From: Ministeria vibrans ATCC 50519
Lineage: Eukaryota > Protista > Filasterea
Assembly: GCA_943704425.1 (NCBI GenBank)
Contig: CALSCP010002371.1
Location: forward strand, 37,933 to 81,058
DNA: 43,126 bases
Direction: 5' to 3'
The position numbers and the translations under genes are program-made. The notes below the pieces were generated by a model. That model did no database searches, was not told the origin of the DNA, and was given only the letters and a program-made list of their open reading frames with translations. Positions 1-43,126 of the stretch are shown here, in pieces (position 1 is the stretch's first letter; the number at the start of each line of letters is the position of its first letter).

Positions 1-730
1 CTATTGGGTGTGGGTGAGTGTTGTTGGTCTCTGTGCCACTCGTGTGGAGCACACTCGCTGCTTCTATTGGGTGTGGGTGTGTGTTGTTGGTCTCTGTGCC
101 ACTCGTGTGGAGCACGCTAGCTGCTTTTATTGGGTGTGGGTGAGTGTTGTTGGTCTCTGTGCCACTCGTGTGGAGCACACTCGCTGCTTCTATTGGGTGT
201 GGGTGAGTGTTGTTGGTCTCTGTGCCACTCGTGTGGAGCACACTCGCTGCTTCTATTGGGTGTGGGTGTGTGTTGTTGGTCTCTGTGCCACTCGTGTGGA
301 GCACACTCGCTGCTTTTATTGGGTGTGGGTGAGTGTTGTTGGTCTCTGTGCCACTCGTGTGGAGCACACTCGCTGCTTTTATTGGGTGTGGGTGAGTGTT
401 GTTGGTCTCTGTGCCACTCGTGTGGAGCACACTCGCTGCTTTTATTGGGTGTGGGTGAGTGTTGTTGGTCTCTGTGCCACTCGTGTGGAGCACACTCGCT
501 GCTTCTATTGGGTGTGGGTGAGTGTTGTTGGTCTCTGTGCCACTCGTGTGGAGCACGCTAGCTGCTTTTATTGGGTGTGGGTGTGTGTTGTTGGTCTCTG
601 TGCCACTCGTGTGGAGCACACTCGCTGCTTCTATTGGGTGTGGGTGAGTGTTGTTGGTCTCTGTGCCACTCGTGTGGAGCACGCTAGCTGCTTTTATTGG
701 GTGTGGGTGTGTGTTGTTGGTCTCTGTGCC
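1..730. repeat. 63-bp tandem repeat array (about 11.5 copies visible, runs off the window start), probably intronic in the DNAJC5-like gene
   Basis: The unit ctattgggtgtgggtgagtgttgttggtctctgtgccactcgtgtggagcacactcgctgctt recurs every 63 nt. Only a few sites vary (gagt/gtgt, cactcg/cgctag, ctat/ttat). There are no unique spacers. Confidence 0.97.
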
Positions 731-812
731 GATGTGTCGTCGCTCGCTGTGTCACTCGTGTAGACCACACCGACTATATAATTTATAATTATATTAAACC
801 ATTATATTGTAG

Positions 813-1680
813 GACATTGCAACGGCGCACAGTATTCTGATGGACGAAAAGAAGAGAAAAATCTATGACAAGTATGGCATGAGTGGACTGAAGATGTACG
901 AGCAGATGGGCGAGCAGGGCTTTAGCCTGTTCATGAAGGTACCAAGAAGGAGAAAAGAGGAGAAGAAAAATGATAATAATAATAATAATTATTATTGTCA
1001 TTAATTTTTTCTTCTGTGCAGTTTGACAATCCCTTCTGCAAAGCGTGTTGTTGTCTGCTTGGAATTGTGACACTGGGATGGGGGCTATGCTGCTGCTGCT
1101 GTTGCTGCTGCTGTGGGGTGTGTGCGCCCAACGTGGATCCGGAAGCGGAGGCGGAGGAGGCAGCCAAGGCAGCACAGGCGGCAGAGCAGAAGGAGATGGA
1201 CCAGCAGGCGGCAGCACGTATGGCTCCGCCTCCCGAGGCTGAGATGCCCTCGTTTGCTGCTCCTACGAGTGGGAGTGGGACGGTGCAAGCAGGTGTTGTT
1301 GAGGAAGAGGAGGAGGACGAAGAAGAAGATGATGTGGTTGCTGGTACGAGATAGACAGAGGGAAAGGAGAGAGAAAGAAACAAAGTGATCGAGAGAGAAA
1401 CATAAGACACTAAATGAGATACTTTTGATTCGTTTTAGCACAACCGCAGGCACAAACGATTGCTATGGAGCCAGTGAGCTCACCCTCAGCTGCGCCTGAG
1501 CCACCCACCACTCAAGACACCGACAAAGAGGAAGATGAGCCAACGGAGGAGCCCCCGTCGTATGCAACGGCTGCGACGACCAATGACGATAAGAAGAATG
1601 ATGATGATCAAGGGGGCGATGTGCGCAACGACGATGACGGTCCTTCGGCGCCTGGTTCGCCCCTCATCACTGCGTTATGA
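813..1680 (+). CDS. DNAJC5: Cysteine-string protein (DnaJ subfamily C member 5-like), 3' exons 813-938, 1022-1343, 1439-1680; 5' part lies upstream of the window
   Basis: Exon 813-938 encodes the end of the J-domain and the CSP linker (DIATAHSILMDEKKRKIYDKYGMSGLKMYEQMGE). The next exon encodes the cysteine string (KACCCLLGIVTLGWGLCCCCCCCCCGVCAP). GT-AG junctions are phase-compatible through to TGA at 1678-1680. Confidence 0.85.
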
Positions 1681-1880
1681 ATGAAAGTTCCCATTTCGAC
1701 CTTTTGTTCATCGTCATTTGTTATTCGTCTATCAATAAGAGACTTACACAAAGAACCTAAACAGAATAAAAAGCAAAAAGCCGAAAAAGATTCAATCTAT
1801 ATTTTAGATTCACACCACAATTGAAAATTTTATTAAAACATTTGATCTCCTCTTCCCGTCCTTTTGGTTTCTTTGGTTGT

Positions 1881-4800
1881 ATGCGCCCATTGACGTGTAT
1901 CGCACTGCTGGGTGCAGTCGTGTTGATGGCCTGCGCGCCAGCTGATGCCTTTTTCTGTACCACCGCAAAACAAGCGCTTCGCGTGCCGACTGACGCTGTG
2001 TCTCTCATGAACACACACACACATAGGGGGGCGCCGTCGTCGAAGGAGACGGAATTGCGTGGCCGGCAAAGGGGGCGAATCGGTAGAGAGACAGAAGTTG
2101 CGAGATCGTTTCGTTTGACGCTCTGTTTATTCTGTCTGCTTCAGTGCACTTCTTGCCCCACTGGCACTTACAGCGACGGCGGAGAGAATGCACCTTGTCA
2201 CCAATGCGAAATAGGAGAGTACGGGCCTGCGCCAGGTACGCATTGACGAGAGAAGTGGACTTGTGGGTTTCGTCGCACTCATTCGTGTGTGTGTGTGTCT
2301 CTCTCTCTCCAACTCGTTCGCACTGCTCTTCAGAGGCCTTTGAGTGCCTCAGCTGCGAGCAAGGCCGATTTACACAGATTACGGGGCAAGGCCTCTGCTC
2401 CAACTGTCCAGCAGGAAGAACGTCGGGCGTCGGCGAGTCAGTGTGTGTCGCATGCGAGGCGGGCAAGTCGACGTCGGGCGGTGGCGAGGCAGCCTGCTCG
2501 TCGTGCGCCGCCGGTCGCTACACCCTCAACAACGTCTGTGTCAACTGTCCGTCCGGTCGAACCTCTTCCATCGGCTCGTCCACCTGCACCGATTGCACTC
2601 CGGGACGTTTCAATTCGCTGGCGGGCGCCTCCGCTTGCCCCCTCTGTCCCGTCAACACCTTCTCCTCCTCCGGCTCCAAATCCTGCTCCACATGCAGCGG
2701 CGGAAAGTACTCGCAGCCCGGCAGCAGCACCTGTGTTGAGTCGGTGTGTGGCCCAGGATCAGTACTCATTGTGGCCACGGGAGCCTGTCAAGATTGTTCA
2801 GTAGGAGAAAGAAATTTTTTTTAGGAATATAAACACGTCGTTGCTATACGTAACCCTATCCATTGATATTTCTCTGTTACAGCCGGGAACATTCTCATCG
2901 GTCTCCGTCAGCGTCTGCGTATCATGTGCAGCGGGAAGCTACGCGGCGGAGTCGGGTGCGGCCGTGTGCGACCCCTGTCCCGACGGCAAGTACAACACTC
3001 AGGCGGGACTGGCGACGTGTCTCAGCTGTCCAACGGGTCAGGCAGCCGCCTTTGGCCGCACCTCGTGCATTTCCTGTTCGGCCGGTCGCTTTAGCGATGG
3101 CACCACCGACTGTCAACCCTGTGCGTCTGGTCGCTATTCCACTGCAGTTGGTGCAACAAACTCTGCCACCTGTGTGCCCTGTGATGCAGGTAAAGAAAAA
3201 GAAAATTAATCAAGGGGGTTTTTTCAATATTGTCTTTGTTCATATGCTTGCTAATTCTCTCTCTCTTCGTCTCTTTTTGTTATTCATTCTTTTTGTTATT
3301 CATTATTAATTTTTGTTATTAATTATTCTTTTTTGTTATTCATTCTTTTTTGTTATTTATTCTTTCTTGTTATTCATTCTTATGTCATTCATTCTTTTTG
3401 TTATTCTCTCTTCTTGTTTTTCATTCTTTTTGTTATTCATTCTTTTTTGTTTTTCATTCTTTTTGTTATTCATTCTTTTTTGTTATTCATTCTTTTTGTT
3501 ATTCTTCTCTCTCACTCTCCCTTTCTCTTGATTAGGCAAATTTGCTACGTTGGATTTGGGCGCGACAAGCTGCTCGGACTGCCAGGCGGGATTCTACTCG
3601 GGAAGTGTCGGACTGACCGAGTGCACACAGTGCAGTGCGGTGACAGTGGCACCAGTAGCCGGTGCGTCTGTGTGCGCCTCATGTCCTTTGGATCAGGTGG
3701 CGGCGGGCAATCAGCGCGAGTGTGTTGACCCGTGTGCGTCGAGTCCGTGTGTGCATGGCGCCTGTTGGGCTGGAGGTGTGCCGCATCACTACGTTTGCAA
3801 CTGCACTGATGGCTACACCGACGCCTTTTGCCAGACGGACGTGGACGATTGCTTCGAGCAGCCGTGTCGCAATGGTGCGTCGTGTGTCGACCTTGTTGAC
3901 GGACTCTTCTGTCTCTGTGCCGACGGCTACGAAGGGCTCATCTGCGAGGCGAACACCGACGAGTGTCTCTCCGATCCGTGCACCAATGGTGGCTCGTGCG
4001 TCGATGCGATCAGCGGCTGGTCGTGTGTGTGTGCCGCGGGCTTTACTGGCACTGCGTGTCAGGACAACGTTGACGAGTGTCTTACGACGGTCTGTGAGAA
4101 TGCGGGCACCTGTGTGGATGGCATCAACTCCGCTGTGTGTCTCTGTTTCAGTGGCTTCACCGGTGCAACGTGTGCCCAAGACCTCAACGAGTGTCTCTCG
4201 ACTCCCTGCGCCAATGGTGGCACCTGCAACAACGTCGTCGGTGGCTTCCAGTGTGTGTGTTCATTTGGATACAACGGAGCGACGTGCACCAACGTTATTG
4301 ACGCTTGTCAGTCTGCTCCGTGCCTGCGGGGTGGCACATGTGTGCGAACGGGCGTCGGCCTCTTTGCGTGTACATGTCCCTCGGGCTACGAAGGGCTCCA
4401 ATGCGAACAGGGTACCAACGAGTGCGCCAGTTTGCCCTGTTCTAACGGCGGCACGTGTGTCGACGCCTTCGACGCGTACCACTGCGACTGTCCCTCCGAC
4501 TACAGCGGCAATCACTGCGAAAGTTTCCTCGATGCTTGTGTGAGCTCACCCTGTGTCAACGGAGCCACCTGTAATATTGTACCGCTTCTCAGCGACTTTG
4601 TCTGTGTGTGCGCCTCTGGATTCTCTGGAGTCCACTGCGAGACGGACCTGGACGAGTGCGACTCATCACCGTGCGTCAACGGTGCTACCTGTATCAACGA
4701 AGTGGGCCGTCACTCTTGCGAGTGTCCTGCGGGCCTCACGGGTCTCAAGTGTGACCGCACGCTTACCCCTTGCACCTCGATTCCCTGTCAATACGGCGGC

Positions 4801-7800
4801 AATTGCGGCAACTTGCCCTCAGGCGATTATTTTTGTATGTGCCCCCCTGGCTCGTCGGGTACCTCGTGCGAGTTTACGCTGTGCGACTCATCACCCTGTG
4901 CCAATGGTGCGCAGTGTAATTTTCTGCCGCTTGAAAACAGCTTCAATTGTACGTGTGCGCCAGGCTTCACCGGTGCTCTCTGTGAGTCTGAGGTGCTTGA
5001 ATGCGCGTCGTCGCCGTGCGAAAATGACGGCACATGCATTGAGCAACTCGACGGCTTTTCGTGCTTTTGTCCTAAAGACTTTGAAGGCGTCACCTGTGGC
5101 GACATGGTCTGTGTTGGAACTGAGATTTGTCTCAACGGAGGTACCTGTGAGGGTGTACTGGGCGCTGGCTCGCAGTGCGTGTGTGCCGCTCCCTTTGGTG
5201 GACCCACCTGTGCGGAGGATATTGCCACGTGTTTCTCACAACCCTGCACGAACGGAGCGACGTGCGTTGTGATTGACGACACCACTTTTGCGTGTACGTG
5301 TGTCTCGGGCTACACGGGCGTCGTGTGCGAGACGGAGATTGATGAGTGTAGCAGTGGGCCGTGTCTGAATGGGGCCACTTGCACCGACTCACTCGGAATG
5401 TACTCGTGCGCCTGTCCCGCCGGATTTATGGGCCTCACCTGTGCCACAGCCATTGCCGAGTGTGACTCGAGTCCTTGTGCCAACAGTGGCATCTGCTCCG
5501 AGCCCTCTCCGGGCCTTTTTGTCTGCTCCTGCACCATTGGCTGGGGCGGTGCTGATTGCAGTTTGAACGTTGATGAGGTATGTAATTATTCTATCATAAT
5601 TGTGTTTAAATTTTTGCTTTCGTTTCCCAAAGTGTTTGTCTTCTCCGTGTGGAAATGGCGCTACGTGCACGGATCTATTAGGAATGTACACGTGTGAGTG
5701 TGCAACGGGATTCCTTGGCAATGCGTGCGAGCTCAATGTCGATGAGTGCTCCAGTGGTCCCTGTTTCAATGGTGCCACTTGTCTTGACGGAGCCGGTGCC
5801 TTTGCTTGCGTGTGTGCGTCCGGGTTCCAAGGGACTCTTTGCGATGGAAACGTTGATGAAGTACGCTATTGAATACTATAATAATAATTATTATTATTAT
5901 ATTTTTTCTGGCGCTCATGTTTGTTTGTTTGTTTGTTTGTTTGTTTGTTTGTTTGTTTGTTTGTTTGTTTTTTGTATTTTTTTTTTGTAGTGCCTCTCGA
6001 TTCCTTGTGTGAATGGTGGCTCTTGTGTCGACAGAATTGATGGGTATGCGTGTACGTGTGCAAGTGGATTCACTGGAGCAGTGTGTGCCGAGGTCATTGA
6101 CGAGTGTGCGTCGTCACCGTGTGCCAATGGAGGGCTCTGTGAGGATGCACATGCAGCGTTTGCGTGTGAGTGTGCGTCTGGATTCACGGGGGACGAGTGC
6201 CAGTCGAATGTTAATGAGTGTGTGTCGAGTCCATGTGCGAATGGAGCTCTCTGTGTGGACAGTGCCAATGGCTATGTGTGCAGCTGTACCGTCGGGTTTA
6301 CTGGGGCGACGTGCGAGTCAAATGTGAACGAGTGTGTATCGAGTCCGTGTGCGAATGGAGGAACTTGTGTCGATGACAATGGACGCTTTTTGTGTGAGTG
6401 TGCGAGCGGATACACCGGTGATGTGTGTGCGTTTGATGTGGACGAATGCACGGGTAGTGGACCTAACCCTTGTCAGAATGACGGTGTGTGTGTGAACACA
6501 GAGGGGGGATTCATTTGCGTGTGCTCCGCAGGACTCACTGGTGCTCTGTGTACCGACGACATTGATGAGTGTGCGTCGTCGCCATGTGATGCACTGGGCA
6601 CGCGTCGATGTGAGAATGGTGCCGACGCGTTTGTGTGTACGTGCCTCGCGGGCTATGAAGGATCACTGTGTGCCACGGACATTGACGAGTGTGCTTCGTC
6701 GCCGTGTCAGAACGGCGGCAATTGTACGGATGCAATTGGGGGATTTTTGTGTGAGTGCGGTGCGGCATTTACTGGAGTGCGATGCGACAACGACCCCAAC
6801 GAGTGCGCCTCGTCGCCGTGTCTCAATGGTGCCCAGTGCAACGACAAACTCGGCTCGTTTCAGTGTGTGTGTGCGCCTGGCTACAGCGGCATCCTCTGTG
6901 CCGAGGACGTTGACGAGTGTGCGTCGAGTCCGTGCCTCAGTGGCGGTGTGTGCTCACAGTTGTCTGGCGTTGTTGATTTGTACGTTTGCGAATGTGCCGC
7001 TGGCTACACGGGTGCGACCTGTCAAACAGACATTGATGATTGTGTGTCACAGCCGTGTGCCAATGGTGGGACGTGCTTGGACCGTGTGAACAGTGTCCGC
7101 TGCGCATGTGCGTCTGGCTACAATGGCACGGATTGCAAAGAAGACATTGACGAGTGTTTGTCCTCATCGTCACCTTGCCTCAACGGCGCTACCTGTTTAA
7201 ATACGGTGGGTTCGTTTGCGTGTGCGTGTGCTTTGGGATTTGACGGCATTGACTGTGCGACCAACATTGACGAATGCGCCAGTTTGCCTTGTCTCAATTC
7301 GGGCGAATGTCTCGACGGCGTGAACAGCTACACATGCGCGTGTCTGCAAGGGTTCACGGGAGTTGACTGTGCCGGCGACATTGACGAGTGTGTGGCGACA
7401 CCCACATTGTGTCAAAACGGCGCAACGTGCCAGAATATTTTTGGCTGGTACGTGTGTCACTGTTCTGCTGGCTACACCGGCGATTTGTGCGAGGCGGACG
7501 TGGACGAGTGCGCATCGAGTCCGTGCCAGGCAGGCGGAGAGTGTTCGCAGCCGAGTGCAGGTGTGTATGCGTGTGCGTGTGCAAGTGGACGTACGGGCGG
7601 CCAGTGCGAGTCGGACATTCCCGAGTGTGCGTCGAGTCCGTGTGGTGTGTCAGGAAACTGTCGTTTGGAGGTGGGTGGTAGCGGGTTCCTGTGCGAGTGT
7701 CATTCGGGGTTCACTGGCACGACGTGTGAGACGGCCATTCCCGAGTGCCTTTCGAGTCCCTGTATGAACGGCGGTGATTGTGGCTCGACCCTTGACGGCG

Positions 7801-10800
7801 GTGTGTTTGTGTGTACCTGCACTGTCTCGGGCTACACGGGTGTTCGGTGCGAGGTTAACATTGACGACTGTGCCTCTGGGCCGTGTGCGAGCGGCGGCTC
7901 CTGCGCGGACGGTCTTGATTCGTACATGTGCGAGTGTCCCAGTGGACTGACGGGCGCGCACTGCGAGACGGACGTGGACGAGTGTGTCACGGGCGCATCT
8001 GTGTGTCACAATGCGGGCACCTGTTCGAATGGGCACGGGACCTTTTCGTGTGCATGCGATTCTGGATTTACCGGTGCACAATGCGAGACGGACATTGACG
8101 AGTGCAGTGAGGCGGGCCCGTCCAAGTGTAATCGAGGCACGTGTGTCAACGGCGTCGGTTCCTACACCTGCGATTGTGGCACGGGCTACACGGGCGTTGC
8201 GTGCGAGACGGATATTAACGAGTGCGCGGCGTCGCCACAATTGTGCAACACGGGCACCTGCCGCAATACACTGGGGAGCTTTACGTGCACCTGTCCCGCC
8301 GGGTACACAGGTACACACTGCGAAAGTGATCTGGATGAGTGTGCCCTGTTTGGCAACCCGTGTCTCAATGGGGGGGTGTGCAACAACACACTGGGCTCGT
8401 TTGTGTGTGAGTGTGTACCAGGTTACACTGGCGTTGTGTGTCAGTCGGATGTGAACGAGTGTGACGAAAGTGTCACGGCCTGTTTCAATGGCGGGACGTG
8501 TTCCAACAGCGTGGGGTCTTTTTCGTGTGCCTGTCCAGCAGGCGTGATGGGTGCGCAGTGTGAGACGGACATTGATGAGTGTGCAACGAATGCGTGTCAG
8601 AATGGTGCGACATGTGTGAACACAGTGGGTGCGTTTGCGTGTGCATGCGTCGAGGGCTACACGGGAGTGACGTGTGCGACGGATGTAGACGAGTGTATGA
8701 GTGGCGCAACGCTGTGTCAGCATGGAGGTTCCTGTGTGAATATGGTGGGAGCCTTTACGTGTGTATGTAGCGCGGGACTGACAGGTGAGCAGTGTGAGAC
8801 GGACATTGATGAGTGTGCGTCCAGTGTGTGTCAGAATGGGGCGACGTGTGTCAATTCGCTGGGTACTTTTACGTGTGCGTGTACCGAGGGATTTATCGGA
8901 ACGACGTGTGGCACAGGGATGACGACCGTGAGTGATGGTGGTGTAGCGACGACGTGGATTAGTGGAGGAGGGAGTGCAACGAGTGTTCCAGTTGCTCCTG
9001 CGACTACTGCCGTTGACAATGGAGTGGCTGCGACGTCTGTTGTGGGAGTGGCTGCAACGACTGCCGTTGAGAATGGAGTGGCTGCGACGACTGCTGTTGA
9101 TAATGGAGTGGCTGCGACGACTGCCGTTGAGAATGGAGTGGCTGCGACGACTGCCGTTGAGAATGGAGTGGCTGCGACGACTGCCGTTGAGAATGGAGTG
9201 GCTGCAACAACTGCTGTTGATAATGGAGTGGCTGCAACGACTGCTGTTGAGAATGGAGTGGCTGCAACGACTGCTGTTGAGAATGGAGTGGCTGCAACGA
9301 CTGCCGTTGAGAATGGAGTGGCTGCGACGACTGCCGTTGAGAATGGAGTGGCTGCGACGACAAGTAATGTCGTGACATCAGCAAATACCAATTTTGCTGC
9401 TACAACTGCTGCTGTTGGGGCAATTGCTACTTCTGAGCTAGTTGCTGTTGCAACGTTGACTGTCTCTCCAGCAGACGCAACCATCTCGACTACATCGATT
9501 GCCATTGCTGCTTCGACCATCACAGTGGCGCCGACACCTTCGCCCTTCTCCTTACTTCCCATTTGCACGGCGTCCTCGTGCAACAACGGCGGCACCTGTT
9601 CGATCATGGGCGGCAGTGTCGCGTGTGCGTGTCAGACGGGCTTTTCGGGTGCCACCTGTGCGTCGTACACTGGTCCGTGGGGTGTCGTTACTCTGGATGG
9701 CGATGTGACAGACTTCTGTGCCAGCTGTGTGGCGCGTCAGAATCTCGAGGCGGACCTTGCCAATGCGATCAATGCAGGTCTGGGGGCAAGTACGGCGGCA
9801 CTTGATGTGTCGCAGGTGGTCGTGGACTCGGTTGCTGCAGGTAGTGTGGTTGTGACGTTCCACATTGTGCCAGTCAGCAGTGGACAGAACACGTCAGAGG
9901 CGACTGCCTCACTTATTGACCAGATGTGTCCTGTCGGCTCACTCGCCCTTACCTCTGTCTTTGTGCTGAACGTGACACTGGTGGGCGGCGGCTCGGTGCC
10001 TGTGGTGGCGTCGTGTGACGATGTAGGAGGCGTTGGGTCTAATGTGGGTGGGGGTGGTGTTCCTGTGGTGGTCGTGGCTGCTGCCATTGCCGTCATTCTC
10101 TTACTTTTGCTGCTTCTTGCTCTGCTCTATGTGATACGTCGACGTCGTTTTGTGCGGGGTCACCCGCTAAAGATGTCCAAGGCGGATTCGGCGGCGAGCT
10201 CGCAGCTGGGACTTACCATGGAGAGCATGATGGCCGAGGAGGAGAGTGCAATGGAGATGAACTTTCTTGGGCCGCGCGCGTCGTCTGTTGTGTCTGGCGA
10301 GGGGCGTGGACTTGCTGGTATGGTCACACTTGACACGGCGCCACTTTCCAACGATCACTCGGCGTCTGCGGATGCCTACTACGTCGCCACCACTGATGAC
10401 AACACTCACAAGTCCAGTACTAACTCTGCAAGCTACGAGCCCTTCTCGCGTCGCTCACATCGCACACCCAAGGCGCAGTCACTCCAAGTGGACTCGGACA
10501 TCTACGAGACGGTGGTAGATCCGTTGCAGACGGTCGATGATGTTGAGCCGGAGTATGATACGCTCACGGCGCGAAAGGCAGACGACACAGATGACGAAGT
10601 ATATGACTTGTACCGCGCTCTGTCGAGTACTTATGACAACGGATCGTACCAGCCAACGCGTGACGTCGAGAATACCGTGTACTCGAGCATAACGCGCGAG
10701 GTATCGAATGAGGCGCAATATCAGTCCTTTGGCAGCATCACCAACGAGTCGGGCGCCTATCGGAGCGTTGTGGGCTCACAGGCGGACGAGTCGTCCGTCT

Positions 10801-12611
10801 ACGAGTCGTTTGTGGGCGCTGGTGCGCGTCGTCTCGAGTCGACTGCACCGCATTATGTGAGTCCAGTGCGTCGCGTTGGTGATTCCGATGACGATGACCA
10901 CCAGGATTACGCGAATCTCGAGGGGCGGAGTGGTGGCTACGCGAATCCGCACGAAGACGAGTCGGGTGCCAGTTTTTCACTGACTCACAGTGTTGCGTAT
11001 GCGAATCCCGACGGGCTCACGAGTGCACGCGAGTCGGACACGCTCAGTAAGGTCTATGCAAACCCGGACTATGTGCCGAGTGAGGGCACGGCGAGTGTGC
11101 GTGCGTCTAATGCGACTGCCAGTGTGATCTATGCCAATCCGGAGCCAACTGACTCGCAGCGCACCACGTTTGCCTCCGAGTTGGAAGAGCCCCTGACGAA
11201 CGCAGAGGGTCCGCCGACACTTGAAGTGGTTTCCAATGTGTCATACGTGCCTGCGGAGATGGTGCGCTCTCCACGCGCACAGCCTCCCGCACTTGCTGTG
11301 GTCGACGAGGATGCGTCGTTGCGCGTGCAGTCGATGCCCTTGGACCGTCTCGCTCTGTCGAATGTTAGCATGTCGCGTCGGGCGCACTCGGCCGCTTTGT
11401 TGCGTCCCCCCGTTGACTATGCGGTGGTGCAGTACACGCCCAAGGGCGCGCGTGCGGCGGTGCTTAGCCGAGTGCGAGTGACGGATCAACCAACGGGACG
11501 GAAGGAGGGAGAGGTGCAGCCACTGCTGAAACAACTGTACGCGAGTTCAGCGGTGCTCAAGGTATCGCTGGTGGACAAAGAATTTAATGCGGATGTGTAT
11601 GACCTCGACGACGACGAGGAGCAGCGACGCAAGCGCGGTTCACCCCTGGTGCGTCTTGTGGACGGTAGCATTGGGGTGCTGGTGGCGGACATGCGTGCTC
11701 TGGCGCGCATTGCCCGGTCACGAAGTGACTTTGTGGTCAAGGACAGTGTGGGCGAGAGCGAGTTTGGAAGCATGTTCAGTGGGTATTTGCTGACGGATGG
11801 GCGGCAGGAGCCCGTTGTGCTTATTGCACAGTCGGCGGGCAAGGACGTGCTGGAGAACAATGTGAGTCGGTTTCTGGAGGAAGCGTCGCTCCTCAGCGAC
11901 CTCAACAACGACCATGTGGTTCGTGCGCTGGGCGTTGCGCTCGACACGGACCCCTGGCTGCTGGCCGTTGAGGAGCCGATGTACGGCGACCTGCACTCCT
12001 TCCTTCTTTCCAGTGCCAGTTTGCCCGGCGTGTCCTTCTCCACCGCCGACATGCTGCACCTGAGTCACCAGACGGCGTGCGGCCTTGCCTTCCTTGCATC
12101 GCGACATCTCGTCCACGGCGACGTTGCATCGCGCTCGTGCTTCCTCTTTGCCAACAGCGTTGTGAAACTGGGCGACTTTGGGCTATTGCGTCGGGTGAGC
12201 GAGTCGCGTGTGCACTACGCGAACATCAAGGACAGCGACGAACTGTGGCCATTGCGCTGGATGGCACCCGAAGTGCTCGCAGGCAACCCGTGTACGTCGC
12301 ACAGTGATGTGTGGGCACTCGGTGTGTGTTTGTGGGAGATTTTCCACCAGTGCCGTGCTGTGCCCTATGCCGCATCGCCACTCGAACAGATTGAGTCGCT
12401 GCTCAAACGTGGTCATCGCCTTGCGCCGCCCCCATCCGCTCCGCACACTGTCTACAGTATCATGCGCGAGTGCTGGCAACGCGCGCCGCGCAAGCGAGGC
12501 AATGCCGCGCTTGTGTCCGTGAAACTCAGTGCCGAGCTCAACAGCTGTCCCGTGCGACCCCACGCCGACCTTGGAGGGCTCGTCGAGGCGCACTTGGCGA
12601 CCAGCATTTAA
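1881..12611 (+). CDS. Giant single-pass receptor: Cys-rich repeats, about 44 EGF-like repeats, Thr-rich stalk, SEA-like domain, TM helix and tyrosine-kinase-like (probably pseudokinase) domain, about 3295 aa
   Basis: Hand-spliced exons 1881-1956, 2027-2082, 2145-2235, 2334-2800, 2883-3189, 3536-5577, 5633-5860 and 5991-12611 are all GT-AG and phase-consistent (9888 nt). Signal peptide MRPLTCIALLGAVVLMACAPADA. CxxCxxGxY/F repeats, then DIDEC-type Ca-binding EGF units. TM AAAIAVILLLLLLLALLYVI followed by RRRR. Kinase motifs HGDVASRSC, KLGDFGL, WPLRWMAPE, SDVWALGVCLWEI. Confidence 0.93.
3272..3506. repeat. Degenerate ~19-bp T-rich tandem repeat inside a receptor intron (3190-3535)
   Basis: Recurrent ttttgttattcattct(t) units. 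Confidence 0.8.
9000..9362 (+). repeat. Coding 30-bp tandem repeat (AATTAVE/DNGV, 10 full copies plus partials) forming the receptor's mucin-like stalk
   Basis: gctgc(g/a)acgactgc(c/t)gttga(g/t)aatggagtg is repeated in frame from 9051 to 9350, with partial flanking copies. Confidence 0.95.
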
Positions 12612-12969
12612 TTATTAATAAAGAATTGTCAGAGTAAATGATTAAATTTTTTTTGAGTCGTTGTCGACAAGGACAAGACAAGAACCATGGAAACGATTTT
12701 ATTGTGAAATTTGATGTAACTTTAATAATATTTATTATAATTATTATTCTAATAATAATAATAATAATTAATAATAATAATAATTATTATTATTACTATT
12801 ACATTTTTGGGAGTGATCACTAGTTTAATGTCCGCCTCTTCTGTATAAGCTTAGCATGATTATATAATAATTCATAAATCTGTAATAATTTGTGCACCTC
12901 TCTCTCATATAATAAAATGAATAAGGAGATTCGTTTAGGTACATAGTTTGCTTCTAAATAAAAAGGATG

Positions 12970-15900
12970 TTATACAATAATTTCACCCTCGCGATACTGC
13001 GAGAAGGTAAGATCGTGAGCGGAGAGAGAGAAATTTCGCAGTGCGTGTGCGTGGTAAACGTCGAGCAGTGCCTTGAGAGGTGAGGCATGGAGAGAGCGGG
13101 GCGAGTCGGCGACCATGGGTGCCGTGATGTTGGTGGCGGCGAGGGAGAGACGGCGGTGGAGATGGAAGGGCAGTGAGTGTTGATTGGCAAAGTGCACACG
13201 AAGGGCGACCGTGGGCTCGGCAGAGTCGCTTGCGTGGGCTGACCAGGCAAACCCGGCGGGAATGTAGAGAAGCTGGTGGCTCTGTTGCGTGAGAGTGTGA
13301 GTGGGAGAGGGAAGGAAGTGCTCGGGCGTGGAGTCTAGCGTTGAGAGGTCTTGGGAGGGTGTGAGAAGCGCAATGCGGCGATGGAAGTCGTAAAGATTAT
13401 ATTGGAGGGTGCCAGAGAGCACAAGAATCCACGTGTGAGTGTCGTCGGGAGCCGTAAGGAGGGGCGTGCGGCTGTTGGGGGAAGCAATGTAGAGTGACGG
13501 AGTCGCATGGGCCGTCGTGAGCTCATCTTGAGCACTCTGCTGCGCATAGTCAACGGAAAAGAGCCGTGGGATGACGAGGGAGGGCGCAGGTGGGCGAAGC
13601 AGAGCTGGACACATCACTTGGATGTTCCAGTCGAGAATCTGATTGCGTGGCGCGTCAAGAAAGTCAGAGAGTCGCAGGTCGTCCACTGGCAGTTCGGTGA
13701 GTGGTGGTACGATGTCAGACGGAAGGAGGAGTGTGTGTCCACAGAGGCGACGTATGTGCTCGAGCGTCCACTGGTTGCTACTATTGGTGAACAGCACCGG
13801 TTTGGACTGAGCGGCAAATTGCGATTGGAAGTCAGAAGGCGAGAGAGTGACAAGTGAGCGACGGGCAATGTCGGAGGGCGGAGGGAACGCTAGAGGACTC
13901 TCGAGAGCAGCAAGTTTCTTGTTGAGAAGGTCGCGCCAGCGCATGAGTTGACGGGCCGTCTTCTCAATGCTCTGGACAAGCTGGCGGTTCGCTTTTGGAG
14001 TGCCATGCGCTATTGTGTGGCGCAGCGACTTTCCTGTGCCCGTAAGCAGTTCGAGAAGGTCGCGCGCGAATGAGTGGGAGCGTTTTTTGAGGGATTTTTG
14101 AACGCTTTTGACTGTGTGGAAACCATAGAGACACTGGCAGGCGGGCATGGCATTCAGGTGATTGAGCAGCGTGGAGTTGGTCGAGGGAGAGACGGAAAGC
14201 GCCTGTTTGAGGGTGGTGCGTGTGGACAGGACAATCTGGTGTGCGGCGGCGCAGAGAGTGTTGCTGTGGAGGGCCAAGTCGTTGAGGTAGTAGCCGAGAG
14301 AGGACGAGGACATGGCGGAGATGGTGCGGGAGTTTTGAAAGGTAAAGGTGAAGGAGTCGCTGTTGGCGTTGGGGTTGGGGGTAAGATCGGGGGAAGGGGG
14401 CTGGTGCTGTTGCAGCTGCAGCTGAAGCTGTTGGTGCTTGAGGTGGCGGGTGGTTTCAGCGGCAATGAGAGGGCGCATGAGAAGCGCTGCGTGTGAGTTA
14501 AGGCGGGCAATGGAGTGGTAGAGCGCGCTGGGATGGGTGGAGAGGGTCAAAGGCGGGTGAAGGGGGAACGGGTCGGACTGGAAGGACTTGACAAAGGTAG
14601 AGAGAGGCTCAAGGGAGTGAGTGGCGAGTGAGCGGAAGATTGGAGATTGAACGGAGAGGGTGCGTGTACGAAGGCGGGTGGAGATGGAGGCAAGGAAGAC
14701 GTTGAGTTGGAGAGAGAAGGCAGGGGATTGGATGGGACAGGAGGACGAGGAGAGAGAGGGGGAGAAAGGGATGACAAGAGGGGAAGTGACGATGGGATCG
14801 AGGAAGGGAAGATGATGGGAGTAGAGGAGAAGGAGAGCAGAGGGAAGGGACGCGGGGGTTGAAGTAGAGGAGGAGGAGTGGGGACGAAGGAGGGAGATGT
14901 CTGAGGAGTGGGTGTAGAGGGTGATGAAGGCGGTGAGAGGGATGAAGGCGGCGGGAATGGTGGTGATAGCGTCGCGGAGGAGGAACGGAGATGGGGCACA
15001 GAGGTCGTCGGGAGTGGGGAGAAGCAGGATGCGAGCTGGATGGGGGTGGTGAGGGAGGAAAAGGAGACGAGCGCGGAGAGCGAGCGCGGCGAAGGAGGAG
15101 AGAAAGGGGATGGGAAAGCGGGTAGTGTGGGTAACGAGCCAGTCGTGGAGGGGTGTGTCGGTGTCGATGTCGGGCTGGTGGGTGAGACGGGCGGTGGATG
15201 AGGCGTAGTAGAAGACGGTAACGGCAGAGTGGGGCAGGTGGAGGGATCTGGTGAGGAAGGAGGGATGGGCGAGAACAAAGAGAGCCGTGCGGTGGGTGGA
15301 GGCGAGAAGGGACGCTGAGTGGACGTAGGACGGGTTGGTGTAGGCACCCATGACAACGAGGTGGGATTGCGAAAGAAGAGCGGTCGTCGCCTTGTGGGAG
15401 AGCGCAGAAGCATTGAGAGGGGTTGAGTGAACGAGACGGTGGAGAAGGGACTCGACGGAGGGCAGAAGAGCCGGTGAGGAGCCAATGAGAAGGTTGTTGT
15501 CGCGGCGGGTCGCGTTGACGTAGATGAGAACATGGGCAAGCTCGTAGGGCGATGGGAGGGCCAGGAAAAGGTGTGCAGAGGGGTCGAGAAGGAAAGAGCG
15601 GTGCGAGTTCAGGTCGAGTGTCGCGACGTGAACTCCGCGCGAAGACCAGTCGAGCGCAAGAAACTCCCAGATGCCTTCGCAGCAGACGGTCGCGTTGACT
15701 TGTGGCTCAAGGAGCGTGGAGTGAAGTATGAGGACGTGAATGGAGACCATGTCGGAATAGGGATGCAAAGTGTCGAGTGAGCCGTTGAGAAAGGACGGAA
15801 TCAAGTGGGGTGTGAGTTTGGTGGAGACGCGCGGGATGCCATGGAGGCCGGGCACTTCGAGTGCCGGAAGTGGAGTTGGAGGAGGTGCAGGACGAGTGAA

Positions 15901-16863
15901 CGGTGGTCGGTGGCGCTGAGGCTGACTGGTGACGGGTGTGTCGTTGTCGTCGTCGTCAAAGAAGGAGTCCCAGTCGTCATTTTTGTCGCTGGCGCTGTCA
16001 GTGGAGTCGGTGCGTTGCCGTCCGAGTTTGTTGTCGGAGGATTCGTAGCTGTCGGTGTTGTCGCTGCCAAAGAGCTCGTTGTTGAATGGATCGAAGGTGG
16101 CGTCGTCGGCGGTGTCCTGGAAGAGATCAAGCTCCTGCTCCATGTTGACGGTCGTGAACAGGTTGCTTGCAGGCGACTCGAGGTGGGCGAGGTCGGGAAA
16201 GCGCTGGCCGGAGCGCACGCGAAGGCTTTGTGGCTGGGGGTCAACCAGACGTGGTCGCCGATTGTGCTCGTAGAGGGCGGCGCTGAGGGTGAACTCGTTA
16301 GGTCGCGCGGCAAACGCAACATCTGTGGGCTTGTCGAGCCACCAGTGGATGATAAGGCTCGGAAAGTGCCCCTGCAGCAGAGCGGAGGCGGCTGCGTCTG
16401 TGTCGAGCAGCACAAGTTGATTGCGCGTTGGGAGGGCGACGGCGTTGGCAGTTGCGAGAGCGATGAGCGAGTCGGGATTGTCTACGACGAGAACAGAGAC
16501 GAAATGGACGGTGGGCGGGGCGTTGAGAGACGTCGACGGGGATGGCGAGTGTGCGGATGAGAAGGCCCACGAGGCCCCGGCGACGTGGAGGCCGGCGGGG
16601 GCGAGGAGAGGCGCGACAATGTCTTGGTACACGCTGTGCACCGCAATGTCGGCATGGCTCTGTGGATGGGCAAACTGGGCGCGATCAAGCCACGTGGCCT
16701 GGACGGGGAGTGCCGAGGTGGTGGTTGTGTGGGCGTCTTGGGCGAGAGCGAGACAGAGTGAGTCGGAGACTGCAAATGAATAGAGCTGAGTTTTGTCGGC
16801 TGTGACGACGCGGAGGAGGAGGAGAAGGAGAAGGACAAAGATGGGGGTGGGAGTTTGAAGCAT
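12970..16863 (-). CDS. Intronless putative secreted protein (~1300 aa) with a C-terminal degenerate JmjC/cupin-like domain
   Basis: A single long ORF. First ATG at 16863 is followed by a signal-peptide-like segment (IFVLLLLLLLRVVTA). C-terminal motifs FAAQSKPVLF, PSLYIASPNSRTPL, HTWILVLSG and QLLYIPAGFAWSA resemble the JMJD4/6/8-type cupin fold. Confidence 0.7.
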   Translation of the reverse strand: MLQTPTPIFVLLLLLLLRVVTADKTQLYSFAVSDSLCLALAQDAHTTTTSALPVQATWLDRAQFAHPQSHADIAVHSVYQDIVAPLLAPAGLHVAGASWAFSSAHSPSPSTSLNAPPTVHFVSVLVVDNPDSLIALATANAVALPTRNQLVLLDTDAAASALLQGHFPSLIIHWWLDKPTDVAFAARPNEFTLSAALYEHNRRPRLVDPQPQSLRVRSGQRFPDLAHLESPASNLFTTVNMEQELDLFQDTADDATFDPFNNELFGSDNTDSYESSDNKLGRQRTDSTDSASDKNDDWDSFFDDDDNDTPVTSQPQRHRPPFTRPAPPPTPLPALEVPGLHGIPRVSTKLTPHLIPSFLNGSLDTLHPYSDMVSIHVLILHSTLLEPQVNATVCCEGIWEFLALDWSSRGVHVATLDLNSHRSFLLDPSAHLFLALPSPYELAHVLIYVNATRRDNNLLIGSSPALLPSVESLLHRLVHSTPLNASALSHKATTALLSQSHLVVMGAYTNPSYVHSASLLASTHRTALFVLAHPSFLTRSLHLPHSAVTVFYYASSTARLTHQPDIDTDTPLHDWLVTHTTRFPIPFLSSFAALALRARLLFLPHHPHPARILLLPTPDDLCAPSPFLLRDAITTIPAAFIPLTAFITLYTHSSDISLLRPHSSSSTSTPASLPSALLLLYSHHLPFLDPIVTSPLVIPFSPSLSSSSCPIQSPAFSLQLNVFLASISTRLRTRTLSVQSPIFRSLATHSLEPLSTFVKSFQSDPFPLHPPLTLSTHPSALYHSIARLNSHAALLMRPLIAAETTRHLKHQQLQLQLQQHQPPSPDLTPNPNANSDSFTFTFQNSRTISAMSSSSLGYYLNDLALHSNTLCAAAHQIVLSTRTTLKQALSVSPSTNSTLLNHLNAMPACQCLYGFHTVKSVQKSLKKRSHSFARDLLELLTGTGKSLRHTIAHGTPKANRQLVQSIEKTARQLMRWRDLLNKKLAALESPLAFPPPSDIARRSLVTLSPSDFQSQFAAQSKPVLFTNSSNQWTLEHIRRLCGHTLLLPSDIVPPLTELPVDDLRLSDFLDAPRNQILDWNIQVMCPALLRPPAPSLVIPRLFSVDYAQQSAQDELTTAHATPSLYIASPNSRTPLLTAPDDTHTWILVLSGTLQYNLYDFHRRIALLTPSQDLSTLDSTPEHFLPSPTHTLTQQSHQLLYIPAGFAWSAHASDSAEPTVALRVHFANQHSLPFHLHRRLSLAATNITAPMVADSPRSLHASPLKALLDVYHAHALRNFSLSAHDLTFSQYREGEIIV

Positions 16864-16952
16864 GTATGTGAGGGACAGGGGGTTGGAAGTTGAATACAAT
16901 AAAAGTGAAAGTAGATCACCAATAATTAATAAAAATTAATAAATTTTTTTAT

Positions 16953-18259
16953 TCATTCATTCAAAATAGGAGGAAGATCTCCCGTCGTGCGATCAAAGAG
17001 CGCTGCCTTGGCATCGGCGTGCGACTGCGAACTCCGGTCGAAAAAGAAGTAGCGGGTTGCCTTGGTGCGGAGCAGAGCGAGATAGCGATCGGAGAAGAGC
17101 GTCTTGCCCTTTGCGACGCCCGTCATGAAGGCGCCCATGGTGATGTGCGACATCCACGAGGTGGGCGCATGGATGGCCATGGCGCCGTGGGTGGGTCCGA
17201 CCGGCACGACCGCAGCCGGCATGGTCTGCGAGTCCACCTTGTGTGTGGGCGGACGGTCAGCGTGCACCTGCAGGATGTTGCGTGCCGCTGCGTCGCCTTG
17301 CAGTCCAGCTACATAGGCCATGCGCACACGAAGCGCCGCTGCGTCTCCCACGACAAAGATGCGGTCGTGACCGCCCGCCAGCTGGAAGTGCTCGTTGACG
17401 CAGAGGGCGCCGCGGGCGTCGCGCTCGCCGACTGCGACAAAGGACGTGTCGATGTGCGCCATGCACCCATTCACAATGACATCCACGGGCGTGTCGATAC
17501 CGGCAACAGTCGTGGGCGTGTCTAGAAACGTAAAGGCGCTCTCTGTCCAGCTGGCCCCGCCAGCGACATCACGGTCCACCGCCAGTCCCGTCTTTACCGT
17601 CACCCTCTCTCCCCCAACCGTTTTGAGTGCCTTTGTAAGCTTGCCACTCAACGCATCAGCAAATGGAGTCTACCAAAAGAGAGCGAGTGTGAGAGAAGGA
17701 CAAAAAAAAAAAAAAATAGACCGACCGACTGAGTACGTACATCTCCCATGAGTTGGTCCGATCGCGACGCAAGTGTGATGTTCAAGTGTTGCAAGTAGTG
17801 TGCCATCTCTCCGGCGATCTCAATGCCGACGGGACCACCGCCGACAACAAGGGCATGTTTACACGTGGCCAGCCGCTCGCGTGTGTCGGCGTACTCCTTG
17901 GTGGCTTCGTTGGCGGACAAGGCGGACACGCGAATCTTGTGTTTTGCTCCCGTCGCAACCACCACAAAATCGGCTCGCACAGACGCGCCCGACGCCAGAG
18001 TCACAACGCAGTCGGCAGACACGTTGACCACGGTGTCGCGCAGTACGACCGCAAAGCGCAGTGAGCTGGCATCCAGGCGCATCACAGGGGGAGCGTAGAA
18101 TGCGGCGCTCGCTTGCGCCGCATATCCCCGCAGCCCCGCCACGCAGTGATCGAGGAAGTCTTTCTTCTCAACGACAACCACGTGCGCCGATCCGCGCAGA
18201 GCGACCGCCGTCTGGATCCCTCCGTATCCCGCTCCGATGATCACCACAACTGGAAGCAT
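16953..18259 (-). CDS. FAD/NAD(P)H-dependent oxidoreductase, AIFM2/FSP1-like; exons 18259-17741 and 17669-16953
   Basis: Two Rossmann motifs (VVIIGAGYGG and LVVGGGPVGIEIAGE), VVVATG and IFVVGD. A 71-nt GT-AG intron joins the two ORFs in frame. Confidence 0.85.
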
Positions 18260-18499
18260 GTCGTATCTATTGTTTTTTTTGTGTGTGTGTGTTCAATAGA
18301 TTGTAGAGTGGAAGAGGGCAGGAGACGGTGAGACGGAATAGCAAATGAGCGACTATCTTTTTCGTTTGCTAGTTTGGAAAATAATATGGATTATGAAGTA
18401 TGGACTTAATTTTGCATCTACTATAGATTAATTTTTGCGATCGAATTATTCGAATATGACTCATTTTTTTAATAATAATAATAATTATTATATATAATT

Positions 18500-20225
18500 C
18501 ATGCCGCTCCACGACGCGAAAAAACTCGCATCTCTTGCGGCGAAGAAAGCCAAAGAGAAGAGCATGAAGGAGAAGAAGAAGAATGCGGCGGCGGTAGACG
18601 TGAAGAACGCCGGATTGACTGCGCTGTCGCTTCGGTAAGACCCGACACGCGTTGGCGTGACACTCAACGGCCGTCTGTGCGCTCCCCTCGCCCTCTGCAG
18701 CGCCCACAAGGGCATCCGACGCGTCGATGCGGCAGGGAACGCCCTCACGTCGTGCCAGGGACTCCCGGCGGGCGTCGAGTGGCTCTCAGTGGCAAAGCAG
18801 ACGCCTCTCCTCACATCGCTCGACGGTCTCGACAGTGCGCTCAGTCTCAAAGGTTGAAAATTCTGCTCTGTTTTTTTTGTTTGTTTCTCACTCCGCTCTG
18901 TCTGGGTTAGTGTTCAACGGCAGCACCAATGGGCTGACGTCGCTGGAGGCACTCGCTCCGCTGAAGCAACTGTGTGCAATTGTCGTCAACAACAACAAAC
19001 TCAAATCATTGCCGGACAGCCTTCAGAACCTGACGCTTCTCAATTCACTCAGTACATCACAGAGCAAAGCGTGTGTGTGTTCTTTTACTCTGACACATCT
19101 ATGGTTTTGGTTTTGGTTTTGGTTTTCTTTTATTGTCTATTAGTTATCAGTCACAACGAGATTAAGTCGCTTGCAGTGATTGGTCGTCTTCCGGCGCTCA
19201 CCAAACTGTCTGCGTCGCACAATCAAGTGAGTGACTTGAGTGAGATTGGAAAGTGTGCGGAATTGCGCGAGCTGCGCGTGAACAACAATCGCATTGTGAC
19301 ATTGCCCGAGTCGCTCAAACGAAATGTCAAGTAAGAACGAAGCAAGATTATTTAAAAAAGGGGAGAGAGAAAAATCAATGGGCGAAAGGAAGGAAGGAAG
19401 GAGAGAGAGAAAGAAATGAATAATGCTTTTGTTTCAATTGATAGGTTAACGTTGATTGATTTGGGAAAGAATCGGTTGAAGAAAGTGTCTGATTTGCGAG
19501 TGTTGCGCCCACTGAGACAGTTACGGAATCTGAATGTGGGGGGAAACGGACTGTGTGAGAAGAATGAGGAGTGGCGATTGGACGTGATTGGAATGTTGCC
19601 TCAGTTGACGGTACTGAATGGACGAAAGGTGGAGGAGAGTGAGCGGAAGGAGGGAAAAAAACGGAGAGAGGAGAAGCGGGAGAAGAAGAGGGGGAGAGAG
19701 GAAGAGGAAAAAGGGGAAGGGGAAAGGGAGGAGGTGAAGAAAATGAAGGTGGAGGGAAAGCGGAAGAGGGAAGCGGAGGGAGAGGAGGAAGGGGAGAGAA
19801 AGAGAGGGAAGACGAGTTGGGCGGATTTGATGGAGGAGGGGACGAAGGATGGTGTTGAGACATCGTCTAAGGAGAGTGTTGATACGGAGGCTGTCGAGAT
19901 GGAGGGTGTTGAGACGGAGAGTGTTGAGGCGGAAGGTGATGAAGCGGAAGGTGATGAAGCGGAAGGTGATGAGGCGGAAGGTGATGAGGCGGGTGGGGTG
20001 AAGGAGAAGCGAAAGAGACCAAAGAAGAAGAAGAAGGCGAAAAAGAAGCCCAAGGCTGAGGCAGAGGTGATCGCGCCGTTGCGATCACGAGTGGTGGCAG
20101 TGAAGACGGTAAAGAAGAAGAAGACAAAGAAGACGGATGAGGAGGTGGAGGAGTTCAGCGTGGAGAAGGTGAAGCAGATGGAGCCAATGGTGGGCACTGG
20201 CGGAGTGTCCAGTTGGGATGAATAA
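18500..20225 (+). CDS. SDS22-class leucine-rich repeat protein with a Lys/Glu-rich tail (5 exons)
   Basis: Spliced LRRs (IVVNNNKLKSL, ISHNEIKSL, LSASHNQVSDL, LRVNNNRIVTL, IDLGKNRLKKV), an LRR-cap (WRLDVIGMLPQLTVLNG) and a charged tail ending GGVSSWDE. GT-AG introns at about 18635, 18853, 19052 and 19331. Confidence 0.8.
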
Positions 20226-20399
20226 AGACGGATTGAAGAATGTCATGATAGATACGCTAATGAAGACTTATGTCAGTGATACAAAGACGTAATTGTCAAT
20301 ACCAGGTTGTTCTGTTGATGGCTGAAGTGGATTCAAGTGGAAACTTTGAATGTTTGTTTCACAGTTTTACTATTAATTATTTGTTACTTCTTATGCAAA

Positions 20400-21483
20400 A
20401 TGATGCTCAACTTACTCAACTATCGACTGTGGTCGGGTTTGGCAAGTGTAGTGCTTGCAATCTTGCTTGCACATCAGATCAGTGTCCATCAATCCTCTGA
20501 AGCACAAGACACTCCACATTTTGACGACTGCAAGTCTCTGTCAAGGCTGCTTGACGAAGCCACTCGCTCTCGTGATGGATCACATCAAGCTTCTTCTTTT
20601 GTGAGTCGCGGTGGAAACAAGGAAGTGTTTCGGGTCGAAGGATTTGCCGTTTCAGTGTGTCGTTGCTCACCCGCTGGAGTGCCATGGGAGTCGTCGAGTC
20701 TTCATGACAGACGATTACGCGACGACTGCAATCATGGCATTGAAATGAAGAGGTAGGCGGCGCCCGTATCTCCGTAGGGCTTATACTTTAGACTGCTTGA
20801 CAAAGTTGACGTGGATTGATGCGTTTTGTTTTTGCAGACTTTTCTCGCGGCGCTCTAAGGCGTTTGTGCCTCTTTTGGGCGCTTGCAACGACACCGCGTA
20901 TGTATCCGTGCCTGTGAGTATTTCGCCATTCTACGAGGATGGAACGGCACTGGAGTTTCTCGAGCGAACGCCACACTTGAGTTTCTCCGGTCGCGCAAAC
21001 ATCACTCTCGATTATCTTTGGGCCCTCACCGAGCTTCATCAGCGCCTGCCCGACAGCCCCTACGTCTTTTGCGACTCTAATACGCCCCATAAGATCCTCT
21101 CCCAGTTTCTAATGGTGGTCGAGCGCCGTCACACAAAGATAGTGCGCCTCAACGCACTCTTGAACGATCTCGACGCTCTTCCGAGTGCACGCGCACACCC
21201 CGTTCGCTGTGGCCACCAGTCGCTTGCTCACCTTAAAACGGTTGCCCCCGAGCAACGTCTTTCCACTGCTTCAACCACGGAAAAGTCGGATATCTGGAAG
21301 ATTCCACAAGTGGTGCGTCTCATCTTTGCGCCGATTCTCATTGAGCCAAATGTGCACCCTGGGTACATTGAGTGCATTGGGCGCCTGTTGGAGCGTCTCG
21401 ACAGTTTATGTCTATCAACTGTGCCCAACGAGCGGGCCAATGCTCACACAGTGTTTACGGAGGCCAAACGGATTCTCACTTGA
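20400..21483 (+). CDS. POMK: Protein O-mannose kinase (POMK/SGK196) homologue; exons 20400-20752 and 20838-21483
   Basis: N-terminal type II anchor (LWSGLASVVLAILLA), then GGNKEVF, DDCNHGIEMK, VPLLGAC, VFCDSNTPHKILSQFL, LLNDLDALP, VRCGH, VAPEQ, EKSDIWKIP and ERANAHTV. These match the POMK-specific motif series (MCDSN..KTLSQYL, ANDLDALP, KCGH, VAPEQ, EKIDIWKIP) in order. Confidence 0.85.
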
Positions 21484-21486
21484 ACG

Positions 21487-21573
21487 ATTTGGGGCGCCTC
21501 GAGAGTTTATGCCTCTCAACCGTGCCCGACGAGCCCACGCAGTGCTTACGAAATCCAAGCAAATTCTCATTAA
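21487..21573 (+). pseudogene. Decayed tandem duplicate of the POMK 3' coding end
   Basis: It aligns by eye to 21376-21480. It reads LGRLESLCLSTVPDE, then after a frameshifting deletion AHAVLTKSKQILI, versus the intact ERLDSLCLSTVPNERANAHTVFTEAKRILT. Confidence 0.7.
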
Positions 21574-21716
21574 TTTTGAAAGATTTTAGGCTCATGAGCA
21601 GTCGAAACGATCGACATGAGACCATGCCGATAGACAGACATGAACGGATATTTTCGTGTTTTACTGTTAAAGTGGGGGGACGGGTTAATGTACAACAGCG
21701 CGAGATGCACACACTC

Positions 21717-22072
21717 TCAGTTGATGACGGAGAGACTCATGAGAATGCCCATGGTCATGGTGAACAGAATGGGAAGCGTGAAAATGTGCCAGAGCGGCCA
21801 AAGACCAATGGTTGTGCTGTGCAGGAAAGGCAAGGAGTGAGAATGATACCATAGTAATGGCGGTGTGGTGTATGGTTGTGTACCAGATGACACCAACAAG
21901 CATGCAGGCGGTTGCAATGAACTTTGAAGGAGGATAGTATTCGGTAAAGTCAACACCAGGCACATTGACAAAAAAGGTCACCTGAAGGAGAGCGAATGAG
22001 TCTATCGCTTTGTCTCTCTATCACTTGTCTCTCTATCGCTTTCATCACTTTGTCTCTCTTTGTCTCTCTTTG

Positions 22073-22119
<47 letters not shown>

Positions 22120-22135
22120 CTTTGTATCTTTCTCC

Positions 22136-22232
<97 letters not shown>

Positions 22233-23603
22233 ACGTAAATGTACATTCCCAAGCCAATAAGGAAGTTTGCTCCAATGAAGAGTACACCATAGTTGAGCAT
22301 AGGTCTGTGCACAGAGAGTAGAGGAGAGAGTGAGAGTAACAAAACATTTTTTTTTTTGGTTTTAAAGGTTTGTCTCTTTTTGAAAAAACGACAACGATGA
22401 AATGACTGTACCTGTTGACACGCTCATCGTAGAGGACCGTTGCTAGGAAGTCGGTGTAGTAGAACAGGACGACGGCGGCGAAGAACCACAGAAGTCGATC
22501 AAAAGTGTATTTTGAGTCGGATTCCATTTCTTGGCGCAACTGGCGAGTCTGAATAGATCAAGAGTAGCCGGGCCGTTGAGCGTAAGCGATATGCAGATGG
22601 AGAGATGGGAAATATGTGCAATTGAGAAAATTGGGATATTTTGAGAAATTTTTTTGGAGTAGTAATTATTTTTGGATTGATCAATGATGGGATTTGGATT
22701 TACTCGGAAGCACAGTGGAAAACGCGAATACGGCAATACCCATACTCATAAACTCATTGGTGATTAGATGCTATATGACCCAAGCCAATGGCGTCATGGG
22801 ATGCTCATTTGATCGCAACTATCGCTTGTGCGTTCCTCACAAACATATTATAAACAAACCATCAGCAAATAAACGAGCCAAGTCGAAAAAATGAACAGAT
22901 CCAGCAGCACGACCCCGTTCATTCATGGTATGATTACGGAAGAGCATTTTTGACAGAAGGGCAGCGACGGTAGGGCAGCGGCAAAGGCGTGCGGTGGCGA
23001 AATTGGGTTCAATTAGGAGGGCTTGACAAAGAGGCGCGCGCTCTGGTCTGGGAGAGAAGGAGACGCTGCTGGGGCCGGGGGGGCGCCGTCATGCCGCGGT
23101 GGTAGGTCTATGCGTGGCATGCTGGAGGAATGAGCCGGCGAGGAGAAGCGGTGGGCGTTTGAGGAGCGACTGACAGTCAACAGAGCGTTGCTGTGTGAAA
23201 TGAGCGGATACGCAAAAATGAGAGAGGATGGAGACACGGCTGTGGCATATGTGCAACAGTAGGATGCATAGCATCACCGCAGACGCTCAAGAATGCGCGC
23301 AAACCAGTCTGGTTGCGTATCGGACCTTTTTGGAAAGTCCTCGCTTTTTTAGCGATCCGACAAACGAACCAAAAGGAGCGCAGACGAGAGAGTATACGGC
23401 AGCAGAAGACACGGCGCGGAGAGGGGGGTTGACTCATTTTGTGATGTGTGAGTCGCGAGGGAGGGCAAAGCAGGCGTGGGGCGCAGCGGGCGAGGCGAAG
23501 TGCGTACCGCAGGGACAGTGCGATCTCCGCGCGACTGAAGTGCGTGCAGTCGCTCCCGCGTGGCAAAGAAGGCTGCTGCTCCGGCCGTTTCCGAAAATGA
23601 CAT
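21717..23603 (-). CDS. TMEM128: TMEM128-like small multi-pass membrane protein (first exon 23603-23508 tentative; alternative start ATG 22527)
   Basis: Spliced product includes LLWFFAAVVLFYYTDFL, DFTEYYPPSKFIATACMLVGVI and IGLWPLWHIFTLPILFTMTMGILMSL. These resemble the TMEM128 motifs (FWILASI..YY.DF; Y.VKYP..IPITT; IALWHVWSFFTPLLLFT.FMG). Confidence 0.7.
22061..22227. repeat. (CT)n microsatellites in an intron
   Basis: Long pure ct dinucleotide runs. Confidence 0.95.
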
Positions 23604-24032
23604 TGTGCGGGTTGGTGGAGAGGCGGGGGAAGGAAGAATCACCGCAAGGCGTGACAGACAAGGAAGTACGAAAGAATTGAAAAAACGAATACAATAACAA
23701 ATGACTGAGTGAATTGAGGCAGTTTGGTTGTTTAAGCTTCGCACCAGCTTACAGCTACTTACTGAGCGTATCGTAAACTAACAAGCTGCATGCGACATGC
23801 CGGTGAAGTCACAAACTGCAAGTCACAATGTACGGTGGATTCGCATGCACGTACGATCGCCGCGAGTGGTAACTCAGTCGCAAGAAACTTACTCAAATAA
23901 CAACAATGTAAAAATCAATTTGTCTCAACTCTCAATTCTCATTTCTTTTCATCTTCAGTTCTTCACACATCTTTGAGCCTTAGAGCACCTTTTTCTTATC
24001 AAGTCTTCTGAAAAGCTCTTTTCCTTCTGATC

Positions 24033-28705
<4,673 letters not shown>

Positions 28706-28975
28706 CACATACATATATAATAATGACGTTCGCGCCAGTTAATATTAATGTACAATATTAAAATAACAATAAAATAAGAAACATGAATGAGCTGTACTCA
28801 AATAATAACATAAAATATTTAATAATTATTATTATTATAACAATCATTAATTATGACTATTATTTTACCTGTTCTTAATTTCACTTCATTTATAATAACA
28901 ATTATTATTATTATTTATTGAAATTCACGTCATAATAGTATTGAGTACAGCTCTCGATTTATTTATTTTCCTAAA

Positions 28976-28978
28976 TTA

Positions 28979-29050
<72 letters not shown>
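28976..29050. repeat. (TAA)n intergenic microsatellite
   Basis: Run of ata/taa triplets upstream of the Rab gene. Confidence 0.95.
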
Positions 29051-29052
<2 letters not shown>

Positions 29053-29107
29053 TACAACTCACAAGTGACAACAAAATTTTTATTTCTTTTAATTGTCGTA
29101 CATTTCC

Positions 29108-30330
29108 ATGGAGGAAACAGACGGCGGCATCTCCGAGGAGCATCTGTACAAGGTGCTGGTCATTGGCGACTATGCGGTTGGAAAGGTACAAATCCCGAAA
29201 ATCTCACTTTAGGGTTCGACGCATCGCATGCTGCGCGGCCGCATGTGCTGCCTGTCTCTGAGGGTGTCCTGGCCGAGCCGTGCGGCGGGGCTGCACGCTG
29301 ATTTTGTCTGTATTTCTCTTGTCATGAGTTCATCCAAAATGTTCCGTCCTTTGTGTTTGCTCAGACTTCGCTGATTCGAAGATATGTCGACGGAATATTC
29401 ACGCCAAACTACAAGCTGACGATTGGAGTGGACTTTGCGCTTAAGGTAACCGGTGGAAAGCTATGCAAATCCTATTGGGATTGTCCCCCAAAACGCAAAA
29501 AATGAGTCTTCAGCCTTTTGAGACTTTTGTGTGTTTTCCCAATTCCGTTTGTCAGCAACTCGACTGGGAGAACGAGTCCAAGATCAACCTCCAGCTGTGG
29601 GACATTGCGGGACACGAGCGGTTTGGACATATGACGCATGTTTACTTCAAGTAAGAGAGAGAGACACACACACACACATTGACTGAATAGTGTTTGTCTC
29701 ACTGTGTTGCGTCTGTCAGGTACGCCATTGCTGCAATTGTGGTGTTTGACGTGACGCGACCCGCGACGTTTGAGAGTGTACTAAAGTGGAGCGATGAGGT
29801 CAACGACAAAATCTCCCTGTCCAACGGCGATCCGATTCCCATTGTCATGCTGGCCAACAAGGCGGATTTGGAGCCGGAAGAGCTTGACAAAGAAAAGGTA
29901 CGGCAAAGAATGAGAATGGTACACTCACCACTTGTATTGATCACTTTGTGTGGGCCTGGTGGGCGTGTAGTTGGATGCGTTTTGCGTCGAACACGGATTT
30001 CTCGCGTGGTTTCCCACGTCAGCCAAAGACAACACAAACATTGGTTGGGCCTCTTTCGATTGCCATTGTGGTTGCTTTAACCTCTCTTCCTGTTTCTTGC
30101 TTGTTTTATTTTCTTTTGTAATGTTTTTAGAGGGTGCCTTCAACAGATTGGTTGAGGAAATTCTAAAGGTCGCAAAGGAAAACGAAAACAAGCCACGAGA
30201 GCAATTTGTAAAGGTGAGTGACTGGATTGCATTGCGGTGCGGTAGGGTGTCTGACCGGTCATTGTTGTAGGTAACCAGTGAGGCCACCGCCAGTTCCAAT
30301 TCAACTACCAGTACCCAATGTTGCGAGTGA
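29108..30330 (+). CDS. RAB32: Rab32/38-family GTPase, Rab32B type (7 exons)
   Basis: Spliced product EHLYKVLVIGDYAVGKTSLIRRY, YKLTIGVDFALK, LQLWDIAGHERFGHMTHVYFKYA, LANKADL, WFPTSAKDN, ending in the prenylation motif QCCE*. WDIAG is diagnostic of Rab32/38. Confidence 0.92.
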
Positions 30331-30670
30331 TTCATATAAAATTATTACGTCTTGTTCAGTGTGTTGTTTCTGTTCGAAGAAGTTTCAGTTTCAGTTTGTT
30401 CCCGACCTGTGTGTTTGACTAGTAGGGACCATTTTGCACTACTGTAGTGCTATATCTGATATCTCCTGTGCGCATATTTTGTGTCACAAAAGTGAAAAAC
30501 CCCCCAGAGTGCGAAGTGAGTGTGAGTGTCACTGGCTGATAGTTTCACACACACACACACACAGTTTTTCACTTTTTTTTATTCACCCTTCTGCCTTCCA
30601 CCACCAAAAGTCTTTGTCTCGTAACTCGTTTTTACTCTCTGCCAACTGCAGAGTGCGGACGTTGATCAGA

Positions 30671-32784
30671 ATGATGATATGGCTGCTGGGTTCGCTGATG
30701 GATCATCTTGTGTTGCGTCCTCTCGAAACGATTGTCAACATCTTCAGCGCGACATCCGTCTCTTCCAACCCATACCTCGACGAGGCGACTAACTATGGTA
30801 GGCGTCGCCTTGCCGACTGGTCAAGGATACGCATTGTGTTTACTCGCATGAAGTGCGGCTAATAAATTATGTCCTCCCGACTCACTCTCAGGGCCAGTTC
30901 GCGAAGAGACCAGGCCCACACCACTAAAAGTGACTCGTGGCGCGATTCCCGAAGAACTCCGTGGTGAATTCGTTCGCAATGGCCCAAATCCGAAGTTCAT
31001 TCCGAACGGTAGTTACTATGATAATAATTTATGTGTCTCACACGCACTATGACTCAACTCACGTTCAACTCACGCAGGACTCTACCACTGGTTTGATGGC
31101 GACGGCATGCTACATGGCGTGCGACTCCAGGACGACGGAAGGGCCGTGTACGTGGCGCGCTGGGTTGCGACGAAGAGACTTGCCAACGAAGTGCACTTCG
31201 GGCGCACTATGTCGCTACGCATTGGCGAACTGCGTGGCGTTGCGGGGCTGATCAAGATCCTCATCGCGACCATTCGTCAGCTGTTTGGTCGCATCCCAGA
31301 CCTGCTGCTGGACGGCGGCACCGCCAACACGGCGCTGCAGTTTCACGACGGTCGTCTCCTGGCGCTTGTTGAGAGTTCACTTCCGTCGGAAATTCGCATT
31401 GAAAGCAATGGCGATCTGCTCACTCGAGGTAGAAACAGAACCAAAGACACATCCGCGTGTGCGGTGAAAAAAAGGATAGCTTACCCTTCTTTGACTTGGG
31501 CGTAGGCGTGTTCGACTACATGGGTCAGCTCAAGCACCCTTTCACTGCGCATCCCAAAGTGGATCCGCTCACAAACGAAATGGTCTTTTTTGGCTACCAG
31601 ACACGCACCAAGACACCCCAGAAGACACTCGCGGACCGGTACTTTCAGCTGAGCACCGCCCAGGCGTCTTCCTCCTCCTCTTCGTCGTCCCCGCCCATCC
31701 TGCGTGCGCCCGTCGGTATTACTCTGCGCGCGCCCGTCATGATCCACGACTTTGCCATCACTGAGCACTATGCCATTGTGCCGGATCTTTCTCTGCGCTT
31801 TTGTCCCAAGTCCATGGTCAATGAGGGAAAGTACGACACACTTACTGTCACTGAGTGCGCTGAGTAAGACGAACCCCATTTCTTTAGAGGTGTCTATGTG
31901 TTTGAGGAGGTTCCCTCGCGCTGGGGACTGATCCGCCGTGATGCTACAGACGACTCTGCGATCCAATGGTTTACGTGCGAACCATGCTTTGTGTTCCACT
32001 TCTTCAATGCACACGAGGAGACGGATGCGAACACGGGCGAAGTGACAGTGGTGCTCACAGGATGTCGCACGCGCAAAATGGATTTGGATGAGATTGCTCG
32101 CGCCTCGTCGGCGTCGTCTGCTTCGTCGAGTGAGGCGAGTTGCGCATCCAGTGGTTTGAGCTATGCGGATGAAATGCGGCCATTGGTGCACGAGTGGCGA
32201 TTCAACATAAGCAGTGGGGCGAGCAGTGAGCGCATTCTGCAGCGCACAGAGGCGTGTGAATTCCCGCGTGTGCATCCTGCGCTCGTGGGAAGAAAGGCGC
32301 GCATCGGATGGGCAGTGCGTGTGCTGGGTGTCGGCGATGCAGTGCGGGTAGGAGAGTCACCGCAAGCGACCGCGGTGAGCAAAGGGGTGTTGTTGGACGC
32401 GTGTCTCAAGTTGGACCTGGGGACGGGTCGTGTGCTCGCGCGGCATGTCTTTGGCGATGGTTGCTATGGGGGGGAGTGTGTGTTTGTACCGCGCACTCCA
32501 CTCTCGCCACTCACACGCGACTTGCCCATCGACGAAGAGGACGGGTTCCTTCTGACATACATTCACACGCTCGGACAGAGCCATTCTCGTCTGCTCGTAC
32601 TCGATGCAACCGATCTCAAGCCACTCTGTGAGCTCCAAGTACTTACGTTCCCAAGTCTCACAGGAAGCATTGTGTTCACTCACTCTCTCTTTCTTGCTCT
32701 CTTTTTTAGCTGCCCAGTCGAGTACCGTGGGGCTTTCACGGCCATTGGGTGACGCGCGATGACATTCTCAGTCAAAGGCAGTGA
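30671..32784 (+). CDS. Carotenoid cleavage dioxygenase (RPE65 family, CCD1-like); 5' end uncertain
   Basis: GEFVRNGPNP and YHWFDGDGMLHG, then GTANT. Four Fe-ligand His are present in FTAHPKVDP, MIHDFAITE, VFHFFNA and RVPWGFHG. EFPRV, GGECVFVP and EEDGFL are also present. Confidence 0.92.
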
Positions 32785-33052
32785 GTAAAATTACTAATCA
32801 ATTGAAATAAAAAGGAAAATGGACTATGAAAAGGCATCGTCCCTTGGCCTTTGAGCAGTACAGTGGCATACAGCAATGGTGCAAAAAGAAAAAAAGAAAG
32901 GAAGGTGAACACGGCTCACACTTAGTGAGTGAGTCCGATGTAGAGCAAAAGATGCACTAAAAAGTGTGAATTTGCTTGAACAAACTGAGTGAATCAGCAA
33001 CTTAGAGTGCAACAACAACATTCAAACGCAGACGCAAAGACGGCATAGTTAT

Positions 33053-33802
33053 TTATTTATTTGCTTGTTCCACAACCTTCTCAAGTTCACCCGATTGCGC
33101 CATTTCCTAACGAGCAAAGCCTGTTACGACACAATAAAAAGAAACACTCAATGTGGTGTGCCACTGACCTTTACAATGTCAAGACCGCCCAAAAGCTCAC
33201 CGTTGGCATACAGCTGAGGGAACGTGGGCCAATCCGAGAACTCCTTCAGACCCGCACGGACGGCCGGATCCGACAGAATGTCAAACGCTCCGTAGCACAC
33301 GCCATGCTCCGCCAGAAGCGCAACCATTTGCCTGTCGACAGAGTGAGAGTGGGTGAGTTTGAGTCAGTCCAAGTGGATCAGGGTAACATTTCTATTAATA
33401 TATATACCGAGAAAAGCCACACTGAGGCTGTGCAGGAACACCCTTCATGAAGAGCATGACGGGCGCCATACGCACCAGTTTGCTGAGGCGCTCCTTCAGC
33501 GCGCCTTCTTTGTCGTCGGTTGCTTTTTCTCCCTCACTCACTGTCTCCTTTGCCTCGCTCCCATTCTTCTCACTCGCGTTCTCTATATACAATCACATGA
33601 CAGACCATCGCCGACACTACACAGACACACACAAGTCTTTACTGATTCTCGGCAGTTCGTTGAGTTCTCCGCTCTTCTGCGCCTCTTTGACTATGTCCAG
33701 TCCGCCCAACAGCTCACCCTTATGAAACAGCATTGGGAAGGTGGGCCAGTCAAACAACGTTTTCATGCCCGATCGAACCTATTGAATTACAATTATTATT
33801 AA

Positions 33803-33837
<35 letters not shown>

Positions 33838-34621
33838 GTACTAATTATCTTATGGGAACATTGTGCATCTTACGTTTTCATCGGAGAGAATATCAAAGCT
33901 GCCATAGTCAATGTTCTCCTCCTGAAGAAGCGCCACCATCTGACGAGAAAAGCCACAGCGTGGAGCAGACGGAATGCCCTTCATGAAGAGCATGACAGGA
34001 CAGGCGTTGGCAAGGTTCTTGAGGCGCTGCGTCTCAGCCTCGGCCGAGCCACTGGGTTGAGCTGCGCTGGCGACATGCGCTGAATTGGTCGTCGACGTAC
34101 CGCTCGCTGCCGTGGCGTACACCGCCGCATGCTGGGTAATCAACTTGCGCAGCGTCGGCACGTCTGCTCCGTCGAGGCGCGAGAGGATCTCGTTGCTCTA
34201 CAGTGTGCATGTGAGCTGAGTGTGAAACAGTGTGTCTGTGTGAGTGTGTCACTTTGGCGATGTACCTTGACAAGAAGCACAGTGGGCACCGCGACAACCT
34301 TCATTTTCTCGCTCGCATCAGGCACAGCCTCCGCCTCAACCTGCAGCGCGGCAGAACGTTACAAACGTGCGATGTGTGAGCATTTTCGTACTCGAGCAAA
34401 GTGCACTGAGGTGTTACGGCGCGCCAGCGCCCCCAGAGCCGCGTCCATCTGTCGGCACGGCTCGGCCCAGTCGGCCCAGAAGTGCATGACGACAAGGGCA
34501 GGCCCAGCAGCCGCGAGGAAGGCGTCCATCTGAAAATGCGGCGCCGGAGGGTGAGCGAACAAACGGAGGCAGTCAGCGCACAAATCACCTCAGCAACGCT
34601 AGCAAGAGAAGACACGGTCAT
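33053..34621 (-). CDS. GLRX3: Glutaredoxin-3 / PICOT (thioredoxin-like domain plus two monothiol CGFS glutaredoxin domains)
   Basis: [10 protein letters not shown] Trx domain, then two copies of [14 protein letters not shown]...FDILSD..VR...WPTFP.L...[11 protein letters not shown] across GT-AG-spliced exons. Confidence 0.93.
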
Positions 34622-34768
34622 GTTGAATTCGTAGAAAGGAGCGTGGAAGAGAGAAAAGAAAAATGTGTGTGAAAAATGAAAATAGATTGAGAAATGACTA
34701 ATGAGAGATTGATCATGAATATAATAATAATAATTATTATGAATAATATTTTATCACTTCCTTTCAAT

Positions 34769-35695
34769 ATGTTGGTGCTCTTCCTCCTCATAATGACCGC
34801 CGCGGTGCACGCCGCAAATGTCACCACGATCCAGAATGAGTTCATAGGTGCCTCGGTCGATCTCGAGCATGGCTGCTCGCTGTCGGGCGCGTTTGACATC
34901 CACAACCGAATCAATCTCATCAACACTTTTGATCTCGGGCGTTACGTCCAAGCGAGCTACTACTCGGGGCCCGACCCCTACGATGGATGTAGATGGCGCT
35001 CTCAGCCCTGGCCGTGGAATCCAATCTCCGCCGGCGACTCTCACGGCCACGCTGCGACCGTTTTAAGTTTCACGTAAGCACAAACACACACAATCATCAC
35101 AAACAACTCATGTCTGTTTAGTGCAACTGACACATCCGTCAACTGCACCATCCGTCCAATGCAGTGGGCGTGTGACAACGTCCCTTGCGAGTGTACCATT
35201 CAAATGTCGTACCACCTGGAAGGCTCAACGGTGCGCGCAACGTACACCCTTGACAACGAACGCAGTGACAAGACGGCGTACCCGGCGCAAAGCCAAGAGA
35301 TCCCCGCCGTCTATGTGAACGCTCCGCTAAACCGTCTCTATGGCTACACTGGCGCTCACCCGTGCACCAACGACACGCTCACCCTTTTCCCGTCGGGCTG
35401 GAACAACAGTGCGGCCGACCCTTGGATTCCCGGCAATGTCCGCCTCACAGAGCCCTGGCTTGCCTTTGTCCAGCCCGACTCGTTTGGCGTCGGCGTCTGG
35501 AGCAATGCGACACTCGAGTTCAAAGGGGGATTCTCCGGCACAAAGGGGCCCGGCGACACACACAGTGCGTCCACTGGCTACATTGCGCCCCTTTCAACCG
35601 TTGCGCTTCCCTGGAACGCCCGCTACACTTACCGCTATGCCATCATTCTGGGCAACCTAGTTGACATTCGCGCAACCGCTTGTCGACTCAAGTGA
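34769..35695 (+). CDS. Secreted protein of unknown function (~290 aa); exons 34769-35073 and 35122-35695
   Basis: Signal peptide MLVLFLLIMTAAVHA. A 48-nt GT-AG intron joins two ORFs in frame. Globular, aromatic-rich sequence (NLINTFDLGRYVQASYYSGP, WNPISAGD, PMQW, QEIPAVY, TGYIAP). Confidence 0.8.
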
Positions 35696-35752
35696 CCGTC
35701 ATCATACAAGGATGCAAATGGACTGTACAGAAGAGATAAAAGACATTTTTTT

Positions 35753-37192
35753 TTACATGAAATCGGCGGCTGTCGGGCGTTTCGCTGTGCCTCCGCGGAA
35801 CTGCTTGAGCCGCGCGAGCAACTGCGCATCAATGTCGTCTTCCGAGTCATCGGACGAATTCGACTGCGATCGCTCCCTTTCCTTCCGACTCTTCTTCGAC
35901 TTATGTTCCTTCTTCTTCTCCTTCTTCTCCTTCTTCTTCTTCTTCTTCTCCTTCTTTGGTTTGGCGCTCCCTGCGCTCTTCGGTGGCAGTGCCATCCCAT
36001 ACACATCCGCCGCCGTCGCACTTCCACTTCCCACTCCCACCCGACTCTCCTCCAGTGCAAATCCAGCCAATTGCATTTGCGGCGACTCGCTGCGCTTCCG
36101 TCCCTGCGCAATCTCGGCGACCGTCGCATCACTCAGCATCATCACCTCACTGCTCCCCGTACCCACCACCACCACTGCACTTCCCACACCCACTTCACTC
36201 TCTTCCGTACGTGCTCCCTCTCCCTTCTTCACCACCGCTTCCTTTGACTTCTCGCCATCCTCTTGCTCCTTTTTCCTCTTCTTCGGCACAAACTTAATCT
36301 TCATCGGCACACTCAAATCCTCCTCTTCCTTCTTCTCGTCCACAATCAATGCCTCTCCCTCTGCACCCTTCTCCTTCTCCTTCTCCTTCTCCTCCTCTTC
36401 TTCTTCCTCTTCATCATCCTCTTCCTCGTCATCCGAGTCGTCTGCAAAAATGGATTTAAACAGGTCCATGGTGGGCTTCTCGACTGTCAGCAGTGGGTCT
36501 TCGCCCTGTGACGGCTGTGCATTCGCCCGCTCTCGCTCCTCCTTCTCCCGCGCTCGATTTTTGCGCTCTTGGGCCAACGGTCCAATCTCCGGTCCCAATC
36601 CCATTCGAAATTCGCCCGTCTCCCCAGCGCGATCCATAATCTCCTCCGCCAGCAAATCAATCTCCATCTGCGCACTCGCACTCGGCTTCACCCCAACGTG
36701 CCCCGACTGTGGATACGGATCGGGTACATTGAATCGCTTGCACAACAGTCGCGCCGGATGCCACTCAAACTCCTCGCGCGTGAGCCGTCCAAACATTGCC
36801 ATGGCCGCAGCCGCACTGCGCGTCTCCTCCAGATCCTTTTCAGACTGTTCTGTGCTCTCGCGCGCACTCTGCTCCGCAATCTGACGCGCCTTGAGGCGCT
36901 TCTCCTCCTCCTCGGGCGTCATGTTGGCCGAGGTAAATCGCGATGCCATGTTGTACGATAGCGGTCGGAACATAAGCGCCACACGACAAAATGTCTCAAG
37001 GTCCTCATCGCTCACACTCGCAAAGACCCGCTCAGTCTCGTCCGTCTTGGCAGTCACCGCAGACGCACGCAGAAACGCCTCGTAGAGCGTCTGCTTCTCA
37101 GGTTCTGTGGCAAACGGACGGAAGTTGGAGTTGAGAGCACGCGTGGCCAGTTCAGGTTCGAGCGACGGTCGTTCCTGGTGTACCTAATATTA

Positions 37193-37278
<86 letters not shown>

Positions 37279-39089
37279 GAGTGCCACACACAAACGCACA
37301 CAGACATACATAATGAAGAATACTCAAAATAATACATATATACACACACACACTCACACACAGAAACTCAAAGTGCGATAGGTACTTGAGGAATAGCTGC
37401 GGAAGGTGGAGGGTGAAGGGGCGGAGGGGCGAGGGCAGGTTCGGGGTCGGAGCGGGTCTGGCGCTGCTCGAGACGCGCTCGATCAGAGGGTTTGAGCAGG
37501 TCAAAGACAGACTGTCCTTTTGCGAGTGATGTCGGTGTCTCCTGCTTCTGTTGCTGCTCCTGCAGCAACCGACCGCGCTCGCCGGGTGTTTGCAGTCGCT
37601 GCTGTTCAAGAAAGGAGCGCGACGACGGAGCCGCAGTTGTAATCGTAGTGGGAACAGCAAAGCGGGCGCGTGGGGTGTAGTCGGAGGGAACGGGAGGGGG
37701 AGCGGGAAATGTGGGAGCAGTGTTGACGGTGATGGACGCACGCACAAACCTATAGAGACGGACAACAACCACTCATCAGCAATGAGTTGGCTCTGTCTTG
37801 CGATAGTGTTTATCGTACCCTTTGATCAGCTCCGATTCGTCGTTGCTACCCTGCAACGCATCTTGCACTTCGACAGTCTTTGTCTTTGTTTTTTCGTTCT
37901 TGCCGTTGTGCTTCGCTCGGCTCTTCTGTGCATCCCCACCCCCACCCACAACACGATCGTAAATGTCACGCGATTCCTCCTCGTACACATCGGGGTCGTC
38001 GTCGTCCTCAAGTACACTGATGCCAATGCCTCCGCGCGGACCCACTCGCCCGTCAATGCGCAGTGCAGACGTCTCGCTGCGACTTGTGCCATCGCCACGC
38101 GTCACCGTGGCCACCGACGATGATGCTCGCGCTGTGTCCTCCTCTTGGAACAGCTGAAAGCCTCCCGCCGTGCGGAGAGACTGAGAAGTGTATCCAAGTC
38201 CATGCATATCCAGTTTGGGCGCAAACTCAACGACAGACGAGTCTTCGGGCGCGTACAGTCGCGTGTCCTCGGGGTCCTCTTCAGCCTCCGCCTTGCCACC
38301 GTTCATGTTTGTGTCGGGATCCTCGGCGCCTCTGTCCGAACGCGATCGTGCTGATCGCACCGCGCGTGGCCCAATGCCTCGCCCTTCACGCCAGCCCATC
38401 TTCTTGAGCAACTGTTTACCAATGGATTTCTAAGACAATCACCACAATAATGATCAGCGTTTGCGTTTGCGCTGTTCTCTCAAAACCTTCACTTACATCT
38501 GTCGGCACAAAGAGCTCGTCGACAAGACGCGCCTCAAAGCTATCTGGTGCATAGGTGCGCTTACGCGAGCCTGACTGGTCGCTGTCGCCAGCAAACTGCG
38601 ACGTTGCGATGAGACGACGCGGCGCAATGCCAAACTCGCCCATGTCCTCCTCGTCCATGAAGTCTTCGGGGCGCTGTTCGCCGCGACGGCCTCGAGGACC
38701 GCCAGACTCGTCGTTGTCGTCGTTGGTGTTGTTGTCGTTGTCATAGGGGCTGCGGCCGTGGTCGGCGTGCGCGTCAACGTCCGACGCGCGTTGCGATCGC
38801 GACGACACAAAGGTTGACGGCTGCCATCCCTCGCGCGAGCCGACTGTGTTGAAGTAGCCGGCCGAGAAGCCACCGGTGAATGCACCATGGAATCTGCGCT
38901 GCCCTCGGTCGTCGCGAGCAACCTGATCTTGTTCGCGGAGGGGTTTCTGCGACGCGACGAGACTTGCGAGTGAGCGACGACAAAACACCGAATCAAACGA
39001 ACCTTGCGATAGGGCTCGTCACGATCGTCAGCGCGCACACGAGCCGGGGTACCAAGAACAACGTACGTGTCGGGCGCTTGGCGAGACAT
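35753..39089 (-). CDS. GPATCH1: G-patch domain-containing protein 1 (GPATCH1/TOUGH-like splicing factor)
   Basis: [25 protein letters not shown] and [11 protein letters not shown]-patch [52 protein letters not shown], and terminal RPTAADFM. Confidence 0.93.
37197..37276. repeat. (GA)n microsatellite in a GPATCH1 intron
   Basis: Pure ga dinucleotide run. Confidence 0.95.
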
Positions 39090-39347
39090 GACGAATAAAT
39101 AAATTGAAAACAAACTGAAATTGTTAATTGGTGGGAACAATCAAGTGGCTACGTACTGTCGGCTGTCGTACTCGGTGCTGGTCTTACTGAACATACTTGA
39201 TACTGTACTAACTGTAGGAGACTGGAGCCGCCCGCCGCGCCGGCGTTTTCCCAACACGAACAGCTTTTCGTCGTTGCATTGTATTCTTGGGTGATTCTTG
39301 GATCTGTGGTGCAATAGAAAAAATTAATAGAATTTTTTTTATAGGAA

Positions 39348-40283
39348 ATGAGCGGATCTCGGCGCAAAGAATGGCGCTCCACTCACGCCGTTTCTCTCGC
39401 AATTCCAGGCAATGTCATGCATGCAGGCAACGATGCAGCCTCGACTCGGCCTGTCATTAGCGTGTCTGAGTCGGCCTCCAGCCGCCCGTTGAGCGACGAA
39501 GGCGCCAACGACGATGCCAACGACAGCGGCACTTTATTGACAGAGAGTGACGTTGCCAAGGCACCTTCGCCTGCCTCCAGCGTCGCCGAACGACACCATG
39601 ACCTGGGCACCGCCACCCAGCAGCCTTTGCTCAAGTCACGCGTGCGCATGCAAACAACACATTCTCAATCGCGAGTTGAAGAGTTGCAAAAAACGACGTC
39701 ACCACCACCGCCTCATCGCGGAACCAGCAGCACCGACGCCCTCAAGGTGCCAAAGTCACCGACGCTGGCGACTGGCCGCAAACGCGTTAGAGCGCGCGCG
39801 GCAACTGTGAGCTGCTCGTCGCCGATGGACCGAGACGCGTACGGGCTGGGCTCACACTTGCCGCCTGTCGACTTGCGTCCTTGCTCACCCAGCACTGCGC
39901 ACGCCCCGCGTCGCCCCGTCTCGCCAACAACCCTCATGTCACCATCAAACAGCCGCAAGCCCATGATGAGCGAGGCGTTTCCACGCACCACTACCTCCTC
40001 CGCGTCGTCCTCACCCCTTGTGCTCTCACCTGCACACACCCGTCGCTCCACTGACAACGCCGTAGACGCATCGCGTCCCATGTCTCCGCCCACTCTAGAT
40101 CCCCTTGGTTCTCCCCCGCTAAAAAATGCCAACTGGCCCTGGGTTGCGGGTGTCTCCGCCTCCTCCTCCGCCGCCGTGGGCCCGAAGCGATCATCGCTTT
40201 CACCCCTGCCCGGACGCAAAGCCTCCACAAAGACCCCCTCTGATCTGGAGGTCATCAAACCGCTCCCAAACGCTTGGATGTAA
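39348..40283 (+). CDS. Hypothetical Ser/Pro/Thr-rich, probably disordered protein (311 aa)
   Basis: A GC-rich ATG-to-TAA ORF that fills the gap between AT-rich flanks. No recognisable domain. The ATG follows a T-rich tract plus AG, so an upstream exon is possible. Confidence 0.55.
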   Translation: MSGSRRKEWRSTHAVSLAIPGNVMHAGNDAASTRPVISVSESASSRPLSDEGANDDANDSGTLLTESDVAKAPSPASSVAERHHDLGTATQQPLLKSRVRMQTTHSQSRVEELQKTTSPPPPHRGTSSTDALKVPKSPTLATGRKRVRARAATVSCSSPMDRDAYGLGSHLPPVDLRPCSPSTAHAPRRPVSPTTLMSPSNSRKPMMSEAFPRTTTSSASSSPLVLSPAHTRRSTDNAVDASRPMSPPTLDPLGSPPLKNANWPWVAGVSASSSAAVGPKRSSLSPLPGRKASTKTPSDLEVIKPLPNAWM

Positions 40284-40443
40284 ACCATAAATCAGTATTG
40301 TAACGAACCATTATTCTAAAACGCTTATTAATTTTTTTTTACGATCAAAATTTTACCCGTTGTATCTTTCCACACTTCATAAAAAAAAAGAAACAACTCA
40401 CTCACTCACACACACGCAAAAAGAAATACGTAAAAAGAGGCAC

Positions 40444-40984
40444 TCAGTCGCGGGAGGCAAGCTCGAGGGCATGACACCAGCTGTCTTGCTCCTCCGCAGA
40501 CTCGGCATCCATAAAGTACTCGCGCTGGTCTCGGATGTCCGTGATCTTGAACCTAAAACACGAGTTGTGTGTACAGCGGTCAGTTCATTCCTCCCTCTTC
40601 CTATGTCTGTCTCCTCGCATTGCTTACGCGTGCGACCGACCGAGCGCCGTCAGATCGACCTTCTCGACGGCAGACGAGTCCATTCGGATGATGCCCTTGG
40701 GCTGCTTGTCCTGCGTCGACTCGTAGTAAAACAGGAGAAACTCGTTGAGCACAAACTGTCGGTTGGCCCACTTCTTCACGTTCGGTCCGCCCTGCTTGCT
40801 CAGTTGGCCCATCTTCGTGTTGCCCGGCACAACCGACTTGAAACTCAGGTCCTTAAACAGCAGACGCGCCAGATCAGCCTCTTTGGTAAATTTGCTGTAG
40901 ATTCCCTTCAGCTTCAACTGCAGCAGCAAAAAATAAGAAGAAGAAAAAAGGTTAGAAATGACGCAAAAAAGCAACAACAACAAC

Positions 40985-41020
<36 letters not shown>

Positions 41021-43088
41021 CAGAGTGACACACACACACACACACACAAACGCACACTCCTCCTCTCTCTCTCTCGTACCTGCGCTTGTTTGCACTGCAC
41101 AGCCACCGCAATGAGATTGACTCGCTCCTTCTCCAGCAGAACCAGTCGAGTGCCCATCTTCTTTTTCTCGGCTTGCACCCCCTCCAATTCACTTTCCAGC
41201 TCAGTAATACGCTCGTCTTGTTCCAATCGCTACAAAGCAATAAAAATAACAGTCCATTCTCATCAGTGGCCGCACGTCAAAAACACAACCAAAAAAAACA
41301 AAAAAAAACTTACAATTCCGTTGAGAGCACTAATTTTGCCGCTGGTCGCAGCCTCTTCGGCAGCTCTGCGGGCCTTTTCCGAGCGCAGTTCGTAGTTGAG
41401 CTTGTCGATTGTTGCCTGTTTCATCGCGAGTGCCGCCGAGCTCTCCTCGCGCGTCTGCTGCAACAACACAGAGGCCGCATCCGCCTCTGACGCACGCTGC
41501 TGACGTTCCACCTCGAGTTCTTCCGTCGTGCGGCTTGTGACCGCCTTCTGCTCCGTCAGAAGTGTCTCCAACGTCGCCACCCGTCCCTCAAACGACGTCA
41601 ACTTGCCCTGCTGCATCTTGATCGTCTCCTGAGCCACATTGAGCTCGCCTCGCAGCGACGCAATCTCAGCGGCCTCCTTCTCGGCGTGGACCTTGCGGAA
41701 GTTTTCAAACTGCGCAGCGAGATCCTCCTTGGCCGTGCTTGTGTTGGTCAGCTGGCTCTCCATAGTCTGCATGCTCTCCATCAGTGTCGCAATCTTCTCC
41801 TCCATTTGTCGCTTCGCCTCCTCCTCACGTCGCTTCTCCTCTTCCAACTTGCGCTGTGCCTCCTCTTCCAATCGAACTCTCTCCGCTTCCTCCTCGGCCC
41901 TTCGCTTTGCCTCAGCCTCCTCACGCTCCCTTCGCGCCGCCTCCTCCAGCGCCCGTCGCGCCTCCTCCTCCTCCCGTCGCTTCTTCATCACCTCCTCGCT
42001 GTACAGTCGCTTGCGTACAGTGGTCACCAGTGGAATCCATATGCGCACCATTCGCACGTGGAATCGAACAGCTCGGCGGAATCGTCGCACCGACCGCACA
42101 CCCGCAAGCATCTTATTTAGACTGTCAACAATAGTTTAAAAGGAAAGCCATGCGTTAATAAGAGAGTTTCGACATCGCTCTCTTTTTTTCTCTCTCTCCT
42201 ATTTCATACCGCATTCCGGTGAGCACGGCACAGTAGGCGCTGTAGAAGCGTTTCTTGGCGAGCCATCGCTTGACCTTGCCCACAATAGCATCAATGGCAT
42301 CTCGGTTGTCGCTTGTCAGCTCGTCCATAAATGCCAGTTTACCACCGCGGAAGAACACCTATCACACAACAACAAGCAAAAGTTAGTAGTTCATGATTGT
42401 TTTTTTTTTTTTTTTTTTTACCTTTGTAAGACCCATTTGGAAGTCTTTTCCGCCGTGCAAGTCAAGCGCAACGAGAAGTGCTTCACAGAAGGTAATGGGC
42501 TTGAGCTTGGCCATCATCAGAGGCATCTTGGGAGCGTAGCTGTAAACCAAATCGAACAAAGATAAGAAGGAAGAACGAAATAAAACAAAATCACTTTCGT
42601 ACCGATGGTAGAGATCCTCAAAGGAGCAGCGAGTGGGAAAACCGGCCTGCATGAGGGTGAGCGCAACACACATTCCCGTGTAGCGCAGTTGCTCCATGAC
42701 ATTGTTGGCCTCGAAAATGCCTGGCTTCTGCAGCACGTTGGGTTTGATGCAACGCACAAAGTGCGAGTTGGTCTTGTTCAGGTCCGCCACCAGCTGCGTC
42801 AGTTGCTTCAAAAACTTGTTGCCCACACTCTTGAATCGTCCACCCGAGCGACCGTACTATTTATAATAAGAAAGAAAAGAGGGGGGAAACAAGAAAAAAG
42901 AGAATAAGCGGGGTGAGGACAATGAGGGAATGCAGTACTTGGACATCGTCGTCGTCGTCGGCGGCGGCCGGGAAGAGAGCCTGCACATCAGTCGATTTGC
43001 TCGTGCTCAGGAAGGCAATGAGTTCCTCGTGAATGGTGTCGTTGTTCTTGGCGAGGAAGCCCGTCGTCGAGTAGGTCACCTCGCCGGC
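40444..43088 (-). CDS. Myosin VI-like motor, 3' portion: end of motor, insert-2-like segment, SAH/coiled coil and C-terminal PH domain (5' part outside window)
   Basis: Motor motifs HFAGEVTY, FLAKNND, SHFVRCIKPN, QLRYTGMCVALTLMQAGFPTR and GLTKVFFRGGK. Then an E/R/K-rich helix, a coiled coil and a PH domain (GQLSKQGG..KKWANRQFVL...LFYY...PKGII...YFMDAESAEEQDSWCHAL). Stop at 40444-40446. Confidence 0.9.
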
Positions 43089-43126
43089 AAAGTGAAACAC
43101 CACAAATCCTGATACGCCAAAAAAAA

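Follow-up and report, generated by a model that had tools for sequence, protein, structure and literature searches.

Receptor tyrosine kinases (RTKs) arose anew many times among the unicellular relatives of animals. Suga et al. 2012, cited in PMC4342544, reportedly gives the main listing of RTKs from filastereans and covers clade-specific RTKs of filastereans, choanoflagellates and ichthyosporeans. Several animal receptors (ErbB3/HER3, PTK7/CCK4, RYK, ROR and EphA10/EphB6) combine an RTK layout with a kinase fold that is missing catalytic residues, and are thought to signal via partners and docking sites. Transmembrane mucins are built around a long Pro/Thr/Ser-rich tandem-repeat domain. Clade-specific RTK architectures are the rule in holozoans (PMC4342544).

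The locus described here occupies positions 1881–12611 of the forward strand of a 43,126-nucleotide stretch of the Ministeria vibrans genome (the window). The predicted protein follows the layout of other unicellular holozoan RTKs, with a signal peptide, shuffled EGF/Cys-rich modules, one transmembrane (TM) helix and a C-terminal tyrosine kinase (TK)-group domain. Long EGF arrays combined with a TK domain are also found on contigs C86, C1961, C945 and C2736 of the same genome, and the EGF-plus-kinase layout is therefore recurrent there. A sequence-only reading of the window had proposed a candidate undescribed receptor, and no relative exceeds 39% identity. Rather than a new kind of system, the protein is an unusual representative of protist receptor kinases, a known class that changes fast.

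Gene model

The locus is most likely one gene, as judged from its splice sites and reading frame, and would encode a type I membrane protein some 3,290 residues long. Its features are as follows.

1881–1956, + strand: exon 1, with the ATG and a signal peptide (MRPLTCIALLGAVVLMACAPADA/FF), read from the sequence
2027–2082, + strand: candidate 56-nt microexon, frame kept, from sequence only
2145–2235, + strand: exon 3, in which the Cys-rich region starts with two CxxC..G.Y units
2334–2800, + strand: exon 4, nine CxxC units (Ephrin_rec_like repeats; PF07699, E 7.3e-11)
2883–3189, + strand: exon 5, six CxxC units (Ephrin_rec_like / TNFR-like; PF07699, E 2.9e-16)
3536–5577, + strand: exon 6, last three CxxC units, then EGF 1–16 (3733–5559; Pfam EGF, E 1.3e-89)
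5633–5860, + strand: exon 7, EGF 17–18 (Pfam EGF, E 7.7e-16)
5991–8909, + strand: first part of exon 8, EGF 19–43 (Pfam EGF 5.3e-139, EGF_CA 2.7e-103)
8910–9551, + strand: Thr/Ala/Val-rich stalk of 214 aa, defined by composition
9564–9659, + strand: EGF 44, membrane-proximal, six-Cys pattern (Pfam EGF 19.6 bits, slightly under the cut-off)
9660–10046, + strand: juxtamembrane alpha/beta module of 129 aa, candidate SEA-like (two AlphaFold runs, low confidence)
10047–10130, + strand: Gly run and single TM helix (VPVVVVAAAIAVILLLLLLLALLY), then the positive stop-transfer VIRRRRF, read from the sequence
10131–11726, + strand: acidic and Ser-rich cytoplasmic tail, 532 aa with 25 Tyr and a net charge of −26
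11727–12611, + strand: predicted tyrosine-kinase-group pseudokinase domain (294-aa kinase fold; PF07714), short C-terminus and stop

The single-gene model is preferred because all junctions use GT-AG sites and keep the frame, the EGF–EGF exon junctions sit exactly between modules (..DE/C..), the joined models contain no internal stop in either the 8-exon or the 7-exon version, and exon 8 carries neither a start codon nor a signal peptide of its own ahead of its EGF array. The 2,200-codon single open frame extends over 6009–12611; given the acceptor at 5990, exon 8 spans 5991–12611 and opens at that acceptor directly with an EGF cysteine. The introns flanking exon 7 are phase 0 and fall between modules (..VDE/C..), and the donor of exon 6 is gagGTATGT at 5578. 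Exon 3 is bounded by an acceptor at 2144 and a donor at 2236 (cagGTACGC), and its Pfam matches to Ephrin_rec_like, NCD3G and TNFR_ELAPOR1_6th are weak (E 0.0013–0.01, all under gathering scores).

At the 5' end, the N-terminal hydrophobic leader was read from the sequence at 1881–1949. The 3' end of exon 1 is uncertain, with a donor at 1957 in the 8-exon model as against 1983 or 1998 in the 7-exon model. Both donors flanking the candidate microexon begin with GTA, as do the five firm donors; the sequence fits this microexon as well as a direct splice from exon 1 to 2145.

Protein searches with exon 4, exon 8 residues 1290–2200 and the C-terminal 1,019 aa returned no transcript or annotated or predicted protein of this locus; the splicing model therefore rests on the canonical GT-AG sites and the open frame. 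Word searches returned only four distant Cys-repeat proteins for exon 4 and only distant kinases such as ROS for exon 8 residues 1290–2200. When the C-terminal 1,019 aa were run exhaustively through HMMER, no hit exceeded 39% identity. The two top hits, proteins of many tandem kinase domains, were rejected as orthologues, and for the best 150 hits whatever aligns outside the kinase is confined to the TM helix and the EGF module. The lack of any transcript fragment or predicted protein for exon 4 or the C-terminal 1,019 aa in very large protein collections, together with the ambiguous 5' exon structure, would also suit a gene that is silent or in decay. It would equally suit several genes, such as one upstream for a secreted protein of Cys-rich and EGF modules and another for a separate exon 8 product, with the 8-exon fusion as a frame artefact. 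We consider this decidedly improbable: the 6.6-kb frame is open, the six cysteines are intact in 44 of 44 EGF modules, the joined models are stop-free with phase 0 introns between EGF modules, and, while exon 8 lacks a start, the upstream exons have no stop or TM segment of their own. The one spliced 8-exon ORF of the sequence-only reading survives in its splice sites, frame and module-boundary junctions, but no product was found for it and its microexon competes with a direct splice.

Ectodomain and juxtamembrane module

Taken as one gene product, the protein begins with a Cys-rich region of about 20 CxxC units that match Ephrin_rec_like half-repeats by motif count and Pfam, with Ephrin_rec_like matches in the upstream coding pieces, where Cys-rich repeats had been noted before. 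The earlier hand count of about 43 tandem EGF repeats proved exact: the six-cysteine pattern gives 16 + 2 + 25 = 43 modules, and the 44th lies beyond the stalk at 9564–9659, where one more EGF had likewise been recognized. Within the 6009 frame Pfam reports EGF, EGF_CA and hEGF. The calcium-binding consensus is present in 20 of the 44 modules, which also carry 29 O-glucose and 26 O-fucose consensus sites, and genes of the O-FucT and GT90 families are present in the Ministeria vibrans genome. The ectodomain would bind a ligand on a surface, on matrix or on a neighbouring cell, and a role in adhesion or force sensing may at most be inferred.

The core of the stalk consists of 12.3 copies of a 30-bp (10-aa, VENGVAATTA) unit at 8998–9361, as identified by Tandem Repeats Finder, and the stalk matches no Pfam family. 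Its composition is 20.6% Thr, 25% Ala, 17% Val, 6.5% Ser and 2.8% Pro. The repeat and the Thr content agree with the Thr-rich repeat stalk described previously; since the stalk is Pro-poor and only moderately Thr-rich, however, the term mucin-like is loose.

Notch resembles the protein in its long EGF array with many calcium-binding modules and both O-glucose and O-fucose consensus sites. The juxtamembrane alpha/beta module is positioned as the SEA-like HD domain of Notch (PMC6586460). By contrast, the intracellular part of Notch is a transcriptional co-activator and that of the present protein a kinase fold. Pfam finds no LNR, NOD/NODP, RAM or ankyrin family in any exon, which bears out the lack of LNR and ankyrin repeats noted earlier, and because these defining domains are missing the protein is not a Notch; what is Notch-like in its ectodomain is the EGF array and not the remainder. 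Tie1/Tie2 and Eph receptors are also RTKs with EGF-like or Cys-rich (Ephrin_rec_like) modules. Membership of the Eph receptors was rejected for want of their defining domains: Pfam detects no ephrin-binding domain (EphA2-type LBD), Ig, FN3 or SAM, only the Cys-rich Ephrin_rec_like matches, and the kinase is no closer to Tie1/Tie2 and Eph receptors than to Trk, ALK, ROS or EGFR.

Transmembrane mucins (MUC1, and MUC3/12/13/17 with EGF-SEA-EGF) share a repetitive Thr-rich stalk, EGF, an alpha/beta module, a TM segment and a tail with Tyr sites, and the candidate module contains the exact G/SVVV motif of cleaved SEA domains. Mucins, however, have neither a kinase domain nor a 43-EGF rod. The order of stalk, EGF, alpha/beta module and TM, which is like that of transmembrane mucins (PMC13643018), and the O-glucose and O-fucose sites with their matching genes could point to a protein whose role is chiefly structural, in the cell coat or in adhesion. 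It would then be a glycocalyx 'mucin' that bears an EGF rod and whose cytoplasmic part serves anchoring or trafficking, not phosphotyrosine signalling. This seems quite unlikely to us, as the stalk is short and Pro-poor, unlike that of mucins, and a 294-aa kinase fold with repeated YAN[P/L] motifs would hardly be kept for anchoring alone.

The two single-sequence AlphaFold runs on the juxtamembrane module agree on a beta-alpha-beta-beta-alpha-beta order, at a pLDDT of only 48 and 41, and place the G/S pair in the beta2–beta3 turn. This pair, Gly1278 and Ser1279 in the numbering of the 6009 frame (9840–9845), opens a GSVVV motif at 9840–9854 that is placed 68 residues ahead of the TM segment. 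From its composition the module should contain 0.011 motifs of this type; the window, read in six frames, has a single one. Neither the protein scan, taken to E 10, nor a six-frame genome scan yielded a match to Pfam SEA (PF01390), and the genome scan was silent in all control genomes too. A fold search with the first low-confidence model returned generic ferredoxin-like domains (best Z 6.8) and no SEA entry in the top 50, and Foldseek with the same model gave nothing at E ≤ 0.001. The genome contains no paralogue of the module beyond the module itself, and none of 599 pattern matches in JGI metagenomes was confirmed. In the ESM Atlas an SEA cluster comes up only at a score of 0.84, a lead rather than evidence. 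A PDB sequence search gave only CD81 matches (E 0.2), which were set aside as chance.

The SEA identity of the module is tentative. The motif and its juxtamembrane position speak for the SEA-like module that had been proposed, whereas the Pfam result, the low pLDDT values and the generic folds do not. Were it a true SEA domain, cleavage of the chain between Gly1278 and Ser1279 would take place during folding. After the cut the huge ectodomain would stay attached by non-covalent contacts and could be detached by load, which is the least supported step; force-dependent shedding of the ectodomain is speculative.

Kinase domain and cytoplasmic tail

The TK-type domain named in the sequence-only reading is confirmed by PF07714 (PK_Tyr_Ser-Thr), which matches aa 1910–2166 of the 6009 frame at E 9.4e-58, with a weaker match to Pkinase (7.4e-25). 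Every one of the best PDB matches is a tyrosine kinase, with the receptor kinases EGFR, Trk, ALK and MuSK at the top, and the nearest kinase domains are choanoflagellate TKs. The Lys of the VAIK motif, which anchors ATP from beta3, is replaced by Gln1941 (11829–11831), HRD has become HGD (12114–12122) with Asp2038 kept, and the Mg-binding Asn of the catalytic loop is replaced by Ser2043 (12135–12137). Alignment to TrkB/EGFR pairs VAVK with VLIAQ and HRDLA(T/A)RN with HGDVASRS, and the second glycine of the G-loop is lost too. In an alignment to seven kinases of the Ministeria vibrans genome, the VAVK lysine is kept in five of the six aligned and HRDxxARN in all seven. The domain is predicted to be a pseudokinase, and with the loss of key catalytic residues the protein probably signals as a docking platform. 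The kinase fold itself appears, by sequence comparison, to be kept under constraint: DFG (12174–12182), the alphaC Glu and PLRWMAPE are retained, as are 29 columns that do not vary among the kinases of the genome.

Some kinases without the VAIK lysine, such as WNK, are active. The retained catalytic Asp, DFG, alphaC Glu and TK-specific PLRWMAPE, a Lys three residues past Gln1941 (VLIAQSAGK) and the Tyr kept in the activation loop (YANI, 12216–12227) would fit a catalytically active atypical RTK that undergoes ligand-induced autophosphorylation of its own tail through a displaced lysine or an unusual ATP-binding mode. We judge such an enzyme unlikely: three independent catalytic or ATP-site positions are altered together, in addition to the G-loop glycine, and the terminal branch in the kinase tree (3.41; median 0.77) is in keeping with a relaxed constraint on catalysis. 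The kinase phylogeny places the domain on this very long branch outside the clade of the same-genome paralogues, but supports no grouping for it.

The predicted pseudokinase differs from the other EGF-array receptor kinases of the genome, to which its kinase is only 28–34% identical, in its degenerate catalytic motifs. The GSVVV module has no counterpart among them, and C86 and C2736 carry a different module (..RHLSV.. or ..HHLSV..). Like animal pseudokinase receptors, it has an RTK layout and a kinase fold missing catalytic residues; here Gln replaces Lys, Gly replaces Arg and Ser replaces Asn, and the tail is Tyr-rich. There is no orthology to them, the best identity to any protein being 39% with no supported tree grouping, and the ectodomain is unrelated.

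The TM helix and the long Tyr-rich linker were both recovered where they had been read, the helix and its RRRR stop-transfer together spanning 10047–10142. Tyr makes up 4.7% of the tail (25 of 532 aa) as against 1.5% of the ectodomain. Five YAN[P/L] motifs and one NPDY are clustered at 10908–11141, and many further Tyr sites are acidic. The tail matches no Pfam family and has no relatives among the top 150 representatives. SH2 matches occur at no fewer than about 22 loci of the genome and SH3 matches number 88, including one 3xSH3+SH2 locus; no Grb2-type reader of pYxN was identified in the genome.

Proposed role and evolutionary context

On balance, and by a modest preference, we read the protein as a lineage-specific receptor pseudokinase of about 3,290 residues that would act as a trans-phosphorylated phosphotyrosine scaffold. 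The dead kinase domain would not phosphorylate; active tyrosine kinases of the cell would instead pair with it or use it as a substrate, in the manner of ErbB3 and PTK7 in animals. Such partners would be Src-type kinases or, from the same genome, receptor kinases that have EGF arrays and are catalytically intact. Once phosphorylated, the YxN, NPxY and acidic Tyr sites would recruit SH2 or PTB adaptors. Possible readers and writers are present in the genome, as judged from its SH2/SH3 loci and its catalytically canonical TK paralogues. That phosphotyrosine scaffolding takes the place of a transcriptional domain, as suggested before, is consistent with the dead-kinase motifs, the five YAN[P/L], the NPDY and the SH2 loci, although the likeness to Notch extends to the EGF array only.

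A more far-reaching version, which we hold to be doubtful, is that a unicellular relative of animals already had a self-cleaving SEA-type module, wired to a dead-kinase phosphotyrosine platform instead of a mucin tail or a transcription switch of the Notch type, so that mechanical loss of the 43-EGF rod would be read as Tyr phosphorylation. The module would then be one of at least two different juxtamembrane self-cleavage modules in the giant receptor kinases of the organism, the other being a ZU5-like HxS module of the paralogues. Should the GSVVV module turn out to be a genuine SEA domain that cleaves itself, this device, which is used in mucins and related to the Notch switch, would predate the origin of animals.

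The protein couples an extremely long ectodomain of adhesion type to a kinase fold that is probably fit for scaffolding only. It is thereby a natural case on which to test whether trans-phosphorylation and receptors with pseudokinase domains are older than animals. Aggregation of Ministeria vibrans deploys adhesion and tyrosine-kinase genes (PMC13366479), and provides a direct biological context, with existing RNA data, for the receptor.

Gene structure and ectodomain

The window is eukaryotic nuclear DNA with short introns and a GC content of 50–60%. The receptor gene, which is predicted to encode a giant EGF-array receptor with a tyrosine-kinase-group domain (1881–12611, + strand), contains a 2,200-codon open frame that ends at 12611 and, with an acceptor at 5990, gives an exon of 5991–12611 (exon 8). 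Coding pieces upstream of exon 8 lie in other frames and are joined via canonical, frame-keeping GT-AG introns.

Introns and alternative 5' ends of the receptor gene
2236–2333, +, intron, donor cagGTACGC
2801–2882, +, intron, donor tcaGTAGGA
3190–3535, +, intron, donor cagGTAAAG
5578–5632, +, intron, donor gagGTATGT
5861–5990, +, intron, donor gaaGTACGC
1881–1956, +, exon 1 of the 8-exon model, with a 56-nt microexon at 2027–2082 and an acceptor at 2144
1983 or 1998 to 2145, +, direct splice, alternative 5' end (7-exon form)

The introns at 5578–5632 and 5861–5990 are phase 0 and fall exactly at EGF–EGF boundaries (between NVDE and C), and exon 8 opens straight on an EGF cysteine, lacking its own start codon and leader. 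These features argue for one gene, against the rival reading of a silent or split locus insofar as it concerns a split. The gene model is real and well-formed, with expression and 5' splicing being predicted. Both the 8-exon model and the direct splice are open (9,888 and 9,858 nt, respectively), with zero internal stops; the exons were profile-searched one by one, and concatenated exons served to count stop codons only. GTA starts all five firm donors and both microexon donors (GTACCA and GTAGAG), whereas the direct-splice donors are GTGCCG and GTGTCT, which slightly favours the 8-exon model. The in-frame GT-AG introns and the lack of stops fit the single spliced ORF proposed in the sequence-only reading, the 5' end of which is ambiguous.

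In exons 3 to 6, Pfam matches Cys repeats of the Ephrin_rec_like type (with TNFR- and NCD3G-like matches as well), and 20 CxxC units were counted in the Cys-rich region. The six-cysteine pattern yields 43 tandem EGF modules (16 + 2 + 25) at 3733–8909, spaced by six residues almost throughout, and a 44th beyond the stalk. This matches the earlier hand count of about 43 plus one, and Pfam agrees (EGF 5.3e-139 and EGF_CA 2.7e-103 on exon 8; EGF 1.3e-89 on exon 6). The calcium-binding consensus occurs in 20 of the 44 modules; predicted O-glucose sites occur in 29 of them and O-fucose sites in 26. O-FucT and GT90 family genes are present in the genome, as family-level matches that do not imply orthology to the Notch-modifying enzymes.

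Segments between the EGF array and the cytoplasm
8910–9551, +, stalk containing a 30-bp unit in 12.3 copies
9564–9659, +, EGF 44, six-cysteine pattern
9660–10046, +, 129-aa juxtamembrane module
10047–10142, +, TM helix with RRRR stop-transfer

The stalk (Thr 20.6%, Ala 25%, Val 17%, Pro 2.8%) is fairly described as a Thr-rich repeat, but its composition makes the term mucin-like, also used previously, a loose one. A Pfam search of all exons found no LNR, NOD, ankyrin, FN3, Ig, SAM or ephrin-binding domain, consistent with the lack of LNR and ankyrin repeats noted from the sequence.

The juxtamembrane module

The module is located between EGF and membrane, as in MUC3/12/13/17, and contains GSVVV, a motif identical to that of SEA domains that undergo cleavage; it is observed once in the whole six-frame window (0.011 expected from local composition). 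Two AlphaFold runs with different boundaries agree on a beta-alpha-beta-beta-alpha-beta(-beta) order, and both of these low-confidence models (pLDDT 48 and 41) place Gly1278 and Ser1279 in the beta2-beta3 turn. By contrast, Pfam SEA matched neither the module protein nor the six-frame genome scan. The best structural matches of the model were generic ferredoxin-like domains (Z 6.8), with no SEA entry among them, Foldseek found nothing, and an SEA cluster appears in the Atlas only at a score of 0.84. No relatives that could deepen the alignment were found in the same genome, in JGI metagenomes or among the best 150 protein hits. An SEA reading of this module, first described as SEA-like, is plausible from motif, position and predicted strand order, if somewhat doubtful given the low pLDDT and the missing Pfam and fold matches. 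Self-cleavage and force-dependent shedding would be possible, with the GSVVV motif as their one basis. RTKs have been treated as receptors without SEA-like domains (PMC6586460).

Kinase domain and cytoplasmic tail

The tyrosine-kinase-type domain reported to follow the TM helix and a Tyr-rich linker was recovered by Pfam (PK_Tyr_Ser-Thr, E 9.4e-58), the linker corresponding to a 532-aa tail. Alignment to TrkB and EGFR shows Gln (VLIAQ) at the position of the VAVK lysine and HGDVASRS in place of HRDLA(T/A)RN; the G-loop reads GESEFG. HRDxxARN is kept in all seven other kinase domains of the genome, and the VAVK lysine in five of the six aligned at that position. Judged by the usual motif criteria, the domain of the receptor gene is a predicted pseudokinase. 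DFG, the alphaC Glu and PLRWMAPE are retained in the alignments to TrkB and EGFR, which speaks for the less likely rival reading of an atypical active kinase.

The predicted pseudokinase is 28–34% identical to its paralogues in the genome and at most 39% identical to any of 1.84 billion representatives. Those named among the ten top-scoring hits include four choanoflagellate proteins (three unnamed transcriptome ORFs and one annotated tyrosine kinase), one tunicate and one oomycete. In a quick maximum-likelihood tree its end branch is 3.41 (median 0.77), and it falls outside the clade of the genome's receptor kinases, with no supported placement.

The tail has a net charge of −26 and contains 25 Tyr (4.7%, versus 1.5% in the ectodomain). 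Five YAN[P/L] motifs at 10908–11141 are spaced by 10–25 residues, accompanied by one NPDY and a number of acidic Tyr sites such as YETV and YDTL, and a sixth YAN (YANI) lies in the activation loop of the kinase domain. SH2 domains of the Grb2 type recognise the consensus pYxN, and PTB domains bind at NPxY. SH2 matches occur at about 22 loci of the genome, one of which is 3xSH3+SH2, together with many SH3 domains; a Grb2 orthologue was not identified among them. In the most likely mechanism, the ectodomain would engage a surface or cell-borne ligand, active tyrosine kinases would phosphorylate or pair with the pseudokinase, and the tail would recruit SH2 or PTB proteins. A coat protein with a mainly structural role is a further, less likely reading.

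Other receptor kinases and neighbouring sequence

Receptor kinases on other contigs of the genome
C86, L032:554–10000, −, EGF-array receptor kinase: Reelin subrepeat-B x6, EGFs, TK
C1961, Reelin-B, many EGF modules (20 and 17 Pfam-matched stretches, counted in each of two frames that overlap), TK
C945, Receptor L domain, EGF array, TK (kinase at L006:1501–2280, +)
C2736, L036:3919–9999, +, EGF-array receptor kinase: EGF array, TK

The combination of EGF array and TK on these four contigs makes giant EGF-rod receptor kinases a family theme of the genome. The receptor gene is the member with a predicted dead, fast-evolving kinase and a juxtamembrane module of its own. The C86 and C2736 receptors have in common a different module of about 150 aa, which ends in GTLRHLSVIAG or GELHHLSVMVG right before the TM helix, unlike the GSVVV module; its HLSV end is a possible site of self-cleavage of the ZU5 type (H-x-S). 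The C945 kinase is the exception among the same-genome kinases, with VAVN for VAVK and GFG for DFG, and this receptor is predicted to be a second pseudokinase receptor.

Holozoan RTK repertoires are clade-specific, with rapid turnover (PMC4342544), and the receptor gene appears to encode an unusual form of lineage-specific holozoan receptor kinase or pseudokinase. No description of its architecture was found in the literature covered, though the gene may appear under a number in the filasterean catalogue of Suga et al. 2012.

On C155, a 2,576-aa single open frame (L033:3–7730, −) is a GPCR-tyrosine-kinase fusion. In it, DUF285, Laminin_G_3, EGFs and a Receptor L domain are combined with a 7TM of secretin/adhesion type (7tm_2, E 7e-29, aa 1753–1986) and with a tyrosine kinase that has canonical motifs (E 5e-73, aa 2292–2553). 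GPCR-TKs are reported from choanoflagellates and sponges and not from other holozoans (PMC12716839), a range that this frame would widen.

Within the window, a 63-bp tandem repeat (11.6 copies, 96% matches) occupies 1–730 and reaches the window edge. The neighbour at 840–1680 (+), about 200 bp upstream of the receptor ATG, includes pieces reading ..RKIYDKYGMSGL.. and a nine-cysteine run (..GLCCCCCCCCCGVC..). These point to a possible DnaJC5-like cysteine-string protein; neither of the two short pieces searched gave a Pfam match. An intronless 1,309-aa open frame at 12970–16899 (−) is convergent with the receptor 3' end. It was labelled JmjC-like in the sequence-only reading, and Pfam recognised nothing in it at E <= 0.001. 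The GC content falls to 0.36–0.42 at 24001–30000, versus 0.50–0.60 elsewhere in the window.
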